A DNA stretch of 64,000 nucleotides, from the sequence record KX009778; one strand, written 5' to 3'. Of the stretch, positions 1-64,000 are shown one piece after another. The translations under genes and the position numbers were made by a program. The DNA comes from Escherichia phage UFV-AREG1. The notes under the pieces are model-generated. The model was not told the DNA's origin and did no database searches. It worked only from the letters and a program-made list of their open reading frames with translations. Within the stretch, counting starts at the first letter, position 1. Every line of letters starts with the position of its first letter.

Positions 1-278
1 TCACGTACGCGTTTACGATAATGTCTTCCTTGATACCAGTATCCTACCCAATTTACCGGTACTAATAAAAGTGGAACTACCAATGGAAGAATTAGCATTA
101 ACATAAGTATTTCGCCAGAATCAATATCAGTCATAACATCTAAAACACCTCCAATAATCAATAGAATTACAAATGATATGAGTATAACAGGACCTATTAA
201 CACATCAGTAGAAATTATCTGACGCTTTGATTCATACTTCAACGGTTTACTTGGAAGGTATAGTGATGGTTTTGACAT
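1..278 (-). CDS. Partial CDS (N-terminal 92 codons; 3' end lies beyond window start), predicted small membrane protein
   Basis: Minus-strand frame open from ATG at 278 to window edge, not in ORF track; translation MSKPSLYLPSKPLKYESKRQIISTDVLIGPVILISFVILLIIGGVLDV... has two hydrophobic helices; weak AAGGAA SD upstream. Confidence 0.35.
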   Translation of the reverse strand, partial: MSKPSLYLPSKPLKYESKRQIISTDVLIGPVILISFVILLIIGGVLDVMTDIDSGEILMLMLILPLVVPLLLVPVNWVGYWYQGRHYRKRVR

Positions 279-855
279 ATTCTCTACATTCCTTAACAAA
301 TTTTTCTAATAATAAATCGCTTTCAAAATTTGGATTTTCCACGAATTTATCAAAAAGATCATCAACAATAGTTAAGATATTCTTTTTACTAAGAATACGT
401 TTATTTTCATGCTTCGTTTCAGAATCAACTATAAGAGTAAAGAAATATTTCTTGCCCTGAAATTTTACCGTAGTATCAATATAGAATAAATTTGACTTTT
501 GTAAATTACGTTTAAACCATGCGTCACTTAAACTATAAACGCCAAGATAGTCATAATCGTCGTTTAAATAACAAACTGTCCATTCAGGAGAAATGAAATC
601 AGTAAATTCAACATCAAAATCACACGTCAATGAATGAATTGATTCAATACTGTTAATAAGTATTCCAGGACGTATTAAAGACTTTTTACCTCTGGAAAAT
701 CTTCCAGAAAGACTTTCATCAGTTTCATACGAAGAACCCCAATAATAATTACGTCCTTCTGCCATACGTTTAAGAGCATTTAGTAATTGGTCTGGAACAT
801 CAACCTGTCTTTGGAACTCTTCAAACATTGAATTGAAATCACTTTGCATTTTCAT
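247..855 (-). CDS. Hypothetical protein, 202 aa
   Basis: ORF with GGAG SD before ATG at 855; preceded by UUCG-tetraloop hairpin; no recognisable motif. Confidence 0.55.
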   Translation of the reverse strand: MKMQSDFNSMFEEFQRQVDVPDQLLNALKRMAEGRNYYWGSSYETDESLSGRFSRGKKSLIRPGILINSIESIHSLTCDFDVEFTDFISPEWTVCYLNDDYDYLGVYSLSDAWFKRNLQKSNLFYIDTTVKFQGKKYFFTLIVDSETKHENKRILSKKNILTIVDDLFDKFVENPNFESDLLLEKFVKECREYVKTITIPSK

Positions 856-896
856 TCCTATTTACTCCAAGTAATAGGAGCCGAAGCCCCTTATCA

Positions 897-1490
897 TTAT
901 TTCAGAGAATTAATATATTCCTGGACATCGGCAGAGGTGGTTTCAACCCCAGAAATATTGCCGTTAAAAGTTTCAACTCGAGCAAGGGTATCTTCAATAT
1001 CAACCTTAGTCAGTGCTGCAATTTCAACTACATCATCGGCAGTACTAATTCCAAGGGCATTTGCTGCACGAGTTTCACGGATATATTCCAATTTAACTGC
1101 AAGTTCTTGACGAGCATCATCTAACTCAACTACTTTCTTGGCGATTTCAATTCGCATTTCAGCATAACCGTCAGCTTTAGTAGTCAACTGCTCAGCTGTT
1201 CGACGATATAGTAAACCAAGTTTAGCATGCATTGTTACATCTTGACCTTCAGAAAGAAGTTTACGAATTTCACGCTCTTTTGATTCGGCCTGTCGATTCT
1301 TTTCGATAACAAGTTCACGAATACGTTTTTCTTCATTAATAGATTTAATAGAAGCAGTTTTTAGATCTTTAATTTTATCAAGTAGTTTTGCCGCTGCGGC
1401 AGTATACTGCTCTTCAACAGATAGATTTTTAGCCATAGCAGAACCAAGTTTAGTGCGAATAAACTCAACAATTTTCTTCAGCATGTTCAT
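897..1490 (-). CDS. Coiled-coil protein, 197 aa, possibly PspA/IM30-like
   Basis: ORF with AAGGAA SD; highly charged heptad-rich sequence ([27 protein letters not shown]...); family assignment unverified. Confidence 0.55.
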
Positions 1491-1535
1491 AGCATTTCCT
1501 TTAGTTAATTAAGGGTTTTATAATCCGTAGGAGTA

Positions 1536-1712
1536 TTATACTCCGGATAGTTTGTAAACTATTTCAACATCGCCTTTTGCTGCTTTATAACCTTCAGCCC
1601 AAGATATAACCGAGTTTTTATCTGAAGATTCAAATTCTGGCATTGGGCTTTCGCCAATGTTCACGCAGTATGTTTCTTCATTTTCGTCGAACCAAATAAT
1701 TAAAGTAGTCAT
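1536..1712 (-). CDS. Small hypothetical protein, 58 aa
   Basis: Below ORF-track cutoff; ATG at 1712 preceded by GGAGA SD; upstream promoter-like element with stem-loop (AACACC..GGTGTT) and TATTAT. Confidence 0.4.
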   Translation of the reverse strand: MTTLIIWFDENEETYCVNIGESPMPEFESSDKNSVISWAEGYKAAKGDVEIVYKLSGV

Positions 1713-1780
1713 TTATTTCTCCGTTTCTGTATTTGTTTTGATAAGTCTATAATAACACCGTCCTTGGTGTTTGTACACAA

Positions 1781-2044
1781 TTATTTCATATTATTGAAAT
1801 ATTCTTCTGCGATTTCGTCGTTATCATGGTAAACTTTAGAAGACAGTTTAACATAACCTTCTGCCGTGAACATATTAATCACAACCTTTACAGTATACCA
1901 CTGACCATCTTCATTACCCATTACTGCGTAAGTTTCAAACATCGGATGATCAGGACCGATAACTTTAATATCATTCACTGTACGACCAAAATCTTCTGAA
2001 ACACATTTCATAAAGAAGTTGAACAGTTCTCCGTAATTATCCAT
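1781..2044 (-). CDS. Hypothetical early protein, 87 aa (start moved to internal ATG)
   Basis: Track ORF 1781..2176 has an N-terminal extension across a promoter; ATG at 2044 has GGAGA SD and a GTTTACA-N17-TACTAT early promoter just upstream. Confidence 0.5.
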   Translation of the reverse strand: MDNYGELFNFFMKCVSEDFGRTVNDIKVIGPDHPMFETYAVMGNEDGQWYTVKVVINMFTAEGYVKLSSKVYHDNDEIAEEYFNNMK

Positions 2045-2088
2045 TTCATTCTCCAAGTTGTTTTTCTGTATCAGTAGTTGATAGTTGT

Positions 2089-2118
2089 ATAGTACCATGG
2101 AAGAATAGGGATGTAAAC
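2089..2118 (-). promoter_or_regulatory. T4-type early promoter (GTTTACA -35, 17-nt spacer, TACTAT -10)
   Basis: Minus-strand sequence GTTTACAtccctattcttccatggTACTAT immediately upstream of the 87-aa gene. Confidence 0.55.
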
Positions 2119-2229
2119 AGTTTTGTGAAAAATTTTTTAAAAAGTTTTGGGGGAATTCTAGGGCAGGGAGGGGCAATTAAAGGATAGGATAATATATTAT
2201 AAAGGATAGAAACTAAATGATGCCTAGAG

Positions 2230-2280
2230 AGGCCCGGAAAGGCCTAGATACCAAAAAGCCCCAACCTTTTGGTCGGGGCT
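2230..2280 (-). terminator. Tandem hairpins, intrinsic-terminator-like (minus strand)
   Basis: aggcc-cggaaa-ggcct hairpin followed by gccccaacc-tttt-ggtcggggc hairpin with U-run on the minus strand, downstream of the 2288..2761 gene. Confidence 0.5.
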
Positions 2281-2287
2281 AAGAATG

Positions 2288-2761
2288 TTATTTGATTTGT
2301 TTAGCAGACCAAATGCGGTCTTTAATAATTTTTTGGATGTCTTCAATATACTCAAGAGAGTGAGCATGTGGGTTATCTTTGAAACTATAAGCACGAGCTA
2401 GCTTTTGGCCTTCAGTTTTGATTACTAAAAGCTCTTTAAGGATAGCTTCATATTTGGAGATAATTCCTTTAACGATATTTTTCTCTTGTGTGACTTTAGG
2501 ATCTGCTTTAGGAGCAGGTTTACCTGAAGCCTTTGCAAAAGCAGCGCCAGTAGCAACTAAACTTTTCCAGGCCATACTAACAGCATTCCCCGTAAATCCT
2601 TCTGCTTTCATGTCGCGAGCAAATTGGAATCGTGATTCATCAGAAGCATCTTTATAAGAATATTTACCCGCGGCAATGGCAGCTTTTGCAACAGCTTGAA
2701 TTTCAGTGCTAGATGCTTCATTTAACACCGCTTCATTTAAAAATTGAGCATATGATTTCAT
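2288..2761 (-). CDS. Internal-protein-like protein with capsid-targeting-sequence-like N-terminus, 157 aa
   Basis: N-terminus MKSYAQFLNEA resembles the T-even CTS (MKTYQEFIxEA) with LxE gp21-type cleavage motif; late promoter TATAAATA upstream; flanked by terminator hairpins. Confidence 0.6.
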   Translation of the reverse strand: MKSYAQFLNEAVLNEASSTEIQAVAKAAIAAGKYSYKDASDESRFQFARDMKAEGFTGNAVSMAWKSLVATGAAFAKASGKPAPKADPKVTQEKNIVKGIISKYEAILKELLVIKTEGQKLARAYSFKDNPHAHSLEYIEDIQKIIKDRIWSAKQIK

Positions 2762-2797
2762 CTTATTTCCTGTTTTAATTCGTGGTTTTAATATACT

Positions 2798-2805
2798 TAT
2801 TTATA
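2798..2805 (-). promoter_or_regulatory. T4 late promoter core TATAAATA (minus strand)
   Basis: Exact TATAAATA on the minus strand about 37 nt upstream of ATG at 2761. Confidence 0.5.
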
Positions 2806-2836
2806 CTAAAAAGCCCCAACCTTTCGGTCGGGGCTA
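2806..2836 (-). terminator. Intrinsic terminator hairpin (minus strand)
   Basis: gccccaacc-tttc-ggtcggggc stem-loop followed by UUUUU on the minus strand; near-identical copy at 2251..2280. Confidence 0.55.
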
Positions 2837-2839
2837 AGC

Positions 2840-3122
2840 CTTGCGGCAACCTTGTCGGGGTTCCACCTGCTAAGGCAAGTGTTTGTACGAAACGCCGGGA
2901 TTCGAACCCGGTTATTAAGCAGTTGACGCTACTCAATATTTTTAAAAGGCCATATCTCGACCATATCCGAACGTTCCGTCAAAAACGCTACTCGGCTTAT
3001 GGCAAAGATATTTCCTCGAATCGATAATTCGGTGCGCCGTTTCTGCTGTGATGTAAGAGGGCATCAATAAACGCAAAGATTATTAACGCAATTCCTTACT
3101 CAGGGAACATCAGTCCGACGAC
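2840..3122 (-). ncRNA. Candidate structured small RNA region (tRNA-like T-arm; possible stable-RNA locus or tRNA remnant)
   Basis: About 280 bp with no credible ORF on either strand; minus strand carries CCGGGTTCGAATCCCGG (canonical T-stem/loop) at 2895..2911 with a possible acceptor pairing CGGAACG/CGTTTCG, but no complete cloverleaf; several local hairpins. Confidence 0.3.
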
Positions 3123-3677
3123 TTACCGGTAGCGACCCGGTTTCTCATTTGGTATTTCAAATTGTGTAGATTTAGTATCTAATTTTTTAACTATGGAACT
3201 TATGTCATGAAAGAAAAACCATTCGCCATTTATATGGTCCTGATTATAAATGCTGTGCATATATTTTTCAAGTTCTACTGCATCCTGGGAATATCTAAAT
3301 GATACTATTTTAAAACTTTTAAACGGTGAAAATGTATTTGCTGTTATAACTCTAACATCAGGTTCTATACTTCTTCCTATTTTATAATAATTAGGATTTG
3401 TAGTATCTACCATTATGTATACGAAAGCCTGTCGATAGCTTTTTTCTATATCAAATTCATCTTTAAATTTCAAAAGATTTAGGGCGGCAGTCCTACAAAA
3501 TACTTTCCATTTTGACAAGCGTTTAGCTTTAGTCATAGAAAAGAATTTTTTCTTATCTGTTATTTTAAGAAAAGCAACATTTTCAATTAGTTCTTGTGTT
3601 ATTTCAAAATTACCATGGTATATTAATCCAGCTTTTATAGCCAAATTAATTTGGTCCCAGTCTACATCACTTCTCAT
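3123..3677 (-). CDS. T5orf172 / GIY-YIG-like domain protein, 184 aa
   Basis: C-terminal half carries FVYIMVDTTNPNYYKIGRS ... R ... E..E..MH ... NGEWFFF, matching the GIY-YIG-like T5orf172 signature; N-terminal 85 aa unassigned. Confidence 0.6.
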   Translation of the reverse strand: MRSDVDWDQINLAIKAGLIYHGNFEITQELIENVAFLKITDKKKFFSMTKAKRLSKWKVFCRTAALNLLKFKDEFDIEKSYRQAFVYIMVDTTNPNYYKIGRSIEPDVRVITANTFSPFKSFKIVSFRYSQDAVELEKYMHSIYNQDHINGEWFFFHDISSIVKKLDTKSTQFEIPNEKPGRYR

Positions 3678-3698
3678 AATATTATTCTCTCAATAATT

Positions 3699-3775
3699 TG
3701 GCCAGGGTGAAAGGATTCTAACCTTTAACCTGCGGTTTAGAGGACCGCTACTCTATACAATTGAGTTACACCCCG
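3699..3775 (-). tRNA. tRNA-Arg (anticodon TCT), CCA encoded
   Basis: Manual cloverleaf: acceptor CGGGGTG/CACCCTG, D-stem ACTC/GAGT, anticodon stem GCGGT/ACCGC with loop CCTCTAA, T-arm AAAGG-TTAGAAT-CCTTT. Confidence 0.8.
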
Positions 3776-3901
3776 TAATTAGTTCACAGCAATACCTACT
3801 CCAACAATCAAGATGTCTTCACACGAAATTAAGAGAAAAGTGATCAGTTCAACCCTTATAATCGCGTCAAGTAGATATTAATGTGACAACTGTCACAAGT
3901 T

Positions 3902-3976
3902 TGGCGGACATGCATGGATTCGAACCATGGACCAATTGATTAACAGTCAACTGCTCTACCACTGAGCTACACATCC
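3902..3976 (-). tRNA. tRNA-Asn (anticodon GTT), CCA encoded
   Basis: Manual cloverleaf: acceptor GGATGTG/CATGTCC, D-arm GCTC-AGTGGTA-GAGC, anticodon loop CTGTTAA, T-arm CATGG-TTCGAAT-CCATG. Confidence 0.75.
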
Positions 3977-3980
3977 AAAT

Positions 3981-4067
3981 TGGTGGGGAGTGATGGAGTC
4001 GAACCACCCGAGTCGCAATGACAATGGATTTACAGTCCACACCGCTACCTCTACGGGATAACTCCCC
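3981..4067 (-). tRNA. tRNA-Tyr (anticodon GTA), type II with long variable arm, CCA encoded
   Basis: Acceptor GGGGAGT/ACTCCCC, anticodon stem GTGGA/TCCAT with loop CTGTAAA, long variable arm, T-arm GGTGG-TTCGACT-CCATC; D-arm pairing is irregular. Confidence 0.6.
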
Positions 4068-4076
4068 AAATTAATT

Positions 4077-4153
4077 TGGTGACCCAGACCAGATTTGAAC
4101 TGGTAACCTTTCCCTTATGAGGGGACTGCTGCTAACCATTGAGCTACAGGGCC
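4077..4153 (-). tRNA. tRNA with CAT anticodon (Ile-lysidine type or elongator Met), CCA encoded
   Basis: T-arm ACCAG-TTCAAAT-CTGGT, anticodon loop CTCATAA; acceptor stem has one mismatch and one G-U. Confidence 0.6.
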
Positions 4154-4154
4154 T

Positions 4155-4230
4155 TGGTGCTGATTGACGGAATCGAACCGCCGACATCCTCATTACAAGT
4201 GAGGTGCTCTACCTACTGAGCTAAATCAGC
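4155..4230 (-). tRNA. tRNA-Thr (anticodon TGT), CCA encoded
   Basis: Acceptor GCTGATT/AATCAGC, D-arm GCTC-AGTAGGTA-GAGC, anticodon stem CCTCA/TGAGG with loop CTTGTAA, T-arm GGCGG-TTCGATT-CCGTC. Confidence 0.8.
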
Positions 4231-4232
4231 AA

Positions 4233-4319
4233 CGGAGGCGATAGGATTTGAACCTATGAGTCGCCGGAGCGACTGCCGGTTTTCAAGACCGGTGCATTAA
4301 ACCACTCTGCCACGCCTCC
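4233..4319 (-). tRNA. tRNA-Ser (anticodon TGA), type II
   Basis: Acceptor GGAGGCG/CGCCTCC, anticodon stem CCGGT/ACCGG with loop CTTGAAA, long variable arm, T-arm ATAGG-TTCAAAT-CCTAT; no encoded CCA. Confidence 0.75.
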
Positions 4320-4321
4320 AG

Positions 4322-4395
4322 TCTCCATACAAGGATTTGAACCTTGGACCTCCTGATCCCAAATCAGGCGCTCTACCAAACTGAGCTACACGGAG
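4322..4395 (-). tRNA. tRNA-Pro (anticodon TGG)
   Basis: Acceptor CTCCGTG/TATGGAG (two G-U), D-arm GCTC-AGTTTGGTA-GAGC, anticodon stem CCTGA/TCAGG with loop TTTGGGA, T-arm CAAGG-TTCAAAT-CCTTG. Confidence 0.75.
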
Positions 4396-4405
4396 TAAAT
4401 TAAAT

Positions 4406-4479
<74 letters not shown>

Positions 4480-4485
4480 AAACTT

Positions 4486-4572
4486 TGGTACGAGAAGTGG
4501 GACTCGAACCCACAAGGAAATCATTCCGCAGCATTTTAAGTGCTGTGCCTTTACCAATTTGACCATTCTCGC
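4486..4572 (-). tRNA. tRNA-Leu (anticodon TAA), type II, CCA encoded
   Basis: Acceptor GCGAGAA/TTCTCGT, anticodon stem CAGCA/TGCTG with loop CTTAAAA, long variable arm, T-arm TGTGG-GTTCGAGTC-CCACT region. Confidence 0.75.
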
Positions 4573-4573
4573 G

Positions 4574-4646
4574 CTGGGAATAAAGGACTCGAACCTTTGC
4601 ATCTAGCAGTCAAAGTGCTATGCCTTACCAACTTGGCTAATTCCCA
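4574..4646 (-). tRNA. tRNA-Gln (anticodon TTG)
   Basis: Acceptor TGGGAAT/ATTCCCA, anticodon stem TAGCA/TGCTA with loop CTTTGAC, T-arm AAAGG-TTCGAGT-CCTTT. Confidence 0.75.
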
Positions 4647-4743
4647 ATTATTAACAAAGGCTCTCAGGAAAGAACCCTTGATGATAGAGGGTATTAATCA
4701 GTGCGGTATGAGTTAATAATAACAAATAATTCTTAAAGCATAT

Positions 4744-5031
4744 TTACCATTTATGATAATACATATTTACAATGCATTCAAGACCTAAAGGATTCTTGAA
4801 AATATCATATTCAAGAGGACCTTTTTCTGTTTCAATAAAGAAATCAAAATTTACTGTATTAAATTTACGGTCTTCCTTCACTAATTTAACTTGAGAAGAT
4901 GAACGGTCAACATAAACCTTTTCAACTTCAAAACATGTTAAAATGCCATAATCATCGATCAAGGCTTTAGCTGCTTCTTGATCATATTTATATCCATTTT
5001 CAATTGACGATACTTTAGCATAAAGAATCAT
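4744..5031 (-). CDS. Hypothetical protein, 95 aa (ip-locus accessory gene)
   Basis: ORF co-oriented and tightly packed downstream of the 5034..5423 gene; no recognisable motif. Confidence 0.5.
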   Translation of the reverse strand: MILYAKVSSIENGYKYDQEAAKALIDDYGILTCFEVEKVYVDRSSSQVKLVKEDRKFNTVNFDFFIETEKGPLEYDIFKNPLGLECIVNMYYHKW

Positions 5032-5033
5032 TA

Positions 5034-5423
5034 TCAGCCTTCATCAACAATAGTATGAGTGTGGGCATTTACAATTTGCCACCAATCAAAGCGATTATAA
5101 CCATACATCGGTTTGTTTTCATTTTCTTTGATAATATCACGGAGTTCATCTTCGGTAGCGGCTTTCGCGATTAAATCAGCATATCCACCACGAGGATAAT
5201 AATTATCACCTGCAAAAAGTAAAAAGTTCGGTTTAATATTATTGAACTCTTCAAGAGTAATAACTTTTCCTGTCGGTTGAACAATCTCTACATATTTATA
5301 TCCTAATTTTTGAGCAGCATCTACTGCTTCAAGCAAAGTATCATGAGCCCATCCAATTTGACAACCTGGCTTTTCAGATGGATTAGCCTGATAATCCGCG
5401 TACACTTTATACATTCTATTCAC
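5034..5423 (-). CDS. Hypothetical protein, 129 aa (ip-locus accessory gene)
   Basis: ORF overlapping the upstream small membrane-protein gene by 8 nt (likely coupled translation); no recognisable motif. Confidence 0.5.
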   Translation of the reverse strand: MNRMYKVYADYQANPSEKPGCQIGWAHDTLLEAVDAAQKLGYKYVEIVQPTGKVITLEEFNNIKPNFLLFAGDNYYPRGGYADLIAKAATEDELRDIIKENENKPMYGYNRFDWWQIVNAHTHTIVDEG

Positions 5424-5601
5424 CTTTAGAAATTTTATCCATAACGATAGCGATTAAACCAATTAAAAATGCTACTACAAGTGAAAACACATTTTCTGCT
5501 GTAGTTAATAATCCGCATATAAATCCAGCAAACATTGAAAAACTAAAAGCAGAAGCAGAAATTGCAATAGCAACATTTCGAATTAATTCACAACGTTTCA
5601 T
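5416..5601 (-). CDS. Small membrane protein, 61 aa (start moved to internal ATG)
   Basis: Track ORF 5416..5670 extends across a promoter cassette; ATG at 5601 has GAGGAG SD; two predicted TM helices (AIAISASAFSFSMFAGFICGLL, VFSLVVAFLIGLIAIVM). Confidence 0.5.
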   Translation of the reverse strand: MKRCELIRNVAIAISASAFSFSMFAGFICGLLTTAENVFSLVVAFLIGLIAIVMDKISKGE

Positions 5602-5629
5602 TTTATTCTCCTCAGTAGTTGATAGGGTA

Positions 5630-5659
5630 ATAGTATCACTACTAAAACCCAATGTAAAC
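5630..5659 (-). promoter_or_regulatory. Early-promoter/stem-loop cassette (PeSL-like): GTTTACA-N17-TACTAT
   Basis: Minus-strand GTTTACA and TACTAT hexamers 17 nt apart, followed by the conserved GAGGAGAATAAAATG ribosome-binding module. Confidence 0.55.
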
Positions 5660-5662
5660 AAT

Positions 5663-5887
5663 TTATTCAACGCCAGCGGCTTTCAAAAGTTTTTTAAGAT
5701 TGGCAACACCTTGAGCAGAAAATGTGACCTTGCCACCTTTTTCACTGATAGAACCAACCAATTTAGCAAGTTTATCATTAGGAATTTTTTTAAAATCAGC
5801 CAATGTTCCATCAAAGGTTTTTGAAACAAAAGGCAGTTCGTCTTCGCGTCTTTTAGCTTCTACAATAAATTCTTGATATGTTTTCAT
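5663..5887 (-). CDS. Internal-protein-like protein with CTS, 74 aa
   Basis: N-terminus MKTYQEFIVEA matches the T-even capsid-targeting sequence; own promoter cassette upstream. Confidence 0.65.
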   Translation of the reverse strand: MKTYQEFIVEAKRREDELPFVSKTFDGTLADFKKIPNDKLAKLVGSISEKGGKVTFSAQGVANLKKLLKAAGVE

Positions 5888-5915
5888 TTTATTCTCCTCA
5901 GTAGTTGATAGGGTA

Positions 5916-5945
5916 ATAGTATCACTACCCCATCTAAAAGTAAAC
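5916..5945 (-). promoter_or_regulatory. Early-promoter/stem-loop cassette (PeSL-like)
   Basis: Minus-strand GTTTAC -35, TACTAT -10 lying in the loop of a GGGTA/TACCC stem, then GAGGAG SD. Confidence 0.55.
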
Positions 5946-5955
5946 GGTTTATAAA

Positions 5956-6264
5956 CTATTTTATTCCGCGTGATGCAATTGTGTTCTGCCGTTTAACGCC
6001 AGTTTGTTTAAAGTCATGATTGTCGATTTGATCGGTACGAGCAACTCCGAATGATGATTTGATCTTAGCTTTAGATCCTTTAGTTATAGAAATAAACATC
6101 TCGGAAGCCCCTTTCTTAAAGTCCGAAGCGATTACTTCAACGCCGTTCTTAGCAAGTGACTTCAGAATTGCCTCTGCATACTCATCGTCAAGACTCGTCT
6201 GAGTATTAATAACGAATGTCTTTGGCGCAGCCGCTTCATTGATAAATTCTTTGAAAGTTTTCAT
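5956..6264 (-). CDS. Internal-protein-like protein with CTS, 102 aa
   Basis: N-terminus MKTFKEFINEA (CTS); own promoter cassette upstream. Confidence 0.65.
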   Translation of the reverse strand: MKTFKEFINEAAAPKTFVINTQTSLDDEYAEAILKSLAKNGVEVIASDFKKGASEMFISITKGSKAKIKSSFGVARTDQIDNHDFKQTGVKRQNTIASRGIK

Positions 6265-6294
6265 TTTATTTTCCTAATTAAGTTTGATGAGATA

Positions 6295-6324
6295 ATAGTA
6301 TCACAACCCTATTTAAAAGTAAAC
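6295..6324 (-). promoter_or_regulatory. Early-promoter/stem-loop cassette (PeSL-like)
   Basis: Minus-strand GTTTAC -35 overlapping the stop of the upstream gene, TACTAT -10, then AGGAAAATAAAATG. Confidence 0.5.
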
Positions 6325-6597
6325 TCATTTTAAATAAATTGCGTATTTTTTATAACCCGCTGACTCATGACGAAGACCCTTATCATTAGCAAAACGCTCA
6401 ATGTTGTTAATTTGATTCTGGTCAAGTTCAGAGATGTCAAACACGAAAAAGTTACGTTTGTTACCAACTGTTACATAGTCAGTTAAATCAATATCATATA
6501 GGTAATTGATGTCAGCAATCAAAGTCTTGACAGCTTTGCTAATTTTTACTTTTTCGTTAAAAGTAGCTTCATTGATAAATTCTTGATATGTTTTCAT
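6325..6597 (-). CDS. Internal-protein-like protein with CTS, 90 aa
   Basis: N-terminus MKTYQEFINEA (CTS); own promoter cassette upstream. Confidence 0.65.
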   Translation of the reverse strand: MKTYQEFINEATFNEKVKISKAVKTLIADINYLYDIDLTDYVTVGNKRNFFVFDISELDQNQINNIERFANDKGLRHESAGYKKYAIYLK

Positions 6598-6625
6598 TTT
6601 ATTCTCCTCAGTAGTTGATAGGGTA

Positions 6626-6655
6626 ATAATATCACAACTAAAACCCTATGTAAAT
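6626..6655 (-). promoter_or_regulatory. Early-promoter/stem-loop cassette (PeSL-like)
   Basis: Minus-strand ATTTACA -35, 17-nt spacer, TATTAT -10, then GAGGAGAATAAAATG. Confidence 0.5.
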
Positions 6656-6673
6656 AACTTTGTGAAAAATTTA

Positions 6674-6961
6674 TTACAAAAGATTTTTAGCAATAATCTT
6701 GAGATGTGCCGCAGAAATGTGTTTAGCTTTAAACAACGCAGTTTCTTCAGCAGGAGAGATAACGATTGTAGCACCATCCTTTTTAGCAGACCACCCATCG
6801 CCTAGGTAAACAGTACCTTTGATTTCTTCGCCATCAACCAGACTAATCATTGGTTTACCTTCTCGTCCTTTATTTGCTTTAATAACTTCAGAAGTAAGAG
6901 TAGCTTCGGTAATAGTAGAAACCGGGGTAGTTGTAGAAGTAAATTCTTTGAAAGTTTTCAT
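6674..6961 (-). CDS. ipI: Internal protein I (IPI)-like, 95 aa; predicted 19-aa CTS leaving a 76-aa mature protein
   Basis: N-terminus MKTFKEFTSTTTPVSTITE|A with ITE gp21 cleavage motif; 95 aa precursor / 76 aa mature matches T4 IPI; located next to 57B as in T4. Confidence 0.7.
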   Translation of the reverse strand: MKTFKEFTSTTTPVSTITEATLTSEVIKANKGREGKPMISLVDGEEIKGTVYLGDGWSAKKDGATIVISPAEETALFKAKHISAAHLKIIAKNLL

Positions 6962-6982
6962 TTTATTTTCCTAATTAATTTT

Positions 6983-7021
6983 GATGAGGTAATAGTATCA
7001 CTACCTCATCAGTATGTAAAC
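6983..7021 (-). promoter_or_regulatory. Early-promoter/stem-loop cassette (PeSL-like) with perfect 9-bp hairpin
   Basis: Minus-strand GTTTACA-N17-TACTAT; the -10 lies in the loop of gatgaggta / tacctcatc (6983..7010). Confidence 0.6.
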
Positions 7022-7033
7022 AACTTTGTGAAA

Positions 7034-7730
<697 letters not shown>

Positions 7731-7731
<1 letters not shown>

Positions 7732-8444
7732 TATAGTACCTTTAGTGTATTTTTAATTTTAGAAAAAAGTTCTTCAAGAGAACCATCGTTTGTAATTACT
7801 AAATCGCCACCACGAATTGGCAATCCAGCTTCTGTAATGTGTGTATCATTGGATTTTTGACCAGGACGAACTACATGAATTACTGTAGCACCCATCGCCC
7901 TAGCCGCATCCATTTCATGATCTTGACGAGTATCAGGAACGATATAATAATCATAACCTGAGTTAAATTTATCAAGATAATCTAAAGCAAATAATTTTAC
8001 CCAGTACATGCGGTCGAAGTTATTAACAATCAAATCCGTACCTAGGGCTTGCATCAGACGACGGACTGACCATTGATCTTCAATATTATTTATAACATCA
8101 GTAATTTTGTTAAATGTTACGAAATTAACTGCGTCATCAAAAACAAACACACCTTTAATTGGGCTTTTACTATTAAGATAGCAAAATGCTTGTTCCATAA
8201 TCGTAATTACTTCTAATTTAGTCAGATTTAAATTAGTTTCACGATCATAGTCAATTCCTTCAAACTCTTTACGAGTTAAACAAGGATAGTCAGTGTTTGC
8301 TGCAAATACACCCCATGCATAAGCCAATGCATCCTTAATAGGACCAGCAAGTTGATATTTAACTGCAGAATAATTGCTCATGATAAAATCAGCAGTAGTA
8401 TCTTTTCCACTACGCTTTACACCGCTTAAAAAGATTAGTTTCAT
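7731..8444 (-). CDS. 1: gp1 deoxynucleoside monophosphate kinase
   Basis: P-loop GVKRSGKDT near N-terminus; start moved to ATG at 8444 with GAGGAG SD (track ORF has 13-aa extension); position matches T4. Confidence 0.85.
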
Positions 8445-8493
8445 GTGTTTCTCCTCAAATTTAATTAAGATTATAACACACAAAACTGAAGCA

Positions 8494-9024
8494 TTAAACT
8501 TCTGCTATAATTTTTCCATCTTTTTCTACTTGAAAATAGGTGTAAGGAATCGTTGCAGTACATACTAAAGCCGGGTCTGAATCTTCCGTATAGCTAAATT
8601 CTACTTCAGACAGGTCAGAAACCCAAGGCTTATAAAAATTTATTGACATCACGATTTCAGTTTTGCTATTATCTAAGATGTAAAGCGTAATGTACTCAGG
8701 ACCTGTTTTTTGGGCAGTATTTTCACCTGTAAGATAGTTGCTAGTTCCTAGCATCCATTCATACATTCCTATCCACGACTTAAGTTCTTCATCGACTATA
8801 AATCTCACAATGAGTGGATCATACTCAAATGTAACTCCTGGACGCTGTGCTCGGCCTAGTCCAAACGGCCCAGTCACGGTATCAGTAACAGGTATCCTAA
8901 TTCCTGGAATAGGAACTGACTGAGCATTTAAAGTAAAAGCAGATGTAGTATTACTATGCGGTATTGATACTACAAAGTTAGTTGTATTTGCTTGATTAAA
9001 AATTTGTTGCAATGCTTGCGACAT
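8494..9024 (-). CDS. 3: gp3 tail completion / sheath stabiliser
   Basis: 176 aa from internal ATG at 9024 (MSQALQQIFNQ...), matching T4 gp3 length; track ORF carries a 27-aa extension. Confidence 0.8.
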   Translation of the reverse strand: MSQALQQIFNQANTTNFVVSIPHSNTTSAFTLNAQSVPIPGIRIPVTDTVTGPFGLGRAQRPGVTFEYDPLIVRFIVDEELKSWIGMYEWMLGTSNYLTGENTAQKTGPEYITLYILDNSKTEIVMSINFYKPWVSDLSEVEFSYTEDSDPALVCTATIPYTYFQVEKDGKIIAEV

Positions 9025-9130
9025 ATATTCCTCATAATGCTTTATAAGTGTTGGTGGTATAATGGGTCTAAGTCCCTTCCATTCAATTCCAATTAGAACA
9101 AACAATAGAAAAGAATGGAAGATAATAGAA

Positions 9131-9955
9131 TTAAATATTTGACCAGACTTTGTTTGCAGAGAAACGTTTTCCTTTTGAAACGAACTGCTGAAGTGGCATC
9201 AACACAACGTTCGCCCAGTCTTTCGGGGCGATTTCAACAAGGCTACCCATAATATTACCGGGTATATATGCCTTAATCATTTGGTCTGCACCCCTAAATC
9301 CTTTCACTTGACTCCAATCAATTTTTAATTTCGTTTTATTAGTAATAGTAGGTGTATTTGAGTATTGCTTTAAAAGCTCTTCTAGAAATTGCTGACGAGC
9401 TTTAGGTGGAATATAGTGCAAGTTCAATCCGTACATTAAATTATGCTTACCTAAACCAAGGTAAATTATCAAAGGAAATTTATCCCAGTAAGGAAGAGTT
9501 TCCTTGTGTTTAGCATCATAAGCAAAAGCATATATTCGCCCCGGCTGCGGGCGAACAACTTTATGTCCTTTTACTTGCTTAATAGTTTCAGCAAACCACT
9601 TTCTGGTTTTATTATTAATTGCTGCGCCTTCATTACGAATTTTATCACGCAATGTTTGCCTGAATGAATTTATCATAAGCAGTTGTCTTTCTTGCTTATT
9701 GAGTTTATTCATTGGTTTTGATTCAAGCTTTTGAATCTTTTCAGCCGTTTTAATTCCTGAAGCATATTTTGACATTGCCGAAGTAAACGTAGAGTATTTG
9801 ATTCCTCTTTCTTCAGCAAATTGCTTTCCTGTCATTCCTTTTGCTTTGGCCTTTTTATATTCAAGACCTATCTGAATCCATTTCTTTTCGTTTAATGATT
9901 GCTTAACCTTTGGAACTTGGGGAGTGCTTTCATTAATTATTTGAAAAATAGCCAT
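9131..9955 (-). CDS. 2: gp2 DNA end protector protein
   Basis: 274 aa basic protein; length and order match T4. Confidence 0.85.
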
Positions 9956-10407
9956 TATGCCCCCTTAAAGCCAAGAGCTCGTAATCCATCTTCTGTCAGA
10001 ATTCTAAATTTTATTCCACGCTTTTCAGCTAAAGCTTGCGCTGCTTTCCATTTGTCGGTATTAACGGAATATGTATAAATTTCATTCATAAATCTTTTCT
10101 TCGCTGCAGTTGTTAGATGTGCTGGTTTAACTGGTGGTTGTGTTTCTTTTTTAGGTTTTATTTCAATAAAAAATTCTTGTCCAGAAGAATCTTTCATCCA
10201 AATATCCATGAAGTATCTACGTTTTTTCCCTTCTGCATTACAAAAATAAGGAATTACTGCTGTTTCACTACCCCATGCAATAATTTCTGGATTTTTATCT
10301 AACCATTCAAAAAAGAATTTTTCCCAATTTGATCTATACGTAATTTTTTTAGGGTCACCTCTATATTTTGATATATTTTTAGGAACCCATTTTCCAGAAT
10401 ATGCCAT
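9955..10407 (-). CDS. 4: gp4 head completion protein
   Basis: 150 aa; length and order match T4. Confidence 0.85.
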
Positions 10408-10418
10408 TGGATTCTCCT

Positions 10419-10426
10419 TATAAATA
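10419..10426 (+). promoter_or_regulatory. T4 late promoter core TATAAATA
   Basis: Exact TATAAATA 29 nt upstream of gene 53 ATG, in the divergent 4/53 intergenic region. Confidence 0.6.
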
Positions 10427-10454
10427 GATAATATATTTATAAACAGGAGGGCCC

Positions 10455-11045
10455 ATGCTCTTTACATTTTTTGATCCGATTGAATATGCGGCCAAAACGG
10501 TGAATAAAAACGCGCCGACTATTCCTATGACAGATATTTTTAGAAACTATAAAGACTATTTTAAACGCGCTCTTGCGGGATACCGCTTACGTACTTATTA
10601 TATCAAAGGTTCACCACGCCCGGAAGAATTAGCAAATACTATATATGGAAATCCACAGTTGTATTGGGTTTTATTGATGTGTAATGATAATTATGACCCG
10701 TATTATGGATGGATTACTTCACAAGAAGCTGCTTATCAAGCATCTATACAAAAATACAAAAATGTAGGTGGAGACCAAATAGTATATCATGTGAATGAGA
10801 ATGGTGAAAAATTTTATAATTTAGTATCATACGATGATAATCCATATGTTTGGTATGACAAAGGCGATAAAGCTAGAAAATATCCTCAATATGAAGGAGC
10901 ACTTGCTGCTGTTAATACGTATGAAGATGCTGTTCTTGAAAATGAAAAACTTCGTCAAATAAAAATAATAGCAAAATCAGACATCAATTCATTTATGAAC
11001 GACCTTATACGTATAATGGAGAAATCTTATGGAAATGATAAGTAA
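10455..11045 (+). CDS. 53: gp53 baseplate wedge subunit
   Basis: 196 aa; GGAGG SD; length and order match T4. Confidence 0.9.
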   Translation: MLFTFFDPIEYAAKTVNKNAPTIPMTDIFRNYKDYFKRALAGYRLRTYYIKGSPRPEELANTIYGNPQLYWVLLMCNDNYDPYYGWITSQEAAYQASIQKYKNVGGDQIVYHVNENGEKFYNLVSYDDNPYVWYDKGDKARKYPQYEGALAAVNTYEDAVLENEKLRQIKIIAKSDINSFMNDLIRIMEKSYGNDK

Positions 11046-12756
11046 TAACCTTAATTGGTTTGTTGGTGTTGTTGAAGATAGAATGGACCCATTAAAATTA
11101 GGTCGTGTTCGTGTTCGTGTGGTTGGTCTGCATCCACCACAAAGAGCACAAGGTGATGTAATGGGTATTCCAACTGAAAAATTGCCATGGATGTCAGTTA
11201 TTCAGCCTATAACTTCGGCAGCTATGTCTGGAATTGGAGGTTCTGTTACTGGACCGGTAGAAGGAACTAGAGTTTATGGTCATTTTTTAGACAAATGGAA
11301 AACTAACGGAATTGTCCTTGGAACGTATGGTGGAATAGTTCGCGAAAAACCGAATAGACTTGAAGGATTTTCTGACCCAACTGGGCAGTATCCTAGACGT
11401 TTAGGAAATGATACTAACGTACTAAACCAAGGCGGAGAAGTAGGATATGATTCGTCTTCTAACATTATCCAAGATAGTAACTTAGACACTGCAATAAATC
11501 CTGATGATAGACCACTATCAGAGATTCCAACTGATGATAATCCAAATATGTCAATGGCTGAAATGCTTCGCCGTGATGAAGGATTAAGACTAAAAGTTTA
11601 TTGGGATACCGAAGGATATCCGACAATTGGTATTGGTCATCTTATCATGAAGCAGCCAGTTCGTGATATGGCTCAAATTAATAAAGTTTTATCGAAACAA
11701 GTTGGTCGTGAAATTACTGGAAACCCAGGTTCTATTACAATGGAAGAAGCGGTAACTTTATTTGAACGTGATTTAGCTGATATGCAACGTGACATTAAAT
11801 CACATTCTAAAGTTGGCCCAGTTTGGAAAGCAGTTAATCGTTCTCGTCAAATGGCGTTAGAAAATATGGCATTTCAGATGGGTGTTGGTGGTGTAGCTAA
11901 ATTTAACACAATGTTAACTGCTATGTTAGCAGGAGATTGGGAAAAAGCATATAAAGCCGGTCGTGATTCATTGTGGTATCAACAAACAAAAGGCCGTGCA
12001 TCCCGTGTTACCATGATTATTCTTACGGGAAATTTGGAATCATACGGTGTTGAAGTGAAAACCCCAGCTAGGTCTCTATCAGCAATGGCTGCTACTGTAG
12101 CTAAATCTTCTGACCCTGCTGACCCTCCTATTCCAAATGACTCGAGAATTTTATTCAAAGAACCAGTTTCTTCATATAAAGGCGAATATCCTTATGTGCA
12201 TACAATGGAAACTGAAAGTGGACATATTCAGGAATTTGATGATACCCCTGGGCAAGAACGATACAGATTAGTTCATCCAACTGGAACTTATGAAGAAGTA
12301 TCACCGTCAGGGAGAAGAACAAGAAAAACTGTTGATAATTTGTATGATATAACCAACGCTGATGGTAATTTTTTGGTAGCCGGTGATAAAAAGACTAACG
12401 TCGGTGGATCAGAAATTTATTACAACATGGATAATCGTCTTCACCAAATAGATGGAAGCAATACAATATTTGTTCGAGGCGATGAAACTAAGACGGTTGA
12501 AGGTAATGGAACTATCCTAGTCAAAGGTAATGTTACTATTGTAGTTGAAGGTAATGCTGACATTACAGTTAAAGGAGATGCTACCACTTTAGTTGAAGGA
12601 AATCAAACTAATACAGTAAATGGAAATCTTTCTTGGAAAGTTGCTGGGACAGTTGATTGGGACGTTGGTGGTGATTGGACAGAAAAAATGGCATCTATGA
12701 GTTCTATTTCATCTGGTCAATACACAATTGATGGATCGAGGATTGACATTGGCTAA
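11029..12756 (+). CDS. 5: gp5 baseplate hub subunit and tail lysozyme (cell-puncturing device)
   Basis: 575 aa; lysozyme core DTEGYPTIGIGH; C-terminal VxGxxxxx beta-helix repeats; length and order match T4. Confidence 0.95.
   Translation: MEMISNNLNWFVGVVEDRMDPLKLGRVRVRVVGLHPPQRAQGDVMGIPTEKLPWMSVIQPITSAAMSGIGGSVTGPVEGTRVYGHFLDKWKTNGIVLGTYGGIVREKPNRLEGFSDPTGQYPRRLGNDTNVLNQGGEVGYDSSSNIIQDSNLDTAINPDDRPLSEIPTDDNPNMSMAEMLRRDEGLRLKVYWDTEGYPTIGIGHLIMKQPVRDMAQINKVLSKQVGREITGNPGSITMEEAVTLFERDLADMQRDIKSHSKVGPVWKAVNRSRQMALENMAFQMGVGGVAKFNTMLTAMLAGDWEKAYKAGRDSLWYQQTKGRASRVTMIILTGNLESYGVEVKTPARSLSAMAATVAKSSDPADPPIPNDSRILFKEPVSSYKGEYPYVHTMETESGHIQEFDDTPGQERYRLVHPTGTYEEVSPSGRRTRKTVDNLYDITNADGNFLVAGDKKTNVGGSEIYYNMDNRLHQIDGSNTIFVRGDETKTVEGNGTILVKGNVTIVVEGNADITVKGDATTLVEGNQTNTVNGNLSWKVAGTVDWDVGGDWTEKMASMSSISSGQYTIDGSRIDIG
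12470..12650 (+). repeat. Tandem 24-nt (octapeptide) repeats encoding the gp5 C-terminal beta-helix needle
   Basis: Repeated GTTGAAGGTAATG-type units translating to VEGNGTILVKGNVTIVVEGNADITVKGDATTLVEGNQTNTVNGN. Confidence 0.7.
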
Positions 12757-12790
12757 TATACTTCCAATGAGCGCTGATTTAGGAGAATCC

Positions 12791-13285
12791 ATGGAAGGTT
12801 CTTCTATCGACGTCACCTTTACCGCTCAATTAGAAACAGGTGAAACGTTAGTATCTATAAATATAACTAGTTACGAAGAAACTCCTGGGGTTTTAGTAGA
12901 AGAAAATCGTTTATATGGAACGTATGAATCTGTATTTGGATTTGGAAATGACGCGTTGAAATATCGTTTAGGTGATGAATTTAAAACTGCTGCTTCATGG
13001 GAAGAACTTCCTACTGATTCTGACACTCAGTTGTATTTGTGGAAAGCTCCTCAAAATCTCCAGAAGACATTCACTTACGAAGTAACATTAATATATGACT
13101 ACCAAGAACAAAGTGAATCTGGAGGTTCTGGCAGTAATTCTAGGTCATCTTCTGATACTACTGAACCAACAGATCCTCCTGCTCCAGTAAGAAAAACTCT
13201 CGTTAAAAATTATACTAAAACTATAGTTGGAAATTGGAGTCGTTGGGCTAATAAATTAAGAAGCTATGTGTATGAGAGGTCATAG
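12791..13285 (+). CDS. 5.1: gp5.1-like hypothetical protein, 164 aa
   Basis: Start placed at ATG 12791 after AGGAG SD, downstream of gp5 stop; track ORF 12728 start overlaps gp5. Confidence 0.6.
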
Positions 13286-13579
13286 ATGTCAGGATTAAGT
13301 TATGATAAATGTGTTACTGCTGGTCATGAAGCATGGCCTCCAACAGTTGTGAATGCTACACAAAGTAAAGTATTCACTGGAGGAATTGCTGTTCTCGTAG
13401 CAGGTGATCCAATTACAGAACATACAGAAATTAAAAAGCCATATGAAACACATGGCGGAGTGACACAACCTAGAACTTCTAAGGTATATGTCACTGGAAA
13501 GAAAGCTGTTCAAATGGCTGATCCAATATCATGCGGTGATACTGTGGCTCAGGCATCATCTAAAGTATTCATTAAATAG
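13286..13579 (+). CDS. 5.4: gp5.4 PAAR-repeat spike-tip protein
   Basis: 97 aa; position directly upstream of gene 6; size matches T4 gp5.4. Confidence 0.8.
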
Positions 13580-13587
13580 GATTTAAA

Positions 13588-15570
13588 ATGGCAAATACCC
13601 CTGTAAATTATCAATTAACAAGAACAGCAAATGCTATTCCCGAGATATTCGTCGGGGGTACGTTTGCTGAAATAAAACAAAACCTCATTGAATGGCTTAA
13701 TGGCCAAAATGAATTTTTGGATTATGATTTTGAAGGCTCAAGATTAAACGTTCTGTGTGACCTTTTGGCTTATAATACATTGTACATTCAACAATTTGGT
13801 AATGCTGCTGTGTATGAAAGCTTTATGCGTACTGCTAACTTACGAAGTTCAGTTGTTCAAGCTGCACAAGATAACGGATATTTACCTACTTCAAAATCCG
13901 CTGCGCAGACCGAAATTATGTTAACATGCACCGACGCATTGAATAGGAATTACATTACAATTCCTCGTGGAACTCGCTTTTTAGCATATGCAAAAGATAC
14001 TTCTGTTAATCCATATAACTTCGTTTCTACCGAAGACGTTATTGCTATTCGTGATAAAAATAACCAATATTTTCCACGTTTAAAATTGGCTCAGGGACGT
14101 ATAGTAAGAACTGAAATCATTTATGATAAATTAACACCTATTATCATTTATGATAAAAATATTGATAGAAACCAGGTTAAATTATATGTTGATGGAGCGG
14201 AATGGATTAACTGGACAAGAAAGTCAATGGTTCATGCTGGTTCAACATCAACGATTTACTATATGCGTGAAACTATTGATGGAAACACTGAATTCTATTT
14301 TGGCGAAGGTGAAATTTCTGTTAATGCTTCTGAAGGAGCTTTGACCGCTAATTATATCGGAGGTCTTAAACCTACTCAGAACTCTACGATTGTTATTGAG
14401 TACATCAGTACTAATGGTGCTGACGCGAACGGAGCAGTCGGATTTTCATACGCAGATACATTAACAAATATAACTGTCATCAATATTAATGAAAATCCAA
14501 ACGATGACCCAGATTTTGTTGGGGCAGATGGTGGTGGTGATCCAGAAGATATTGAGCGTATCCGCGAATTGGGTACTATTAAACGCGAAACCCAGCAACG
14601 ATGCGTAACTGCGACTGACTATGATACATTCGTTTCAGAGAGATTTGGTTCTATTATTCAAGCCGTTCAGACTTTCACTGATTCTACTAAACCTGGATAT
14701 GCATTTATTGCTGCTAAACCTAAATCAGGATTGTATTTAACTACTGTGCAGCGTGAAGATATTAAAAATTATCTCAAAGACTATAATTTAGCTCCTATTA
14801 CGCCATCAATTATTTCTCCTAATTATCTTTTTATTAAGACTAATTTAAAAGTCACATATGCTTTAAATAAGCTGCAAGAATCTGAACAGTGGCTTGAAGG
14901 TCAAATAATTGATAAAATTGACCGCTATTATACTGAAGATGTAGAAATTTTTAACTCGTCTTTTGCCAAGTCTAAGATGTTAACTTATGTAGATGATGCA
15001 GATCATTCTATCATTGGTTCATCAGCGACTATTCAAATGGTTCGTGAAGTACAAAATTTCTATAAAACTCCTGAAGCGGGTATTAAATACAATAATCAAA
15101 TAAAAGACCGTTCTATGGAATCTAATACGTTTTCATTTAATTCTGGACGAAAAGTTGTAAATCCTGATACTGGTTTAGAAGAAGATGTATTATATGACGT
15201 TCGCATAGTATCAACAGACCGAGATTCTAAAGGAATTGGTAAAGTTATTATTGGTCCATTTGCTTCTGGCGATGTTACAGAAAATGAAAACATTCAGCCA
15301 TATACAGGCAATGATTTTAATAAATTAGCAAATTCTGATGGACGCGACAAATACTATGTTATCGGTGAAATAAATTATCCAGCTGATGTGATTTATTGGA
15401 ATATCGCTAAAATTAATTTAACATCTGAAAAATTTGAAGTTCAGACTATTGAATTATATTCTGACCCAACCGATGATGTTATCTTTACTCGCGATGGTTC
15501 ACTGATTGTATTTGAAAATGACTTACGTCCACAATACTTAACTATCGATTTGGAGCCTATATCACAATGA
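13588..15570 (+). CDS. 6: gp6 baseplate wedge subunit
   Basis: 660 aa; length and order match T4. Confidence 0.95.
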   Translation: MANTPVNYQLTRTANAIPEIFVGGTFAEIKQNLIEWLNGQNEFLDYDFEGSRLNVLCDLLAYNTLYIQQFGNAAVYESFMRTANLRSSVVQAAQDNGYLPTSKSAAQTEIMLTCTDALNRNYITIPRGTRFLAYAKDTSVNPYNFVSTEDVIAIRDKNNQYFPRLKLAQGRIVRTEIIYDKLTPIIIYDKNIDRNQVKLYVDGAEWINWTRKSMVHAGSTSTIYYMRETIDGNTEFYFGEGEISVNASEGALTANYIGGLKPTQNSTIVIEYISTNGADANGAVGFSYADTLTNITVININENPNDDPDFVGADGGGDPEDIERIRELGTIKRETQQRCVTATDYDTFVSERFGSIIQAVQTFTDSTKPGYAFIAAKPKSGLYLTTVQREDIKNYLKDYNLAPITPSIISPNYLFIKTNLKVTYALNKLQESEQWLEGQIIDKIDRYYTEDVEIFNSSFAKSKMLTYVDDADHSIIGSSATIQMVREVQNFYKTPEAGIKYNNQIKDRSMESNTFSFNSGRKVVNPDTGLEEDVLYDVRIVSTDRDSKGIGKVIIGPFASGDVTENENIQPYTGNDFNKLANSDGRDKYYVIGEINYPADVIYWNIAKINLTSEKFEVQTIELYSDPTDDVIFTRDGSLIVFENDLRPQYLTIDLEPISQ

Positions 15571-18500
15571 CAGTAAAAGCACCTTCAGTCACTAGTCTCA
15601 GAATTTCCAAGTTATCCGCAAATCAGGTGCAAGTACGCTGGGATGACGTTGGTGCTAATTTCTACTATTTTGTAGAAATCGCTGAGACAAAAACAGACTC
15701 GGGGGAAAATCTCCCGAGTAATCAATATCGTTGGATTAATTTAGGATATACAGCAAATAATAGTTTCTTTTTTGATGACGCTGATCCGCTGACATCGTAT
15801 GTTATTAGAGTAGCTACGGCGGCGCAAGATTTTGAGCAGTCTGATTGGATTTATACCGAAGAGTTTGAAACTTTTGCTACGAATGCTTATACATTTCAAA
15901 ACATGATTGAAATGCAATTAGCTAATAAATTCATTCAAGAAAAGTTCACTCTTAATAATTCTGATTATGTTAATTTTAATAATGACACTATAATGGCTGC
16001 ATTGATGAATGAATCATTTCAATTCAGCCCATCGTATGTTGATGTTTCATCAATAAGTAATTTTATTATTGGTGAAAATGAGTATCATGAAATACAAGGT
16101 TCTATTCAGCAAGTATGTAAGGATATTAACCGAGTTTATTTGATGGAATCAGAAGGAATTCTATATCTTTTTGAGCGCTATCAACCTGTAGTTAAAGTAT
16201 CTAATGATAAAGGACAAACCTGGAAAGCTGTAAAGCTCTTCAATGACCGCGTAGGATATCCTTTATCTAAGACAGTATATTACCAATCTGCAAACACAAC
16301 ATACGTTCTAGGATACGACAAGATTTTCTATGGCCGTAAATCGACTGACGTTAGATGGTCAGCAGATGATGTCAGATTCAGTTCACAGGATATAACATTT
16401 GCTAAACTTGGTGACCAACTTCATTTAGGATTCGATGTTGAAATCTTCGCTACTTACGCGACTTTACCGGCGAATGTATACCGCATTGCAGAAGCTATTA
16501 CTTGCACCGATGATTACATTTACGTTGTCGCCAGAGACAAAGTTAGATACATAAAAACGAGTAATGCACCTATAGATTCTGATCCATTATCTCCAACATA
16601 TTCGGAAAGACTTTTTGAACCTGATACTATGACTATAACCGGAAATCCTAAAGCAGTATGTTATAAAATGGATTCTATTGGTGATAAAGTTTTTGCTCTT
16701 ATTATTGGTGAAGTTGAAACATTAAATGCTAATCCTAGAACATCAAAAATAATTGATTCTACTGATAAAGGAATATATGTTTTAAATCATGACGAAAAGA
16801 CATGGAAAAGAGTTTTCGGTAATACTGAAGAAGAAAGAAGACGTATTCAACCTGGATATGCGAATATGTCAACTGACGGTAAATTAGTTTCTCTGTCTTC
16901 GAGTAATTTTAAATTTTTAAGTGATAATGTTGTTAATGACCCTGAAACTGCAGCAAAATATCAGTTAATTGGTGCCGTCAAATATGAATTTCCTCGTGAA
17001 TGGTTAGCTGATAAGCATTATCATATGATGGCATTTATAGCGGATGAAAAATCTGACTGGGAGACTTTTACTCCTCAACCAATGAAATACTACGCAGAAC
17101 CGTTCTTTAACTGGTCTAAAAAATCTAACACGCGTTGTTGGATAAACAACTCTGATAGAGCTGTAGTAGTTTATGCTGATTTAAAATACACCAAAGTTAT
17201 AGAAAATATTCCGGAAACATCACCAGATAGATTAGTTCATGAATACTGGGATGATGGTGATTGCACTATAGTAATGCCAAATGTTAAATTCACTGGATTT
17301 AAAAAATACGCATCAGGAATGCTTTTCTACAAAGCCTCCGGTGAAATAATTTCTTACTATGATTTTAACTATCGTGTGAGAGATACAGTAGAAATTATTT
17401 GGAAGCCAACTGAAGTATTTTTAAAAGCATTTTTACAAAACCAAGAGCATGAGACTCCTTGGTCACCAGAAGAAGAGCGTGGACTAGCTGACCCCGATTT
17501 AAGACCATTAATTGGCACAATGATGCCTGATTCTTATTTGTTACAGGATTCGAATTTTGAGGCATTTTGCGAAGCATATATTCAGTATCTTTCTGATGGA
17601 TATGGAACTCAGTATAACAATTTACGAAATTTAATTCGTAACAAATATCCACGAGAAGAGCATGCATGGGAATATTTGTGGTCAGAGATATATAAAAGAA
17701 ACATTTATTTAAATGCTGACAAACGTGATGCTGTTGCAAGATTTTTCGAATCACGTAGCTATGATTTTTATTCTACTAAAGGAATTGAAGCATCATACAA
17801 ATTTCTTTTTAAAGTTCTTTATAATGAAGAAGTTGAAATTGAAATTGAATCTGGGGCTGGTACTGAATATGATATAATCGTTCAATCTGATTCTTTGACT
17901 GAAGACTTAGTAGGACAAACGATTTATACGGCAACAGGAAGATGTAATGTTACTTATATAGAAAGAAGCTATTCTAATGGTAAATTGCAATGGACCGTAA
18001 CTATTCATAATCTTTTAGGACGATTAATTGCTGGTCAAGAAGTTAAAGCAGAAAGACTCCCTAGTTTTGAAGGCGAAATTATTCGTGGGGTTAAAGGAAA
18101 GGATTTGCTTCAAAATAATATAGACTATATTAATAGAAGTCGATCATATTATGTAATGAAAATTAAATCCAATTTACCTTCTTCTCGTTGGAAATCTGAC
18201 GTTATTCGTTTTGTTCATCCAGTAGGATTTGGATTTATAGCAATTACCCTTTTAACGATGTTTATTAATGTTGGTTTAACTCTTAAACACACAGAGACTA
18301 TAATTAATAAATACAAAAACTATAAATGGGATTCTGGATTGCCTACTGAATATGCTGATAGAGTAGCTAAATTGACTCCAACCGGTGAAATTGAGCATGA
18401 TTCAGTAACAGGCGAAGCAATTTATGAGCCTGGCCCAATGGCTGGTGTAAAATATCCTCTTCCTGATGACTATAATGCTGAAAATAATAATTCAATATTT

Positions 18501-18665
18501 CAAGGTCAATTGCCGTCTGAACGACGTAAATTAATGAGTCCTTTATTTGATGCATCTGGAACAACATTTGCGCAATTTAGAGATTTAGTTAATAAACGTC
18601 TAAAAGACAATATAGGAAATCCAAGAGACCCTGAAACTCCAACACAGGTTAAAATATATGAATGA
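15567..18665 (+). CDS. 7: gp7 baseplate wedge initiator
   Basis: 1032 aa; length and order match T4; overlapping stop/start with gene 6. Confidence 0.95.
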   Translation: MTVKAPSVTSLRISKLSANQVQVRWDDVGANFYYFVEIAETKTDSGENLPSNQYRWINLGYTANNSFFFDDADPLTSYVIRVATAAQDFEQSDWIYTEEFETFATNAYTFQNMIEMQLANKFIQEKFTLNNSDYVNFNNDTIMAALMNESFQFSPSYVDVSSISNFIIGENEYHEIQGSIQQVCKDINRVYLMESEGILYLFERYQPVVKVSNDKGQTWKAVKLFNDRVGYPLSKTVYYQSANTTYVLGYDKIFYGRKSTDVRWSADDVRFSSQDITFAKLGDQLHLGFDVEIFATYATLPANVYRIAEAITCTDDYIYVVARDKVRYIKTSNAPIDSDPLSPTYSERLFEPDTMTITGNPKAVCYKMDSIGDKVFALIIGEVETLNANPRTSKIIDSTDKGIYVLNHDEKTWKRVFGNTEEERRRIQPGYANMSTDGKLVSLSSSNFKFLSDNVVNDPETAAKYQLIGAVKYEFPREWLADKHYHMMAFIADEKSDWETFTPQPMKYYAEPFFNWSKKSNTRCWINNSDRAVVVYADLKYTKVIENIPETSPDRLVHEYWDDGDCTIVMPNVKFTGFKKYASGMLFYKASGEIISYYDFNYRVRDTVEIIWKPTEVFLKAFLQNQEHETPWSPEEERGLADPDLRPLIGTMMPDSYLLQDSNFEAFCEAYIQYLSDGYGTQYNNLRNLIRNKYPREEHAWEYLWSEIYKRNIYLNADKRDAVARFFESRSYDFYSTKGIEASYKFLFKVLYNEEVEIEIESGAGTEYDIIVQSDSLTEDLVGQTIYTATGRCNVTYIERSYSNGKLQWTVTIHNLLGRLIAGQEVKAERLPSFEGEIIRGVKGKDLLQNNIDYINRSRSYYVMKIKSNLPSSRWKSDVIRFVHPVGFGFIAITLLTMFINVGLTLKHTETIINKYKNYKWDSGLPTEYADRVAKLTPTGEIEHDSVTGEAIYEPGPMAGVKYPLPDDYNAENNNSIFQGQLPSERRKLMSPLFDASGTTFAQFRDLVNKRLKDNIGNPRDPETPTQVKIYE

Positions 18666-19662
18666 TTCAAGTGTTATCTATCGTGCGATAGTTACTTCAA
18701 AATTTAGAACAGAAAAAATGTTGAATTTTTATAATTCAATTGGAAGTGGTCCGGATAAAAACACTATCTTTATCACATTTGGAAGATCAGAACCATGGTC
18801 ATCAAATGAAAATGAGGCGGGCTTTGCCCCGCCTTATCCAACCGATTCTGTATTAGGTGTAACTGACATGTGGACTCATATGATGGGAACAGTAAAAGTT
18901 CTTCCATCAATGCTTGATGCTGTTATTCCTCGCAGAGATTGGGGAGATACTAGATATCCGGATCCATACACATTTAGAATTAACGATATTGTAGTGTGTA
19001 ACTCAGCTCCTTACAATGCTACTGAATCAGGCGCAGGCTGGCTAGTATATCGTTGTTTAGATGTTCCTGATACTGGAATGTGTTCAATAACATCTTTAAC
19101 TGATAAGGATGAATGCCTCAAATTAGGTGGAAAATGGACTCCTTCTGCTAGGTCAATGACTCCTCCTGAAGGTCGAGGAGATGCTGAAGGAACAATTGAA
19201 CCTGGAGACGGATATGTTTGGGAATATCTATTTGAGATTCCACCTGATGTATCTATAAATAGATGCACAAATGAATATATCGTGGTTCCTTGGCCTGAGG
19301 AATTAAAAGAAGACCCGACTAGATGGGGATATGAAGATAATCTCACTTGGCAACAAGATGATTTTGGATTAATTTACCGTGTTAAGGCAAATACTATCCG
19401 TTTTAAAGCATATTTAGATTCAGTTTATTTTCCTGAAGCTGCATTGCCGGGAAATAAAGGATTTAGACAAATATCAATAATCACGAATCCTCTTGAAGCT
19501 AAAGCTCATCCAAATGACCCAAACGTTAAAGCTGAAAAGGATTATTATGATCCAGAAGATTTAATGAGGCATTCGGGCGAAATGATTTATATGGAAAATA
19601 GGCCACCTATTATTATGGCAATGGATCAAACAGAAGAAATCAATATTCTGTTTACATTTTAA
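18658..19662 (+). CDS. 8: gp8 baseplate wedge subunit
   Basis: 334 aa; length and order match T4. Confidence 0.95.
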   Translation: MNDSSVIYRAIVTSKFRTEKMLNFYNSIGSGPDKNTIFITFGRSEPWSSNENEAGFAPPYPTDSVLGVTDMWTHMMGTVKVLPSMLDAVIPRRDWGDTRYPDPYTFRINDIVVCNSAPYNATESGAGWLVYRCLDVPDTGMCSITSLTDKDECLKLGGKWTPSARSMTPPEGRGDAEGTIEPGDGYVWEYLFEIPPDVSINRCTNEYIVVPWPEELKEDPTRWGYEDNLTWQQDDFGLIYRVKANTIRFKAYLDSVYFPEAALPGNKGFRQISIITNPLEAKAHPNDPNVKAEKDYYDPEDLMRHSGEMIYMENRPPIIMAMDQTEEINILFTF

Positions 19663-19667
19663 ATTAA

Positions 19668-19690
19668 GGGAGCCCATGGGCTCCCTTTTT
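19668..19690 (+). terminator. Intrinsic terminator after gene 8
   Basis: gggagc-ccatgg-gctccc palindromic hairpin followed by TTTTT. Confidence 0.6.
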
Positions 19691-19693
19691 CTT

Positions 19694-19701
19694 TATAAAT
19701 A
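19694..19701 (+). promoter_or_regulatory. T4 late promoter core TATAAATA (gene 9)
   Basis: Exact TATAAATA 25 nt upstream of gene 9 ATG. Confidence 0.6.
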
Positions 19702-19725
19702 CTATAAACTCATAAGGAAACCGCT

Positions 19726-20592
19726 ATGTTCATTCAAGAACCAAAGAAATTGATTGATACCGGCGAAATTGGTAACGCTTCTACTGGTGATATCTTATTC
19801 GACGGTGGTAATAAAATTAATAGTGATTTTAACGCAATTTATAATGCGTTTGGCGATCAACGTAAAATGGCAGTAGCAAATGGAACCGGAACAGATGGTC
19901 AAATTATCCATGCTACTGGATATTATCAAAAACACTCTATTGCAGAGTACGCAACTCCAGTGAAAGTTGGCACTAGGCATGATATTGATACCTCTACTGT
20001 AGGTGTTAAAGTTATCATTGAAAGAGGCGAACTCGGCGATTGTGTTGAATTCATTAACTCAAATGGATCAATATCAGTTACTAATCCTTTAACAATTCAA
20101 GCTATTGATTCAATTAAAGGTGTTTCGGGTAATTTAGTAGTAACTAGTCCATATAGTAAAGTAACTTTACGCTGTATTTCATCTGATAATTCTACATCGG
20201 TTTGGAACTATTCTATTGAAAGTATGTTTGGGCAAAAGGAATCACCAGCTGAAGGTACATGGAATATTTCTACATCCGGATCAGTTGATATTCCACTATT
20301 TCATCGCACTGAATACAATATGGCTAAATTGCTAGTTACGTGCCAATCGGTAGATGGAAGAAAAATTAAAACAGCAGAAATAAATATTCTTGTGGATACT
20401 GTTAATTCAGAGGTAATTTCTTCTGAATATGCTGTCATGCGAGTTGGGAATGAAACCGAAGAAGACGAAATCGCTAATATTGCATTTAGTATTAAAGAAA
20501 ATTATGTAACGGCGACTATAAGTTCTTCAACTGTCGGTATGAGAGCAGCAGTTAAAGTTATCGCTACGCAGAAAATCGGGGTGGCTCAATAA
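19726..20592 (+). CDS. 9: gp9 baseplate wedge / long tail fibre socket
   Basis: 288 aa; length and order match T4. Confidence 0.95.
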   Translation: MFIQEPKKLIDTGEIGNASTGDILFDGGNKINSDFNAIYNAFGDQRKMAVANGTGTDGQIIHATGYYQKHSIAEYATPVKVGTRHDIDTSTVGVKVIIERGELGDCVEFINSNGSISVTNPLTIQAIDSIKGVSGNLVVTSPYSKVTLRCISSDNSTSVWNYSIESMFGQKESPAEGTWNISTSGSVDIPLFHRTEYNMAKLLVTCQSVDGRKIKTAEINILVDTVNSEVISSEYAVMRVGNETEEDEIANIAFSIKENYVTATISSSTVGMRAAVKVIATQKIGVAQ

Positions 20593-22397
20593 TGAAACAA
20601 AATATTAATATCGGTAATGTTGTAGATGATGGTACCGGTGACTACCTGCGTAAAGGTGGTATAAAAATAAATGAAAACTTTGATGAGCTTTATTATGAAC
20701 TCGGTGATGGTGATGTTCCATATTCAGCCGGTGCCTGGAAAACTTATGATGCTTCATCTGGACAAACACTAACGGCAGAATGGGGAAAATCATATGCCAT
20801 TAATACTTCGTCTGGAAGAGTAACTCTACAACTTCCTAAAGGAACTGTTAATGATTACAACAAGGTAATTAGAGCTAGAGACGTATTCGCTACATGGAAC
20901 ATCAATCCAGTTACTTTAGTAGCTGCTTCCGGAGATACAATTAAAGGGTCGTCATCGTCAGTTGAAATTAATATTCAATTTAGTGATTTAGAGCTCGTTT
21001 ATTGCGCTCCAGGACGTTGGGAATATGTCAAAAACAAACAAATTGACAAAATTGTTAGTTCAGATATTAGTAATGTAGCTCGCAAAGAATTTTTAGTTGA
21101 AGTTCAAGGACAAACTGACTTTTTAGATGTTTTCAATGGAACTAGTTATAATGTCAATAACATCAGAGTAAAACATCGTGGTAACGAATTGTATTACGGT
21201 GATGTATTTAGCGAAAACAGTGACTTTGGCTCTCCGGGCGAAAATGAAGGCGAATTAGTTCCTCTTGATGGATTTAATATTCGATTAAGACAGCCTTGTA
21301 ATATTGGTGACACTGTTCAAATTGAAACATTTATGGATGGTGTATCACAATGGAGAAGTTCATATACAAGACGCCAAATAAAAGTACTGGATTCAAAACT
21401 AACATCAAAGACTTCTTTAGAAGGAAGCATTTATGTTACTGATTTATCGGCGATGAAATCAATTCCATTTTCCGCTTTTGGATTAATTCCTGGTGAACCC
21501 ATTAATCCTAATTCTCTTGAGGTTCGTTTTAATGGAATTTTACAGCAGCAGGCTGGAACAGCTGGATATCCTCTGTTTTTGTGTGAAGGCGCTAATTCAG
21601 ATACGCAAGAAGGATGTATATCTCTTGGCGGCGAATGGAAAGAATCAAACACCGATTATTCTATAGAATATGAAGACGGAAAACCTATCAGTCTTTTATT
21701 TGATAGAAAATTTGAATCCGGTGACATTATCGTTATAACATGGTTCAATAATGATTTAGGAACTCTTTTAGAAAAAGATGACATCGTTGAATTGACTGAT
21801 GACCGTTATGTTAGTAAAGGATCATCTACTGAAGTTACTGGTGATGTGGCCTTAACAGATTTTGATAAAATCGGTTGGCCAAATGTTGAAAAAGTTGATT
21901 CTTATACTAGAACGTATAATTCAATATCATCTATTTTCGACAGCATTTATCCTGTTGGTTCAATTTATGAAAATGCTATAAACCCAAATAATCCGGTGAC
22001 TTATATGGGATTTGGTTCATGGAAATTATTTGGTAAAGGACAAGTTTTAGTAGGATGGAATGATGATGTTACGGATCCAAACTTTGCTTTAAACAATAAT
22101 GATTTAGATTCTAGCGGAAATCCTTCACATACTGCCGGTGGAACGGTTGGAACAACATCAGTAACGCTTGAAAACGCAAATCTTCCTGCAACTAAAACTG
22201 ACGAAAGAGTTTTAATTGAAGACGAAAACGGATCGGTTATTATTGGAGGTTGCCAATATGACCCAGATGAAACTGGTCCTATATATACAAAATATCGTGA
22301 AGACTACGCAACAACAAACTCTTCACATACTCCTCCTGCTAATATTAGTAATATTCAACCGTCTATTACTGTATACCGTTGGATAAGGATTGCATAA
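20592..22397 (+). CDS. 10: gp10 baseplate wedge subunit and tail pin
   Basis: 601 aa; length and order match T4. Confidence 0.95.
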
Positions 22398-23056
22398 TGA
22401 GTTTACTTAATAATAAAGCGGGGGTTATTTCCCGCTTAGCAGATTTTCTTGGTTTTAGAACTAAGAAAAATGATATTTCGGTTATGAATAATCAGCCAGT
22501 AGGCGCTGTGACAATTTCACAAATAGCAAAAGGTTTTTATGACTCAAATGTAGAATCTGCTATTAATGATGTTAGAAATATGGCAGAGCAACAGGTTGGA
22601 GCTGTATTAGTTAATATAAGTGGCGTATCTCCTACTGGCGTGCAGCAAACAGACTATTGGTCATTTGAAGGAACTGTCAATGATACTTCAGCCAAACCAG
22701 GTGACCCAGTTATTGTTAACATGTTTGGCATTCCTGTTAAAGCTACTAATGGAATGACTTCAGTCGAATTTACCAGTGCCGTTAGAACAGCTCTGCAGGA
22801 AATGGTTGCAAAATTTATTGCAATTGATTCATTTGAAGACCATCCTACCATAGGAAATAAAATACAAGTTAAGTATTTAGATAACCAAGAACATATCTTA
22901 GAACAATACTCTGATAAAGGAATTACTTTCAAACAAGAAATAATTTCTCCTTCTAAACCTGGATACGGAACTTGGCAATTATTAGGTGCGCAAACTGTCA
23001 CGCTAGATAGTCACACACAACCTACGGTATTTTATTATTTTGAGAGAATAGCATGA
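22397..23056 (+). CDS. 11: gp11 baseplate wedge subunit and tail pin
   Basis: 219 aa from ATG at 22397 (TAATG overlap with gp10 stop); track ORF start 22379 is upstream in-frame. Confidence 0.9.
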
Positions 23057-24603
23057 GTAACAATACATATCAGCACGTATCAAATGAATCAAAATATGTT
23101 AAATTCGATCCTACTGGATCGAATTTTCCTGACACTGTCACGACAGTGCAGTCTGCATTATCAAAAATAAGTAATATCGGCGTAAATGGTATTCCTGATG
23201 CAACTATGGAAGTTAAAGGAATAGCAATGATTGCGTCAGAGCAAGAGGTTTTAGATGGAACTAATAATTCTAAAATCGTTACACCAGCTACATTAGCAAC
23301 AAGATTATTATATCCAAATGCTACTGAAACTAAGTATGGTTTAACGCGCTATTCAACAAATGAAGAAACATTAGAAGGCTCAGATAATAATTCATCAATA
23401 ACGCCGCAAAAACTGAAATACCATACTGACGATGTGTTCCAAAATAGATATTCGTCTGAGTCATCAAACGGGGTTATTAAAATATCATCTACACCTGCAG
23501 CTTTAGCTGGAGTTGATGATACTACGGCAATGACTCCATTAAAAACGCAAAAACTTGCAATAAAATTAATTTCACAAATAGCTCCTTCCGAAGATACTGC
23601 ATCAGAATCTGTGAGAGGTGTAGTTCAATTATCTACTGTTGCGCAAACTCGTCAAGGAACTCTCCGCGAAGGATATGCAATTTCTCCGTATACCTTTATG
23701 AATTCTGTTGCAACACAAGAATATAAGGGTGTTATACGTTTAGGAACACAATCGGAAATTAACAGTAATTTGGGAGATGTTGCAGTAACGGGTGAAACAC
23801 TAAATGGTCGAGGAGCTACTGGTTCTATGCGTGGAGTAGTTAAATTAACGACGCAAGCCGGTATTGCCCCTGAAGGTGATAGCTCTGGTGCATTAGCATG
23901 GAACGCAGATGTAATTAATACTCGTGGTGGACAAACTATTAATGGTTCTTTAAATTTAGACCATCTTACAGCAAACGGAATTTGGTCGCGCGGCGGAATG
24001 TGGAAAAATGGCGATCAACCTGTTGCCACTGAAAGATATGCGTCCGAAAGGGTTCCAGTCGGAACTATTATGATGTTTGCGGGTGATTCAGCACCTCCGG
24101 GTTGGATTATGTGCCACGGTGGAACAGTGTCAGGAGATCAATATCCTGATTATAGAAACACAGTTGGAACAAGATTTGGTGGTGATTGGAATAACCCTGG
24201 CATTCCTGATATGCGAGGTCTTTTCGTCAGAGGAGCTGGCACGGGAGGTCATATTTTAAATCAACGAGGACAAGATGGCTATGGGAAGGATAGACTTGGT
24301 GTAGGATGTGACGGAATGCATGTTGGTGGTGTTCAGGCACAACAAATGTCATACCATAAACATGCTGGTGGTTGGGGAGAATACCAAAGACATGAAGCTC
24401 CATTTGGCGCGTCCGTTTATCAAGGATATCTTGGAACTAGAAAATATGCCGACTGGGATAATGCTTCATACTTCACTAATGATGGATTTGAATTGGGTGG
24501 ACCGAGAGATGCCCTTGGTACACTTAATCGTGAAGGATTAATTGGTTATGAAACTAGACCATGGAATATATCATTAAACTATATTATTAAAATTCATTAC
24601 TAA
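23053..24603 (+). CDS. 12: gp12 short tail fibre
   Basis: 516 aa; order matches T4 (T4 gp12 recalled as slightly longer). Confidence 0.9.
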
Positions 24604-24612
24604 GGATTACAA

Positions 24613-26070
24613 ATGATTGAATTAAAAGAGTTACCTTTTGTTGATAGCGTTCCTGGCGAAGGTCAGGAACGTATTTCATGGATTAAAAATGGTGAAGAAA
24701 TATTAGGAGCTAGTACTAAGTATGGAAACGATGGGTCAATGAATAGACCAACTGTTTCCGTGTTTAAAAATGTCGAGGTTCTCGACGAAAATGTAGGAAT
24801 TCTTAAAACTGCCATTGAAACATCTCAGGAAGATATTAAAACCATTCAAGGCATTTTAGATGTATCAGGAGATATAGAAGCGCTATCACAGATCAGCATT
24901 AATAAAAATGATATATCAAATTTAAAGACACTCACGAATGAACACACTGATATATTAAATGGTACAAATACCACGGTTGACAATATTCTTTCTGATATTG
25001 GTCCATTTAATTCGCAAGCAAATTCAGTTTATAGAACGATTAGAAATGATTTGTTATGGATTAAAAGAGAATTAGGACAATATGCTGGGCAAGACATTAA
25101 TGGTCTTCCTGTTGTAGGAAATAGCAGCACGGGTATGAAGCACCGCATCATTAATAATACAGATGCTATAACTTCCCAAGGAATACGTCTAAGTGATTTG
25201 GAAGAAAAATTTATTGAATCTGATGTAGGTTCACTGACAATTGAAGTCGGAAATCTTAGACAAGAGCTTGGACAAAGACCATCTTCATTCAGTGAAAGCA
25301 TATATTCACGTGTTCATAATTTAGATCAATCGCAGATTAATCTTAGTTCCGAAATTAAATCTATCAAAACTTCTATTGGATATCCAGGAAATACTTCAAT
25401 AATCACAGATGTTAACACTAATACACGAGAAGTTTCAGCTTTAAATGATGAACTAAATAAAAGCGGAGGTATTAAACAGCGATTGACTGTCATTGAAACA
25501 TCAATTGGCTCAGATGATATTCCTTCTAGTATTAAAGGTCGAATTAAAGATAATACAACATCTATTGAGTTTTTAAATGGAATTGTTGGTGAAAACACTT
25601 CATCTGGACTACGAGCAAACGTTTCATGGCTAAACCAAATCGTTGGAACTGATTCTAGTGGAGGTCAGCCTTCTCCTCCTGGGTCTCTTTTAAATAGGGT
25701 TTCAACTATTGAAACTTCAGTTAATAGACTGAACAATGATGTTCAAAACTTACAAGTTGAAATTGGTAATAACACTACTGGAATTAAAGGCCAAGTTGTT
25801 GCACTAAATAAACTAGTAAGCGGCACAAATCCAAATGGTTCAACAGTAGAAGAGCGCGGATTAACTAATTCAATAAAAGCTAATGAAACTAACATTTCTT
25901 CTATTAATCAAGAAATGCGTAGTATTAAAAGTAATGTATCTTCATTACAGGGGGATGTTCAGACTTTACAGGAAGCAGGTTATATCCCTGAAGCTCCAAA
26001 AGATGGCCAAGCTTACGTTCGTAAAGACGGCGAATGGGTATTACTTTCTACCTTTTTATCACCAGCATAA
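24613..26070 (+). CDS. wac: Fibritin (whisker antigen control) neck whiskers
   Basis: 485 aa with long coiled-coil segments and C-terminal foldon-like [27 protein letters not shown]. Confidence 0.95.
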
Positions 26071-26073
26071 CAT

Positions 26074-26100
26074 GGGGCCGCAAGGCCCCAAAGGATTTTT
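26074..26100 (+). terminator. Hairpin at wac 3' end (terminator / RNA-stability element)
   Basis: ggggcc-gcaa-ggcccc GNRA-type tetraloop hairpin followed by a T-rich tract. Confidence 0.5.
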
Positions 26101-26102
26101 AA

Positions 26103-27804
<1,702 letters not shown>

Positions 27805-27845
27805 TAAATATTATAAACTAATTAAAGCCCAGATTAGGAGAAATC

Positions 27846-30986
<3,141 letters not shown>

Positions 30987-31014
30987 TATTAAAGCATATT
31001 AAAGAGGATTAAAA

Positions 31015-32994
31015 ATGACTTTATTATCTCCGGGCATTGAGCTCAAAGAAACTACGGTTCAAAGCACCGTGGTTAATAACTCTACTGGTACAGCAGCTTT
31101 GGCCGGTAAATTCCAGTGGGGTCCTGCTTTTCAGATCAAACAGGTTACAAACGAAGTAGATTTAGTTAATACTTTTGGTCAACCTACAGCTGAAACTGCT
31201 GACTATTTTATGTCTGCAATGAATTTCTTACAATATGGAAATGATTTGCGAGTTGTGCGCGCTGTCGACAGAGATACCGCTAAAAACTCATCTCCGATTG
31301 CCGGTAATATTGAATACACTATTTCTACCCCAGGTAGTAACTACGCGGTTGGAGATAAAATCACAGTTAAGTATGTTTCAGAAGACATTGAAACAGAAGG
31401 TAAAATTACCGAAGTAGATGCTGATGGAAAAATTAAGAAAATTAATATTCCTACTGCAAAAATTATCGCTAAAGCGAAAGAAGTAGGCGAATATCCAACA
31501 CTAGGTTCTAACTGGACTGCGGAAATTTCTTCATCTTCCTCTGGTTTAGCTGCAGTAATAACTCTTGGAAAAATTATTACTGATTCTGGTATTTTATTAG
31601 CTGAAATTGAAAATGCTGAAGCTGCTATAACAGCTGTTGATTTTCAGGAAAATCTTAAAAAATATGGAATTCCAGGAGTAGTAGCTCTTTATCCAGGCGA
31701 ATTAGGCGATAAAATCGAAATCGAAATCGTATCTAAAGCTGACTATGCAAAAGGAGCTTCTGCATTACTCCCAATTTATCCGGGCGGTGGTACTCGTGCA
31801 TCTACTGCTAAAGCAGTGTTTGGATATGGACCACAAACTGATTCACAGTACGCTATTATAGTTCGTCGCAATGATGCTATTGTTCAAAGCGTTGTTCTTT
31901 CAACGAAGCGTGGTGAAAAAGATATTTACGATAGTAACATTTATATTGATGACTTTTTCGCAAAAGGTGGTTCAGAATATATTTTCGCAACTGCACAAAA
32001 CTGGCCAGAAGGATTCTCTGGAATTTTAACTCTGTCTGGTGGATTATCATCAAATGCTGAAGTAACAGCAGGAGATTTGATGGAAGCCTGGGACTTCTTT
32101 GCTGACCGTGAATCTGTTGACGTTCAACTGTTTATTGCGGGTTCTTGTGCTGGTGAATCTTTAGAAACAGCATCTACTGTCCAAAAACACGTCGTTTCAA
32201 TTGGTGATGCTCGTCAAGATTGCTTAGTATTGTGCTCACCACCGCGTGAAACTGTAGTTGGAATTCCTGTAACCCGTGCTGTTGATAACTTAGTCAATTG
32301 GAGAACTGCAGCAGGTTCATACACTGATAATAACTTTAATATCAGTTCAACCTACGCAGCAATTGATGGTAACTACAAATATCAGTATGACAAATATAAT
32401 GATGTGAATCGTTGGGTCCCATTAGCAGCTGATATTGCTGGATTGTGTGCAAGAACTGATAACGTTTCTCATACTTGGATGTCTCCAGCTGGTTATAATC
32501 GTGGCCAGATTCTTAACGTTATTAAACTTGCTATTGAAACTCGCCAGGCTCAGCGCGACCGTTTATACCAAGAAGCTATCAACCCAGTAACTGGTACAGG
32601 TGGTGATGGTTACGTATTGTATGGTGATAAAACAGCTACTTCTGTTCCTTCTCCATTTGATCGTATTAACGTTCGTCGTCTGTTTAATATGTTGAAAACG
32701 AATATCGGACGCAGTTCAAAATATCGTTTGTTCGAATTAAACAATGCGTTTACTCGTTCTTCATTCCGTACAGAAACTGCTCAGTACTTGCAAGGAATTA
32801 AAGCTCTTGGCGGAATTTATGAATATCGTGTAGTTTGCGATACAACAAATAACACTCCGTCAGTAATTGATAGAAATGAGTTTGTTGCAACATTCTACAT
32901 CCAACCGGCGCGCAGTATAAATTATATTACTTTGAATTTCGTCGCAACTGCTACTGGTGCAGATTTCGATGAGTTAACTGGTCTTGCAGGTTAA
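31015..32994 (+). CDS. 18: gp18 contractile tail sheath protein
   Basis: 659 aa; length and order match T4. Confidence 0.95.
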   Translation: MTLLSPGIELKETTVQSTVVNNSTGTAALAGKFQWGPAFQIKQVTNEVDLVNTFGQPTAETADYFMSAMNFLQYGNDLRVVRAVDRDTAKNSSPIAGNIEYTISTPGSNYAVGDKITVKYVSEDIETEGKITEVDADGKIKKINIPTAKIIAKAKEVGEYPTLGSNWTAEISSSSSGLAAVITLGKIITDSGILLAEIENAEAAITAVDFQENLKKYGIPGVVALYPGELGDKIEIEIVSKADYAKGASALLPIYPGGGTRASTAKAVFGYGPQTDSQYAIIVRRNDAIVQSVVLSTKRGEKDIYDSNIYIDDFFAKGGSEYIFATAQNWPEGFSGILTLSGGLSSNAEVTAGDLMEAWDFFADRESVDVQLFIAGSCAGESLETASTVQKHVVSIGDARQDCLVLCSPPRETVVGIPVTRAVDNLVNWRTAAGSYTDNNFNISSTYAAIDGNYKYQYDKYNDVNRWVPLAADIAGLCARTDNVSHTWMSPAGYNRGQILNVIKLAIETRQAQRDRLYQEAINPVTGTGGDGYVLYGDKTATSVPSPFDRINVRRLFNMLKTNIGRSSKYRLFELNNAFTRSSFRTETAQYLQGIKALGGIYEYRVVCDTTNNTPSVIDRNEFVATFYIQPARSINYITLNFVATATGADFDELTGLAG

Positions 32995-33010
32995 TACGGT
33001 GCATTCTAAA

Positions 33011-33029
33011 GGCCTGTTTCGGCAGGCCA
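33011..33029 (+). terminator. Hairpin after gene 18
   Basis: ggcctg-tttcgg-caggcc stem-loop directly followed by the TATAAATA late promoter. Confidence 0.45.
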
Positions 33030-33037
33030 TATAAATA
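33030..33037 (+). promoter_or_regulatory. T4 late promoter core TATAAATA (gene 19, distal)
   Basis: Exact TATAAATA 74 nt upstream of gene 19 ATG. Confidence 0.55.
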
Positions 33038-33088
33038 CACTATATCCTTAATTCTTTAATTCTATATGCCCTAGGTTAAACATAGGGA

Positions 33089-33096
33089 TATAAATA
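33089..33096 (+). promoter_or_regulatory. T4 late promoter core TATAAATA (gene 19, proximal)
   Basis: Exact TATAAATA 15 nt upstream of gene 19 ATG; second copy within 60 bp. Confidence 0.55.
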
Positions 33097-33110
33097 CTAC
33101 AGAGGCTAAT

Positions 33111-33602
33111 ATGTTTGTAGATGATGTAACACGAGCGTTTGAATCTGGTGATTTTGCTCGACCTAACTTGTTCCAAGTAGAAATTTCTTATCTTGGACAA
33201 AATTTTACGTTTCAATGTAAAGCCACTGCTTTACCAGCTGGTATTGTAGAAAAAATTCCAGTCGGATTTATGAACCGTAAAATTAACGTAGCAGGCGATC
33301 GTACATTCGATGACTGGACTATTACAGTAATGAATGATGAGGCGCATGATGCACGCCAGAAGTTTGTTGACTGGCAAAGCATTGCTGCTGGGCAAGGAAA
33401 CGAAATTACCGGTGGAAAACCAGCAGAGTATAAAAAGAGCGCTATTGTACGCCAATATGCTCGTGACGCTAAAACTGTAACAAAAGAAGTCGAAATTAAA
33501 GGCCTGTGGCCTACTAACGTGGGTGAACTTCAATTAGATTGGGATTCAAACAATGAAATCCAAACATTTGAAGTAACTCTTGCTCTCGATTATTGGGAAT
33601 AA
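33111..33602 (+). CDS. 19: gp19 tail tube protein
   Basis: 163 aa; length and order match T4. Confidence 0.95.
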   Translation: MFVDDVTRAFESGDFARPNLFQVEISYLGQNFTFQCKATALPAGIVEKIPVGFMNRKINVAGDRTFDDWTITVMNDEAHDARQKFVDWQSIAAGQGNEITGGKPAEYKKSAIVRQYARDAKTVTKEVEIKGLWPTNVGELQLDWDSNNEIQTFEVTLALDYWE

Positions 33603-33608
33603 AATGAA

Positions 33609-33624
33609 TGGGGAGAAATCCCCA
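33609..33624 (+). terminator. GNRA-tetraloop hairpin after gene 19
   Basis: tgggga-gaaa-tcccca hairpin; a second small hairpin ctgctt-aa-agcag follows. Confidence 0.45.
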
Positions 33625-33634
33625 TCCTGCTTAA

Positions 33635-35259
<1,625 letters not shown>

Positions 35260-35260
<1 letters not shown>

Positions 35261-35499
35261 TGGAAGGTTTAATTGAAGCTATTAAATCAAACGACCTCGT
35301 AGCCGCTCGTAAATTATTTTCTGAAGCCATGGCTGCAAGAACGATTGATTTAATTAAAGAAGAAAAAATCGCTATCGCTCGTAATTTCTTAATCGAAGGT
35401 GAAGAACCTGAAGACGAGGATGAAGATGATGACGAAGATAGCGATGATAAAGACGACAAAAAAGACAAAGACTCTGACGAAGACGAGGATGATGAATAA
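35260..35499 (+). CDS. 67: gp67 prohead core protein
   Basis: 79 aa with C-terminal poly-acidic tail; ATGA-type overlap with gp20 stop. Confidence 0.9.
35407..35496 (+). repeat. Low-complexity GAA/GAT-rich tract encoding the gp67 acidic tail
   Basis: Codes [32 protein letters not shown]; the antisense frame yields a spurious poly-Ser ORF. Confidence 0.6.
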
Positions 35500-35924
35500 T
35501 GCTTCTGATCCCTGAAACTCATGAATTAGTTCTCGAGAATGTCGAAGCACTTATTCCTGAAGCACAGGGTCGCTTTGACGAATTGTCTTCTGCTTTAAAT
35601 AAAGACGATATAAATACAATTGTCGAGAATATGCTTGATGATGAAACTGATTTAGCGATTGCATTAGCTTCTATTAATGAAAATATGCCGTTAAATGAAT
35701 TCATTGTTAAGCATGTTTCAGCTCGTGGTGAAATTACTCGCACTAAAGATCGCAAAACCCGCGAACGAAATGCATTTCAAACCACTGGGCTGTCTAAAGC
35801 AAAACGTAGACAAATTGCTCGTAAAGCTACCAAAACGAAGATTGCCAATCCAGCAGGTCAATCTCGTGCTCAGCGTAAGCGTAAAAAAGCTCTTAAACGC
35901 CGTAAAGCATTAGGATTAAGCTAA
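35499..35924 (+). CDS. 68: gp68 prohead core protein
   Basis: 141 aa; length and order match T4. Confidence 0.9.
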
Positions 35925-36562
35925 TGAATGAACCCCAATTACTAATTGAAACTTGGGGTCAACCTGGCGAAATTATTGATGGCGTGCCAATGCTTGAATC
36001 TCACGATGGAAAAGACTTAGGTTTAAAACCGGGTTTATACATCGAAGGAATATTCATGCAAGCGGAAGTCGTCAATAGAAATAAACGTCTTTATCCAAAA
36101 CGCATATTAGAAAAAGCGGTAAAAGACTATATCAATGAGCAAGTTTTAACTAAACAAGCTCTCGGAGAATTAAATCATCCTCCACGCGCTAATGTTGACC
36201 CGATGCAAGCCGCTATCATTATAGAAGATATGTGGTGGAAAGGAAATGACGTATACGGACGAGCTCGTGTTATTGAAGGTGACCACGGTCCTGGAGATAA
36301 ATTAGCAGCTAATATTCGTGCCGGATGGATTCCAGGAGTTTCTTCTCGTGGATTAGGTTCATTGACTGACACAAATAAAGGTTATCGTATCGTAAACGAA
36401 GGATTCAAATTAACTGTAGGTGTTGATGCAGTATGGGGTCCAAGTGCTCCAGATGCATGGGTAACTCCTAAGGAAATTACCGAATCACAGACGGCGGAAG
36501 CCGATACAAGTGCCGATGACGCCTATATGGCTCTCGCAGAGGCCATGAAAAAAGCGTTATAA
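35924..36562 (+). CDS. 21: gp21 prohead core scaffold protein and protease
   Basis: 212 aa; length and order match T4. Confidence 0.95.
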   Translation: MNEPQLLIETWGQPGEIIDGVPMLESHDGKDLGLKPGLYIEGIFMQAEVVNRNKRLYPKRILEKAVKDYINEQVLTKQALGELNHPPRANVDPMQAAIIIEDMWWKGNDVYGRARVIEGDHGPGDKLAANIRAGWIPGVSSRGLGSLTDTNKGYRIVNEGFKLTVGVDAVWGPSAPDAWVTPKEITESQTAEADTSADDAYMALAEAMKKAL

Positions 36563-36592
36563 ATATTATTATCTAAACAACAGGACTACAAA

Positions 36593-37402
36593 ATGCTTAA
36601 AGAACAACTGATTGCCGAAGCGCAGAAAATTGATGCTTCCGTTGCTCTTGATAGTATTTTCGAATCAGTTAATATTTCTCCGGAAGCAAAAGAAACTTTC
36701 GGCACTGTATTCGAAGCTACCGTCAAGCAGCACGCCGTTAAATTAGCTGAATCTCATATCGCTAAAATTGCTGAAAAAGCAGAAGAAGAAGTAGAAAAAA
36801 ATAAAGAAGAAGCCGAAGAAAAAGCTGAGAAGAAAATCGCTGAGCAAGCTTCTAAATTCATCGACCATCTTGCGAAAGAATGGCTCGCTGAAAATAAATT
36901 AGCAGTTGATAAAGGCATCAAAGCCGAACTGTTTGAATCCATGCTTGGTGGATTAAAAGAGCTCTTTGTTGAACACAACGTTGTTGTTCCAGAAGAATCA
37001 GTTGATGTTGTAGCTGAAATGGAAGAAGAGCTGCAAGAACATAAAGAAGAATCAGCTCGTCTGTTCGAAGAACTCAATAAGCGTGACGCATATATCAATT
37101 ATGTGCAGCGTGAAGTGGCATTGAGCGAAAGTACTAAAGATCTGACTGAGTCTCAAAAAGAAAAAGTCTCTGCTCTGGTCGAAGGTATGGATTATTCAGA
37201 TGAATTCTCAAGTAAATTGAGTGCCATCGTAGAAATGGTGAAGAAGTCTAATAAAGATGAAAGCACTATTACTGAGGGTATAAATACTCCTGATACTGAA
37301 GCAGCCGGACTGAATTTCGTCACTGAAGCTGTAGAAGATAAAGCTGCACCTGGTGCAGAAGATATTGTAAGTGTATATGCGAAAGTCGCATCTCGTTTCT
37401 AA
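36593..37402 (+). CDS. 22: gp22 prohead core scaffold protein
   Basis: 269 aa; acidic coiled-coil; length and order match T4. Confidence 0.95.
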   Translation: MLKEQLIAEAQKIDASVALDSIFESVNISPEAKETFGTVFEATVKQHAVKLAESHIAKIAEKAEEEVEKNKEEAEEKAEKKIAEQASKFIDHLAKEWLAENKLAVDKGIKAELFESMLGGLKELFVEHNVVVPEESVDVVAEMEEELQEHKEESARLFEELNKRDAYINYVQREVALSESTKDLTESQKEKVSALVEGMDYSDEFSSKLSAIVEMVKKSNKDESTITEGINTPDTEAAGLNFVTEAVEDKAAPGAEDIVSVYAKVASRF

Positions 37403-37420
37403 TTTTAAAGGTTAACACAA

Positions 37421-38986
37421 ATGACTATCAAAACTAAAGCTGAACTTTTGAACAAATGGAAGCCATTACTGGAAGGTGAAGGTTTACCGGAAATTGCTAA
37501 TAGCAAACAAGCGATTATCGCTAAAATCTTTGAAAACCAGGAAAAAGATTTCCAGACAGCTCCGGAATATAAAGACGAAAAAATTGCTCAGGCATTTGGT
37601 TCTTTCTTAACAGAAGCTGAAATCGGTGGTGACCACGGTTACAATGCTACTAACATCGCTGCAGGTCAGACTTCTGGCGCAGTAACTCAGATTGGCCCGG
37701 CTGTTATGGGTATGGTACGTCGTGCTATTCCTAACCTGATTGCTTTCGATATTTGCGGTGTTCAACCAATGAGCAGCCCAACCGGTCAGGTATTCGCACT
37801 CCGCGCGGTATATGGTAAAGATCCGATCGCTTCCGATGCTAAAGAAGCATTCCACCCAATGTATGGTCCAGACGCAATGTTCTCTGGTCAGGGTGCTGCT
37901 AAGAAATTCCCAGCTCTGGCTGCTAGCACACAAACCGTTGTAGGTGATATCTATACTCACTTCTTCCAGGAAACTGGTACTGTGTATCTGCAAGCTTCCG
38001 CTGTAGTAACAATCGATGCTGGTGCGACTGATGCTGCTAAATTAGATGCTGAAATTAAGAAACAAATGGAAGCTGGTGTACTGGTAGAAATCGCTGAAGG
38101 TATGGCTACTTCTATCGCTGAACTTCAGGAAGGTTTCAACGGTTCTACCGATAACCCATGGAATGAAATGGGCTTCCGTATCGATAAACAAGTTATCGAA
38201 GCTAAATCTCGCCAGCTGAAAGCTGCTTACTCTATCGAATTAGCACAAGACCTCCGCGCTGTTCACGGTATGGATGCTGATGCTGAACTGTCTGGTATTC
38301 TGGCTACCGAAATCATGCTGGAAATCAACCGCGAAGTTGTTGATTGGATTAACTACTCGGCTCAGGTTGGTAAATCTGGTATGACCCTGACTCCGGGTTC
38401 TAAAGCTGGTGTATTTGACTTCCAGGATCCGATTGATATTCGTGGTGCTCGCTGGGCGGGTGAATCCTTTAAAGCTCTGTTGTTCCAGATTGACAAAGAA
38501 GCAGTTGAAATTGCTCGTCAGACCGGTCGTGGTGAAGGTAACTTCATTATCGCTTCCCGTAACGTAGTTAACGTTCTGGCTTCAGTTGATACTGGCATTT
38601 CTTATGCTGCACAGGGTCTGGCTACCGGCTTTAACACTGATACTACCAAGTCAGTATTTGCGGGTGTTCTGGGTGGTAAATACCGTGTATATATCGACCA
38701 GTATGCTAAACAGGATTATTTCACTGTAGGTTATAAAGGTCCGAACGAAATGGATGCTGGTATTTACTATGCTCCATATGTAGCTCTGACTCCGCTGCGT
38801 GGTTCCGATCCGAAGAACTTCCAACCAGTAATGGGATTCAAAACTCGTTACGGTATCGGTATCAACCCATTTGCAGAATCCGCTGCTCAGGCTCCGGCTT
38901 CTCGCATCCAGAGCGGTATGCCTTCTATTCTGAATAGCCTTGGTAAAAACGCTTACTTCCGCCGTGTATATGTTAAAGGTATCTAA
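37421..38986 (+). CDS. 23: gp23 major capsid protein
   Basis: 521 aa; codon usage shifts to highly expressed pattern (ctg/ggt/cgt rich); length matches T4. Confidence 0.97.
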   Translation: MTIKTKAELLNKWKPLLEGEGLPEIANSKQAIIAKIFENQEKDFQTAPEYKDEKIAQAFGSFLTEAEIGGDHGYNATNIAAGQTSGAVTQIGPAVMGMVRRAIPNLIAFDICGVQPMSSPTGQVFALRAVYGKDPIASDAKEAFHPMYGPDAMFSGQGAAKKFPALAASTQTVVGDIYTHFFQETGTVYLQASAVVTIDAGATDAAKLDAEIKKQMEAGVLVEIAEGMATSIAELQEGFNGSTDNPWNEMGFRIDKQVIEAKSRQLKAAYSIELAQDLRAVHGMDADAELSGILATEIMLEINREVVDWINYSAQVGKSGMTLTPGSKAGVFDFQDPIDIRGARWAGESFKALLFQIDKEAVEIARQTGRGEGNFIIASRNVVNVLASVDTGISYAAQGLATGFNTDTTKSVFAGVLGGKYRVYIDQYAKQDYFTVGYKGPNEMDAGIYYAPYVALTPLRGSDPKNFQPVMGFKTRYGIGINPFAESAAQAPASRIQSGMPSILNSLGKNAYFRRVYVKGI

Positions 38987-39001
38987 TCTTTGACGATTTA
39001 A

Positions 39002-39030
39002 GGGACCTTCGGGTCCCTTTAGTTGTTTTT
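39002..39030 (+). terminator. Intrinsic terminator after gene 23
   Basis: gggacc-ttcg-ggtccc UUCG-tetraloop hairpin followed by TTT...TTTTT. Confidence 0.6.
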
Positions 39031-39034
39031 ATGG

Positions 39035-39042
39035 TATAAATA
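39035..39042 (+). promoter_or_regulatory. T4 late promoter core TATAAATA (gene 24)
   Basis: Exact TATAAATA 27 nt upstream of gene 24 ATG. Confidence 0.6.
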
Positions 39043-39069
39043 AATCATATAAACCAAAAGGAAAGCGCA

Positions 39070-40353
39070 ATGGCTAAAATCAACGAACTTCTGCGCGAAT
39101 CAACCACAACGAATAGCAACTCAATCGGTCGCCCAAATCTCGTTGCTTTGACTCGCGCTACCACTAAATTAATATATTCTGACATTGTAGCAACGCAAAG
39201 AACTAATCAACCTGTTGCTGCTTTTTATGGTATCAAATACCTTAACCCAGATAACGAATTTACGTTTAAAACTGGTGCTACTTACGCTGGCGAAGCTGGA
39301 TATGTAGACCGAGAACAAATCACAGAATTAACAGAAGAGTCTAAATTAACTCTCAATAAAGGCGATTTATTCAAATATAATAATATCGTTTATAAAGTAT
39401 TAGAAGATACACCATTTGCTGATATTGAAGAAAGCGATTTAGAATTAGCTCTTCAGATTGCAATCGTTCTTTTAAAGGTTCGTCTATTTTCTGATGCTGC
39501 AGTAACAAGCAAATTTGAAAGCTCTGATAGTGAAATTGCGGATGCTAGATTCCAGATTAATAAATGGCAAACCGCAGTTAAATCTCGTAAACTTAAAACT
39601 GGTATCACAGTTGAATTAGCACAAGATTTAGAAGCAAATGGATTCGATGCTCCTAATTTCTTAGAAGATTTGCTTGCAACTGAAATGGCAGATGAAATCA
39701 ATAAAGATATTCTGCAGTCTTTGATTACAGTGTCAAAACGCTATAAAGTTACAGGAATTACTGACACTGGATTCATTGATTTGAGTTATGCATCTGCACC
39801 TGAAGCTGGTCGTTCATTATACCGAATGGTATGTGAAATGGTTTCACATATCCAAAAAGAATCAACTTACACAGCAACGTTCTGTGTTGCTTCAGCTCGT
39901 GCCGCCGCGATTCTTGCTGCATCAGGTTGGTTAAAACATAAACCAGAAGATGACAAATATCTTTCACAAAATGCCTATGGATTCTTAGCTAATGGTTTAC
40001 CGCTTTATTGCGATACTAACAGCCCATTAGATTATGTAATCGTTGGTGTAGTAGAAAATATTGGCGAAAAAGAAATTGTTGGGTCAATTTTCTATGCTCC
40101 GTATACAGAAGGTCTCGACTTAGATGACCCTGAACATGTAGGTGCATTTAAAGTTGTAGTTGATCCAGAAAGTTTGCAGCCATCTATCGGTTTATTGGTT
40201 AGATATGCTTTATCTGCAAATCCTTACACTGTAGCAAAAGATGAAAAAGAAGCAAGAATAATTGATGGTGGAGACATGGATAAAATGGCGGGTCGTTCAG
40301 ATTTGTCTGTTTTATTAGGTGTTAAGCTACCAAAAATTATTGTTGATGAATAA
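39070..40353 (+). CDS. 24: gp24 head vertex protein
   Basis: 427 aa, paralogous to gp23; length matches T4; no ORF between 23 and 24. Confidence 0.95.
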   Translation: MAKINELLRESTTTNSNSIGRPNLVALTRATTKLIYSDIVATQRTNQPVAAFYGIKYLNPDNEFTFKTGATYAGEAGYVDREQITELTEESKLTLNKGDLFKYNNIVYKVLEDTPFADIEESDLELALQIAIVLLKVRLFSDAAVTSKFESSDSEIADARFQINKWQTAVKSRKLKTGITVELAQDLEANGFDAPNFLEDLLATEMADEINKDILQSLITVSKRYKVTGITDTGFIDLSYASAPEAGRSLYRMVCEMVSHIQKESTYTATFCVASARAAAILAASGWLKHKPEDDKYLSQNAYGFLANGLPLYCDTNSPLDYVIVGVVENIGEKEIVGSIFYAPYTEGLDLDDPEHVGAFKVVVDPESLQPSIGLLVRYALSANPYTVAKDEKEARIIDGGDMDKMAGRSDLSVLLGVKLPKIIVDE

Positions 40354-40382
40354 AACAAAGGGACCTTTCGGTCCCTTTTTAT
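40352..40382. terminator. Bidirectional intrinsic terminator between gene 24 and rnlB
   Basis: agggacc-tttc-ggtccct hairpin flanked by A-run on one side and T-run on the other, between convergent genes. Confidence 0.6.
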
Positions 40383-41387
40383 TTAACTTACCAATTCAAT
40401 CCAAGCCGGACGAAGTACATCTTGTACCATTTTAACTAATTCCTTTTTAATCAAAGAAGGATTATCCGCTTGAGTTAGAGTAATACCTTCACGAGAAGTT
40501 TCTTCCAAAATATCTTGAACAGTTAGTCCCATCACCTTTCCAAAATCTTTTGGACCAATTTCACCAATTTTAGAAATAACGTTATTTACTCGGTTCAGTG
40601 TAACGTAGCAAGCTAAAATTCCCAGCAATTTATTATCAGCTTCTGACAGCTCAACTTTAGCTTTAATAGGCTTATCAGACTTTTTCTTTTCGCTAAATTT
40701 AGAGTTCTTGCATTTGATGGCTACACGATTGCCATTAGGCATCCAAGAAGGATAACAAGGTTTCAATACATATCCTTCAGCGGTAAATACTTCGCCTTTG
40801 GCTTCGGCATTCCAAACGCATTTATTTGCATCAACTAATCCAGCATGGTCTACTGTAAAATTATAATCTTGGACAACAGAATCTAAATCATTTGGCAATT
40901 TAATAAGCTCTTCAAATTTACCGCGGCCTAAAAGTGGAGCCATTTTAAATTTAAATGTATTACAGAATGATTCCATCATATAATCATCGACATAAGTCAC
41001 ATCACCACTTTCTGTAGTGACAATAATGTCAAATACATAAAAATCTTTATCACCATAATCAACATTCTTCTGAATGCCAGGTCCAGCGAATTCACCAAAG
41101 ACTTGATAAGATACAACTGCTGAAGTTTCCATAATATCTTGTACTGCTTTAATGGAATCAGCGTAATTCTTCAAAATAATTTCATACCCAAAGAAATCTT
41201 CAGCAGGAAGAATAGGACCAGTACGTTTAGCGCAAGTTACTTTATCACGCTCAATAATCAACGAGAAATTTGTGCCATGAATCTTTTCACGAGCTACCCA
41301 CTCCCCACCAGTCAATCCCAAGCTATAAAGTTTTTCAATAAATTTAGAGTTGTAATGATTTTCAAGACTGCTATACTTTTTAAACAT
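40383..41387 (-). CDS. rnlB: RNA ligase 2 (Rnl2)
   Basis: 334 aa; nucleotidyltransferase motif I KIHGTN with adenylated lysine; length matches T4 Rnl2. Confidence 0.9.
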
Positions 41388-41396
41388 AATTAATCC

Positions 41397-41675
41397 TCAA
41401 AATGTAATTTCTAACCAATCACCATCACGCTGATCACTATTAACTTTAAAGCTAAATCCTTCTTTTCTCAGCCAATCACCAATTTCTTCAGTAATCAATT
41501 TATCACGAGCAATGCAATAATAACTAAAATGTGTTTTACCTTGTTCAGCTGCTTTATTAGCAAGTTCTGAAAAATCTTTAATAAAGCACTCTAGCTTAAA
41601 CTGTTTACTTTTTAATGCTTTTTCGCGCAATTGATTAGCAAAAGATTCATTTTCATAAAGATCATACTGTTCCAT
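41397..41675 (-). CDS. Hypothetical protein, 92 aa (24.2-like position)
   Basis: ORF between rnlB and hoc as in T4; no motif. Confidence 0.6.
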   Translation of the reverse strand: MEQYDLYENESFANQLREKALKSKQFKLECFIKDFSELANKAAEQGKTHFSYYCIARDKLITEEIGDWLRKEGFSFKVNSDQRDGDWLEITF

Positions 41676-41877
41676 TTTTCACCTTTTTATTGATATGTCT
41701 TTTTCTATAGACAACTTTTTCTCGAGTTTCAAATTTATTCTTAGCAGTCATAGCTCGAGCCCATAATACAGCCACTTCTTTTGCCTGTAAGTTTAATTCA
41801 CGAGCAATTTCAATGAATGACTTTCCAGACTCATGAAGAGTAAACACCACAACCTCAGTTCTCATAATCAATCTCAT
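41662..41877 (-). CDS. Hypothetical small protein with helix-turn-helix-like segment, 71 aa (24.3-like position)
   Basis: ORF overlapping downstream gene; ESGKSFIEIARELNLQAKEV resembles an HTH. Confidence 0.55.
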   Translation of the reverse strand: MRLIMRTEVVVFTLHESGKSFIEIARELNLQAKEVAVLWARAMTAKNKFETREKVVYRKRHINKKVKNGTV

Positions 41878-41939
41878 GTTATCGAGTTGGTGCCATTATA
41901 TACATCATTTTCTGATTGTGTTTTGTGTGCTTTCAAAAT

Positions 41940-41962
41940 GAAGAAAGGGGCCGAAGCCCCTT
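41940..41962 (-). terminator. UUCG-tetraloop hairpin after hoc (minus strand)
   Basis: ggggc-cgaa-gcccc on plus, GGGGCUUCGGCCCC on the minus transcript followed by a U-rich tract. Confidence 0.5.
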
Positions 41963-41966
41963 ACGA

Positions 41967-43097
41967 TTATGGATAGGTATAGATGATACCAGTTTCTAAA
42001 GCAGTTTTATGAATGATGTATCCATTACGTGATTCTTGAACATCAACTTCTGGATAGTCTTTCATCATCTTCTGAAGAGTATAACGATGCAAGTAGTATT
42101 TACTATCTGGATCGTCAGTTTTCCAATCTTTACCTTCTTCGGTCATTTTTTGGATTTCATCCATAACCCACCAACCGCACCAGATGTAAGCTGAAGTACG
42201 ATGTGGAAGAGGATGAACATAAGGTAATTCACCTTCTGGTTCTGGAGCAACTTTATCAGTTACCTGAACTTGACCTTCTGCTGTAATAGTTTTGCTATCA
42301 TAATCAGTAGCAGTAACAGTTGCAGTAACTTCAATAGTTTGACTTCCAATAGATGAGGTATCAACGGTATATACATTAGTTGACCCTTCTACAGGAGAAG
42401 AATCTTTCTTCCATGAATATTCAATTTGCGCTTCTTCTGGAGCATCCGTAACATTAGCCGTAAATGTAGCCGAAGCATCTTGCTGAACGTTAATAGAAGG
42501 AGGAGTCAATGTAATCTGTGGATTCATTGTCTTCTTATTAACAGTCAGTGATACTTCATTAGAAGTAACTTCTTTTGCATCATAATCTGTTGCCGTCACT
42601 TGGGCTACACATTTAATTCTTTTTACTCCACTTGTAGTTGGAGTATAGCTAAATGTAGCGTTAGTTGCTTCGCTCACAGGAGAATCATCTACATGCCACT
42701 GATACGTAGCAGATGCGCCTGATGGTTGAGAAGCTAAAGCAGCAGTAAATTCAACAGCTGTTCCGATTACTCCAGCAGCAGGGCTATCAGGAGTTACAGC
42801 CAATGTAGTTGTCTGAGTTTTATTTTGAACTGTGATAGTAGTTGACGCTTGAGCTGTTTCAGCTTCAGTATCAGGAACTGGATTTGTTGCAACTACCTTA
42901 ATAGTCTTTTGACCGGCAGGTCCTTTTAACACATAATCAAAAGTTGCCTCTGATCCTTCCTGAGGAACATCATCTACAGTCCAAGCATATGTAATAGGTC
43001 CATCTCCAGTTTGACCACTGGGCGTAGCAGTAAACTGCTGAGTCTGATCTATAACTCCAGTAGGTGTTTTAGGAGTTATATCAACTGTAAAAGCCAT
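41967..43097 (-). CDS. hoc: Hoc, highly immunogenic outer capsid protein (Ig-like domains)
   Basis: 376 aa; three internally repeated Ig-like modules (TYAWTVDD..., TYQWHVDD..., EYSWKKDS...); length matches T4. Confidence 0.9.
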   Translation of the reverse strand: MAFTVDITPKTPTGVIDQTQQFTATPSGQTGDGPITYAWTVDDVPQEGSEATFDYVLKGPAGQKTIKVVATNPVPDTEAETAQASTTITVQNKTQTTTLAVTPDSPAAGVIGTAVEFTAALASQPSGASATYQWHVDDSPVSEATNATFSYTPTTSGVKRIKCVAQVTATDYDAKEVTSNEVSLTVNKKTMNPQITLTPPSINVQQDASATFTANVTDAPEEAQIEYSWKKDSSPVEGSTNVYTVDTSSIGSQTIEVTATVTATDYDSKTITAEGQVQVTDKVAPEPEGELPYVHPLPHRTSAYIWCGWWVMDEIQKMTEEGKDWKTDDPDSKYYLHRYTLQKMMKDYPEVDVQESRNGYIIHKTALETGIIYTYP

Positions 43098-43106
43098 AAG
43101 TTATCC

Positions 43107-43787
43107 TTATTTTAATGTTACGAAAGAAGAATTGCGTGTTTCACGAATTAAAACTGATCCGTCACGGTTAATGTAATAAATTAAGCTAAATAAAGTTTGG
43201 TGTGCTGACGCGTGTTCAAAACTAGTTGGGTGAGATTTCCAATCCGGAGTTTCAGCAATCCATTGATAAATCCACCAAGGAACAGTACAGAATCCTGGAT
43301 TTTTTCCAATCAGCTGAAGATTCGGACTAAAGTTTTCCGGAAGAGTAAATACAGACGGCTTTTCAGATTCAATAATCTCAGCTACGGCCTGCTCGAATTT
43401 TTCTTCAACAAAAGGAGTATCTTCAATCAAAACATCGGTATTTTCGGGAATTTTATCCGTTTCGACTACTTCAATTTTAATGTCAGATTTAACCGGAGAA
43501 TCAATCAGAAGTGCTGCTTCTGGATTGACTTCTTCATCGTCATATTTTAATCCCTCTGCGGCATCAGCAGCATTGATTAAGTCTTTAATAGATAACCCAT
43601 CAGTCTCTGGCATAGGTTCACTAGCGAGCTTCTGGAGGGCTTCTTCAATATCAATAACGATATTATCAAAAGATTTATTCTTTTTGACCTTTATACCAAA
43701 CTGTTCAGCATATTCAGCTAATTTAGCTTTAGCTTCTTTATTATCATCAAGAGCCTTCAGCTCTGCAATATAATCTTTATCTATCAT
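43107..43787 (-). CDS. inh: Inh, inhibitor of prohead protease gp21
   Basis: 226 aa; position between hoc and uvsW as in T4. Confidence 0.8.
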   Translation of the reverse strand: MIDKDYIAELKALDDNKEAKAKLAEYAEQFGIKVKKNKSFDNIVIDIEEALQKLASEPMPETDGLSIKDLINAADAAEGLKYDDEEVNPEAALLIDSPVKSDIKIEVVETDKIPENTDVLIEDTPFVEEKFEQAVAEIIESEKPSVFTLPENFSPNLQLIGKNPGFCTVPWWIYQWIAETPDWKSHPTSFEHASAHQTLFSLIYYINRDGSVLIRETRNSSFVTLK

Positions 43788-43800
43788 AATATTTCCTCAG

Positions 43801-43808
43801 TATAAATA
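43801..43808 (+). promoter_or_regulatory. T4 late promoter core TATAAATA (uvsW)
   Basis: Exact TATAAATA 30 nt upstream of uvsW ATG in the divergent inh/uvsW intergenic region. Confidence 0.55.
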
Positions 43809-43837
43809 TAGATATATTTATTACATGGTATTTAGAC

Positions 43838-45349
43838 ATGACTGACATTAAAGTACATTTTTATGATTTTAGTCACGTGAGAATTGATTGTGAAGAAAGT
43901 ACATTTCATGAACTCCGTGATTTCTTTAGCTTTGAAGCTGATGGGTATCGTTTTAATCCTCGCTTCAGATATGGCAACTGGGATGGGCGAATCCGTCTTT
44001 TAGATTATAATCGACTTCTTCCATTCGGCTTAGTCGGGCAAATTAAAAAGTTCTGTGATAACTTTGGCTATAAAGCCTGGATTGACCCGCAGATTAACGA
44101 AAAAGAAGAATTATCAAGAAAAGATTTTGATGAATGGCTTTCTAAATTAGAAATCTATTCAGGAAATAAAAGAATTGAACCGCATTGGTATCAAAAAGAT
44201 GCAGTGTTCGAAGGATTAGTTAATCGTCGTAGAATTCTTAATCTTCCAACATCCGCAGGTAAATCCTTAATTCAAGCTTTGCTTGCACGTTATTATTTGG
44301 AAAATTATGAAGGTAAAATTCTTATCATTGTTCCAACAACTGCTTTGACAACTCAGATGGCTGATGACTTTGTTGACTATCGTTTATTCAGTCATGCAAT
44401 GATAAAGAAAATCGGTGGTGGAGCATCAAAAGATGATAAATATAAAAATGATGCACCAGTCGTTGTTGGTACATGGCAAACTGTAGTAAAACAACCAAAA
44501 GAATGGTTTTCCCAATTTGGTATGATGATGAATGATGAATGCCATCTTGCTACAGGAAAAAGTATTTCATCTATCATATCAGGTTTAAATAACTGCATGT
44601 TCAAATTTGGTCTATCGGGTTCATTACGTGATGGCAAAGCTAATATCATGCAGTATGTTGGAATGTTTGGTGAAATATTTAAGCCAGTAACGACTTCTAA
44701 ATTAATGGAAGATGGACAAGTAACTGAGTTAAAAATTAATAGTATTTTTCTTCGTTATCCTGATGAGTTCACTACTAAATTAAAGGGAAAAACTTACCAA
44801 GAAGAAATAAAAATTATTACTGGGCTCAGTAAAAGAAATAAATGGATCGCTAAATTAGCTATTAAACTTGCGCAAAAAGATGAAAACGCTTTTGTCATGT
44901 TTAAGCATGTATCACATGGTAAAGCTATTTTCGATTTAATTAAAAATGAATACGATAAAGTTTATTACGTATCAGGGGAAGTTGATACCGAAACCCGTAA
45001 TGTAATGAAAACATTAGCTGAAAACGGTAAAGGAATAATTATAGTAGCTAGTTATGGTGTATTTTCTACTGGTATTTCAGTTAAAAATCTGCATCACGTT
45101 GTTTTAGCGCACGGTGTTAAATCTAAAATTATTGTATTGCAAACAATAGGTCGTGTATTACGTAAGCATGGTTCTAAGACAATAGCAACAGTCTGGGACC
45201 TCATAGATGACGCGGGCGTGGTTTCTAAATCAAAAACATCTTCTAAAAAATACTCGCATTTAAACTATCTTTTAAAACATGGACTTGATCGTATTCAGCG
45301 TTATGCTGATGAAAAGTTTAATTATGTGATGAAAGAGGTTAAACTTTGA
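43838..45349 (+). CDS. uvsW: UvsW ATP-dependent DNA/RNA helicase (SF2)
   Basis: 503 aa; Walker A PTSAGKS, DECH box (MNDECHLA), C-terminal helicase motifs. Confidence 0.9.
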   Translation: MTDIKVHFYDFSHVRIDCEESTFHELRDFFSFEADGYRFNPRFRYGNWDGRIRLLDYNRLLPFGLVGQIKKFCDNFGYKAWIDPQINEKEELSRKDFDEWLSKLEIYSGNKRIEPHWYQKDAVFEGLVNRRRILNLPTSAGKSLIQALLARYYLENYEGKILIIVPTTALTTQMADDFVDYRLFSHAMIKKIGGGASKDDKYKNDAPVVVGTWQTVVKQPKEWFSQFGMMMNDECHLATGKSISSIISGLNNCMFKFGLSGSLRDGKANIMQYVGMFGEIFKPVTTSKLMEDGQVTELKINSIFLRYPDEFTTKLKGKTYQEEIKIITGLSKRNKWIAKLAIKLAQKDENAFVMFKHVSHGKAIFDLIKNEYDKVYYVSGEVDTETRNVMKTLAENGKGIIIVASYGVFSTGISVKNLHHVVLAHGVKSKIIVLQTIGRVLRKHGSKTIATVWDLIDDAGVVSKSKTSSKKYSHLNYLLKHGLDRIQRYADEKFNYVMKEVKL

Positions 45350-46038
45350 ATTATAAATTAATATATGATAATTTAATTAATAGAGCCCAGAATCGGGCTC
45401 GCCTTAATGGATACACTGAAACTCATCATATAATTCCTAGATGTATGGGTGGTACAGATGATAGGTGTAATTTAGTAGAACTAACAGCTGAAGAACATTT
45501 TATAGCCCATAAACTTTTAGCTAAAATTCATCCAAATCATTACGGTATAATTAAAGCCGTTATATGTATGGGAATGAACTCAAAGACTCATGAAAGACAC
45601 GTTAATAAATCTTACGCATGGGAACGTCGTAAAATGGCAGAACTTCAATCCGGTGAAGGTAATCCATTTTACGGAAAACACCATACGGAAGAACATAAAC
45701 AATATATGTCAAAACTCATGAAAAGTCGTCCAATTACATGGGGAAATAAAATTAGTAAAACTAAAAGAATGAACCCAACAAAATGGACCGAAGAAGCTAA
45801 AAGATTACATTCAATCAATCAATCGGGTAAAAATAATGGCATGTATGGAAGGAAACATTCCGCTAAATCTATTCAGAAAATTAAAGATAACATGCCAGAT
45901 AATTCAGGAGCTAATAACCCAGCTGCTAAACCTATAGAAGTAAATGGTGTTAAATATAAATGTATGAAAGACGCTTCTAAAGCTGCTGGATTATCAATGT
46001 ACAAACTAAGAATACTCAGAAAAACAGTTAATTTATAA
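45346..46038 (+). mobile_element. Freestanding HNH homing endonuclease (Mob-like), 230 aa, probable TTG start overlapping uvsW stop
   Basis: HNH motif ETHHIIPRCMGGTDDRCNLVELTAEEHFIAH; repeated NPFYGKHH / NNGMYGRKH NUMOD-like segments; C-terminal DNA-binding-like tail; AAGAGG SD 7 nt before TTG; no ATG upstream of the HNH motif. Confidence 0.7.
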
Positions 46039-46052
46039 GGGCTTCGGCCCTT
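46037..46052 (+). terminator. UUCG-tetraloop hairpin after the HNH gene
   Basis: aagggc-ttcg-gccctt followed by TT. Confidence 0.45.
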
Positions 46053-46063
46053 TGGAGAAAAAG

Positions 46064-46294
46064 ATGTTACTAGAATTTAAACAATTTCTTTATGAAGCTT
46101 CTATTGATGAATTTATGGGTAAAATTGCCTCTTGCCAAACGATAGAAGGTTTAGAAGAACTTGAAGCTTATTATAAGAAAAGAGTTAAAGAAACTGAATT
46201 AAAAGATACTGATGACATCTCAGTCAGAGATGCTTTGGCAGGAAAAAGAGCTGAATTAGAAGATTCAGACGATGAAGTAGAAGAAAGCTTTTAA
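46064..46294 (+). CDS. uvsW.1: UvsW.1-like small acidic protein, 76 aa
   Basis: Start moved to ATG 46064 (GGAG SD); track ORF start at 46052 is a TTG. Confidence 0.6.
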   Translation: MLLEFKQFLYEASIDEFMGKIASCQTIEGLEELEAYYKKRVKETELKDTDDISVRDALAGKRAELEDSDDEVEESF

Positions 46295-46349
46295 ATTAAA
46301 AAAGGCCCAACCAAAAAGGAAGGGCCAAAACTATAGACTAAAGGTCACA

Positions 46350-46517
46350 CTATAGCAAAAGTTGTGTTTCATTTAATTGTTCTTCAGAACTTTCTGAAAC
46401 TGGTAGTTCTTTAATGTAATTATAGCAAGGCCCAGGATGTACAGGACCTTTGTCTGTTTCAACAACCAATGCAGAATCGATTGGAGTTTTACAGACAACA
46501 CAAATCTTATCTGACAT
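46350..46517 (-). CDS. Small Cys-rich protein, 55 aa (uvsY.-2-like position)
   Basis: Not in ORF track (below cutoff); GAGGAG SD before ATG at 46517; translation MSDKICVVCKTPIDSALVVETDKGPVHPGPCYNYIKELPVSESSEEQLNETQLLL with CxxC...C arrangement. Confidence 0.45.
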   Translation of the reverse strand: MSDKICVVCKTPIDSALVVETDKGPVHPGPCYNYIKELPVSESSEEQLNETQLLL

Positions 46518-46545
46518 GATTGTCTCCTCTAAATTATATATCTAT

Positions 46546-46770
46546 TTATATAACTCTCATATGCATATCAATACCCATATCTTTAGAATAAAAATATTCA
46601 TCAAGATATCCGGCAAATTTTCCTTTAATATAAAGTACATCTTCACCGCATGGGTGGTCGGCCAGGATACGAATATCCTGACGCTTGAGATTATACTTTT
46701 TCATTAAGAATTGAATTTCCGTTTCGAATTCTTCTTCATAATTAAAAGCATCATCAATGCTATATTTCAT
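46546..46770 (-). CDS. Hypothetical protein, 74 aa (uvsY.-1-like position)
   Basis: ORF abutting uvsY stop; same strand. Confidence 0.6.
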   Translation of the reverse strand: MKYSIDDAFNYEEEFETEIQFLMKKYNLKRQDIRILADHPCGEDVLYIKGKFAGYLDEYFYSKDMGIDMHMRVI

Positions 46771-47183
46771 TATTTTCCAGCCTCAAATGCTCGCATGTCT
46801 TGAATATGCTTAATAGCAAATCCACGTGATTTAATAGCATCAAGAGCTCCGCTACAGAAATCCAATAAAATTCCCCAATATTGTAATGAAGTATCAACTT
46901 TTAAAACATCCTTATCAGCTGATAGAACTGTCTTCATTTCTGATTTCTCATAACGATCCATACTAAATTCATCACCATCTCCTCGTCCCGAGTAGTAGTC
47001 TAATTTAGCTTTAAGAGCAACTTTTTTCTGTGCTTCAATTCTAAGCATTTCCTTTTTAATACTTGAATGCTTATTAAGCCATTTACTATATAACATCACA
47101 TTATTAGCTGCTTCATATTGCAATTTAGTCGAATCTATAAACACATCTTTCTTCAATTCTTCTTGAAGATCTTCTAATCTCAT
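46770..47183 (-). CDS. uvsY: UvsY recombination mediator protein
   Basis: 137 aa; length and position (between uvsW and gene 25) match T4. Confidence 0.9.
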   Translation of the reverse strand: MRLEDLQEELKKDVFIDSTKLQYEAANNVMLYSKWLNKHSSIKKEMLRIEAQKKVALKAKLDYYSGRGDGDEFSMDRYEKSEMKTVLSADKDVLKVDTSLQYWGILLDFCSGALDAIKSRGFAIKHIQDMRAFEAGK

Positions 47184-47223
47184 ATTGTTCTCTATTCAAT
47201 TGTTATTGGATGGACTTAGATTC

Positions 47224-47250
47224 ATTATACCACGTTTATACGTGAAGCAT
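47224..47250 (-). promoter_or_regulatory. Candidate MotA-dependent middle promoter for uvsY
   Basis: Minus-strand ATGCTTCA (MotA-box-like) followed 15 nt later by TATAAT, upstream of uvsY ATG. Confidence 0.4.
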
Positions 47251-47648
47251 TATACTCTATTACTGGAAGCCAGTTGCAGTTTTATCTGCTCAATATCATC
47301 AGGGTTATCGATGACCGAAAAGCGTATTTCTACTATCAGAGTATAATCATCATAAACTGGTATTACATTAACTGCTAATTTATCAATACGTGGCTCGTAG
47401 TTTCTTACTGCGCTTTCAATGTTACGCTCAACGGTATCAGCAGTAAGAGGAGTCATATTCTCAAAAAGTTGATCAGATAAATCGCATCCAAATTCTGGGT
47501 CAAATGGCCTTGACCCTTTCCTGGTTGTAATAATTCCCAAAAGGCTATTTTTAATTGACCTTAATCCAAGGGATCTAGAAACATCTTTATCCCAATCCAT
47601 TTTCATTTCTGGGTCAATGTCAGAATAAAGCTTATTAATATTTGCCAT
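47250..47648 (-). CDS. 25: gp25 baseplate wedge subunit (lysozyme-fold / LysM-like)
   Basis: 132 aa; length and order match T4. Confidence 0.9.
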   Translation of the reverse strand: MANINKLYSDIDPEMKMDWDKDVSRSLGLRSIKNSLLGIITTRKGSRPFDPEFGCDLSDQLFENMTPLTADTVERNIESAVRNYEPRIDKLAVNVIPVYDDYTLIVEIRFSVIDNPDDIEQIKLQLASSNRV

Positions 47649-48274
47649 TACAATAGCTCAAAGAATTCTTTGAGCCCTCTTATTACATGAGCGTGAGTTT
47701 TTCCACACTCTGGACACTTAATTGGAACAGCCAAATAAACAGTAGGCTTTAAAAGCATATCTTTTATAGCTACAATATCTGACTCTGTGATGATAGAATA
47801 TAAATCTTCCAACTCTTTTTCATTCAAGTCTTCAATTGGAATGCTTTCCCCGTTAGCATGAATCGTTTCTATGCATGATACTATCATGTGGGCTATATTT
47901 TTATCATCAAAAATTTTAGGGTAATGGAACTTAATTTTGATGTCACCCAGTGTATACCAGAGGTCTTCTGGTGCATCTATTTGCGTATGTAATAGATTTA
48001 TATGGGTTGGTATTTCAGTTCCACAGGTGCACTTCCAGGAGTTTTCGTGATTAACTTCCCCAAGAGAATGTGCCCATAAATGAATCAACAAGAGTTCTGA
48101 TTCTTGGCGGTTTAAATCTTTTGCATTTGTACAGTCTTTGATTAGCTTTTTAACAATCTCTTCTACTGAACCATTCTTTTTAGCAGTAATAAGTTCTAGA
48201 TATTCTTTAAGAGTAAATGCGCGACAGTTGATTATTTTAGAACCAACTCTCACATCAAATTTGTATTCATACAT
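47648..48274 (-). CDS. 26: gp26 baseplate hub subunit
   Basis: 208 aa; length and order match T4. Confidence 0.85.
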
Positions 48275-48299
48275 ATTTAGCTCCTTTATTTATCATATT

Positions 48300-48307
48300 T
48301 ATAAATA
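48300..48307 (+). promoter_or_regulatory. T4 late promoter core TATAAATA (gene 51)
   Basis: Exact TATAAATA 17 nt upstream of gene 51 ATG; divergent 26/51 region. Confidence 0.55.
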
Positions 48308-48324
48308 GAATAAAAGGAGCATCT

Positions 48325-49077
48325 ATGGCAAACATTATTCGTTGTAAATTACCAGATGGTGTTCATCGTTTTAAACCATTTACGGTAGAAGATTATCGAG
48401 ATTTTTTGTTAGTTCGAAACGATATAGAACATCGGTCACCACAAGAACAAAAAGAAGTAATTGCTGATTTAATTGCTGATTATTTTGGAGACTATCCAAA
48501 GACTTGGCAACCATTTATATTTTTGCAGGTATTTGTAGGTTCAATAGGTAAAACTAAAGTACCAGTCACATTCATATGTCCAAAATGTAAAAAAGAAAAG
48601 ACAGTTCCATTTGAAATATATCAAAAAGAATTAAAGGAACCTATTTTTGATGTAGCTAATGTTAAAATTAAATTAAATTTTCCTTCTGAGTTTTATGAAA
48701 ATAAAGCAAAGATGATTACTGAAAATATTCATTCTGTTCAAGTAGATGAAATGTGGTATGATTGGAAGGAAATTAGTGAATCAAGTCAAATAGAACTTGT
48801 TGACGCCATCGAGATAGAAACATTAGAAAAAATTCTCGATGCAATGAATCCTATTAATTTAACATTGCACATGTCGTGTTGTGATAAGTACATTAAAAAA
48901 TACACTGATATAGTAGATGTGTTTAAGCTATTAGTTAATCCAGATGAGATATTTACTTTTTATCAAATTAATCACACACTTGTAAAAAGTAATTATAGCT
49001 TAAATTCAATAATGAAAATGATTCCTGCCGAGCGCGGATTCGTATTAAAACTGATTGAGAAGGATAAACATCAATGA
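48325..49077 (+). CDS. 51: gp51 baseplate hub assembly catalyst
   Basis: 250 aa; length and order match T4. Confidence 0.85.
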
Positions 49078-50246
49078 GTATGTTACAACGTCCTGGATAT
49101 CCAAATCTCAGCGTTAAATTATTTGAGAGTTATGACGCTTGGAGTAATAATAGATTTGTTGAATTAGCTGCTACTATTACCACATTAACTATGCGTGACT
49201 CTCTTTATGGTCGAAATGAAGGAATGCTACAATTTTATGATTCTAAAAACATTCATACAAAAATGGATGGAAATGAAATAATTCAGATTTCTGTAGCTAA
49301 TGCAAACGATATTAATAATGTTAAAACACGAATTTATGGATGCAAGCATTTTTCCGTGTCAGTAGATTCAAAAGGCGATAACATCATTGCTATTGAATTA
49401 GGAACTATTCATTCTATAGAAAATCTTAAATTTGGTAGACCATTTTTCCCTGATGCCGGTGAATCTATAAAGGAAATGCTTGGCGTCATTTATCAAGACC
49501 GTACATTATTAACGCCAGCGATAAATGCTATTAATGCTTATGTTCCTGATATTCCATGGACTAGCACATTTGAAAACTATTTGTCATATGTAAGAGAAGT
49601 TGCTCTAGCGGTAGGAAGCGATAAGTTCGTATTTGTATGGCAAGACATCATGGGAGTTAACATGATGGACTATGATATGATGATAAATCAAGAACCATAT
49701 CCAATGATTGTAGGTGAGCCAACTTTAATAGGTCAATTTGTCCAAGAATTGAAATATCCATTAGCATATGATTTTGTTTGGTTGACTAAATCAAATCCGC
49801 ATAAACGTGATCCAATGAAAAATGCTACTATCTATGCTCATTCATTTTTAGATTCTTCATTACCAATGATTACTACAGGAAAGGGTGAAAACTCTATTGT
49901 AGTGTCAAGGTCAGGTGCTTATTCTGAAATGACTTATAGAAATGGATATGAAGAAGCTATTCGTCTTCAGACTATGGCGCAGTATGATGGTTACGCTAAA
50001 TGTTCTACTGTCGGTAATTTTAACTTGACTCCTGGCGTTAAAATTATTTTTAATGATAGTAAAAACCAATTTAAAACAGAATTTTACGTTGATGAAGTTA
50101 TTCACGAATTATCAAATAATAATTCCGTAACTCATCTTTATATGTTCACTAATGCAACGAAACTGGAAACAATCGACCCAGTTAAGGTTAAAAATGAATT
50201 TAAAACTGATACTACCACTGAAGAAAGTAGTTCTTCCGATAAGTAA
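49074..50246 (+). CDS. 27: gp27 baseplate hub subunit
   Basis: 390 aa; length and order match T4. Confidence 0.9.
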
Positions 50247-50727
50247 TAAAGAAGTTTCTATTCCTAAGATGGGTCTTAAACATTATAACATTTTAAAAGA
50301 TGTTAAAGGTCCTGATGAAAATTTAAAGCTTCTTATTGATTCTATTTGTCCAAATTTATCACCGGCAGAAGTTGATTTCGTTTCTATTCATTTATTGGAA
50401 TTTAATGGAAAGATTAAATCTCGTAAAGAAATAGATGGTTATACTTATGATATTAATGACGTTTATGTATGTCAAAGATTGGAATTTCAATACCAAGGAA
50501 ATACATTTTATTTTAGACCTCCTGGAAAATTTGAACAATTTTTAACTGTAAGCGATATGTTATCCAAATGCTTGCTTAAGGTCAATGATGAAGTTAAAGA
50601 AATTAATTTTCTTGAGATGCCAGCATTTGTTTTAAAATGGGCAAATGATATTTCTACAACTTTAGCAATTCCTGGCCCTAATGGTCCAATAACCGGAATT
50701 GGCAATATTATTGGATTATTTGAATGA
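50194..50727 (+). CDS. 28: gp28 baseplate hub distal subunit
   Basis: 177 aa from ATG 50194 ([11 protein letters not shown]...), overlapping gp27 3' end in another frame; track ORF starts further upstream. Confidence 0.7.
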
Positions 50728-52496
50728 AAAAGCCACAAGAAATGCAAACGATGCGTAGAAAAGTTATTTCAGATAATAAACCAACACAGGAAGCGGCTAA
50801 ATCCGCTTCTAATACTTTATCTGGTCTTAATGACATTTCTACAAAATTAGATGATGCTCAAGCTGCCTCTGAATTAATAGCTCAGACTGTTGAAGAAAAA
50901 TCAAATGAAATAGTTGGAGCAATTGATAACGTTGAAAGCGCAGTAAGTGATACTACTGCCGGTTCTGAGTTAATTGCTGAAACTGTTGAAATTGGAAACA
51001 ATATTAATAAAGAAATCGGTGAATCGCTCGGAAGCAAATTAGATAAATTAACAAGTTTACTGGAACAAAAAATTCAGACAGCTGGAATTCAGCAAACTGG
51101 AACGAGTTTAGCAGTAGTCGAAAATGCTATTCCTGTTAAAGTCGTCGAGGATGATACGGCTGAATCTGTGGGTCCTTTATTACCGGCTCCTGAAGCAGTT
51201 AATAATGATCCTGATGCTGATTTTTTCCCTACTCCTCAGCCAATTGAACCAAAACAAGAGTCTCCAGAAGAGAAGCAAAAAAGAGACGCATTTAACTTAA
51301 AATTATCTCAAGCTTTAGATAAATTAACAAAGACAGTTGATTTCGGATTTAAGAAATCTATTTCAATTACTGATAAAATATCTAGCATGCTATTTAAGTA
51401 TACCGTCAGTGCTGCTATTGAAGCTGCTAAAATGGTTGCATTGATAATGGCTGTTGTTATTGGAATAGACCTGCTGATGGTTCATTTTAAATACTGGTCA
51501 GATAAATTTTCAAAAGCCTGGGATTTATTTAGCACTGATTTTAAAACTTTCTCAAGCGAAACAGGAACTTGGGGCCCTTTATTACAAAGCATCTTTGAAT
51601 CTATTGATGAAATTAAAAAGTTCTGGGAAGCTGGAGATTGGGGCGGATTAACAGTAGCTATTGTTGAAGGGCTTGGAAGTGTTCTTTATAATTTAGGAGA
51701 GCTTATTCAATTAGGTATGGCTAAATTATCTGCTGCAATTCTTCGAGTCATTCCTGGCATGAAGGATACTGCTGATGAAGTAGAAGGAAGAGCATTAGAA
51801 AATTTCCAAAATTCTACTGGAGCATCTCTTAATAAAGAAGACCAAGAAAAAGTAGCAAATTATCAAGATAAACGAATGAATGACGATCTTGGCCCAATAG
51901 CAAAAGGATTAGACAAAATTGCGAACTGGAAAACTCGTGCATCTAACTGGATTCGTGGTGTAGATAATAAAGAAGCATTGACTACTGACGAAGAACGTGC
52001 AGCAGAAGAAGAAAAATTAAAACAACTTTCACCGGAAGAAAGAAAAAATGCTTTAATGAAAGCTAATGAAGCTCGTGCTGCGATGATTCGTTTTGAAAAA
52101 TACGCTGATTCAGCTGATATGAGCAAAGACTCGACAGTTAAATCAATTGAAGCTGCTCATGAAGACCTTAAAAAACGAATGAATGATCCGGATTTAAATA
52201 ATTCACCAGCGGTTAAAAAAGAACTTGCTTCTAGATTTGCTAAAATTGATGCCACTTATCAAGAGCTCAAGAAAAATCAACCTGAAGCAAAACCTGAAAC
52301 TTCTGCTAAATCACCAGAAGCAAAACAGGTCCAGGTGATTGAAAAGAACAAAGCACAACAAGCTCCTGTTCAACAAGCATCTCCTTCAATCAATAATACT
52401 AATAATGTTATTAAGAAAAATACTGTCGTTCATAATATGACACCTGTCACAAGCACAACTGCTCCTGGTGTATTTGGTGCGACGGGAGTTAATTAA
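50724..52496 (+). CDS. 29: gp29 baseplate hub subunit / tail length determinator
   Basis: 590 aa; length and order match T4. Confidence 0.9.
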   Translation: MKKPQEMQTMRRKVISDNKPTQEAAKSASNTLSGLNDISTKLDDAQAASELIAQTVEEKSNEIVGAIDNVESAVSDTTAGSELIAETVEIGNNINKEIGESLGSKLDKLTSLLEQKIQTAGIQQTGTSLAVVENAIPVKVVEDDTAESVGPLLPAPEAVNNDPDADFFPTPQPIEPKQESPEEKQKRDAFNLKLSQALDKLTKTVDFGFKKSISITDKISSMLFKYTVSAAIEAAKMVALIMAVVIGIDLLMVHFKYWSDKFSKAWDLFSTDFKTFSSETGTWGPLLQSIFESIDEIKKFWEAGDWGGLTVAIVEGLGSVLYNLGELIQLGMAKLSAAILRVIPGMKDTADEVEGRALENFQNSTGASLNKEDQEKVANYQDKRMNDDLGPIAKGLDKIANWKTRASNWIRGVDNKEALTTDEERAAEEEKLKQLSPEERKNALMKANEARAAMIRFEKYADSADMSKDSTVKSIEAAHEDLKKRMNDPDLNNSPAVKKELASRFAKIDATYQELKKNQPEAKPETSAKSPEAKQVQVIEKNKAQQAPVQQASPSINNTNNVIKKNTVVHNMTPVTSTTAPGVFGATGVN

Positions 52497-52504
52497 GGAA
52501 TAAT

Positions 52505-53599
52505 ATGGCAATTGTTAAAGAAATAACTGCTGATTTAATTAAAAAGTCCGGTGAAACAATTTCAGCCGGACAGAGTACTAAATCAGAAGTAGGAACTAAA
52601 ACATACACAGCCCAGTTTCCAACTGGGCGTGCTAGTGGTAATGACACTACAGGGGACTTCCAGGTAACAGATCTATATAAGAATGGATTATTATTTACTG
52701 CATACAATATGTCATCTAGGGATTCTGGAAGTCTTAGAACGATGAGATCTAACTACTCTTCTTCATCTTCGAGTATTTTACGTACAGCCAGAAACACTAT
52801 CAGTAATACAGTATCAAAACTATCAAATGGACTAATATCAGATAATAATTCAGGAACAATAAGTAAAGTTCCTGTTGCAAATATTCTTTTACCTAGATCT
52901 AAATCTGACGTCGATACGTCATCACATAGATTTAATGATGTTCAAGATAGTCTTATTACAAAAGGCGGAGGAACTGCTACGGGCGTATTAAGTAATATGG
53001 CTTCAACTGCAGTATTTGGAGCGTTGGAAAGTATAACACAAGGTATAATGGCTGATAATAATGAACAGATTTATACGACAGCCAGAAGCATGTACGGCGG
53101 TGCTGAAAATAGAACTAAAGTGTTCACCTGGGATTTGACTCCGCGCTCAACAGAAGATTTAATGGCTATTATTAATATCTATCAGTATTTTAACTATTTT
53201 TCTTACGGTGAAACTGGTAAATCTCAATATGCTGCTGAAATAAAAGGATATCTAGATGAGTGGTACCGTTCTACTTTTATTGAGCCGTTAACTCCAGAAG
53301 ATGCAGTTAAAAATAAGACGTTATTTGAGAAAATGACATCGAGTTTAACTAACGTTCTTGTAGTTTCAAACCCGACAATTTGGATGGTGAAAAACTTTGG
53401 TGCAACATCTAAGTTTGATGGAAAAACGGAAATATTCGGTCCATGTCAAATCCAGAGTATCAGATTTGATAAAACACCTAATGGTAACTTTAACGGATTA
53501 GCTATTGCTCCAAATCTCCCTAGTACATTTACTCTCGAGATTACTATGAGAGAAATTATCACGTTAAACCGTGCTTCTTTATATGCGGGGACTTTTTAA
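52505..53599 (+). CDS. 48: gp48 baseplate tail-tube cap
   Basis: 364 aa; length and order match T4. Confidence 0.9.
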   Translation: MAIVKEITADLIKKSGETISAGQSTKSEVGTKTYTAQFPTGRASGNDTTGDFQVTDLYKNGLLFTAYNMSSRDSGSLRTMRSNYSSSSSSILRTARNTISNTVSKLSNGLISDNNSGTISKVPVANILLPRSKSDVDTSSHRFNDVQDSLITKGGGTATGVLSNMASTAVFGALESITQGIMADNNEQIYTTARSMYGGAENRTKVFTWDLTPRSTEDLMAIINIYQYFNYFSYGETGKSQYAAEIKGYLDEWYRSTFIEPLTPEDAVKNKTLFEKMTSSLTNVLVVSNPTIWMVKNFGATSKFDGKTEIFGPCQIQSIRFDKTPNGNFNGLAIAPNLPSTFTLEITMREIITLNRASLYAGTF

Positions 53600-54564
53600 T
53601 GTATTCTTTAGAGGAATTTAATAATCAAGCAATAAACGCAGATTTCCAACGTAATAATATGTTTAGCTGCGTTTTTGCAACAACTCCATCAACTAAAAGC
53701 TCTTCGTTGATAAGTTCAATTAGCAACTTTTCTTATAATAACTTGGGCCTAAATTCAGATTGGTTAGGATTAACTCAAGGTGATATTAATCAGGGAATTA
53801 CCACGCTAATTACAGCTGGCACACAAAAACTGATAAGAAAATCGGGAGTCAGTAAATATCTTATTGGTGCCATGAGTCAACGTACAGTTCAAAGTTTATT
53901 AGGTTCATTTACAGTTGGTACATATTTAATTGACTTCTTTAACATGGCATATAACGCATCTGGATTGATGATATATTCTGTAAAAATGCCAGAGAATAGA
54001 TTATCCTATGAAACTGACTGGAACTATAATTCTCCTAATATTCGTATAACTGGGAGAGAATTAGACCCTTTGGTTATTTCATTTAGAATGGATTCAGAAG
54101 CATGTAATTATCGTGCAATGCAAGACTGGGTTAACGCTGTTCAAGACCCAGTAACTGGACTGCGTGCTTTGCCACAAGATGTCGAGGCAGACATTCAGGT
54201 TAATCTTCATGCTCGTAATGGATTACCTCATACTGCTGTGATGTTCACTGGATGCATTCCAGTGTCAGTGAGCGCTCCTGAGTTATCATACGATGGAGAT
54301 AACCAAATAACTACATTTGATGTTACTTTTGCATATAGAGTCATGCAGGCTGGAGCGGTTGATAGACAAGCTGCTCTTGAATGGCTTGAATCTGCTACTA
54401 TAAACGGTATTCAAAGCGTTCTCGGAAATAGTGGAGGTGTTACTGGACTATCTAATTCGCTTTCACGACTTAGTAGATTAGGAGGAACTGCAGGAAGCAT
54501 TTCAAACATTAATACTATGACAGGAATTGTCAATTCGCAAAGTAAAATATTAGGAGCAATATAA
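53599..54564 (+). CDS. 54: gp54 baseplate tail-tube initiator
   Basis: 321 aa; length and order match T4. Confidence 0.9.
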   Translation: MYSLEEFNNQAINADFQRNNMFSCVFATTPSTKSSSLISSISNFSYNNLGLNSDWLGLTQGDINQGITTLITAGTQKLIRKSGVSKYLIGAMSQRTVQSLLGSFTVGTYLIDFFNMAYNASGLMIYSVKMPENRLSYETDWNYNSPNIRITGRELDPLVISFRMDSEACNYRAMQDWVNAVQDPVTGLRALPQDVEADIQVNLHARNGLPHTAVMFTGCIPVSVSAPELSYDGDNQITTFDVTFAYRVMQAGAVDRQAALEWLESATINGIQSVLGNSGGVTGLSNSLSRLSRLGGTAGSISNINTMTGIVNSQSKILGAI

Positions 54565-54598
54565 CAATGGGGACCGAAAGGTCCCCATATTTTTATTT
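54565..54598. terminator. Bidirectional intrinsic terminator between gene 54 and the alt region
   Basis: ggggacc-gaaa-ggtcccc hairpin followed by ATATTTTTATTT; sits between convergent genes. Confidence 0.6.
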
Positions 54599-54883
54599 AC
54601 GGAATGAAATAAAAGCAGCAACTGAAGCAACAGAGGTTTCTTCAATATAAACCTCAATTTTTACCGGAGCTTCTGACTCAAATTTACCTGTTACTACACC
54701 TTGGAAAATACTTTCAGTCTGTTCTGGCTTTGAAAAATTTTCAGAAGGAAAAATTCCAAACTTTTTATCGGTTCCGAAAATTTTAATAAATTCATCATAA
54801 ACTGCTTCATTGAAAGCGTTATCAGCGGGAATAACGCCTTCAACGACGAGTTCTTGACCTAAAAAGCGCAAAGAAGATTTCAT
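54593..54883 (-). CDS. Hypothetical protein, 96 aa (alt-region small gene)
   Basis: ORF directly downstream of the Alt-like genes on the minus strand. Confidence 0.55.
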   Translation of the reverse strand: MKSSLRFLGQELVVEGVIPADNAFNEAVYDEFIKIFGTDKKFGIFPSENFSKPEQTESIFQGVVTGKFESEAPVKIEVYIEETSVASVAAFISFRK

Positions 54884-54943
54884 TTTGTGTTCCTCATGTT
54901 ATGTCAGTAAAACTACTATAACACAATACGAGGGACTTGTAAA

Positions 54944-57001
54944 CTACATTTTGAACTTTTTAGACATTCTGTTGATGTTAACCAAAGAAGCTAAGATTTG
55001 AGAAACTTCGCTTTCCTCTTCTTTTGATTCTTCTACAAGGAATTGATTAAATCCAGCCATTGGACGAACTTCACCAGTTTCCATCAGATGGTCGCCATCA
55101 TATACTGATTCTTCTAATTGTTCAGAAGGAGGAACGATTGTACCTTCGATTAGATACTTATTATAAGCAGTTTCTTTCATCATGTACGTACTTACTTTAT
55201 TAATCTTCAGTAAAATTCCACGTGGTAGAATAACTTCAGCTTCTGATGGAAATCCTGATAAATGACCCGGAACGATAACTTTAACTCGTTCAGCTCCTTT
55301 AATTACCATACCTACATTAGTTTCAGCGTCTTCATTCGCATATGTAGAATGACTACCCATATGCATTAAATCTTCAGCATCAACTGAACCTTCTCCTTCA
55401 CCAGAAAATACTGCTCCGGAATCATCTAAGGCCATATAATTTTTACCATATTCACCGAAGATATTTGGCTTGAGTGAAGTAGATACAAAGTTCTTGAAAT
55501 AGAACATTTTATTTTCTATATTATGACGCAAAGTTTTAAAGGTAACTTCTTGCCCACGATAAAGAGTAGTTCCTGGAGGAAGAACTGAACCTTTAGAAAA
55601 TGCAGAATCCAGCGTCTCAATATGTTTAATAGCTCGTTCCATATATTCTTCACGGGTAGAATCAGGTTTACCTAAAAGGAATGAGTTCATTTCAACATAT
55701 GAATCTGCACAATAATCTTCAATTACATCAGATTCAGCCTGAGTTAATCCTTTTGGAGTTACTTCAGTGCTTGCATATTCATATGCCTGAGCAGCAGATT
55801 CATCAATTAATTTATAAATTCCATTCATTACAAATTGAATAATAGCTGTCTTTTCATCTGGTGTAGCTTTAGAACCTTTAACTAAATCATTGATAATTTT
55901 CTTAATAACATCAAAACTATTAGAAATATTAATGTCAGCAAGATCGCTTAAAATTTTATCAGTTTTATAATCAAAGAATTCTTTATTCTTTAAATATTCT
56001 TGAGAACCTTGATATGTTATATCGCTCTGCAGCTTGATAGATGGATCGCGTAAACGTGCATGGGCCAATGCAATATGATTTCGGAAGCTTTCTAGTTCAT
56101 AATCGCTAGATTTAAAACGAGAAGCACTTCTCATACCACCGATAGCTCCTTTGCTAAAGTTTGAACCAATCTGAATAACGCCAGAGTTCATTGATCCTTC
56201 TGCTTTATATACCGGAACTTTAGATTCAAACTCTTGATATTTCTTAGCAGCGAAGCTATCACCCTGGAGTGAAGCGTCAACAGTAGAATATTGAGCTTGG
56301 GCTGCTAATCGACGACTGATTTTAGTTTTCTGAATAACAGCTTGATCCGTGCGCTTATCATTTTCTAAAGCAATAGAAGCAGCAACAGCAACAGCTTTAG
56401 GAACAGCATTACCTGTTTTAACGTCTACATAAACATCACCAACCTTTGATTCAACTTTTGTGAATAACTCGGTTGAAATAGGAGGTACACCTGGAATGTC
56501 TTCTAATTTGGCATTTTTACGGTAAACCATAATATATGCGTACTTTTTATCATAATCCCAGATTTCCTTTAAAAGAACATATCGACCTGCTCCTTTAGTA
56601 CGTACTAAACGGTCAGCAATAACTTGCATTTGCCGAGCAGCGCCATTTGTTTTACTTTTTAGTACGCGGAATAGGCATGCATCAATTTTATACTGTTTCA
56701 TTGTTTGAAGAGCAGTATCAAAAACAGCATTAATGACGCCAATTGGATTTCCACCCAAGTTTTTAAGCTTAACTAATGATAGTTTCTCATTAACACCTAT
56801 CATTACGATATGCATCATTTTGTCGCCTGGCTTAACGTTTTTATTCGTATCACCGCCAGAGGTGTATGTACAAAATCTAAATCCAGGAAGCACGCTTTCT
56901 TCACCTGCTTGAATAGCAAAAATTTGAGGTATTTTATGCTTAGGATTTAAGTTAACAACCGGCGCCGAAGCGCCGTCAAATAATTCTGTAATAAGTTCCA
57001 T
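54944..57001 (-). CDS. alt: Alt-like NAD:protein ADP-ribosyltransferase, 685 aa (paralog A)
   Basis: R-S-ExE ART triad in C-terminal domain (LYRGQ, FVSTSL, SEAEVILPRG); N-terminus MELITE with gp21-type ITE cleavage motif; length close to T4 Alt. Confidence 0.8.
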   Translation of the reverse strand: MELITELFDGASAPVVNLNPKHKIPQIFAIQAGEESVLPGFRFCTYTSGGDTNKNVKPGDKMMHIVMIGVNEKLSLVKLKNLGGNPIGVINAVFDTALQTMKQYKIDACLFRVLKSKTNGAARQMQVIADRLVRTKGAGRYVLLKEIWDYDKKYAYIMVYRKNAKLEDIPGVPPISTELFTKVESKVGDVYVDVKTGNAVPKAVAVAASIALENDKRTDQAVIQKTKISRRLAAQAQYSTVDASLQGDSFAAKKYQEFESKVPVYKAEGSMNSGVIQIGSNFSKGAIGGMRSASRFKSSDYELESFRNHIALAHARLRDPSIKLQSDITYQGSQEYLKNKEFFDYKTDKILSDLADINISNSFDVIKKIINDLVKGSKATPDEKTAIIQFVMNGIYKLIDESAAQAYEYASTEVTPKGLTQAESDVIEDYCADSYVEMNSFLLGKPDSTREEYMERAIKHIETLDSAFSKGSVLPPGTTLYRGQEVTFKTLRHNIENKMFYFKNFVSTSLKPNIFGEYGKNYMALDDSGAVFSGEGEGSVDAEDLMHMGSHSTYANEDAETNVGMVIKGAERVKVIVPGHLSGFPSEAEVILPRGILLKINKVSTYMMKETAYNKYLIEGTIVPPSEQLEESVYDGDHLMETGEVRPMAGFNQFLVEESKEEESEVSQILASLVNINRMSKKFKM

Positions 57002-57004
57002 GAT

Positions 57005-59098
57005 TTATCCTTGAACGAACTTGTAAGGCATGTTTGTAATATCTATGCAAGACGCAATAATTCCAAGAGATGATTCTACTTTCTGTTTAATATTTGATGA
57101 AACAAATGATGCAAAGTCAACTCTGTCTTCTATTTCAATATCACCTGTCATTGCAACCAATTCACCAGTTTCCATTAAATGGTCTCCATCATAGATTACC
57201 GATTCGGTGAGCTCTTCCGTGGTCATAACTTCAGCTTGAATGAGTTTTGTATTATTAGATGTTGTTCCGTCATTATTAGAAGCATCGATTATTTTATTAA
57301 CTTTGACCATCAATCCACGCGGTAGAATAACTTCAGCTTCTGTTGCTATTCCGAGACTTCCTGGATATACAACATTAACTTTATGAGCTCCATCAATTGC
57401 CCATCCTATTTGAACTTTAACATATTCAGGATTTTCTTTATACGCTCTTATTTCGTTTGGATTAATAGTTATTCCTTCTTCATTTTTATCAACTGTTAAT
57501 TCATTGCGAGCTCCTGGTTCTAAAAGACCAATACCAGCATGTGTGATTCCAAAACGTCCAAAAATGATAGGAGTTAAAGAAGTAGATACAAAATTTCTGA
57601 AGTAGAACACTTTATTTTTAACTAACGCTTCATATATAGGAGCAGTCATACTTTGAGCACGATAAACTGTAATGCCTTCTGGTATACGGTCACCATTTTC
57701 AAAAGCTGAATCTAAGTTATTTATAGCAGATTCAATTTCTTTTTCACTCATTACATCATATCGTTCTGGATTGTAACGACCTAAAAGAAGATTATTGATG
57801 TCAGTATATCCTGAACCGCAATATTCTCTAATGCCACGCTTTTGTGATGGAGTATATTTAGAACCATCGCGGGCAATAGTAATATCAATCATTGGACCAG
57901 CACCAATTCCAGAAAAACTGTAAATCATTCGTTTGAGGAATTTAGTTTTTGCTGCGTTCCAGGAATTTTTAGTTATTTCTTCCCAGACTTCATCTGGTTG
58001 TCCTTTACGATTTTTATTATGATTAGCAAGCCATTTATCTTTATAATCTTCAAAGAATTGATTTACAGCTGCTGCGTATTTCTCTAAACATTTTATTGAA
58101 GTAGTTGGTTCATTTTTAATTGCATTAAAAATTACTTCTTTAATTTTTTCTGAAACTTCACCGACTTGACTCATTGGAAAGAATTTATAATCATAGTGAA
58201 GTTCATCTGCCGTTCCTTCAGCAATAATTTTTGCTGCCTTTGTTTTAGAAGCTAATGAATTAATTCCAATTTTCATTTCTTCTGCTTCGGGAATTAAAGG
58301 TGCAGTAGCTGGTTTATTAAAATTAGCTGCTGTAGATTCATACTTCTGGAATAATTCACTTTCAAATCTAGAAGATTCCAATGACTGACTTTGTGCAATT
58401 GCTCTACGGGAAATTTTAACTTTAACGATTACAGCTTGGTCAGAACGTTTATCATTTTCTTGCGCAATAGATGCTGCAATTGCTTCATTTTTAGTTACTT
58501 GAGCTCCAGTATCTTTATTGATATAAACATCACCGACCTTCGATTCAACTTTAGTAAAGAGTTCAGTGCTAATTTCTGGAACTCCTGGAATGTCTTCTAG
58601 TGATACATTTTTGCGATGTATAAGAATATATGCATACTTTTTATCATAATCCCAGAGTTCCTTAAGAAGGACGTATCTGCCACCTGAACGACTACGGATA
58701 AGTCTATCAGCAATAACTTGAATTTGTCGAGCTTGGCCAGCAGTTTTAGACTTAAGAATACGAAGCATACAAGCATCAATTTTATACTGACGCATTGTTT
58801 GCATTGCAACAGTAAAAACTGAATTGATATAATTAATTGGGCTTGGCCCAAGACCTTTCAATTTAGCAATTGAACCTTTAGCAGTTAATGTAAAAGGAAC
58901 AATATGCATCATTTTATCGCCCATCTTTAAATCACGATTAGTATCACCTCCAGATGTATAGGTACATAAACGAAAGCCTGGTTGTTCAATTGCGTCATCG
59001 ACATGAACTGAAAAAATTTGTGGTATCTTCTTCTTTGGATTTAAGTTTGTAATCGGAAGAGTAGTATCTTCGTCAAATAATTCTGTAATAAGTTCCAT
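57005..59098 (-). CDS. alt: Alt-like NAD:protein ADP-ribosyltransferase, 697 aa (paralog B)
   Basis: Same N-terminus MELITELFD and conserved first ~200 aa as paralog A; ART triad VYRAQ, FVSTSL, TEAEVILPRG; divergent central region. Confidence 0.8.
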   Translation of the reverse strand: MELITELFDEDTTLPITNLNPKKKIPQIFSVHVDDAIEQPGFRLCTYTSGGDTNRDLKMGDKMMHIVPFTLTAKGSIAKLKGLGPSPINYINSVFTVAMQTMRQYKIDACMLRILKSKTAGQARQIQVIADRLIRSRSGGRYVLLKELWDYDKKYAYILIHRKNVSLEDIPGVPEISTELFTKVESKVGDVYINKDTGAQVTKNEAIAASIAQENDKRSDQAVIVKVKISRRAIAQSQSLESSRFESELFQKYESTAANFNKPATAPLIPEAEEMKIGINSLASKTKAAKIIAEGTADELHYDYKFFPMSQVGEVSEKIKEVIFNAIKNEPTTSIKCLEKYAAAVNQFFEDYKDKWLANHNKNRKGQPDEVWEEITKNSWNAAKTKFLKRMIYSFSGIGAGPMIDITIARDGSKYTPSQKRGIREYCGSGYTDINNLLLGRYNPERYDVMSEKEIESAINNLDSAFENGDRIPEGITVYRAQSMTAPIYEALVKNKVFYFRNFVSTSLTPIIFGRFGITHAGIGLLEPGARNELTVDKNEEGITINPNEIRAYKENPEYVKVQIGWAIDGAHKVNVVYPGSLGIATEAEVILPRGLMVKVNKIIDASNNDGTTSNNTKLIQAEVMTTEELTESVIYDGDHLMETGELVAMTGDIEIEDRVDFASFVSSNIKQKVESSLGIIASCIDITNMPYKFVQG

Positions 59099-59136
59099 GT
59101 TATCCTCTCTAGTGTTTATTCTATTTATAAAATTAA

Positions 59137-59150
59137 AGGCCCGAAGGCCT
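59137..59150 (-). terminator. Tetraloop hairpin upstream of the Alt-like genes
   Basis: aggcc-cgaa-ggcct hairpin between the 61-aa ORF and the Alt-like gene start. Confidence 0.4.
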
Positions 59151-59154
59151 TTAA

Positions 59155-59340
59155 TTAATAGAGAGCTAAAAGAGTACGATATACTTCAAACTTTGGACCT
59201 TTTTCATATGGATCAAATCTTTCCGTGAATTCATCATATGCTAGTTTATCTGGGAATTCAAGAATAACCTGCGATACCGCAGTGGAAACATCTCCACCTT
59301 CTTTTTGAGCCACGACAATTGTTTCTAAGTAAGCTTTCAT
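59155..59340 (-). CDS. Hypothetical small protein, 61 aa
   Basis: ORF overlapping the ligase stop by 4 nt. Confidence 0.5.
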   Translation of the reverse strand: MKAYLETIVVAQKEGGDVSTAVSQVILEFPDKLAYDEFTERFDPYEKGPKFEVYRTLLALY

Positions 59341-60800
59341 AAACCAGTTACCTCATGAAAATCGCCAAATACATCTTCGAACGTATTAGCTTTAGTTTTA
59401 TCTTCACGTAAACGAATTGCAATTGGAAGAAATAGCTTAACGTAATCAGTACGTCCATCTAATTTTACCCAGCCGTTGCATTCGCACTCTAGAATTTTTC
59501 CAATATAATAATTTTGGTTTTCCATAATGCGAGTACGATCAAGTTCATGCGATTTTATACCGGCTTTATCTTTTAAGCCTGAACCAGCATTTACTTTAAT
59601 TTTTCCACACTCTGATTCAAGAATGAAACCACCTGCTTTAGTAGGGTCTTTACGGTGAGGATAAATTCCTACAATTTTTAAATCAACATCAATTACTTCT
59701 TTAAATTTATAAAGATTTTTTGAACGAGCATTTTCCCATAATCCATCGATATTTTTGAGAATAATACCTTCAAGACCTTGGTCAATATACTTTTTGTAAA
59801 TAACCTTAGCTTCATCTAGGTTATTTACTACTTGGTTTTCAATTAAAATTACTTTATCATAGCCTGATGTCATTTGTTCTAGTTTAGAAAAACGTACATC
59901 ATATTTTAAACGAAATGCTGGAAGACCATATATTTCTACTAATGGAACATAGTCCCAGACCTGAAACTTCATGCATTGTGCTTCTTTTTCAGAAATGGTT
60001 CCCTTTAAAGATTTATTAGCGATTCCATTAGAAGTAGTACGTGATTCAGCTACTTCGGCGAATTCTTTAGCTTTACTAATTTCAGGATAAGCATCAAAAA
60101 GAAAATCTAGGCCTTCTGGCTCCTTTTTAACTTGCTCATGGTATACCAATTCGCCATCAATTAACACACCTTCTGGATGAATCTGGCGAGCTTCTGCAGT
60201 CATTTTGATTAACTCTTCTTTGAGAAGGTCTAATCCTAGATATTCATTACCAGCTCGTGATAAAAGACGAACATCATCTAATTCATCACCTCTGACTTCG
60301 GCAAAGCACCGAGCTCCATCAGCTTTTAATTGGGCAAAGGCTGGAAATTTGATATTCTTATTAATGCCTTTTTCATCATAAGAACTTGCCAGCATTTGAG
60401 GTTGTTCAGGAATTAAACCTGGCCAAACTTTGTTTGCAATAGATACTGATGCACCGCATTCAAGGTCTCGCATCATCACCCGACGCAAAACTTCAACATC
60501 ATCTTTTTTACCGTCAGCAATATATCCAGTCAATTCCTCAATTGCCGCATTTCCAGTCAATTTCCGAGTAGCTAATGTGAATTCAATGAAGTCAAGCATA
60601 TCGGTAAGAGTCAACATTCCAAAACTCTGGGTAGCAATACCAGGTTTAGGCCATTTCTTGATATAATACTGTAACCCACGAGAATAAGTTAGACGATATA
60701 CTCGTTTAAGCAATTCATTATCTTTATTCTTTTCAAGAATTGCTTGCTTCTGCTTAGTTGAACCAATAGATGCTATTTCATTCAGAATTTTAAGAATCAT
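59337..60800 (-). CDS. 30: gp30 ATP-dependent DNA ligase
   Basis: 487 aa; adenylation motif KADGAR; length matches T4 DNA ligase. Confidence 0.95.
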   Translation of the reverse strand: MILKILNEIASIGSTKQKQAILEKNKDNELLKRVYRLTYSRGLQYYIKKWPKPGIATQSFGMLTLTDMLDFIEFTLATRKLTGNAAIEELTGYIADGKKDDVEVLRRVMMRDLECGASVSIANKVWPGLIPEQPQMLASSYDEKGINKNIKFPAFAQLKADGARCFAEVRGDELDDVRLLSRAGNEYLGLDLLKEELIKMTAEARQIHPEGVLIDGELVYHEQVKKEPEGLDFLFDAYPEISKAKEFAEVAESRTTSNGIANKSLKGTISEKEAQCMKFQVWDYVPLVEIYGLPAFRLKYDVRFSKLEQMTSGYDKVILIENQVVNNLDEAKVIYKKYIDQGLEGIILKNIDGLWENARSKNLYKFKEVIDVDLKIVGIYPHRKDPTKAGGFILESECGKIKVNAGSGLKDKAGIKSHELDRTRIMENQNYYIGKILECECNGWVKLDGRTDYVKLFLPIAIRLREDKTKANTFEDVFGDFHEVTGL

Positions 60801-61066
60801 TGTTCATCCTTTAGAGTTTGGTTTACAGCTCTATTATAAATCAATTCATCATTAAGCTCAGTCAAAGACCTGTGGTACGTGGTTCTAACTTTATTTCCTT
60901 GCATCCAGTGCTTGACGTAAATGAAACCTTGCTCTACACATTTTTTAAAAATTCGTTCGTCTTTTTGAGCTCGGAATTCTGGATTGCATCTAAAAAATTG
61001 ATTTACGTGACCGTAATCACGTGTAGTATTACCTTCATTTTCATAAATAGTGTGAACGACAAACAT
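60797..61066 (-). CDS. Hypothetical protein, 89 aa (30.1-like position)
   Basis: ORF overlapping ligase start by 4 nt. Confidence 0.6.
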   Translation of the reverse strand: MFVVHTIYENEGNTTRDYGHVNQFFRCNPEFRAQKDERIFKKCVEQGFIYVKHWMQGNKVRTTYHRSLTELNDELIYNRAVNQTLKDEQ

Positions 61067-61902
61067 TAGAATGCTCCTTGGAAAATATTATCACCACTAG
61101 TAGGTCTATTATACAAATACTCTATGCCACCGGGTTTAATATAGTTCCATGTCTGAAACGGATGTGTATAATATGGATGATATGGATTATAAGGATTAAA
61201 TCCAGGAGTTCTCCAGGTAGTATTCCAACGAAAAGAATCGTTTTTAATCATCTTTTCAATTACATCTTTTATAGCTTTTTCACTATCAAAACTTTCTTTA
61301 TTTTCCTTCGATGGAAAAAGCTTATTCTCTACATCATTCCATGTATAAACTCGCTGTGCAGTTTTTGGAATACTATCACGCTCCCCTCGAGCCATCCAAT
61401 AAACAGGAACATTTAATATTTCACTCGCGTGATCGCAGTGGTGAGCGAGATCGTCAATATAACAAATTACGTTATATTTCTCTTTTGCCTTTTTGAACAA
61501 CTCTTCTTTTGAAGAATCATGACCACACATCAATACTTCTGAAAAGGCACCAGGAAAAAGAGCATTCAAATTAAATTGACGATTCAGCAGAGCGTCAATA
61601 GAATCACCCAATGCTGTAACAGCTACAAAATTATAATCTTCTTTTAATTTGTTAATTACGCACAGAGCATCTTTATATGGAGACAAGTAACGAATAAAAT
61701 CTGAACGATTGTATTTTTCAATTAACTTGACGCCAAGTTCTTCATCACAATTAAAGAGTTTACCTGGAGAAATAAATTTCTCATCTTGGATCATTTTTAA
61801 AATATGTTCCAACGGAAGATTATATTTCTGAGCAAAATAAGGAAGACCTGATTGCCAGCTTAAACATACTCCATCAATATCAGTTAAAATAGTAGGCTTC
61901 AT
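61066..61902 (-). CDS. HAD-superfamily hydrolase-like protein, 278 aa (30.2-like position)
   Basis: N-terminal HAD motif I ILTDIDGV. Confidence 0.65.
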   Translation of the reverse strand: MKPTILTDIDGVCLSWQSGLPYFAQKYNLPLEHILKMIQDEKFISPGKLFNCDEELGVKLIEKYNRSDFIRYLSPYKDALCVINKLKEDYNFVAVTALGDSIDALLNRQFNLNALFPGAFSEVLMCGHDSSKEELFKKAKEKYNVICYIDDLAHHCDHASEILNVPVYWMARGERDSIPKTAQRVYTWNDVENKLFPSKENKESFDSEKAIKDVIEKMIKNDSFRWNTTWRTPGFNPYNPYHPYYTHPFQTWNYIKPGGIEYLYNRPTSGDNIFQGAF

Positions 61903-62363
61903 AAAGAGTCTCTTAATAAGTTTAACACATCAATAAATTCAGCTTCGGTTAGTATTGTATCATCTTTTGTTAGACCACTAGCCATGCTGTGCTTCAAAAT
62001 TTTTCCTTTAGAGGCTTGTAAGGCATCACGAAACCCCTTGTTTTGGATCGCGGCTTCAAAATATGCATTTGTGTATAATTCTTTCCACGCCGGGGAGTAT
62101 CTTGAAAACGGAACTCCAAGCCAAAAGAGGGTCCCACGGTCCTGAGCTCTAGCATAAGACCTTCCAGCTTGTTGGGCGGCAAGCCCGGATAACCCAAATA
62201 TACGACGTTGTTGTTCAACATTTTTCACCTTACACCCTTGGAGGAATCCTTCAAGACCTCCAAATTGAATACCATCCATAACGAAAGGCCATTGGGCGAA
62301 ATTACTTAATGCACATGATGGCCATCTAAAATTACTTCTAATCTCTAACTCAGACATTTTCAA
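61899..62363 (-). CDS. DUF1768 / YbiA-like protein, 154 aa (30.3-like position)
   Basis: SNFAQWPF...GIQFGGLEGFLQGCK resembles the YbiA/DUF1768 N-glycosidase-like signature. Confidence 0.6.
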   Translation of the reverse strand: MKMSELEIRSNFRWPSCALSNFAQWPFVMDGIQFGGLEGFLQGCKVKNVEQQRRIFGLSGLAAQQAGRSYARAQDRGTLFWLGVPFSRYSPAWKELYTNAYFEAAIQNKGFRDALQASKGKILKHSMASGLTKDDTILTEAEFIDVLNLLRDSL

Positions 62364-62556
62364 TGCTTATAATTTCAACATCAGCCCAATGACCATAGCA
62401 AGGAAGACGAAATTCAACTGGCCAGTTAGGGTCCTTTTCTAATATAATAGACTCAACTTGTGGTTCTTCATGTTCATCAGTATATGGATTTTTATATGTT
62501 ACTTTATATGTGACCTTAATGTACTGAATTCCAAAAATCTTATTAATTATATTCAT
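62350..62556 (-). CDS. Hypothetical small protein, 68 aa
   Basis: Tightly overlapping ORF in the 30.x early gene block. Confidence 0.5.
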   Translation of the reverse strand: MNIINKIFGIQYIKVTYKVTYKNPYTDEHEEPQVESIILEKDPNWPVEFRLPCYGHWADVEIISIENV

Positions 62557-62750
62557 ACTAATTCCTTTAATCCGTAGATAGGAGATAATTCATCACCCAT
62601 ACGAAGGTCTTCATTTCCATCTACCCAGGAAACAATATAAGCCTCTTTTATTTGAATACCACTCCATTTAAATGGAGGTAGAACCTTAGAAATTAATCCA
62701 GGTATACCAACTCCCTTTAATTCAACAGTTTGACCTAAAAAGAATTTCAT
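62553..62750 (-). CDS. Hypothetical small protein, 65 aa
   Basis: Tightly overlapping ORF in the 30.x early gene block. Confidence 0.5.
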   Translation of the reverse strand: MKFFLGQTVELKGVGIPGLISKVLPPFKWSGIQIKEAYIVSWVDGNEDLRMGDELSPIYGLKELV

Positions 62751-63037
62751 TAGAACCTCATCTGAAAACCATGCGATTTAACATTACCACCACCAATGTC
62801 AGAAATATTAATTTCACGCGCAATTGAAGGGTCAATGTCAATTTCGCGATTGAGTTTAGTGATAGCTAAAGTATCACGCCCATTTACTGTACGGAATTCT
62901 AAAGGACAAACCACATCAACGTAATTTTTAATCGATTCACTAGTAGGCTGCAAATGAGCAGGAAGGTCTTTAGGCGCCTTTGAGAAAACAACTTCACAGA
63001 AATTTTTGCGGGTATCAAAATAAGTAGTCATAAACAT
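62750..63037 (-). CDS. Hypothetical protein, 95 aa
   Basis: ORF in the 30.x early gene block. Confidence 0.55.
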   Translation of the reverse strand: MFMTTYFDTRKNFCEVVFSKAPKDLPAHLQPTSESIKNYVDVVCPLEFRTVNGRDTLAITKLNREIDIDPSIAREINISDIGGGNVKSHGFQMRF

Positions 63038-63054
63038 AATATTTTCCTCAGTAA

Positions 63055-63068
63055 GGGGCCGAAGCCCC
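63055..63068 (-). terminator. UUCG-tetraloop hairpin between 30.x genes
   Basis: ggggc-cgaa-gcccc; minus transcript GGGGCUUCGGCCCC followed by a U-rich tract. Confidence 0.45.
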
Positions 63069-63078
63069 TCATTTTATT

Positions 63079-63444
63079 TTAAATATCAAATTCGTTAAGA
63101 ACTACATCAAAGATTGCTTCAAGATGCTCAGGTTTAGCTCTGTTACTCAGAATATGACGAATCCAAGTTTTAACTAGAAGCTTGCGATTAGCACCATTCC
63201 AGCAAGGATGAGTCCCTAAATCGCGTTGACGGAAATCATCATCTAATGCGATTTTGAAGTTGGAACCTTCCATCGTGATGGAAACTGTAATACCATTTTC
63301 AAATCGCATATAAACGTAGTTAGGAGTCATATACTGTTCAATTTCGCATACTGATCCATTTTGATGTTTCCAAAGGCAGATGGTATCAATAGAACCTGCA
63401 ATACCATTAGAAACATATTTACGTTCAAAGTTGATGTAGTTCAT
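63079..63444 (-). CDS. Hypothetical protein, 121 aa
   Basis: ORF in the 30.x early gene block. Confidence 0.55.
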   Translation of the reverse strand: MNYINFERKYVSNGIAGSIDTICLWKHQNGSVCEIEQYMTPNYVYMRFENGITVSITMEGSNFKIALDDDFRQRDLGTHPCWNGANRKLLVKTWIRHILSNRAKPEHLEAIFDVVLNEFDI

Positions 63445-63512
63445 TTTTATTCTCCGAGATGTTTAATTGCGGTACAGGTATATAATATCATATCCTGTAC
63501 CAAAGTAAACAA

Positions 63513-63845
63513 TTATTTTACTACTTTCCAATGCTTCATGTCAAGTTTACCAACTTTTTTCATCTTCTCAATTAAGCGTTCGGCACGTTGGCGAGCTGTA
63601 ACATAATGCCATTCGCCTAATTCATTTTGTTCAATTTTTCCAACGATTACTGTATTCAATTCATAAATCCAACCAGTAAAGAAATTATGAACTTGAATTG
63701 TAAAGGTGAAATCTGTTCCCATACCTTCTGTTGTTTCTACTTCAATAATATCACCTTCAACTGCCATTAAGAACCACATAGTTTCATCATATTTACCATT
63801 GAAGCATTTAGTTTTAACTGTAGCGTTCAGATTAATCGTTTTCAT
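63513..63845 (-). CDS. Hypothetical protein, 110 aa, behind a PeSL-like cassette
   Basis: ORF with the same upstream promoter/RBS cassette as the ip-locus genes; no CTS. Confidence 0.55.
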   Translation of the reverse strand: MKTINLNATVKTKCFNGKYDETMWFLMAVEGDIIEVETTEGMGTDFTFTIQVHNFFTGWIYELNTVIVGKIEQNELGEWHYVTARQRAERLIEKMKKVGKLDMKHWKVVK

Positions 63846-63863
63846 TTTATTCTCCTTTGTTTG

Positions 63864-63902
63864 TGTAAGATAATACTATCACAAAGGAACTATACTGTAA
63901 AC
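63864..63902 (-). promoter_or_regulatory. Early-promoter/stem-loop cassette (PeSL-like): GTTTACA-N17-TAGTAT
   Basis: Minus-strand GTTTACA -35, TAGTAT -10 within the loop of cctttgt / acaaagg hairpin, then AGGAGAATAAAATG. Confidence 0.55.
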
Positions 63903-63932
63903 AACTTTATGCAATCTTTGGAAAATAAAAAA

Positions 63933-63950
63933 GGACTCCCGAAGGAGTCC
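63933..63950 (-). terminator. Intrinsic terminator hairpin (minus strand)
   Basis: ggactcc-cgaa-ggagtcc; on the minus transcript followed by UUUUUUAUUUU; directly after the stop of a gene entering from the right edge. Confidence 0.55.
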
Positions 63951-63955
63951 TCAAC

Positions 63956-64000
63956 TTATGCTTTCTGCTTACCAAAACGAGAAGCATCATCTCGAAGAAC
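63956..64000 (-). CDS. Partial CDS (C-terminal 14 codons of a gene entering from beyond the window end)
   Basis: Minus-strand frame open from window edge to TAA at 63956..63958, followed by the terminator hairpin. Confidence 0.25.
   Translation of the reverse strand, partial: VLRDDASRFGKQKA

Follow-up and report, generated by a model that had tools for sequence, protein, structure and literature searches.

The 157-aa open reading frame at positions 2288-2761 of the minus strand (ORF157) is probably a packaged and processed internal head protein, previously unnamed, that is encoded at a third ip locus between rnaC and e.8. Judged from its sequence and that of its relatives, we put the probability of this reading at roughly 0.65. 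The window, i.e. the whole 64-kb stretch of DNA analysed here, is a segment of a Tequatrovirus (T4-like) genome. Its left end was named with the T4 guide NC_000866, and the features listed there are all on the minus strand; the prohead protease lies farther to the right, and the core protein gp22 is also encoded in the window.

247-855, minus strand, e.5 (T4 guide)
897-1490, minus strand, e.6 (T4 guide)
1536-1712, minus strand, 58-aa ORF
1781-2044, minus strand, e.8 (T4 guide), downstream neighbour of ORF157
2089-2117, early-promoter-like site for e.8
2248-2283, minus strand, downstream copy of a 36-nt repeat, intrinsic terminator of ORF157 (hairpin 2257-2280, loop AAAA, then UUUUU)
2288-2761, minus strand, ORF157 (PHROG 2280), 157 aa, dN/dS about 0.1
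2798-2805, minus strand, T4 late-promoter box TATAAATA, exact, 36 nt 5′ of the ATG of ORF157, abutting the U-run of the upstream terminator
2803-2838, minus strand, upstream copy of the 36-nt repeat, terminator of the tRNA/rnaD/rnaC unit (hairpin 2812-2835, loop GAAA)
2886-3024, minus strand, rnaC (species 1 RNA), 97.8% identical to T4, upstream neighbour of ORF157
3031-3148, minus strand, rnaD (T4 alignment)
3123-3677, minus strand, 184-aa MUG113/T5orf172 ORF
3699-4646, minus strand, ten tRNA genes
4744-5601, minus strand, trna.2, trna.3 and trna.4
5663-6961, minus strand, main ip locus with four cassettes
from 7034 on, minus strand, 57B, 57A and gene 1
35924-36562, prohead protease gp21

Rfam holds no family for the twin hairpins, rnaC or rnaD, and the two RNA genes were placed by alignment to T4 instead. 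Positions 2100-3100 are matched by 705 phage records. The closest DNA is that of Yersinia phage phiD1 (= fD1, HE956711), with 97.4% identity across the full kilobase.

ORF157 starts with MKSYAQFLNEAVLNEA, i.e. MKSYAQFLNE|AVLNE|A, and has L-N-E-A at residues 8-11 and again at residues 13-16. The first-pass annotation had described a 157-aa protein with a start like a capsid-targeting sequence (CTS) and two LNE|A sites, and exactly such an ORF is present. It can be divided as follows, the Shine-Dalgarno sequence being read from the DNA:

2766-2771, minus strand, Shine-Dalgarno sequence AGGAAA, 4 nt 5′ of the ATG
2732-2761, minus strand, CTS-like propeptide MKSYAQFLNE, residues 1-10, closing with the first L-N-E|A site
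2717-2731, minus strand, AVLNE, residues 11-15, a 15-nt duplication of the cleavage segment that gives the second L-N-E|A site
2537-2710, minus strand, conserved three-helix N-domain, residues 18-75 (AGKYSY...ESRFQF...GF...WKS), the portion common across genera
2492-2536, minus strand, Lys/Pro/Ala-rich linker, residues 76-90, low model confidence
2478-2482, minus strand, A5 run in codons E93-K94-N95
2300-2500, minus strand, C-terminal helical hairpin domain, residues 88-154

The AVLNE duplication is missing from allele P0035 of the family. A cut after Glu15 would leave a mature protein of 142 aa and 15.5 kDa with a predicted pI of 9.6, next to values of 9.0-9.65 for T4 IPI*, IPII* and IPIII* and for Ip4*. 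The predicted N-terminal peptides are SYAQFLNEAVLNEASSTEIQAVAK for the uncleaved protein, AVLNEASSTEIQAVAK after a cut at Glu10 and ASSTEIQAVAK after a cut at Glu15. Comparison of six alleles in pairs gives dN/dS values of 0.06-0.22, at dS values that reach about 2, which marks ORF157 as a genuine gene under purifying selection.

Evidence for packaging comes from the N terminus. When all ATG-started ORFs of at least 40 aa in the six frames of the 64-kb window were scanned with the strict CTS pattern ^MK[TS][YF].[EQ]F[ILV].E, four of 575 matched: three ip cassettes with a canonical CTS (5663, 5956 and 6325) and ORF157. A 76-aa ORF at 46064-46294 (MLLEFKQFLYEAS...) was considered as a CTS protein and rejected; it matches a PHROG labelled 'DNA helicase', and its likeness is therefore taken as chance. 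In nine members of the ORF157 family with 37-96% identity, M1, F7 and L8 are invariant. The motif is closed by Glu in each aligned member and the next residue is A, Q, G, S, V or L. It is retained in relatives that are otherwise 37-50% identical; the N termini read MKFKEFLAE|A in a Klebsiella Jiaodavirus, MLEYSEFLKE|LFCE|A in Yersinia phage fHe-Yen9-01, MKSYAEFLTE|Q in a cluster labelled Mosigvirus by the sources and MKTYAQFLMTE|A in RB27. Some alleles carry Met at P3 of the presumed site (FLMTE|A), which is off the classical L/I-x-E motif. The FL-x-E|A site of ORF157 has the same form as that in the gp23 encoded in the window (...GSFLTE|AEIGGDHGY), and we take FLTE|A to be the established cut position of gp23 in T4.

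These observations bear on a rival explanation, according to which ORF157 is made late but stays in the cytoplasm and out of the head, its CTS likeness being a relic of recombination between the 5′ ends of genes or a matter of chance, and its detection in virions (see below) carry-over. The lack of homology to known Ips past the first 11 residues would be in line with this. However, the motif has been kept across genera that are only 37-50% identical elsewhere, and in 64 kb the strict pattern is otherwise limited to three ip cassettes. The late promoter is conserved as well, and size and charge are like those of known Ips. We regard a purely cytoplasmic protein as very unlikely.

The promoter of ORF157 separates it from the main ip locus. 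The box TATAAATA occurs 23 times in the window versus 9.45 ± 3.17 times in shuffled sequences, none of 100 shuffles reached 23, and most copies precede long ORFs, genes 22 and 24 among them. The four cassettes at 5663-6961 have no upstream TATAAATA at the expected position, even with one mismatch allowed; each lies behind a promoter of the T4 early type, GTTTAC-17-GATACTAT, inside a stem-loop, whereas ORF157 has an exact late promoter behind a terminator. The exact late promoter and its contrast with the early cassettes had both been claimed by the first-pass annotation, and since the ip cassettes lack TATAAATA and have early promoters, the contrast is real. The order of terminator, U-run, (A/G)GTATAAATA, 34-48 nt and ATG is found in most Tequatrovirus-type loci examined and in Jiaodavirus KpV477. 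The spacers differ among these loci and two of them have a box with one mismatch. The homolog of fHe-Yen9-01 is located directly behind another ORF, its own terminator and TATAAATA being absent. Apparently, expression of ORF157 is wired for the time of prohead assembly. That late expression would suit a head-packaged protein was also an early suggestion.

Virion proteomics had been proposed as a check, and a published dataset speaks to it, namely the LC-MS/MS of purified fD1 virions by Skurnik et al. 2021 (PMC8309999; dataset PXD026812). Gene g140 of fD1 (67942-68415, 157 aa, 17.3 kDa), whose product is the ORF157 ortholog with 97% identity, is listed in their Table S3 as a phage-particle-associated protein (PPAP), for which the main threshold was at least 2 peptides and a mean spectral count of at least 2 (PMC8309999). 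The same table has the entry 'No' for g140 under 'similar protein expressed by T4', and the adjacent genes g138 and g139 (e.8) gave no positive result in virion MS (PMC8309999). The list is permissive: 113 of 277 fD1 genes are PPAPs, including DenV, lysozyme e, NudE, e.5 and e.6 (PMC8309999). The presence of these five in the same preparation is what the carry-over explanation can point to, and with so many positive genes the support from fD1 is modest and raises the odds only about 2-fold. Purified-virion MS of the Jiaodavirus phages ValerieMcCarty03/04 (PMC13119998), which may or may not carry the gene, gave no peptide of the family. Publications on fPS-65, LC53 and Kc304 contain no proteomics.

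Whether ORF157 is simply ipII or ipIII of T4 was another early question, and it is neither: the best BLASTP match to T4 IPIII had an E value of 2.7 and IPII gave no alignment. Ip4, the 157-aa internal protein encoded beside e in RB27 and phiD1, was ruled out by BLASTP against the phiD1 copy. Homology to characterised Ips was found nowhere outside the first 11 residues. ORF157 matches PHROG 2280 with E = 9.7e-60 over residues 1-157 (profile positions 1-172 of 178), a family labelled as of unknown function, and searches against Pfam, PADLOC and PDB sequence profiles gave nothing significant. Distant matches to repeat proteins of 750-2300 aa in an exhaustive HMMER search were judged spurious, since these are Ig-like/cadherin repeats that have only an 'AAGSYSYKA'-like word in common with ORF157, summed over the repeats.

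The family is widespread. Homologs were found by tblastn in 510 phage records, always annotated as 'hypothetical protein'; about 87% of the phage records that match, most of them Tequatrovirus, have the gene, and so do several sister genera. PHROG 2280 spans at least six genera of the Tevenvirinae, and relatives also occur in Serratia, Erwinia, Kosakonia and Enterobacter phages. Of some 320 cluster members, a single UniRef entry (Klebsiella phage KPKp) bears the name 'Internal head protein', and in the curated RB27 record Ip4 and ipI are named and the ORF157 homolog is not. In the literature searched we found no description of ORF157 as an internal protein, and the sole hints are the PPAP flag in fD1 and this one database name. 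That it was never described is probably due to T2, T4 and T6 all being without it.

An AlphaFold model based on nine homologs has a pLDDT of 77.6. Its N terminus is predicted to be poorly ordered (pLDDT below 50 for residues 8-14) ahead of a folded domain. The invariant residues are mostly located in this N-domain at 18-75 (AGKYSY, E42, R44, F47, D50, G55, F56, K66 and S67), and the Lys/Pro/Ala linker and a long helical hairpin (88-154), generic and coiled-coil-like, follow. No informative fold match was found among solved or predicted structures.

How does ORF157 compare with the internal proteins of T-even phages, i.e. IPI, IPII and IPIII of T4 and Ip4 and later ones of other phages, for which Repoila et al. 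1994, Mullaney & Black 1996 and Silas et al. 2025 (PMC12373910) are the references? It shares with them the CTS MK(T/S)Y.(E/Q)F(I/L).E and the gp21-type L-x-E|A site, and it is likewise a small, basic protein (pI 9.6) that phages can do without and that only some relatives carry, with an ortholog in virion preparations. In contrast to them, it has no sequence similarity past the propeptide, is built of two domains and is missing from T2, T4 and T6. It is encoded at rnaC-e.8 and not at the ipI (57B-tRNA) or ipII/III (denV-e) loci, but location is customary and not mechanistically defining.

The near-identical terminators on both sides of the gene, seen already in the first pass, have identical stems of 10 bp with 7 G-C pairs and read AGCCCCGACC-GAAA/AAAA-GGUUGGGGCU followed by UUUUU; the sole difference between the hairpins is in the tetraloop (GAAA versus AAAA). 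Folding energies of −20.3 and −19.7 kcal/mol are predicted for them (z-scores −3.6 and −4.3). The upstream hairpin is annotated as a potential terminator in X03016. Each hairpin is embedded in a copy of a 36-nt direct repeat; the copies agree at 34 of 36 positions and are spaced 555 bp apart. A third copy of the hairpin 28-mer was not found in 64 kb with up to 3 mismatches, the chance expectation being 0.00.

Such an arrangement recalls the PeSL (promoter-stem-loop) cassettes that Arbiol, Comeau and Krisch reportedly described in 2010 for the hyperplastic regions of T4-type phages. In both cases small ORFs lie between short repeated stem-loops whose mutual homology can serve gain, loss and reshuffling. 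PeSLs have an early promoter in the stem-loop, whereas the repeat at ORF157 is an intrinsic terminator with a late promoter directly next to it. PeSL-like promoter stem-loops are present at the window's own ip cassettes.

It had been suggested that the duplicated terminators mark an inserted cassette and that empty sites in relatives should be inspected. By flank alignment T4 has exactly the predicted empty site, with a single hairpin between the e.8-side and the rnaC-side flanks. An 80-nt query from the T4 junction was contiguous (empty) in 78 of 603 records (13%); these include all T4, T2 and T6 records among the matches listed and also PST, RB55/59, ACG-C40, Sf24 and others. In the other records the query matches in two separate places, with one or two cassettes there. 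The second cassette, found in 165 records, is another PHROG 2280 gene directly 3′ of the ORF157 homolog; it encodes a protein of 187 aa that starts with MKTYAEFLTE|A (PHROG 2280, E = 2e-53), and a third hairpin, again with the UUUUUGGUAUCUAG tail, follows at its end. The locus thus exists with 0, 1 or 2 cassettes, every one of which ends in a hairpin followed by UUUUUGGUAU.

A mobile cassette whose entry into a T4-like site, empty until then, duplicated the terminator would account for a 555-bp unit bounded by 36-nt direct repeats, for the single copy with matching flanks in T4 and for cassette numbers of 0, 1 or 2, each closed by the hairpin and UUUUUGGUAU. However, the T4 junction is exactly what a site awaiting insertion would look like, and a deletion between the repeats would leave the same sequence. 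In other genera the homologs are found at a tRNA-adjacent position: in Jiaodavirus, fHe-Yen9-01 and the loci that we assign to Mosigvirus they follow just 3′ of the tRNA genes (after rnaC in L009-L012). In the Jiaodavirus, Mosigvirus-assigned and fHe-Yen9-01 loci the two terminators differ in sequence or the upstream one is absent. In fHe-Yen9-01 there are two tandem PHROG 2280 paralogs, and a 52-aa ORF that starts with MKTYIEFINE is located among the tRNA genes. Since the gene occupies the same syntenic spot in genera without twin terminators and empty sites are a minority of 13%, it is more likely that ORF157 is ancestral at the rnaC-e.8 position in the Tevenvirinae and was lost rather than inserted; an insertion as the origin seems unlikely to us. 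Of the earlier suggestion, the repeat-bounded unit and the empty site in T4 stand, but the polarity is probably the reverse, with loss between the twins. The twin hairpins of Tequatrovirus would then be a secondary homogenisation and the empty site a product of recombination between them. It may have arisen more than once, because the empty phages come from several species.

Truncated and nonsense alleles of ORF157 are frequent. At the A5 run, +1 and −1 frameshift alleles recur in relatives, and in these the N-domain alone would remain.

For the gene and its product as a packaged internal protein, we propose the following sequence of events. The upstream hairpin, as its sequence and the T4 annotation show, halts early and middle transcription of tRNA/rnaD/rnaC. 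Late transcription from TATAAATA at the U-run of the hairpin would give a short monocistronic mRNA that ends at the twin hairpin. The first 10-15 residues of ORF157 would act as CTS and direct the protein to the assembling prohead core, where gp21 may cleave at L-N-E|A behind Glu10, Glu15 or both and so remove the propeptide. The basic, helical protein of 15.5 kDa would be retained in the filled head, in agreement with the virion proteome of fD1, and could reach the next host along with the DNA. There, its most likely task would be to disarm a defence against incoming DNA, a speculation by analogy with Ip1, Ip2, Ip3 and Bas37_0260. Repeated loss of the gene within Tequatrovirus, probably through recombination of the twin 36-nt repeats with each other, would have left the empty site of T4, T2 and T6.

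To our knowledge, all T-even internal proteins tested (Ip1, Ip2, Ip3 and Bas37_0260) are injected inhibitors of a specific type IV restriction system. This makes ORF157 an obvious and cheap counter-defence candidate. Ip1, Ip2 and Ip3 act as inhibitors of GmrSD enzymes, each on a subtype of its own (Silas et al. 2025, PMC12373910), and Bas37_0260, a CTS protein in the ipI locus, was shown experimentally to inhibit McrBC (HIDEN-SEQ, 10.1101/2025.11.20.689424). Like ORF157, Bas37_0260 is recognised by its CTS alone and is unrelated to IPI-III; ORF157 is known here from sequence. The supplementary files of Silas et al. 2025 (PMC12373910), as far as they were available, do not contain ORF157. Its dispensability, variable copy number and frequent truncated alleles fit an accessory counter-defence gene. 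An injected anti-defence factor is, by this analogy, a tentative proposal for which we would give somewhat less than even odds.

The ip cassettes are replaced by unrelated sequences, whereas ORF157 is conserved across genera with a dN/dS of about 0.1, and given this conservation a structural or DNA-handling role is conceivable. ORF157 might thus be packaged and processed as an accessory of the prohead core or of DNA condensation, serving charge neutralisation, head assembly or DNA exit and not anti-defence. Strong purifying selection in at least six genera of the Tevenvirinae is consistent with this, as are the basic character, the Lys/Pro/Ala linker and the generic coiled-coil-like C-domain. 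Yet heads are normal in T2, T4 and T6 without ORF157, and frequent truncated or nonsense alleles together with a copy number of 0-2 are typical of accessory genes; a structural accessory is quite unlikely.

Extended to its limit, the reading of ORF157 as an internal protein would make rnaC-e.8 a Tevenvirinae-wide third ip locus and PHROG 2280 a family of packaged, gp21-processed and injected effectors against a widespread defence that is new to Ips, overlooked because T2, T4 and T6 carry the deleted site. Dosage and form of the effector would be tuned by gain and loss of terminator-repeat cassettes and by A5 frameshifts that leave an isoform of the N-domain only. Taken as a whole we consider this extension doubtful.

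The rnaC-e.8 locus, with 0, 1 or 2 cassettes, is a clean natural case of gene loss or gain by duplicated terminators. The propeptide of ORF157 would provide a second, naturally diverged targeting sequence for head-packaging technology based on T4, and ORF157 may help to explain differences in host range between T4 and therapeutic T4-like isolates.

Some phages carry a second cassette at the locus between rnaC and e.8. In L006, an IMG/VR Tequatrovirus contig, a 187-aa PHROG-2280 paralog (7600-8163, N-terminus MKTYAEFLTEA) lies directly downstream of the homolog of ORF157, the candidate internal head protein of the window, and a second PHROG-2280 paralog is also found downstream of the homolog in 165 phage records. 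The 187-aa paralog comes with a near-consensus late box of its own (AATAAATA) and with a third hairpin (hairpin end, TTTTTGGTATCTAG). Therefore, the locus has 0, 1 or 2 cassettes.

ORF157 itself is also variable. The second LNE|A site, a candidate gp21 cut, stems from a 15-nt duplication (AVLNE; window 2717-2731); the segment is present once in allele P0035 (FLNEASASD), and FLTEQ or FLMTEA occurs in other alleles. Further downstream, frameshifts recur at a short run of A:

Window 2478-2482: A5 run, codons E93-K94-N95 of ORF157

Among relatives, alleles with +1 shifts (...QEKKYC, then stop) recur in three different allelic backgrounds (P0024, P0039, P0041), and -1 shifts (...QEKISLKELSPNMKLSLKSF, then stop) in the alleles P0006 and P0009; both truncate the protein to its propeptide, N-domain and linker. 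In KpV477, an in-frame TAA occurs at a similar position. The A5-run variants could be genuine and switch-like, or they could reflect errors in sequencing. P0014 (94 aa, from a Logan assembly) is a chimera of the N-terminal part of trna.3 and the last 31 residues of ORF157, which implies a natural deletion that took out trna.2, all tRNA genes, rnaD and rnaC, together with most of ORF157.

The neighborhood holds an inserted gene:

Window 3123-3677 (-): 184-aa ORF with MUG113/T5orf172 (GIY-YIG-related) domains, between rnaD and tRNA-Arg

The ORF, a probable homing-endonuclease-like mobile gene, runs at its 3' end into the 5' end of rnaD. T4 has no gene in this position; its segB is on the opposite side of tRNA-Arg.

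In the main ip locus, all four cassettes are preceded by a common early-promoter module, GTTTAC-17-GATACTAT:

Window 5888-5955 (-): early-promoter module
Window 6265-6324 (-): early-promoter module
Window 6598-6673 (-): early-promoter module
Window 6962-7033 (-): early-promoter module

The modules sit within an inverted repeat, e.g. GGGTAGTGATACTATTACCC, and resemble PeSL, reportedly the shuffling motifs of T4-type hyperplastic regions.

Other ORFs start with, or much like, a capsid-targeting sequence:

L002 (phiD1) 1032-1505: Ip4, 157 aa, MKTYQEFITE|AA...
L004 (RB27) 1228-1701: Ip4, as in phiD1
L015 (T2) 1893-2366: Ip4, as in phiD1
Window 46064-46294 (+): 76-aa ORF, start MLLEFKQFLYEAS
L013 (Yersinia phage fHe-Yen9-01) 5700-5858: 52-aa ORF, canonical start MKTYIEFINE, among tRNA genes
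L013 6422-6991: PHROG-2280 paralog, MLQYNEFLKE...
L013 7001-7537: tandem PHROG-2280 paralog, MLEYSEFLKE...

Ip4 replaces T4 ipII/ipIII beside gene e; it is unrelated to ORF157 and the equal length is coincidental. The superficial likeness of the 76-aa ORF is probably due to chance, since it matches PHROG 1143, labeled 'DNA helicase'; the ORF is probably uvsW.1. In the genus of fHe-Yen9-01, too, tRNA genes are a point at which genes with capsid-targeting sequences cluster.

Follow-up and report, generated by a model that had tools for sequence, protein, structure and literature searches.

The window, that is, the whole 64-kb stretch of DNA analyzed, belongs to a T4-type phage (Tequatrovirus), and at the 3' end of its tRNA cluster lie homologs of two small RNA genes, rnaD and rnaC. 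The 501 bases around this region match Escherichia phage REP2 at 99.8%, and the same bases matched 804 phage records, nearly all of them from T4-like phages of Escherichia, Shigella, and Yersinia. The region can be aligned, base by base, to the annotated rnaD and rnaC (misc_RNA features) of T4 (NC_000866) and T2L (AJ880101), which bears out the first of the readings offered by the first-pass annotation, that of stable small RNAs resembling the ones associated with the tRNA cluster of T4. The rnaC (species 1 RNA) homolog lies on the minus strand at 3024..2886 by the T4 convention, being identical to NC_000866 71046..70908 at 136 of 139 positions, or at 2884..3023 (140 nt) by the convention of the T2L annotation. 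The rnaD (species 2 RNA) homolog, 118 nt long, is found at 3031..3148 on the same strand (118/119 identical to NC_000866 71171..71053). Between the two is a 7-nt spacer, GAAUUAU (3024..3030, minus strand), which forms the leader of rnaC and ends in U at -1. In a sequence homology search, 744 phage records matched rnaC, and many GenBank records place a spurious "hypothetical protein" or odd tRNAs over this stretch. As genome features, rnaC and rnaD are already known and have stood in the T4 record for decades. The RNAs themselves have been known since the 1970s; older reports deal with the sequencing of species 1 RNA, the processing of its precursor by RNase P and RNase E/F, and the precursor's self-cleavage.

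The tRNA cluster closes with the same gene order as in T4 and T2L: rnaD, the 6-7-nt spacer, rnaC, hairpins, and a terminator. Ten tRNA genes were located by ARAGORN at 4646..3699 on the minus strand, compared with eight in T4, and rnaC lies on the same strand at the 3' end of this cluster with a terminator after it, as T4 rnaC does, while rnaD is recognized both by homology and by its location directly upstream of rnaC. The arrangement departs from T4 at one junction: T4 rnaD begins one base after tRNA-Arg, whereas here and in phage VR7 these two are separated by a 184-aa ORF with a MUG113/T5orf172 domain (3123..3677, minus strand). With their upper limit at 3148, the RNA genes share 26 nt with the end of this ORF, so the boundaries first proposed for the noncoding stretch, 2762-3122, have to be extended at the rnaD end.

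Downstream of rnaC, the minimum-free-energy fold gives a 3' trailer with three small hairpins (2838..2881, minus strand; hairpins at 2881..2864, 2862..2848, and 2847..2838), which is conserved in T4 and T2L. It is followed by the intrinsic terminator of the tRNA-rnaD-rnaC unit (2807..2835, minus strand). This terminator had been pointed out in the first-pass annotation, and the terminator scan agrees, giving a stem-loop at 2835..2812 with a 10-bp stem, seven G-C pairs, and a GAAA loop, and then a T run. A partial copy of the terminator stem, likewise claimed at the outset, is present as CCCCGACAAGGTTG at 2860..2847. Trailer and terminator together have a z-score of -4.30 against shuffled sequences. 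A late-promoter motif, TATAAATA, is seen at 2805..2798, before the next gene.

What is known of expression comes from T4. A primary transcript of ~1.75 kb spans the whole cluster and stops after the species I gene; the eight tRNAs and the species I and II RNAs all derive from it, as summarized in a paper on SegB (PMC2330249). A 2022 transcriptome places T4 rnaC and rnaD in the late class, with northern confirmation by an RNAC probe, and describes them as "of yet unknown functions" (PMC9697503); a review also calls their function unknown (PMC3014915). No function has been assigned to either RNA in the searchable literature up to 2025 (papers of 2010, 2022, and 2025). In the 2025 report, every line of T4-like phage BW1 adapted to a semi-permissive host had acquired one convergent SNP, located in rnaD (PMC12685909). 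On the T4/T2L annotation, which makes it 139-140 nt, rnaC is predicted to be a stable species of ~140 nt here as well. Very probably, rnaD and rnaC are two small stable RNAs encoded at the end of the tRNA transcription unit; this high confidence covers the best explanation as a whole, of which the decoy role discussed below is a part that we only infer.

Conservation and predicted fold of rnaC

A total of 34 distinct rnaC sequences, 139-143 nt in length, were gathered from Tequatrovirus, Mosigvirus, Dhakavirus, Gaprivervirus, Kagamiyamavirus, Karamvirus, Moonvirus, Kanagawavirus, Winklervirus, Marfavirus, Gelderlandvirus, Mosugukvirus, and unclassified relatives, and a covariance model was built from 26 of them. 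With this model, each phage locus yields exactly one copy (105-160 bits), and the window likewise holds a single copy, which scores 146.5 bits. True tRNAs give weak full-length matches of 14-25 bits; a 31.5-bit match in Citrobacter phage Moon (L030 1071-1188) was set aside, being two adjacent true tRNAs. By BLAST-level and pattern searches, rnaC is confined to Tevenvirinae infecting Enterobacterales. Two pattern scans of IMG/VR for more distant relatives returned only Tevenvirinae copies and unrelated GC-rich chance matches, and a metagenome pattern scan yielded two Marfavirus-like rnaC copies. A pattern scan of bacterial genome assemblies (GTDB) found no rnaC, its four chance matches going unrecognized by the covariance model, and Rfam 15 has no entry for rnaC.

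The cloverleaf predicted from these sequences is conserved and co-varying, with support from the 34 distinct homologs across ~14 Tevenvirinae genera. All of its elements lie on the minus strand, and positions in T4 numbering convert to window coordinates as 3025 minus the position. The extreme 5' and 3' ends form a 7-bp acceptor stem (T4 numbering 2-8 with 131-137), in which the 5' strand CGAUUCG (3017..3023) pairs with the 3' strand CGUUUCG (2888..2894), followed by a discriminator U at 2887 and ACA at 2886..2884. Position 3:70 of this stem is G-C in 21 sequences, A-U in nine, and G-U in one, that of phage PM2. The stem includes two tandem U.U mismatches, which 30 of 31 sequences retain and which PM2 replaces with U-A pairs. 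Next comes a 3-bp closing helix, AGG/CCU (3016..3014 with 2949..2947; T4 numbering 9-11 with 76-78), paired in every sequence and with one compensatory change.

At the D-arm position, rnaC has a long arm of 61 nt (2952..3012; T4 numbering 13-73), the length of which is 61-63 nt in all 26 folded sequences. The apical stem of this arm is always paired and shows two-sided changes in all five of its pairs, and it carries the loop UUGACG (2982..2977; T4 numbering 43-48). By eye, the asymmetric loop of the long arm was also compared with a k-turn, but it does not match the consensus, and this reading was rejected. The long arm is followed by an A/U-rich, single-stranded linker of 10 nt (2946..2937; T4 numbering 79-88), low in information and variable in length, and then by an anticodon-like hairpin (2915..2936) with an 8-bp stem (T4 numbering 89-96 with 103-110), all eight pairs of which show two-sided changes, and a 6-nt loop, CGUCAA (2928..2923; T4 numbering 97-102). 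The last element is the T arm, CCGGG-UUCGAAU-CCCGG (2895..2911; T4 numbering 114-118 with 126-130). This is the canonical T arm already seen in the first-pass annotation, as CCGGG-TTCGAAT-CCCGG at 2911..2895; it is 99% paired, and its middle pair is G-C, U-A, A-U, or U-G according to genus.

In the model-based alignment of 31 distinct rnaC sequences, standard pairs make up 90.2% of cells, compared with 32-48% after a shift of the 3' partners by one to three columns. Two-sided changes occur in 28 of 47 pairs, and the observed values were reached by none of 500 shuffles. This alignment (A7) was fitted to the covariance model and favors structure; an independent MAFFT alignment (A3) gives nearly the same numbers, with 89.0% paired and 28 of 48 pairs two-sided. 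In addition, the minimum-free-energy fold of the window rnaC (-50.5 kcal/mol, z = -4.36 against shuffled sequences) recovers the same cloverleaf from the single sequence. One earlier proposal did not survive: the acceptor pairing of CGGAACG with CGTTTCG shows no covariation in 31 sequences, its score is reached by 500 of 500 shuffles, and 19 of the 31 leave one of its pairs open. The CGGAACG segment is instead the 3' half of the apical hairpin of rnaC.

Two tertiary contacts can be added to the cloverleaf. The long-arm loop UUGACG is fully complementary to the anticodon-like loop CGUCAA, which would give a 6-bp kissing pair. The loops read UUGACG/CGUCAA in 27 sequences and UUGGCG/CGCCAA in six, all of the Marfavirus group, and PM2 keeps four of the six kissing pairs. 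The duplicated motif remarked on in the first-pass annotation, GAGTAGCGT at 2993..2985 and 2934..2926, is indeed there, each copy being the 5' half of one of the two hairpins whose loops pair. The second contact is a tRNA-like elbow, between a GG resembling G18/G19 of tRNA (2950..2951, minus strand; T4 numbering 74-75) and the T loop. GG is combined with a T loop starting UUC in 30 sequences and CG with UGC in four, and mixed cases are absent from this set. The CG/UGC variant comes from Winklervirus and the CIP9 group of Kanagawavirus and would turn the G18/U55 contact into a C-G pair while leaving G19-C56 unchanged. With identical copies in at least six independent isolates, this variant cannot be put down to sequencing error. 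A single event in the Marfavirus clade may account for the kissing-loop covariation, and one or two evolutionary events for that of the elbow; thus, we rate both contacts as probable rather than proven. The comparison adds a concrete and testable fold for rnaC, tRNA-shaped, in which the D arm is extended, the two hairpin loops lock by kissing, and the elbow co-varies.

rnaD is less widely distributed, being limited to Escherichia-type T4-like phages. Its 5' ~45 nt and 3' ~30 nt are invariant in nine phages, and its center is variable and has been replaced in T2-type phages. RNAalifold predicts a 5' hairpin, ACCGG-GUCGCUA-CCGGU (3125..3141, minus strand), which overlaps the stop codon of the ORF at 3123..3677 and in which the closing A-U pair becomes G-C in mar005P1, a single compensatory change, as well as a closing stem of GUCGUCG with CGGCG(C)AC. 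The 3' end reads ...GGCGCACC(A), and the base after ...GCACC is A in T4 and G here. A tRNA-like reading of rnaD was rejected, since it has no T arm and no matching 5' acceptor strand. Probably, rnaD is a companion RNA restricted to this lineage, with its 5' hairpin and closing stem conserved. Within the stretch that had been described as "highly structured," rnaC (z = -4.36) and the trailer (z = -4.30) have folds well beyond those of shuffled sequences, and rnaD alone folds no better than these (z = -1.43). It was also observed that different mobile ORFs lie just upstream of rnaD in different phages and that all of them stop inside its 5' hairpin, among them trna.2 in T2L and the T5orf172 ORF here and in VR7.

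Ends of rnaC and likeness to tRNA and tRNA-like RNAs

The nucleotide at -1 of rnaC is U in 31 of 34 homologs, and bacterial RNase P prefers U at this position. The discriminator is U in all 34, followed by ACA in 27 and CCA in seven. In the T2L record, rnaC begins exactly at +1 of the acceptor stem and stops three bases beyond the discriminator; T4 is annotated 1-2 nt differently at each end, and the candidates for the mature 3' end are ...UA, ...UACA, and a rebuilt ...UCCA. In Karamvirus, Kagamiyamavirus, and Winklervirus, rnaC is located between tRNA genes, with spacers of ~4-8 nt and with tRNA-Trp or tRNA-Phe before it, and in Marfavirus it follows tRNA-Met; in the Kanagawavirus phage PEi20 it is ~630 nt from the nearest tRNA. 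The array position, the U at -1, and the T2L ends fit excision by the tRNA-processing machinery. We propose that rnaC would be excised from the polycistronic precursor like a tRNA, with RNase P making the 5' end and exonuclease trimming the 3' end, and that it would then fold into an L-shaped look-alike of tRNA. With its anticodon loop locked and its end mostly ACA, it would take no part in decoding.

The comparison shows rnaC as a predicted tRNA-shaped RNA that would be unable to decode, and several features liken it to canonical tRNA. A 7-bp acceptor stem is built from both ends, with the discriminator followed by NCA; a 5-bp T stem with the 7-nt loop UUCGAAU is joined directly to the 3' strand of the acceptor stem; a GG co-varies with T-loop position 55; four arms meet at one junction; and the gene occupies slots in tRNA arrays. 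The differences are as follows. An arm of ~60 nt takes the place of the 3-4-bp stem and short loop of the tRNA D arm, the anticodon-like loop is one of 6 nt that pairs with another loop, in contrast to the free 7-nt loop of tRNA, and a 10-nt linker replaces the single nucleotide 26. In addition, the acceptor stem of rnaC has tandem U.U mismatches, and its end is mostly ACA. Neither ARAGORN nor Rfam RF00005 (E up to 10) matches rnaC here. It had been stated from the letters alone that the stretch holds no complete tRNA, and this stands: ARAGORN found none in 2762..3148, and the Rfam scan (E up to 10) none that fits. The best hit of that relaxed scan on the stretch was a chance-level tRNA-Sec (16.6 bits, E = 7.5), and no Rfam family of noncoding RNA or tRNA fits.

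Other RNAs share part of this architecture. Like rnaC, the tRNA-like domain of tmRNA does not decode, has the molecule's ends in an acceptor stem beside a T arm, and is processed like tRNA, as rnaC would be. However, rnaC has no tag reading frame, no ring of pseudoknots, and no conserved G3.U70, G.U occurring only in PM2, and it is 140 nt long compared with >250 nt for tmRNA; reading rnaC as a tmRNA was rejected, with no tmRNA call by ARAGORN and no tmRNA match in Rfam. The bacterial Y-RNA-like YrlA (RF02553) is likewise a stable noncoding RNA that imitates the upper half of tRNA, but its ends form the Ro-binding stem and its tRNA-like part is internal, whereas the ends of rnaC form the acceptor stem. 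A YrlA reading was also rejected, there being no RF02553 match in 2884..3148 and the weak YrlA matches sitting on true tRNAs.

Possible roles of rnaC and rnaD

What rnaC keeps of tRNA under selection is the stack of acceptor stem and T arm, the elbow, and a single-stranded 3' end, which are the surfaces that general tRNA-binding proteins read, and its decoding parts are absent or locked away. The most likely function, which we put forward tentatively, is tRNA mimicry, with rnaC occupying a tRNA-binding factor or drawing it away. This factor could be a host defense nuclease, or a tRNA-processing or tRNA-modifying enzyme, and the conserved U.U mismatches and the ACA end may further keep rnaC out of translation.

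One may argue that the structured block acts in cis, as a processing or stability module that guides cleavage of the tRNA precursor by RNase P or RNase E and shields its 3' end, with the RNAs as by-products. This would suit the T4-type phages, in which the block comes last ahead of the terminator, with extra hairpins after it, and is co-transcribed with the tRNAs (PMC2330249). Yet the mid-array position of rnaC in Karamvirus, Kagamiyamavirus, and Winklervirus and its distance of ~630 nt from the nearest tRNA in PEi20 speak against such a role, and a kissing fold and an elbow found across ~14 genera exceed the needs of a protective 3' hairpin. Moreover, the RNA accumulates as a stable species in T4 (PMC9697503), and we regard a cis-acting role as unlikely.

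Slightly lower still we place the idea that rnaC and rnaD regulate phage or host mRNAs in trans by base pairing. The two have been labeled "small regulatory RNAs," a label given without data (PMC9697503), and the 10-nt A/U-rich linker of rnaC (2946..2937) and the invariant 5' and 3' modules of rnaD also count in its favor. The most conserved loops of rnaC, however, pair and co-vary with one another and so are not free seeds, and the linker is the very part with little information and variable length. No target is known, and according to the review cited above no T4 RNA that acts in trans has been characterized (PMC3014915).

The perfect T arm and the acceptor stem could also suggest a decaying tRNA pseudogene or an intron-interrupted tRNA, and ARAGORN or annotators have called a 95-nt "tRNA-Met," "tRNA-Phe," or "tRNA-OTHER" inside rnaC of PG7, COW86c, and G9062. 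We find this very improbable. Every helix has compensatory changes, and the length stays at 139-143 nt across ~14 genera, which together indicate selection on the whole of rnaC. Of the "degenerate tRNA" entertained in the first-pass annotation, what stands is that rnaC keeps an acceptor stem, a T arm, and an elbow; it is conserved and co-varying, not decaying. The intron-interrupted tRNA named there fares worse, since no Rfam intron family matches, the extra ~60 nt form a conserved, co-varying arm at the D position instead of an insertion within the anticodon loop, the 6 nt of the anticodon-like loop are paired, and the annotated T4/T2L species stays at ~140 nt.

It is hardly credible that small proteins are encoded here: the stretch does contain mechanical ORFs of 44, 53, and 81 aa, contrary to the letter of its first description as ORF-free, and many GenBank records annotate a "hypothetical protein," but these frames start with TTG or GTG and are not conserved, as homologs differ by 1-3-nt indels and their substitutions keep base pairs, not codons.

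We consider all of these rivals less likely than the tRNA-mimic guess. A more specific form of the mimic reading is that rnaC is a dedicated structural tRNA decoy acting late in infection, which either neutralizes a tRNA-targeting defense or titrates a processing or modifying enzyme, with rnaD included as a host-range modifier of the same locus. We hold this form to be doubtful, if worth stating. If true, it would finally assign a function to RNAs described half a century ago, and rnaC would join the phage tRNAs that answer tRNA-directed host defenses. The locus has been lost naturally in the Mosigvirus phage AV115, where a deletion running from the T loop of a tRNA to the T loop of rnaC has removed rnaD and most of rnaC. 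At least one natural isolate thus does without the locus, and this loss, together with the convergent SNP in rnaD (PMC12685909), gives the profile of an accessory, host-dependent function.

Variable intervals around rnaD

In T4 (NC_000866), rnaD (species 2 RNA) directly follows tRNA-Arg, whereas in the window phage the two are separated by an ORF of 184 aa with a MUG113/T5orf172 domain (window 3123..3677, minus strand), whose stop codon falls within the conserved 5' hairpin of rnaD. The same MUG113/T5orf172 ORF occupies this site in phage VR7, while T2L (AJ880101), RB68 and mar005P1 carry another ORF there, with an identical end point. The tRNA-Arg/rnaD interval appears to be a site where mobile cassettes insert repeatedly. 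Length also differs between tRNA-Asn and tRNA-Arg, where the spacer is 126 nt in the window phage (3776..3901, minus strand) but only 4 nt in T2L; the longer spacer contains a hairpin, GTGACA-GT-TGTCAC.

A natural deletion has removed rnaD and most of rnaC, the species 1 RNA homologue, from Escherichia phage AV115, a Mosigvirus (L074 651..760, coordinates of the retrieved locus). What is left is an odd "tRNA-Asn" joined via its own T loop to the final ~30 nt of rnaC, which suggests recombination between the two T loops. The deletion shows that the rnaD/rnaC locus is dispensable in at least this natural isolate.

Candidate promoters

Within the 184-aa ORF, ~90 nt upstream of rnaD, lies a near-consensus sigma-70-type promoter match (TTGAAA, a 17-nt spacer and TATAAT; 11/12; window 3271..3243, minus strand). 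Judging by this consensus match only, rnaD and rnaC could have a transcript of their own from the predicted promoter. Upstream of the tRNA cluster, the late-promoter motif TATAAATA is found on the minus strand at window 4992..4985 and 5300..5293, consistent with the reported late accumulation of the T4 small RNAs; the window contains 23 copies, against ~9 expected by chance.

Annotation of rnaC and its look-alikes

rnaC is absent from Rfam 15, and many phage records carry false calls over it. Some are spurious 95-nt tRNAs ("tRNA-Met", "tRNA-Phe" or "tRNA-OTHER"), called by ARAGORN or in public annotations, and others are "hypothetical protein" CDSs that public annotations draw across the RNA; false calls are found, for example, in PG7 (L008 746..840), COW86c (L058 473..568) and Klebsiella phage EI (L054 416..553). 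On IMG/VR contig 3300033075_001020 (L048 1845..1969), a pattern scan also returned a GC-rich element that has a T arm and an acceptor-like end. This element scored weakly against the rnaC covariance model (18 bits) and is no relative of rnaC; it could instead belong to a tmRNA, as its 3' portion, or to some other tRNA-like RNA.

Follow-up and report, generated by a model that had tools for sequence, protein, structure and literature searches.

What kind of gene stands at the end of the tRNA cluster of Escherichia phage UFV-AREG1, and how did it come to be there? The DNA analyzed here (64,000 nt of sequence record KX009778, below called the window) belongs to a T4-like phage, with the best DNA matches in Tequatrovirus genomes (94–97% identity). 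It carries ten tRNA genes on the minus strand (positions 3699–4646), the last of which is tRNA-Arg(UCU). The open reading frame (ORF) that follows had been described in an earlier, sequence-only reading as a 184-aa protein with a C-terminal T5orf172-type domain, its strand not being given. We recovered this ORF from ATG to TAA on the minus strand and mapped its surroundings (Table 1). We consider it likely to be a free-standing homing endonuclease gene belonging to the T5orf172 branch within the GIY-YIG superfamily; its product would be an active nuclease that cuts DNA and thereby promotes homing, with a probable target in or at the tRNA-Arg(UCU) gene.

Table 1. Features of the T5orf172 locus, with positions in the window.
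Feature	Position	Strand	Basis
Intrinsic terminator of the tRNA/stable-RNA transcription unit	2803..2835	minus	Aplg8 annotation mapped exactly; terminator scan
rnaC (species 1 stable RNA)	2886..3024	minus	mapped from Aplg8 and T4 annotations
rnaD (species 2 stable RNA)	3031..3148	minus	mapped from Aplg8 and T4 annotations
Read-through tail NEKPGRYR and TAA stop	3123..3149	minus	junction base and rnaD 5' end
T5orf172 ORF (184 aa)	3123..3677, including stop	minus	ORF list; ATG start, TAA stop
Right-hand cassette junction ATACCA (codons I175-P176)	3150..3155	minus	comparison with T4, VR25, and mobillu
T5orf172/GIY-YIG-fold nuclease domain, residues 84–170	3168..3428	minus	beta-beta-alpha-beta-alpha-beta-beta-alpha
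N-terminal domain, residues 1–80	3438..3677	minus	helices 7–15, 28–37, 42–47, and 50–73
Leader, 21 nt, with Shine-Dalgarno-like GAGAG	3678..3698	minus	directly 3' of tRNA-Arg CCA
tRNA-Arg(UCU)	3699..3775	minus	ARAGORN; Rfam tRNA 59.3 bits; alignments
Carrier-only 15 nt	3776..3790	minus	alignment with Aplg8-type phages

The ORF encodes a two-domain protein of the T5orf172 family that is related to T5.069 along its full length. Family membership was accepted where an HMM score exceeded the curated gathering score of Pfam, which applies to MUG113 (PF13455; E = 2.7e-9, 37.9 bits vs. a cutoff of 22.3) and T5orf172 (PF10544; E = 3.4e-6, 27.9 bits vs. a cutoff of 20), both matching residues ~85–155. 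The motifs quoted in the sequence-only reading are all present (FVY87IM, YY98KIGRS, R109, E135/E137, MH141, and GE152WFFF). That reading had proposed an HMM search for both T5orf172 and GIY-YIG, and only the first scored above its cutoff: the generic GIY-YIG model (PF01541) stayed under its threshold (E = 0.12, 13.1 bits vs. a cutoff of 22.6). Judged by these profile scores, clan membership runs via T5orf172 and not via the core GIY-YIG family model. Over its full length, the protein matched PHROG 5032, a family of unknown function (E = 2.1e-59; residues 1–176 vs. 1–177/178). An exhaustive hmmsearch gave E-values below 1e-10 for 27 of the 2,869 representative matches; the T5.069-like two-domain subfamily is therefore small. 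NCBIfam holds no family for the protein.

Both halves are conserved across 12 close homologues (54–99% identity). The N-terminal domain is basic (pI 9.3), contains an invariant W57 and the motif CRTAALN.LK.K, and is presumed to be the specificity or DNA-binding domain. Invariant residues of the nuclease domain in the homologue alignment are Y87, Y98-K-I-G101, R109, E137, H141, and E152. The motif spacing read from the sequence (Y-x10-Y and G-x7-R, plus a conserved Glu) appears to fit the GIY-YIG pattern given by the motif residue positions of I-TevI; no conserved Asn is evident after the Glu in the ORF family, and a counterpart of I-TevI Asn90 was not found. Among all PDB chains, none was matched by the family profile at the sequence level, even at E ≤ 10. 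Structure prediction, also proposed earlier as a check, yielded a confident AlphaFold2 model (pLDDT 91.9, pTM 0.86). Its C-terminal half matched GIY-YIG nucleases in structure comparison and contains the beta-beta-alpha-beta-alpha core. Every structural match found is a DNA enzyme. By this comparison, the predicted catalytic fold is shared with I-TevI, SLX1, UvrC, and EndoII; in the model, the C-terminal nuclease domain appears packed against the N-terminal domain and not tethered by a long linker.

How the ORF is embedded in the operon became clear from comparison with phages T4 and Aplg8. The ORF had been placed at the 3' edge of the tRNA array, which is correct in that it follows the last tRNA gene; rnaD, rnaC, and the terminator nevertheless lie further downstream in the same stable-RNA operon. 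Rfam matched only the tRNAs and gave no match to rnaC or rnaD even at permissive thresholds, and the positions of both were therefore taken over from the annotations of T4 and Aplg8. T4 has segB, 5 nt, tRNA-Arg, 1 nt, rnaD, 6 nt, and rnaC, and it is precisely this 1-nt junction between tRNA-Arg and rnaD that the ORF occupies in the window. The window lacks segB and has a gap of 126 nt between tRNA-Asn and tRNA-Arg. The T4 junction reads GGGATACCA, then A, then ATGAGAAACC (in its longer form, GGGATACCA, A, and ATGAGAAACCGGG), compared to GAAATACCAAATGAGAAACC in the window, where the 3' end of the ORF is GAA ATA CCA AAT GAG AAA CCG GGT CGC TAC CGG TAA. The ATACCA within it equals the 3' end of T4 tRNA-Arg and aligns with the ...ACCA of the resident tRNA-Arg in ORF-less relatives. 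Since the sequence behind it also follows tRNA-Arg in T4, the last eight codons and the stop derive from the junction base and the beginning of rnaD. The flanks of Aplg8 and VR25 contain this sequence too, and the NEKPGRYR tail is limited to the context of the window and VR7. As family members end differently, diverging after a conserved F-x-[IL]-P, the tail is an accident of the insertion site.

Alignment with Aplg8-type phages revealed two sharp breakpoints, one between positions 3790 and 3791 and the other near 3145. The segment enclosed by them consists in Aplg8 of tRNA-His, a tRNA-Arg of its own, and orfX, an unrelated ORF of ~115 aa that likewise has no NCBIfam family; in the window, it consists of 15 unique nucleotides, another tRNA-Arg allele, the leader, and the ORF. 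The leader is conserved as AATTxATGAGxATAA.ATTATG in other T4-like carriers, as read from the junctions of 10 loci. The GC content of the ORF is 29.7%, compared to 35.9% for the window.

Near the ORF, no T4 late-promoter box was found, and sigma-70-like promoter matches occurred at background frequency only. Lacking a promoter of its own, the ORF is expected to be expressed from the operon transcript and would be translated from the long tRNA/stable-RNA precursor. Processing of this precursor should restrict expression of the ORF, since the stop codon falls within the 5' end of rnaD; a similar restriction has been proposed for segB. A hairpin sequestering the ribosome binding site, as in segB, was weakly supported (−14 kcal/mol, z = −1.94) and is not claimed. 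We also dismissed a stop inside a downstream tRNA or rnaD as a trait specific to this family, as HNH endonuclease genes of TrudiRoth end likewise and the idea had been raised before for segB and the T5 endonucleases.

Full-length relatives of the ORF were found by tblastn in several T4-like genera. Those in Gaprivervirus VR7, VR26, and ESCO10 are 91–95% identical, followed by Mosigvirus ESh27, AV110, and ECO111 5-P (78%), Jiaodavirus KpV477 and KP1079 (59%), Winklervirus X20 (57%), and Muldoon, PS2, and 92A1 (51–56%). T5-like phages contribute two groups, one with 39–40% identity (RN29, Stp1, phiR2-01, and My1) and one, including T5, with 29% identity over residues 14–170. These T5-like relatives were missed by a word-indexed protein search and recovered by tblastn against the phage collection and by the exhaustive hmmsearch. 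A search of viral contigs for related loci returned one locus, which is that of VR26.

Within each group, carriers are rare. A comparison of tRNA-region content among related phages, as suggested by the sequence-only reading, showed that the presence of the gene varies: 9 of the 1,015 Tequatrovirus region records cover at least 80% of the 2-kb stretch, and tblastn identified 9 Tequatrovirus records (8 phages) with 99% identity. Carriers among Gaprivervirus and VR7-like phages are VR7, VR26, and ESCO10 only; among Jiaodavirus (KpV477-like) records, 4 of 188 carry the ORF, and among T5-like records 13 of 394 carry it at the RN29 site. This pattern of presence and absence with sharp breakpoints applies to Tequatrovirus, Gaprivervirus, Jiaodavirus, Mosigvirus, and T5-like phages. 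Flanks of carriers and non-carriers are up to 97–100% identical right to the junctions, and the junctions are the ends of the tRNA-Arg gene.

The individual sites illustrate this precision. In the ORF-less Gaprivervirus VR25, tRNA-Arg ends in ...CTCGACCA and is followed directly by rnaD, whereas VR7 reads ...GAAATACCA and continues with the same local rnaD start. In Jiaodavirus, the ORF-less UTI-K1 has tRNA-Leu, tRNA-Arg, and tRNA-Thr, while KpV477 has tRNA-Leu, a different tRNA-Arg, 19 nt, and the ORF, the TAG stop of which is formed by bases 8–10 of tRNA-Thr. For Mosigvirus, tRNA-Met, tRNA-Arg, and orfX in the ORF-less mobillu compare to tRNA-Met, the ORF, and orfX in ESh27, where tRNA-Arg is replaced and the ATACCA of the ORF end stands where the replaced tRNA ended with CGACCA in mobillu. 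The ORF-less T5-like phage DT57C is collinear through rnaX and then has its resident tRNA-Arg; RN29 has the ORF and a different tRNA-Arg, overlapping by 39 nt.

Exchange extends across genera. Between the window and VR7, about 1 kb comprising tRNA-Arg, the ORF, rnaD, rnaC, and the terminator is ~95% identical, while the flanks are unalignable. The cassette is also found in the phage teqskov, from whose tRNA array four of the window tRNAs are missing. Copies also decay: that of Serratia phage 92A1 has a stop at the codon of the invariant W57 and is a nonsense pseudogene, and in VR26, a deletion that removed rnaD and rnaC has left a fused copy. Two features expected of a free-standing homing endonuclease gene were found, sporadic presence among closely related genomes and precise insertion between conserved genes with a co-converted flank. 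The suggestion that a mobile nuclease-like gene occupies the niche of SegB gains support from the insertion anatomy, the sporadic distribution, and the linkage to tRNA-Arg(UCU), as far as genome comparison can tell. We propose that a compact cassette of variant tRNA-Arg(UCU), 21-nt leader, and ORF entered a Tequatrovirus by recombination, taking the place of its resident tRNA-Arg gene. With the carrier genome as template, recombinational repair would then transfer the nuclease gene together with its tRNA-Arg allele to the broken genome. The differing tRNA-Arg allele of the carrier, or the deletion of this gene in the ESh27 type, would protect the carrier itself, and a conserved tRNA gene would offer a target common to many phages.

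The choice of the tRNA-Arg(UCU) gene as the candidate target rests on linkage. All relatives examined with at least 39% identity abut the tRNA-Arg(UCU) gene or have replaced it. Those with at least 45% identity start 10–21 nt after it (the window, VR7, VR26, KpV477, X20, Muldoon, 92A1, and the metagenomic contigs L022 and L024), with the exception of the ESh27 type, in which the ORF stands in its place; in the ~40% identical T5-like relatives (RN29 and My1), tRNA-Arg(UCU) is overlapped on the 3' side of the ORF. The alleles follow the ORF as well. The tRNA-Arg of the window is 97% identical to that of VR7 and 64–66% identical to those of T4 and Aplg8. Within a genus, tRNA-Arg genes of carriers and non-carriers are 61–78% identical in spite of flanks with 92–97% identity; carrier-linked alleles of different genera reach the aforementioned 97% (window and VR7) and 89–92% (KpV477, X20, and Muldoon). 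By these identities, the tRNA-Arg allele of the window is part of the exchanged cassette. The distant T5-like paralogues sit at other tRNA genes and display the same allele trend: for tRNA-Asn, the carrier T5 and the non-carrier TrudiRoth share 64% identity, and tRNA-Lys is 97% identical between two T5-like carriers and 74% identical to that of T5. These values have to be read with two caveats, as non-carrier tRNA-Arg alleles also differ from each other (63% and 62%) and T5-like phages diverge in two control tRNAs (64–68%); on the same alignments, the tRNA locus is mosaic irrespective of the ORF.

The tRNA-Arg of the window is probably functional, judging from its sequence. A decaying pseudo-tRNA, at first sight indicated by A56 and the lack of G18–G19, was rejected, as these D- and T-loops recur in the resident Mosigvirus tRNA-Arg and the differences in the stems are compensatory. 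Its anticodon loop is odd in having C33 instead of U33.

A bolder version of the homing explanation, which we put forward tentatively and hold to be possible rather than probable, is a two-part "replace-and-rescue" drive of nuclease and linked tRNA. The enzyme would destroy the tRNA-Arg(UCU) gene residing in competing genomes (or, with lower likelihood, the tRNA molecule), the cassette would supply an immune, functional allele, and paralogues would be specialized on other tRNA genes (Asn, Lys, and others). If true, tRNA genes would be the homing sites of a T5orf172 lineage common to T4-like and T5-like phages, and the mosaicism of tRNA alleles in phage tRNA clusters would be due in large part to such nucleases.

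The mosaic nature of the locus is also what speaks for the strongest alternative, which we nevertheless regard as unlikely: a passenger or domesticated gene in a general recombination hotspot, encoding a sequence-specific DNA binder or nuclease that serves the phage, for example in regulation or competitor exclusion, like CapR of PLE, and that has lost or never had the ability to mobilize itself. The slot has other occupants (segB in T4 and the unrelated ~115-aa ORF in Aplg8, mobillu, and ESh27), allelic variation of tRNA-Arg is also seen among non-carriers, and domesticated T5orf172 proteins exist in the literature. Moreover, both domains are strongly conserved down to the 29% identity with T5.069, pointing to purifying selection. 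Rarity in each genus, a cassette with 95% identity across genera, and a pseudogene, however, fit gain and decay better than a useful, fixed gene, and the motif residues expected for catalysis are all invariant.

The proposed homing at this locus has a close functional counterpart in T4. SegB recognizes a 27-bp site containing a TpsiC-arm motif, cleaves tRNA genes at their 3' ends (3' of CCAR), and drives ~100% inheritance of itself and the neighboring tRNA genes (PMC2330249). The stop codon of segB lies at the tRNA-Arg processing site, which its authors proposed to limit expression, likewise for T5 endonucleases (PMC2330249). The ORF resembles segB in abutting the same tRNA-Arg, in belonging to the same transcription unit, and in having its stop codon at a stable-RNA processing site; cutting at tRNA 3' ends by SegB parallels the ...ACCA junction of the ORF cassette. 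They differ in that segB lies on the opposite side of tRNA-Arg, and the different domain order and size noted for SegB in the sequence-only reading were confirmed: in SegB (221 aa), the GIY-YIG domain comes first and a NUMOD3 DNA-binding region forms the C-terminal part, whereas the ORF protein (184 aa) has its nuclease domain at the C-terminus. Membership in the Seg type (SegA–G) was rejected on account of this C-terminal position and an hhalign probability of 0.08 against T4 SegB. The cassette is analogous to T4 SegB, with a non-homologous architecture, and while activity and homing are demonstrated for SegB, the ORF product is a putative enzyme.

Closer in architecture is T5.069 (172 aa), presumably the ORF172 behind the name of the domain and of Pfam PF10544. 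Both proteins combine an N-terminal helical domain containing the R.AALNLLK.K motif (R.AALNLLKYK in T5.069) with a C-terminal T5orf172 domain in the same size class, and the genomic layout is the same, i.e., tRNA, ~21 nt, ORF, and, for T5.069, a stop inside the next tRNA. Their identity is only 29%, however, and T5.069 is a siphovirus (Demerecviridae) gene located between tRNA-Cys and tRNA-Asn. The ~40% identical T5-like relatives (RN29 and My1) lie upstream of tRNA-Arg(UCU), whereas the T4-like copies lie downstream. The T5orf172 putative homing endonucleases of vibriophage ICP1, as well as the derived proteins Odn and CapR, have the nuclease domain family in common with the ORF. The ICP1 genes are similar in being variably present, in decaying, and in lying at the borders of genetic exchange, signatures by which the Seed laboratory classes them as homing endonuclease genes (PMC10448857), and their proteins in having a DNA-binding domain (presumed for the ORF) at one terminus and the nuclease at the other; they differ in their N-terminal domains and in targeting essential genes as opposed to the putative tRNA-gene target of the ORF.

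An RNA-directed role had been raised by the sequence-only reading as the other option and did not find support. Here, the nuclease would act on tRNA-Arg(UCU) or pre-tRNA of the host or a competitor, with the linked tRNA-Arg being resistant, in a toxin/antidote-like manner. Near-perfect linkage to tRNA-Arg(UCU) in two phage families and the C33 of the window tRNA-Arg would suit such a role, and phage tRNAs with anticodon-loop changes that evade tRNA-targeting defenses are described in work cited within PMC10644984. Yet the structural matches are DNA enzymes throughout, and the ESh27 clade has the gene without an adjacent tRNA-Arg. To our knowledge, all characterized GIY-YIG nucleases cut DNA. 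As the known relatives are DNA-specific and the ESh27 arrangement lacks the tRNA, we consider an RNA-level role quite improbable. The distant paralogues, located at other tRNA genes beside HNH homing endonucleases of the same layout, also suit homing at the DNA level.

A defense or counter-defense nuclease directed against satellites or co-resident elements (as ICP1 Odn), or kin of PD-Lambda-1, is very unlikely, given that only the nuclease domain matches PD-Lambda-1/PDC-S57 (E = 3.5e-5 to 8e-4), that PD-Lambda-1 has ~490 aa and its own N-terminal region compared to 184 aa here, and that the context is a phage tRNA operon, not a defense island, with no sign of a partner gene in the neighborhood. 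We give just as little credence to an inactive remnant, an intact-looking but non-functional frame heading for loss: related copies are broken (92A1) or deletion-fused (VR26) and the window copy bears the accidental 8-residue rnaD tail, but it is full length and 99% identical to the copies in 8 other phages, and every invariant residue of the family is kept.

The preferred reading, a homing endonuclease gene, concerns a known kind of element and not a new system: the ORF is a T5orf172-family putative homing endonuclease that occurs in Tequatrovirus and comes with a specific, testable target hypothesis. The cassette puts a T5orf172 gene into T-even phages, in which the classical homing tests arose (T4 × T2 mixed infections and in vitro cleavage mapping). 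Natural carriers and non-carriers are available in at least four T4-like genera, with the tRNA-Arg(UCU) gene as candidate target. This matters as T5orf172 genes are commonly taken for homing endonuclease genes, while homing has been demonstrated for none of them and a glutamate-dependent nuclease activity for one (PMC10448857). Since T4 is stated to have no T5orf172 genes (PMC10448857), a Tequatrovirus carrier extends their host range. One two-domain nuclease subfamily is common to the tRNA clusters of Straboviridae and Demerecviridae, and the cassette offers a specific explanation for differences in tRNA-Arg allele and gene content between otherwise near-identical phages. About a dozen phage records in which the product is a "hypothetical protein" could be updated to "putative T5orf172-family homing endonuclease"; a similarity to BF23 ORF172c had already been recorded by the annotators of VR7.

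Between tRNA-Arg and rnaD, most Tequatrovirus and Mosigvirus genomes carry an ORF of about 115 aa (opening with MKGNVYLVVHDL) that is distinct from the T5orf172 ORF, the putative homing endonuclease gene of the window. This alternative ORF lacks an annotation in the Aplg8 record, and a search of NCBIfam assigned it to no family. Counting segB of T4, at least three alternative occupants are found beside one tRNA-Arg gene. The cassette of tRNA-Arg and T5orf172 ORF also recurs in the Tequatrovirus teqskov. As tRNA-Asn, Tyr, Met/Ile, and Thr are missing from the teqskov array, the cassette is present in differing tRNA-array backgrounds. In T5-like phages, the insertion point of the ORF lies between tRNA-Arg and the stable RNA rnaX, which is more than 90% conserved between RN29 and DT57C.

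Features of the window and of the compared loci (each in its own coordinates)
Feature	Source	Position	Strand	Remark
Promoter-like site, sigma-70 type	window	3243-3271	-	3' third of ORF
tRNA-Arg(UCU)	window	3699-3775	-	linked to ORF
Spacer, tRNA-Asn to tRNA-Arg	window	3776-3901	-	126 nt
tRNA-Asn	window	3902-3976	-	
tRNA-Asn	Aplg8 (L001)	2585-2659		
tRNA, CAU anticodon	window	4077-4153	-	ARAGORN call Met
Alternative slot ORF	Aplg8 (L001)	1951-2314		
Alternative slot ORF	mobillu (L019)	979-1323		
Alternative slot ORF	ESh27 (L008)	2542-2886		
tRNA-Arg + ORF cassette	teqskov (L003)	2500-3198		
rnaX	DT57C (L020)	232-867		annotated stable RNA, 636 nt
rnaX	RN29 (L005)	~1330-1975		
ORF homologue	VR26 (L007)	2501-3160		219 aa
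ORF copy	Serratia phage 92A1 (L021)	1189-1719		
HNH-type "putative homing endonuclease" gene	TrudiRoth (L015)	395-976		tRNA cluster
HNH-type "putative homing endonuclease" gene	TrudiRoth (L015)	4354-4869		tRNA cluster

The tRNA-Arg(UCU) of the cassette lacks G18-G19 and has the T-loop TTAGAAT with A56, features that it has in common with the resident tRNA-Arg of the Mosigvirus mobillu. Because its D- and T-loops match those of mobillu and its stem differences are compensatory, this tRNA is probably functional. Its anticodon loop (CCUCUAA) contains C33, at a position that is almost universally U in tRNAs, and this might be tied to evasion of an anticodon nuclease.

Next in the array, the tRNA-Asn genes of the window and Aplg8 differ at many positions, with apparently compensatory changes in the stems. 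Nevertheless, the adjoining spacer, which opens with the perfect inverted repeat TGTGACA-GT-TGTCACA and is also kept in REP2, is almost identical in window and Aplg8. The divergence of tRNA-Asn is a further indication that single tRNA genes are mosaic at the level of alleles; the preferred SegB site in T2L reportedly lies within tRNA-Asn. The counterpart of the CAU-anticodon tRNA is annotated as tRNA-Ile in T4 and REP2; presumably, its CAU anticodon carries lysidine and decodes AUA.

The promoter-like site within the ORF is near-consensus (TTGAAA, 17 nt, TATAAT; 11/12 matches) and oriented towards rnaD and rnaC, and promoter-like matches across the region as a whole occur at chance frequency. 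With this predicted promoter, the insert could drive the downstream stable RNAs.

Both HNH-type genes of the T5-like phage TrudiRoth terminate 5-10 nt into the next tRNA (Asp, Ser); endonuclease genes located in tRNA clusters thus generally take their stop codon from the tRNA that follows. Past residue ~176, the frame of the VR26 homologue runs over a deletion that has taken out rnaD together with most of rnaC, and it stops immediately ahead of the operon terminator. The copy in Serratia phage 92A1 is a pseudogene: its reading frame is interrupted by a stop at the codon of the invariant W57, and the annotation splits it into two hypothetical proteins.

Follow-up and report, generated by a model that had tools for sequence, protein, structure and literature searches.

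The DNA analysed was a window of 64,000 nucleotides from Escherichia phage UFV-AREG1 (sequence record KX009778). The ORF map of this window has revealed that three minus-strand ORFs fill positions 4744-5601 exactly, with a promoter cassette ahead of them and a cluster of tRNA genes behind. The features found in the region, in the direction of transcription, are the following:

5602..5665, minus strand: PeSL-type cassette (promoter-early/stem-loop) upstream of trna.4, from alignment, promoter scan and folding
5658-5653, minus strand: -35 element TTTACA of the cassette, from the promoter scan
About 5650-5625, minus strand: hairpin of the cassette, from folding, which spans the -10 region
5635-5630, minus strand: -10 element TACTAT of the cassette with an upstream TG, from the promoter scan
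5613-5608, minus strand: Shine-Dalgarno sequence GAGGAG of the cassette, placed by its coordinates
5416..5601, minus strand: trna.4 orthologue, 61 aa from the ATG at 5601
5034..5414, minus strand: trna.3 orthologue, 126 aa from the ATG at 5414 (129 aa with the GTG at 5423)
4744..5031, minus strand: trna.2 orthologue, 95 aa
4985..4992, minus strand: late-promoter-like motif TATAAATA within trna.2, found by pattern, with an offset that matches that of T4 PL2
4716..4743, minus strand: middle-promoter-like site with MotA-box-like ATATGCTTTA, a 12-nt spacer and TATTAT
3699..4646, minus strand: ten-tRNA cluster (ARAGORN, Rfam), immediately downstream of the module

A preliminary description of the locus as three tightly packed, co-oriented genes behind an ip-type cassette was borne out by the ORF map and by the cassette alignment, as was the 2-nt gap between trna.3 and trna.2 (TGA-TA-ATG at 5036-5026). 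However, the length of 129 aa and the 8-nt overlap with trna.4 that had been given for trna.3 rest on the first in-frame GTG, and the ATG at 5414 is the likelier start. Because a Shine-Dalgarno-like GGTGA lies upstream of this ATG, and Trna.3 homologues of the same allele type start with MYKV at its position (including the fPS-2 annotation), trna.3 most likely encodes 126 aa and begins after a 1-nt gap from the trna.4 stop (TAG-A-ATG). Within the module, only 1-2 nt separate each downstream start from the stop before it, and each of these starts has a Shine-Dalgarno sequence of its own.

Judged by sequence similarity, the module is the T4 trna.4-trna.3-trna.2 set as carried by this Tequatrovirus, and the genes are already known. 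Their T4 counterparts are ORF2, ORF3 and ORF4 of the tRNA-region sequence of Broida & Abelson 1985 (X03016), with accession numbers NP_049748, NP_049747 and NP_049746 (UniProt P13322, P13323 and P13324) for Trna.4, Trna.3 and Trna.2. The module is not novel: these genes have been annotated in T4 since 1985, and both the T4 RefSeq and X03016 show the same gene set, promoters and stem-loop. In megablast, the region was 95-98% identical to many Tequatroviruses carrying tRNA.2/.3/.4 annotations. Full-length similarity placed Trna.4, Trna.3 and Trna.2 in PHROG 1692, 1411 and 2023 (E 5e-35, 3.5e-55 and 8e-48, respectively); the precomputed Pfam families of the homologues are PF26870, PF26894 and PF27001, and homologues were present in 737, 762 and 802 phage records. 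Spurious ORFs were rejected, on the basis of the proteins detected in T4 and the strong conservation across genera.

As in T4, the module is located between the ip locus (57A-57B-ipI) and tRNA-Gln, in the same gene order and on the same strand, with an early promoter/stem-loop ahead of it and a middle promoter behind. Trna.4 is identical to the T4 protein in 60/61 residues and Trna.2 in about 96%, and the C-terminal domain of Trna.3 is nearly identical in protein sequence. By contrast, Trna.3 is 59% identical overall and shorter than in T4 (126 against 136 aa); the window has three additional ip-like genes between the module and ipI, and its tRNA set resembles that of T2, with Met, Tyr and Asn and without segB.

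The 60-70 nt before the module match at nearly every base those before ipI and the three extra ip-like genes. Five copies of the cassette are found in a row in the window, and the five aligned copies share TTTACA-17 nt-TACTAT, the upstream TG, GAGGAG and even ATGAAA. Its T4 counterpart in X03016 is PE1 together with the stem-loop annotated as 'pot. IpI terminator', and the cassette fits the PeSL consensus of PST/T4, TTTACW-N17-TAYWAT (PMC4122927). As a consensus early promoter with a stem-loop, repeated before neighbouring accessory genes, it agrees with the definition of a PeSL regulatory cassette, and it resembles those of T4-type phages (Arbiol et al. 2010, PMC2839356; Comeau et al. 2014, PMC4122927) in being a ~60-70 bp repeat whose stem-loop heads accessory genes of the hyperplastic region. 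It differs from them in that the stem of the trna.4 copy is degenerate: this hairpin (-11.7 kcal/mol, z -0.8) is no stabler than shuffled sequence, and that of the ipI cassette is stronger (-17.4 kcal/mol, z -3.4). In addition, PeSL cassettes precede variable genes, whereas trna.4 behind this one is conserved. An early sigma-70-type promoter in this ip-type cassette would drive trna.4-trna.3-trna.2. In T4 the three genes all belong to the early RNA class, with Trna.2 and Trna.3 in the early protein class and Trna.4 without a protein class (PMC9697503 supplement); the PE1-type promoter sequence is conserved in the window, and the measurements of early RNA and protein come from T4 only.

The middle-promoter-like site at 4716..4743 is located directly past the trna.2 stop and is followed by tRNA-Gln. 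It corresponds to PM2 annotated in X03016, where PL2 sits 39-46 nt into ORF4, and ATATGCTTTA resembles the MotA-box consensus. A middle promoter of the tRNA cluster has been described (PMC2330249). The cluster in the window comprises tRNAs for Gln, Leu, Gly, Pro, Ser, Thr, Met, Tyr, Asn and Arg. The terminator scan found nothing terminator-like in the stretch from the module to this cluster, so early transcripts of the module probably extend into the tRNAs.

Direct reading of the N-termini (Trna.4 MKRCELIRN, Trna.3 MYKVYADY and Trna.2 MILYAKV) revealed that the capsid-targeting sequence (MKT[YF][QK]EF.. to a Glu cleavage site) is absent from all three module products; the four ip genes of the window encode N-termini MKTYQEFI/MKTFKEF that follow the pattern MKT[YF][QK]EF. 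The absence of the leader had been noted in the preliminary description, together with the proposal that the products act inside the infected cell and are not injected, which is supported by this absence and by the early class of the T4 orthologues. The module shares with the T4 internal proteins (IPI, IPII, IPIII and ip4-ip9-type alternates) the promoter and Shine-Dalgarno cassette up to and including the initial codons ATG AAA, as well as small size and location in the genome. Apart from the leader, it differs from them in the hydrophobic membrane protein Trna.4, and the T4 internal proteins have been described as highly basic (PMC6071114) whereas Trna.2 and Trna.3 are acidic.

Trna.4 is strongly hydrophobic, with a positive N-terminus and span-like segments around residues 9-32 and 38-55 in the hydropathy profile, in agreement with the two-TM 61-aa protein described before, and it is predicted to form an inner-membrane hairpin with two membrane spans. 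Imm, a known T4 exclusion protein, is likewise a small membrane protein. Superinfection exclusion or host takeover at the membrane by Trna.4 and its two partners would be in keeping with a two-span protein that is small and early in T4, as Imm is, and with three co-transcribed and tightly packed genes. Nevertheless, such a device is highly improbable: Trna.4 has no detectable similarity to Imm or Sp (BLASTP E 1.8 and 0.54), which are encoded at other loci and already serve T4 for superinfection exclusion, no family annotation or literature link was found for it, nor is it known to cause exclusion, and the exclusion role proposed earlier was left unsupported. Moreover, tight packing is uninformative in T4-type genomes, and the soluble partners occur in other phages without any Trna.4 homologue.

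Trna.3 is soluble and acidic (Trna.2 and Trna.3 have a pI of about 4.8-4.9), and its confident AlphaFold2 model (pLDDT 85.5) shows two domains, both small and of the alpha/beta type. The motif FLLFAGDNYYPxGG...DWWQIVN lies in the C-terminal one (residues about 63-126), and the profiles of the N- and C-terminal domains were aligned by hhalign with a probability of 57% and E 1e-4. Two tandem copies of a small 'YYPxGG...WWQIVD' domain, which is found solo in many phages, probably make up Trna.3. A Trna.3 profile search gave 529 matches at E <= 1e-3, and the great majority of the 150 matches listed cover the C-terminal domain alone. A fold search (BFVD) returned uncharacterised phage proteins only, and a search of the 64-kb window for other copies of the domain found none. 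The N-terminal half is a diverged allele, with 42-57% DNA identity to T4 over about 5225-5420, and this stretch is flanked by DNA with 78-100% identity to T4, as in an allelic swap.

The order 57A-57B-ip-trna.4-trna.3-trna.2-tRNAs is constant in every examined Tevenvirinae-type genome with all three genes, and in Kanagawavirus, Marfavirus, Mosigvirus and Gelderlandvirus it is found as 57A-57B-ip-trna.4-(extra small ORF)-trna.3-trna.2-tRNAs. All three genes were present in 21/21 Tevenvirinae-type loci from IMG/VR, and the first tRNA was within ~1 kb past trna.2 in the 20/20 that reach that far. This fixed order, kept in at least five genera, and stop and start codons only 1-2 nt apart are what would be found if Trna.4 anchored Trna.3 and Trna.2 at the inner membrane in one obligate complex with a single function. 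However, T4-type genomes typically keep gene order whatever the function, several genera have additional genes inserted between those of the module, and the Gelderlandvirus Trna.3 is cut to the C-terminal domain. The Trna.3 domain mostly occurs as a protein by itself, and homologues of Trna.2 without trna.3 or trna.4 occur in four other lineages (Cronus, Muldoon-type, Eneladusvirus and Mydovirus phages). The preliminary description took the compact coupling as a sign that the products act together, which is weak evidence because such tight packing is the norm in T4-type genomes; translational coupling was rejected as evidence of joint function, since 57A and 57B overlap both in T4 and in the window despite unrelated annotations, 57A being annotated as a tail-fibre chaperone. 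The independent occurrence of Trna.2 and of the Trna.3 C-terminal domain in other phages also speaks against joint action. Because Trna.2 and the Trna.3 domain are each found alone elsewhere, Trna.4, Trna.3 and Trna.2 are probably not one obligate machine, and the anchored complex is distinctly unlikely.

Trna.2 (95 aa) is acidic and soluble (pI 4.9), and its AlphaFold2 model is poor (pLDDT 49) because the alignment is shallow. Its homologues are located near tRNA genes or tRNA-repair enzymes in several lineages: T4-like phages, jumbo Eneladus/Mimasviruses and rV5-like Mydoviruses (CCA-adding enzyme). In Erwinia phage Cronus and in a 167.5-kb Muldoon-type contig, a solo homologue lies within a tRNA array and is followed after 3-8 nt by a tRNA; pEa_SNUABM_47 and XbC2, two unrelated jumbo phages, also have one within a tRNA array, and in the Vequintavirinae phage KPP-1 the homologue is two genes upstream of a verified CCA-adding enzyme. 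Together with the position of trna.2 directly upstream of the tRNAs in the window, in T4 and in all the IMG/VR loci that extend so far, and with the syntenic region of RB49, which has no tRNA genes and none of trna.4, trna.3 and trna.2, these settings suggest that Trna.2, perhaps with the whole module, could serve tRNA supply by processing, stabilising or protecting phage or host tRNAs, e.g. as a shield from tRNA-targeting defences. This would account for trna.2 staying attached to tRNA genes. However, Trna.2 is acidic and has no RNA-binding or enzymatic signature, and neither in Aeromonas phage ZPAH1 nor in Bacillus phage Bc431v3 does a homologue sit in a tRNA context. It is also common for tRNA arrays to contain small ORFs and homing endonucleases that are unrelated, and the tRNA region of the jumbo phages takes up ~8% of the genome with ~70 ORFs, so that membership of it is weak evidence. 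The order of the downstream tRNAs suggests that trna.2 and its tRNAs may have moved as a block, which would amount to neutral hitch-hiking; in addition, the association was spotted post hoc. A role in tRNA supply is considered unlikely. A more specific version, in which Trna.2 (PF27001) would be a tRNA-linked factor for maturation or shielding and Trna.3 a phage-wide binding domain with a fast-evolving, target-specific N-terminal copy, is equally doubtful and is put forward tentatively.

Trna.2 was among only two T4 proteins enriched in a pulldown with active DRT1 (PMC13275509), which the authors did not follow up, and this enrichment could reflect abundance or DNA-mediated association. T2L 'trna.2' has served as a hybridisation marker in the literature.

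Searches for function in Pfam, NCBIfam and PADLOC gave no significant family match for Trna.4, Trna.3 or Trna.2, and PHROGs returned only unknown-function groups for the three proteins. Matches to DUF2721, NTP_transferase, DUF5092 and TusC were discarded as sub-threshold noise in the family scans. Nothing was found in PDB sequence-profile searches with the module proteins, and there are no recognisable catalytic motifs in the three products. Literature on them consisted of the DRT1 pulldown, the T2L hybridisation marker and omics tables, the Pfam accessions led to nothing, and the literature that could be searched gave no direct functional evidence for any of the three. The preliminary description had reckoned with homologues that would be ordinary conserved T4 ORFs of known function; ordinary conserved T4 ORFs they are, but with no known function.

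Taking these results together, the reading that we favour, and hold to be fairly probable, is that the module is a copy of T4 trna.4-trna.3-trna.2 encoding early accessory binding or counter-defence proteins and not one obligate machine. Trna.4 would be an inner-membrane hairpin, Trna.3 a cytosolic protein with two copies of a phage-wide domain and Trna.2 an acidic cytosolic protein, and these accessory, non-structural products may bind host or phage macromolecules early in infection. They would belong with the T4 'monkey-wrench'/counter-defence factors, as do the upstream neighbours of the module, Acb1 (57B, anti-CBASS family) and IPI. We infer this class from the neighbourhood of the genes, the size and charge of the products and the time of expression, all generic features of T4 early genes. 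Judging by classical deletion mutants, T4 trna.4, trna.3 and trna.2 would be dispensable. Many small immediate-early T4 products have been described as non-essential host modulators (PMC6071114), and counter-defence factors are encoded by other early accessory genes of T4 (PMC9391042). The enrichment of Trna.2 with DRT1 and the allelic swap in the Trna.3 N-terminal domain also fit this class. The conservation of Trna.4 (60/61 residues) is extreme, unlike that of typical arms-race proteins, and counts against the counter-defence class.

The discovery value of the locus is small, with annotated T4 'conserved hypothetical' genes and a known PeSL/PE1 cassette found again, although trna.4, trna.3 and trna.2 rank with the most widely conserved early genes of T4 whose function is unassigned. 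The new details are the Trna.3 tandem, the diverged N-terminal half of Trna.3 and the solo Trna.2 homologues (in tRNA arrays twice and by a CCA-adding enzyme once). Leads for experiments are the stand-alone 'YYPxGG/WWQIVD' family, the swap limited to the Trna.3 N-terminal domain, and the recurrent siting of Trna.2 by tRNA genes or a CCA-adding enzyme along with its enrichment in the DRT1 pulldown.

The observation of three genes at 4744-5601 (minus strand) was correct; they are already known, annotated T4 genes, and both their identity and their regulatory anatomy are firmly established. A megablast search with 4700-5700 retrieved 851 phage records; the best matches were Tequatroviruses (95-98% identity), one of which names the genes tRNA.4, tRNA.3 and tRNA.2. 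In the T4 reference, ipI and tRNA-Gln flank the genes trna.4 (61 aa), trna.3 (136 aa) and trna.2 (95 aa), which are ORF2-4 in the 1985 record X03016. The ORF listing covered 3500-7500 of the window and reproduced the module coordinates exactly. Genes and promoter counterparts (the latter from the sequence, compared with X03016) are the following:

7489-7731, minus: 57A-like ORF, 80 aa, matching T4 57A in place and length
Minus: 57B, 151-aa ORF, Pfam Acb1 match
Minus: ipI, 95-aa ORF, Pfam IPI_T4 match
5663-6597, minus: three ip-like ORFs (90, 102 and 74 aa) between ipI and trna.4, starting MKT[YF][QK]EFI
5658-5630, minus: counterpart of early promoter PE1
5601-5416, minus: trna.4, 61 aa
5423 (GTG) or 5414 (ATG) to 5034, minus: trna.3, 129 or 126 aa
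5031-4744, minus: trna.2, 95 aa
4992-4985, minus: counterpart of late element PL2, TATAAATA, in trna.2
4743-4716, minus: counterpart of middle promoter PM2, ATATGCTTTA-12 nt-TATTAT
4646-3699, minus: ten tRNA genes, directly after the module and on its strand

The 61-aa product is a predicted membrane protein, very hydrophobic, with an N-terminus rich in K/R and two segments that resemble membrane spans, whereas Trna.3 and Trna.2 are soluble and acidic (pI about 4.8-4.9). All three N-termini are unlike the capsid-targeting leader. The 2-nt spacing of the second and third genes is read directly as TGA-TA-ATG. The 8-nt overlap of the first two, with a 129-aa product, depends on the GTG at 5423, and the ATG at 5414 is the likelier start: it is preceded by a GGTGA Shine-Dalgarno-like sequence, homologues of the same allele type start with MYKV at this position and phage fPS-2 is annotated likewise. 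These features argue for a TAG-A-ATG junction, in which trna.3 more likely encodes 126 aa and starts 1 nt past the trna.4 stop.

Over 60-70 nt, the sequence in front of the module can be aligned nearly base for base with those preceding ipI and each of the three ip-like genes. Common to all are TTTACA, a 17-nt spacer, TACTAT with TG before it, the Shine-Dalgarno sequence GAGGAG and ATGAAA. The ip-type promoter/stem-loop cassette of the preliminary description is thus borne out by the alignment and by a promoter scan, and the repeated cassette fits the T4/PST consensus TTTACW-N17-TAYWAT of the promoter-early stem-loop (PeSL) named by Arbiol, Comeau and Krisch (PMC4122927). In the ipI cassette a strong hairpin spans the -10 hexamer (-17.4 kcal/mol, z -3.4); its counterpart before the module is degenerate (-11.7 kcal/mol, z -0.8). 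Each ip-like gene has its own PeSL cassette and the leader MKT[YF][QK]EFI.EA, and none of them matched Pfam; T4 has ipI alone at this position, and 5663-6597 is therefore an expanded form of a polymorphic ip locus.

In X03016, PE1 lies before ORF2 together with an overlapping stem-loop labelled 'potential IpI terminator', the late -10 element PL2 lies within ORF4 and PM2 right behind the ORF4 stop; all these features are kept in the window. The late-promoter-like motif TATAAATA is present twice in the module (minus strand), at 5293-5300 in the region of the Trna.3 N-terminal domain and at 4985-4992, and the latter copy could be a source of late transcripts into the tRNA cluster. A terminator scan found no terminator-like site between the module and the tRNAs, and early transcripts from PE1 would probably read on into the cluster, which otherwise depends mainly on the middle promoter (PMC2330249). 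T4 trna.2 and trna.3 are classified as early both at the RNA and the protein level, and trna.4 as early RNA, without an assigned protein class (Wolfram-Schauerte et al. 2022 supplement, PMC9697503), the latter being unsurprising for a 61-aa membrane peptide. According to these T4 omics data, the three are real, expressed genes.

By tblastn, Trna.4 was found in 737, Trna.3 in 762 and Trna.2 in 802 phage records, once in each. Kanagawavirus (PEi26, CIP9), Marfavirus (MY02), Mosigvirus (SA35RD) and Gelderlandvirus (NP4) all share the gene order 57A-57B-ip-trna.4-trna.3-trna.2-tRNAs. All three genes were present in the 21 Tevenvirinae-type IMG/VR loci retrieved with the Trna.2 profile, with the first tRNA within about 1 kb of trna.2 in each of the 20 that extend past this gene. 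The syntenic region of RB49 contains neither tRNAs nor trna.4, trna.3 and trna.2.

Compared with T4, Trna.4 is identical at 60 of 61 residues and Trna.2 at about 96%, but Trna.3 at only 59%. DNA identity to T4 is 97-100% over trna.4, drops sharply close to the trna.3 start to 42-57% over the N-terminal half (about 5420-5225) and returns to 78-85% over the C-terminal half and 90-100% over trna.2. The N-terminal domain of Trna.3 is therefore a diverged allele, and this sharp mosaic boundary indicates an allelic swap limited to one protein domain (5225-5420, minus strand).

A Trna.3 profile was searched against 1.8 billion representatives, giving 529 matches at E <= 1e-3. Among the 150 matches listed, the great majority were 55-100-aa proteins covering only profile positions about 64-127, with the conserved pattern [FY]LLF[AG]G..YYP.GG..D[LF] ... 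T..EA ... [FW]DWW[QH]IVD..T..IV. Stand-alone copies of this domain were found (BFVD and tblastn) in phages of Salmonella, Klebsiella, Erwinia, Staphylococcus, Bacillus and Brevundimonas; no further copy was found in the window. In NP4, Trna.3 consists of the 70-aa C-terminal domain alone. PEi26, CIP9 and MY02 have an extra stand-alone copy (61-63 aa) between trna.4 and trna.3, located in the Kanagawavirus/Marfavirus loci as follows:

L004, 2314-2505
L005, 2320-2505
L013, 1704-1892

In NP4 the same position holds a second small membrane protein instead. The two halves of Trna.3 match each other in profile-profile comparison (probability 57%, E 1e-4, 48 columns, matching secondary structure), which points to a probable tandem duplication with a fast-evolving N-terminal copy. 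Every PHROG matching the 'YYPxGG/WWQIVD' domain is of unknown function. In one representative from the profile search (P0091, 158 aa) the domain is fused to an N-terminal XRE-type helix-turn-helix (HTH_31/HTH_3), a fusion which hints that the domain can act in a repressor-like protein as its sensor or oligomerisation module.

Trna.2 homologues are also found without trna.3 and trna.4:

L009, 2498-2770: Erwinia phage Cronus, within a tRNA array, tRNA-Lys 3 nt downstream
L036, 5968-6270: 167.5-kb contig, within a tRNA array, tRNA-Met 8 nt downstream
L037, 4995-5264: jumbo phage pEa_SNUABM_47 (Eneladusvirus), within a tRNA array
L040, 2989-3249: jumbo phage XbC2 (Mimasvirus), within a tRNA array
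L014, 12608-12892: Klebsiella phage KPP-1 (Vequintavirinae), with a CCA-adding enzyme two genes downstream (confirmed by its Pfam domains: PolyA_pol head, RNA-binding and HD) and no tRNA gene within 26 kb

This recurrence in tRNA arrays or near a CCA-adding enzyme suggests that Trna.2 may have a function connected with tRNA, which is the most interesting of the remaining readings, although we consider it rather improbable. The pattern was noticed post hoc and is a lead, not a result; the jumbo-phage tRNA region extends over about 30 kb and about 70 ORFs, which is about 8% of the genome, unrelated ORFs such as segB or an HNH endonuclease also lie within tRNA arrays, joint block transfer of trna.2 with adjacent tRNAs is plausible, and the homologues of Aeromonas phage ZPAH1 and Bacillus phage Bc431v3 are counter-examples without tRNA context.

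Pfam, NCBIfam and PADLOC scans of the three proteins gave no significant match, PDB sequence-profile searches were empty, each protein belongs to a PHROG of unknown function and the Trna.2 structure model is poor (pLDDT 49); homologues bear the recent Pfam accessions PF26870, PF26894 and PF27001. The trna.4-trna.2 genes of T4 are probably dispensable on laboratory hosts, to judge from classical e-to-ipI deletion mutants. The functional interpretation of the preliminary description was only partly supported: the cassette and the lack of a leader stood, unlike superinfection exclusion and joint action. For exclusion, the one argument was a small early membrane protein, and no relation of Trna.4 to T4 Imm or Sp was found. 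Tight packing is uninformative because upstream 57A (annotated as tail-fibre chaperone) and 57B (Acb1 family) overlap with unrelated annotations. The module is probably not an obligate three-part machine, given that two of its parts are found on their own in other phages.

On mechanism, the best-supported position is that the products would be immediate-early accessory proteins, non-structural and with no recognisable catalytic motif, namely one membrane hairpin (Trna.4) and two acidic soluble proteins (Trna.3, Trna.2), most likely acting by binding host or phage macromolecules. Acb1 and IPI are direct neighbours of the module. In T4, many of the small immediate-early products modulate the host and are non-essential (PMC6071114), and several early accessory genes are counter-defence factors (PMC9391042). 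The literature search found a single functional mention: in infected cells, just two T4 proteins, Trna.2 and Inh, were enriched with active DRT1 over its reverse-transcriptase-dead control, a result that the authors did not follow up (PMC13275509). A few concrete leads are left for functional work on Trna.2, Trna.3 and Trna.4.

Directly downstream of tRNA-Arg, a 184-aa ORF (3123-3677, minus strand) with a MUG113/T5orf172 (GIY-YIG-related) domain occupies the site of rnaD and rnaC, the stable RNAs of T4; an Rfam gathering-threshold scan of 1500-6000 gave tRNA matches only. With tRNAs for Met, Tyr and Asn but no segB, the tRNA set of the window is similar to that of T2L as given in PMC2330249.

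Follow-up and report, generated by a model that had tools for sequence, protein, structure and literature searches.

The window, the whole stretch of 64,000 nucleotides that was analysed, contains the ipI locus of a Tequatrovirus, which is encoded on the minus strand. The fixed upstream anchor of the gene array is 57B, coding for the anti-CBASS protein Acb1 (7034..7489; Pfam Acb1, E 7e-60). Four internal protein (IP) genes follow. The first is ipI (6674..6961), specifying internal protein I, which inhibits the type IV restriction enzyme GmrSD (Pfam IPI_T4, E 7e-54; phrog_4363). IPb (6325..6597; 90 aa; phrog_7673, E 4e-55) and IPc (5956..6264; 102 aa; phrog_2667, E 5e-41) belong to internal head protein families, and IPd (5663..5887; 74 aa; phrog_8765, E 2e-25) to an internal virion protein family. 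The homologue of IPc in phage P922 is annotated 'internal head protein 7' and that of IPd in phage CM8 'Ip8', and the two genes are called Ip7 and Ip8 below. The last gene with a repeated element in front of it is a homologue of trna.4 (5416..5601; phrog_1692), which is not an IP gene and encodes a 61-aa predicted membrane protein. Each of the four IPs has a leader and a gp21-type Glu-Ala site (MKTFKEFTSTT..ITE/A in ipI, MKTYQEFINE/A in IPb, MKTFKEFINE/A in Ip7 and MKTYQEFIVE/A in Ip8), and trna.4 is without the capsid-targeting leader. The same four-IP array is found in phages EP01 and KIT06; about 900 GenBank genomes matched a 2.8-kb query from the locus (window 4700-7500), and no phage record covered more than 87% of it.

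Five copies of one element of about 70 nt precede ipI, the three other IP genes and trna.4, all on the minus strand. The start codons of these cassettes, which we name by position, lie exactly where they had been predicted, at 5601, 5887, 6264, 6597 and 6961. Cassette c6961 (6929..7033), between 57B/acb1 and ipI, comprises a -35 hexamer TTTACA (7020-7015), a -10 hexamer TACTAT (6997-6992), the SD AGGAAAA, the ATG at 6961 and the leader MKTFKEFTSTT. Between ipI and IPb lies c6597 (6565..6673), with -35 TTTACA (6654-6649), -10 TATTAT (6631-6626), SD GAGGAG, ATG 6597 and leader MKTYQEFINEA. IPb and Ip7 are separated by c6264 (6232..6324), whose -35 TTTACT (6323-6318) is 2 nt 3' of the IPb stop codon (6325-6327) and is followed by -10 TACTAT (6300-6295), ATG 6264 and leader MKTFKEFINEA. 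Cassette c5887 (5855..5955), between Ip7 and Ip8, has -35 TTTACT (5944-5939), -10 TACTAT (5921-5916), SD GAGGAG, ATG 5887 and leader MKTYQEFIVEA, and c5601 (5596..5662), between Ip8 and trna.4, has -35 TTTACA (5658-5653) and -10 TACTAT (5635-5630). Across the cassettes the -35 hexamer is 2-16 nt from the stop codon of the upstream gene, and the SD, GAGGAG in three and AGGAAAA in two, is 6-7 nt 5' of the ATG. The stretch upstream of the promoter is 74-83% A+T in four cassettes and 52% at c5601.

All five cassettes match the T4 early promoter consensus, with GTTTAC or ATTTAC, 14 nt and then GTGATAYTAT. The consensus itself, GTTTAC-N14-gtggTAttaT, was taken from the record of phage SA21RB, where it is quoted from Miller 2003; that record marks both sites homologous to the cassettes as T4 early promoters, with Miller 2003 as the source, and also lists predicted terminators at them. 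The pattern TTTACW-N17-TAYWAT, published for the PeSLs of T4 and Yersinia phage PST (Comeau, Arbiol and Krisch 2014, PMC4122927), has six matches in the 64-kb window, of which five are the cassettes (0.31 expected). TTTAC-N14-GTGATAYTATTAYC matches exactly at all five and, with one mismatch, at 63869 (0.01 expected in the window). In addition, a cassette HMM gave scores of 50-70 bits to the five copies, and the runner-up in the window scored 22 bits. Some details of the original prediction required adjustment. Its -35 sequence, GTTTACA, is present in two of the five cassettes, the others having GTTTACT (two) or ATTTACA (one), and TTTACW is common to all; the spacer, given as 17-18 nt, measured 17 nt in every cassette. 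The -10 sequence proved as predicted, TACTAT in four and TATTAT in one, and is directly preceded by GTGA in all five. The cassettes are accordingly predicted early promoters. The GenBank and RefSeq records of T4 are without promoter features at the ipI locus, and a literature search for T4 transcription-start maps covering it gave nothing usable. Weaker matches to the cassette HMM were also seen at other early promoters in the window (63907-63843, E 9e-6, and 2123-2042).

The cassettes fall into two subtypes, type A with the SD GAGGAG (c5601, c5887 and c6597) and type B with AGGAAAA (c6264 and c6961). The ribosome-binding module GAGGAGAATAAAATG, which had been thought common to all, is present in three of the five; c6264 and c6961 carry TTAGGAAAATAAAATG. 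Similarly, the claim that the copies are near-identical over 40-50 bp holds inside a subtype, with exact blocks of 37-54 nt (A-A) or 39 nt (B-B), but not between subtypes, where the exact blocks are 12-19 nt only. In the four IP genes the repeat also covers roughly the first 30 nt of coding sequence, which had been overlooked; this part (MKTYQEFI or MKTFKEFI) encodes the capsid-targeting leader. Cassettes c5601 and c5887 share a 47-nt exact block ending at ATGAAA, and c5601 is without an IP leader. The order of subtypes along the array is B-A-B-A-A, and most neighbouring cassettes share just 14-19 nt of exact homology. The sole adjacent pair of the same subtype flanks Ip8, a gene missing from 10 of the 16 relatives examined.

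The inverted repeat at c6961 (6983-7010) is exactly as described before: its arms, GATGAGGTA and TACCTCATC, form 9+9 bp, and the RNA folds at -17.4 kcal/mol (z -5.2). A significant hairpin was found in this cassette and in c5887 (arms GATGGGGTA and TACCCTATC, with one G.U pair; z -2.8) only, and it is weak or absent in the other three. The hairpins of c5601 and c6597 are weak and in a different register (z about -0.9; for c6597, 7+4 bp, ATAGGGT..ACCCTAT, z -0.95). The RNA fold of c6264 contained no hairpin (z +0.56), its 5' arm ATAGGGT being unpaired with its 3' arm TATCTCATC, and the hairpin is likewise missing from its orthologues in 8 of 10 phages, yet the cassette persists.

We also considered the hairpin across the cassette family, using 57 unique cassettes from about 35 loci, which are not phylogenetically independent. 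Native pairs of 5' and 3' halves had a mean folding energy of -11.2 kcal/mol, compared with -7.5 +/- 0.43 for permuted pairings, and none of 1000 permutations reached the native value. In an unselected alignment of 47 sequences, one register was 61.9% paired (33-52% with the partners slid), double changes occurred in 7 of 10 pairs, and the covariation score was 0.199 versus 0.156 +/- 0.013 in shuffles, of which 0/500 reached 0.199. The arm pairs are lineage-specific: GATGAGGTA/TACCTCATC, GATAGGGTA/TACCCTATC, AGGGCTAT/ATAGCCCT, TAGGACTA/TAGTCCTA and GATGGGATAA/TTATCCCATC. Because the arms covary with compensatory changes across cassettes, these results indicate that the hairpin structure is under selection. 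The stem-loop is thus a feature of the cassette family and not of each copy. Sense RNA folded better than antisense in 46 of the 57 cassettes, with 74 G.U pairs in sense and 36 in antisense. This G.U strand bias could stem from strand-specific mutation instead of RNA function. A terminator scan at the cassettes found none, A-rich sequence rather than a U-run following the hairpins, and intrinsic (rho-independent) terminators were rejected since the stems have no T-run on their 3' side. When the region 3500-8500 was searched with Rfam covariance models, tRNAs alone reached the curated threshold; a few sub-threshold hits overlapped them, and nothing was found at the cassettes.

Related genomes were compared at this locus, as had been proposed. 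The outcome was positive: in BLAST comparisons with 11 related loci, every homology break in the IP array, and with it every gain or loss of a gene there, fell inside a cassette or no more than 2 nt from one (5642, 5659, 5664, 5882, 6308, 6592, 6603, 6667, 6927 and 6940). The description of the modules as shuffleable goes too far: the presence or absence of genes varies, with 10 configurations among 17 Tequatrovirus-type loci, but all of these are colinear subsets and no reordering was seen. Indels next to the array also occur at gene boundaries that have no cassette: EP01 is without trna.3 (5041/5417), and several phages have an extra gene at 4750/4764. Given these cassette-free indels, breakpoint position alone is no proof of a recombination hot spot, and the positions of the breakpoints could in part be due to selection for intact genes. 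In BYEP02, genes contain three tandem duplications of some 78 nt each, which were probable assembly errors and were left out of the breakpoints.

Several cassettes are chimeric. The single cassette of T4, between ipI and trna.4, is a clean hybrid with the 5' part of c6597 and the 3' part of c5601. Each half of a cassette keeps to the gene that it adjoins, the 5' half to the upstream and the 3' half to the downstream one. In the window, c6264 combines a type-A-like 5' arm with a type-B 3' arm; the Ip5-ipI cassette of CM8 joins arm A to UTR B, and a cassette of FL12 joins UTR B to the IPb leader, so that the chimeras differ in crossover point. The same-subtype pairs in the array predict four deletions. 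Two were found as whole configurations, ipI only in T4 and Ip7-Ip8 in ZCEC14. The third predicted junction, Ip7-trna.4, is present in 236Ecol005PP, FL12, S143_2, F25 and UViG2932, though without ipI, and the fourth, ipI-Ip8, in CM8 via a type-C leader. For ipI-Ip8 we had expected a direct hybrid of two type A cassettes; this was rejected, since CM8 has the configuration but, with its type C leader, does not have that simple hybrid. The MKTYQ/MKTFK differences between leaders were also rejected as recombinational swaps for most orthologous IP genes: synonymous neighbour sites stay with the gene (ACA-TAT-CAA versus ACA-TTT-AAA in IPb; ACT-TTC-AAA versus ACT-TAC-CAA in Ip7), which indicates paired point changes.

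The PeSL architecture originally predicted is supported: in a hyperplastic locus, AT-rich sequence is followed by an early promoter of T4 type, with a stem-loop that overlaps the -10, and then by an SD and an ATG. We estimate a probability of roughly 0.8 that the five elements are PeSL-type intercistronic cassettes of the T-even ipI locus, with the whole mechanism as proposed. Each cassette would be a self-contained early expression unit, consisting of the AT-rich stretch, an early promoter, a leader with the SD and the ATG. Transcription would start about 7 nt 3' of the -10, leaving a leader of about 20 nt that includes the SD, and in the IP genes the cassette would run on into the capsid-targeting leader of 10-11 codons. 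Since the transcript of the cassette's own promoter would start inside the 3' arm, the hairpin would form only in RNA reading through from upstream. Such RNA might come from the preceding cassette or from a late promoter in gene 1. The late-promoter motif TATAAATA inside gene 1 (8087..8094, minus strand), a site annotated as a late promoter in SA21RB, is a possible source of read-through transcripts in which the cassette hairpins could form. In read-through RNA the hairpin may serve as an intercistronic 3' stabiliser, an attenuator or a processing boundary. Because cassettes of the same subtype share exact blocks of 37-54 nt, T4 homologous recombination could pair non-allelic cassettes or those of co-infecting phages. 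Through such pairing an IP gene would be lost, gained or exchanged as a whole, and each gene would keep its promoter and ribosome site.

The repeats could instead be no more than 5' ends (promoter, ribosome site and capsid-targeting leader) kept alike by purifying selection in a family of tandemly duplicated genes whose bodies diverge in an arms race, with no special role in recombination and only whole-gene recombinants surviving. The similarity is in part that of any T4 early promoter and RBS to the consensus, as the weak HMM matches at other early promoters show, and the leader is under functional constraint as a capsid-targeting sequence (PMC3012670). The switch of leader residues 4-5 between YQ and FK through point mutation rather than exchange, and the indels that respect gene boundaries outside the array without cassettes, are also consistent with this explanation. 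However, the same cassette, with its 47-nt exact block, precedes trna.4, a non-IP gene without the leader, and there is no obvious cause for the 28-nt identity of the -10-to-SD 5' UTR across unrelated genes. Furthermore, the cassette halves assort independently with their flanking genes, several chimeras with differing crossover points exist, and the junctions are clean hybrids with zero bases gained or missing. We regard conserved 5' ends alone as an improbable explanation. Very improbable, in our judgement, is that the hairpin is an attC-like signal for site-specific recombination, at which a phage enzyme dedicated to it, a recombinase or a structure-specific nuclease, makes the exchange at a fixed point. 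Binding of a protein to the conserved stem-loop was raised by Arbiol 2010 (PMC2839356), and the junction between upstream-linked and downstream-linked sequence is often in the hairpin loop or -10 core. Crossover points nevertheless vary among the -10 core, the arm/UTR boundary, the SD/ATG and the leader, the arms differ between lineages with complementarity alone kept, and a cassette without a hairpin still serves as a junction. The locus showed no gene resembling an integrase, and Pfam and PHROG family matches of its genes included no recombinase domain. Short homology suffices for T4 recombination, according to Singer 1982 as cited in PMC2839356. Integron gene cassettes resemble those described here in being small promoter-associated modules, bounded by imperfect inverted repeats, in arrays of varying content. 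In contrast to integron attC sites, the present cassettes are without an integrase, a fixed crossover point or conserved core sites, each module has its own promoter, and with their varying crossover positions they do not qualify as attC-type elements.

It is also conceivable, although unlikely, that the inverted repeat acts in DNA, as a cruciform or an operator-like symmetric site modulating the promoter, or else that it is a true intrinsic terminator insulating each module. Such repeats bracket the -10 at many T4 early promoters (among them ipII, with 13-bp arms, ipIII, denV and e.7) and, in the window, at 63510 and 63890. At the two homologous cassettes of T4 type in SA21RB, terminators were predicted with WebGeSTer and TransTermHP, and terminator/attenuator activity was measured for an RB49 PeSL stem-loop (Arbiol 2010, PMC2839356); the terminator function measured for RB49 PeSLs may not apply here. 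The frequent G.T oppositions on the sense strand, which pair in RNA and not in DNA, and the poorer antisense folds argue against action in DNA, as do folds with DNA parameters, all of them weak (z -1.2 to +0.7) but that of c6961. The arm sequences are unconserved, against an operator, and a terminator is opposed by stems without a following T-run. A tentative extension, which we hold to be possible but doubtful, is that the hairpin around the -10 is an RNA element common to many T-even early promoters, on which selection acts in transcripts that read through, late ones included, and which there stabilises or insulates the cistrons or marks a processing boundary between them and, separately, that subtype alternation is a selected protection of single anti-restriction genes from loss by unequal crossing-over. 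Neither idea was found stated in the accessible literature.

The original prediction is correct and its subject already known: papers of 1994, 2010 and 2014 had described the element and proposed its role, and little is therefore added as discovery. Repoila, Tetart, Bouet and Krisch (EMBO J 1994), as summarised in PMC2839356, PMC4122927 and PMC12373910, attributed the variation in the number and identity of IP genes to PeSL-like elements at the T-even IP loci. In these secondary descriptions, the intercistronic repeats of 1994 share with the cassettes the ipI locus adjoining 57B, the phage group and a conserved IP leader of about 11 residues; the array in the window is one particular four-IP set. 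The name PeSL comes from Arbiol 2010 (PMC2839356) and Comeau 2014 (PMC4122927), the latter reporting five IP differences between PST and T4. The T4/PST PeSLs (PMC4122927) have the same promoter consensus, stem-loop, SD and ATG, in a hyperplastic region with adjoining indels. Their stems are often AGNA-loop-TCNT just 5' of the promoter, whereas the arms here lie on either side of the -10, as in the subclass that Arbiol 2010 calls 'overlapping the -10', and form stems of 7-13 bp with lineage-specific sequences. The PeSLs of RB49 and phi1 (PMC2839356) are likewise composites of promoter, stem-loop and RBS that flank small accessory genes, with inter-copy recombination explaining indels, and mapping placed their crossovers either in the loop or in the interval from the -10 to the ATG (PMC2839356). 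Those of RB49 differ in having near-consensus sigma-70 promoters, G-run/C-run stems, measured terminator activity and detected mini-circles (PMC2839356). Arbiol 2010 (PMC2839356) described the IP-locus elements, with their weaker AT-rich stems, as analogues and not homologues of the RB49/phi1 PeSLs.

Internal proteins, which are injected together with the DNA, disable restriction enzymes of type IV, and the content of the array thus helps to set host range; the GmrSD that is blocked differs between Ip1, Ip2 and Ip3 (PMC12373910). The cassettes would explain how T-even phages swap IP genes in and out with expression unbroken. For this genome, the annotation gained comprises four IP genes, each with its own predicted early promoter, and a set of predicted recombination junctions.

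All five ~70-base cassettes of the original prediction were confirmed in the sequence, each joining a predicted early promoter, an SD and an ATG, with a hairpin of varying strength in four of the five. We name them by the start codon of the minus-strand gene that follows. The window comes from a T4-like genome (Tequatrovirus) whose ipI region genes lie on the minus strand; their order agrees with the ipI locus in the T4 and SA21RB records: 57A, 57B/Acb1 (7489-7034, Pfam Acb1), four genes with an internal protein (IP) leader, trna.4 (5601-5416, preceded by c5601), trna.3, trna.2 and ten tRNA genes. The IP genes are ipI (6961-6674, c6961; Pfam IPI_T4, E 7e-54), IPb (6597-6325, c6597; phrog_7673), an Ip7-like gene (6264-5956, c6264; phrog_2667) and an Ip8-like gene (5887-5663, c5887; phrog_8765), the names Ip7 and Ip8 being taken from annotations of phages P922 and CM8.

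A pattern of the -35, extended -10 and start of the 3' arm matched all five cassettes exactly (0.01 expected by chance). The window cassettes also fit the promoter consensus published for T4/PST promoter-early stem-loops (PeSLs; Comeau et al. 2014, PMC4122927): TTTACW-N17-TAYWAT gave six matches across the 64 kb, where 0.31 were expected, and five of these lie in this locus. An HMM made from the five copies scored them at 50-70 bits and the best other window site at 22 bits, a gap indicating a likeness well beyond the general T4 early promoter and ribosome-binding-site consensus. The spacer, predicted as 17-18 nt, was 17 nt in all copies, and the predicted -35 GTTTACA was exact in two copies but not in the other three. 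Two subtypes were found, A (c5601, c5887 and c6597; leader TACCCTATCAACTACTGAGGAGAATAAA) and B (c6264 and c6961; leader TAYCTCATCAAANTTAATTAGGAAAATAAA). The predicted near-identity over 40-50 bp held within subtypes, with exact blocks of 37-54 nt (A-A) and 39 nt (B-B), but not between them (12-19 nt). In the four IP genes the repeat reaches ~30 nt past the start of the coding sequence and there specifies the capsid-targeting leader; at trna.4 it ends at ATGAAA.

GGAG, the motif cleaved by the T4 RegB endoribonuclease, lies within the SD of type A leaders and is missing from type B leaders (UUAGGAAAA), so the speed of early mRNA inactivation could differ between the subtypes. Leader residues 4-5 (window 6950-6952, 6586-6588, 6253-6255 and 5876-5878) were Tyr-Gln or Phe-Lys, rarely Tyr-Lys or Ser-Lys, in the window IP genes and their orthologues. 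Orthologous genes switched between Tyr-Gln and Phe-Lys by paired point mutations while neighbouring synonymous sites stayed constant, which suggests that the two residues are coupled within the capsid-targeting sequence.

In the window, c6961 (z -5.2) and c5887 (z -2.8) carry a strong hairpin; at c5601 and c6597 it is weak and in a different register, and at c6264 it is missing because a type-A-like 5' arm is there joined to a type B 3' arm. Most of 57 unique cassettes from 11 GenBank and 24 IMG/VR loci had a 7-13-bp stem around the -10, with arm sequences that vary between lineages. In their native pairings, the 5' and 3' halves of these 57 folded at -11.2 kcal/mol, compared with -7.5 +/- 0.43 kcal/mol when permuted, and none of 1000 permutations equalled the native value. 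In an unselected 47-sequence alignment, one register was 61.9% paired (33-52% for slid partners), compensatory double changes occurred in seven of ten pairs, and the covariation score exceeded all 500 shuffles. We conclude that the inverted repeat is under selection. Sense RNA folded better than antisense in 46 of the 57 cassettes, with twice as many G.U pairs; this points to a role in RNA, although strand-biased mutation could give the same pattern. A transcript from the cassette's own promoter should begin within the 3' arm, so that the hairpin would need a read-through transcript from upstream in order to form; a late-promoter motif at 8087-8094 is one possible source of such RNA. A T-run followed none of the stems, ruling out canonical intrinsic terminators.

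The cassette halves assort with the flanking genes. The 5' half (stop codon, -35, 5' arm) accompanies the upstream gene, and the 3' half (3' arm, leader, SD) mostly the downstream gene. The single T4 ipI-trna.4 cassette is a clean c6597/c5601 hybrid, and chimeras with differing crossover points were found: c6264, the CM8 Ip5-ipI cassette (arm A, UTR B) and an FL12 cassette (UTR B, IPb leader). Same-subtype pairs in the array predict four deletions. Two are seen as complete arrays, T4 having ipI only and ZCEC14 having Ip7-Ip8. The third predicted junction, Ip7-trna.4, was found in 236Ecol005PP, FL12, S143_2, F25 and UViG2932, but these loci lack ipI; CM8 has the fourth, ipI-Ip8, via a different leader type. 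Together these observations are consistent with homology-driven recombination whose crossover points vary; a fixed-site mechanism does not fit, as crossover points differ between chimeras. We infer from sequence that the promoters are active, how the hairpin functions and by which pathway the cassettes recombine. Two cassettes carried internal slippage: in FL12 an SD segment (GGAAAATAAGGAAAATAAA) is duplicated ahead of Ip7 (~2060-2081 of its locus), and another locus (L024, ~5180-5251) has a tandem repeat of GATACTATTACCTCATCAA, comprising the -10 and 3' arm. Both resemble the 'degraded' PeSLs that Comeau et al. 2014 (PMC4122927) ascribed to recombinational slippage.

Among GenBank phages, coverage of the 2.8-kb query around the locus (window 4700-7500) was 87% at most. 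By BLAST against 11 loci, every homology break in the array (5642, 5659, 5664, 5882, 6308, 6592, 6603, 6667, 6927, 6940) fell within a cassette or ≤2 nt from one, as predicted; the intergenic DNA of the array consists of cassettes, making breaks at cassettes inseparable from breaks between genes. Outside the array, indels occurred at gene boundaries that have no cassette: EP01 lacks exactly trna.3 (5034-5423; breaks at 5041 and 5417), and several phages have an extra gene at 4750/4764. Selection for intact genes thus contributes to the breakpoint pattern. Seventeen loci, mutually related so that counts are not independent events, showed ten configurations, all colinear subsets: ipI alone (T4, SA21RB, BYEP02), ipI-IPb-Ip7-Ip8 (the window, EP01, KIT06), IPb-Ip7 (236Ecol005PP, FL12, S143_2, F25), Ip7-Ip8 (ZCEC14), Ip5-IPb-Ip7-Ip8 (VEc74), Ip5-ipI-Ip8 (CM8), ipI-Ip7 (P922), Ip5-IPf, Ip7 alone and IPf alone. 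The modules, predicted to be shuffleable, were gained, lost and replaced but not reordered in these 17 loci.

The trna.3 of T4 departs from the window sequence over 5216-5412. BYEP02 (OR757454.1) has three tandem duplications that disrupt reading frames in trna.4/trna.3, ipI and 57B (window 5453-5530, 6764-6842 and 7347-7423), and their uniform ~78-nt size suggests assembly errors. In Shigella phage CM8 (MK962750.1, 69853-72936) the Ip5-ipI block occurs twice around a truncated 57B fragment, followed by Ip8 and trna.4; either the IP locus has truly undergone a tandem duplication or the assembly is at fault.

The -10 also lies inside a hairpin with unrelated arms at T4 ipII (13-bp arms, CCTAGAATTGTGA/TCACAATTCTAGG), ipIII, denV and e.7 (T4 63500-71500). 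Two further minus-strand early promoters of the window (63440-63910) have this layout, likewise with unrelated arms, at 63510 (GGTACAGG..CCTGTACC) and 63890 (TTTGTG..CACAAA). The layout seems to be general among T-even early promoters.

Arbiol et al. 2010 (PMC2839356), discussing the elements that Repoila et al. (1994) saw at the IP loci, describe them as built on early promoters of T4, with stems that are AT-rich and weaker; they regard them as analogues, not homologues, of RB49 PeSLs and suggest that they may account for the plasticity of those loci. Comeau et al. 2014 (PMC4122927) widened the PeSL concept to T4/PST and cited the IP locus again. The PeSL reading of the original prediction is thus the published interpretation, and our tests support it: the cassettes are real and were read correctly, but they belong to a kind that is already known and are no new discovery. 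Modest additions are quantitative evidence that hairpin arms covary across Tevenvirinae, the recognition of two subtypes that alternate along the array, the finding that cassette halves assort with the flanking genes, and the absence of reordering from the sample. The description is useful for annotating the anti-restriction arsenal of this genome.

Elsewhere on the minus strand, a 157-aa ORF (2288-2761) opens with an IP-like leader, MKSYAQFLNEA; the region ahead of it, up to 2860, holds a GC-rich terminator hairpin and, at 2798-2805, a TATAAATA late-promoter motif. The protein falls in phrog_2280, of unknown function, and all 25 records listed among 510 phage matches call it 'hypothetical'; it may be a packaged internal protein that has gone unrecognised, encoded away from the two classical IP loci. 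A 184-aa ORF (3123-3677, minus strand) between tRNA-Arg and the downstream genes matched phrog_5032 (E 2e-59, function unknown) and, weakly, homing-endonuclease PHROG families (E 1e-7 to 1e-8). In the corresponding tRNA region of T4, segB adjoins tRNA-Arg. A candidate mobile endonuclease at so short a distance could likewise promote exchange of the DNA around it.
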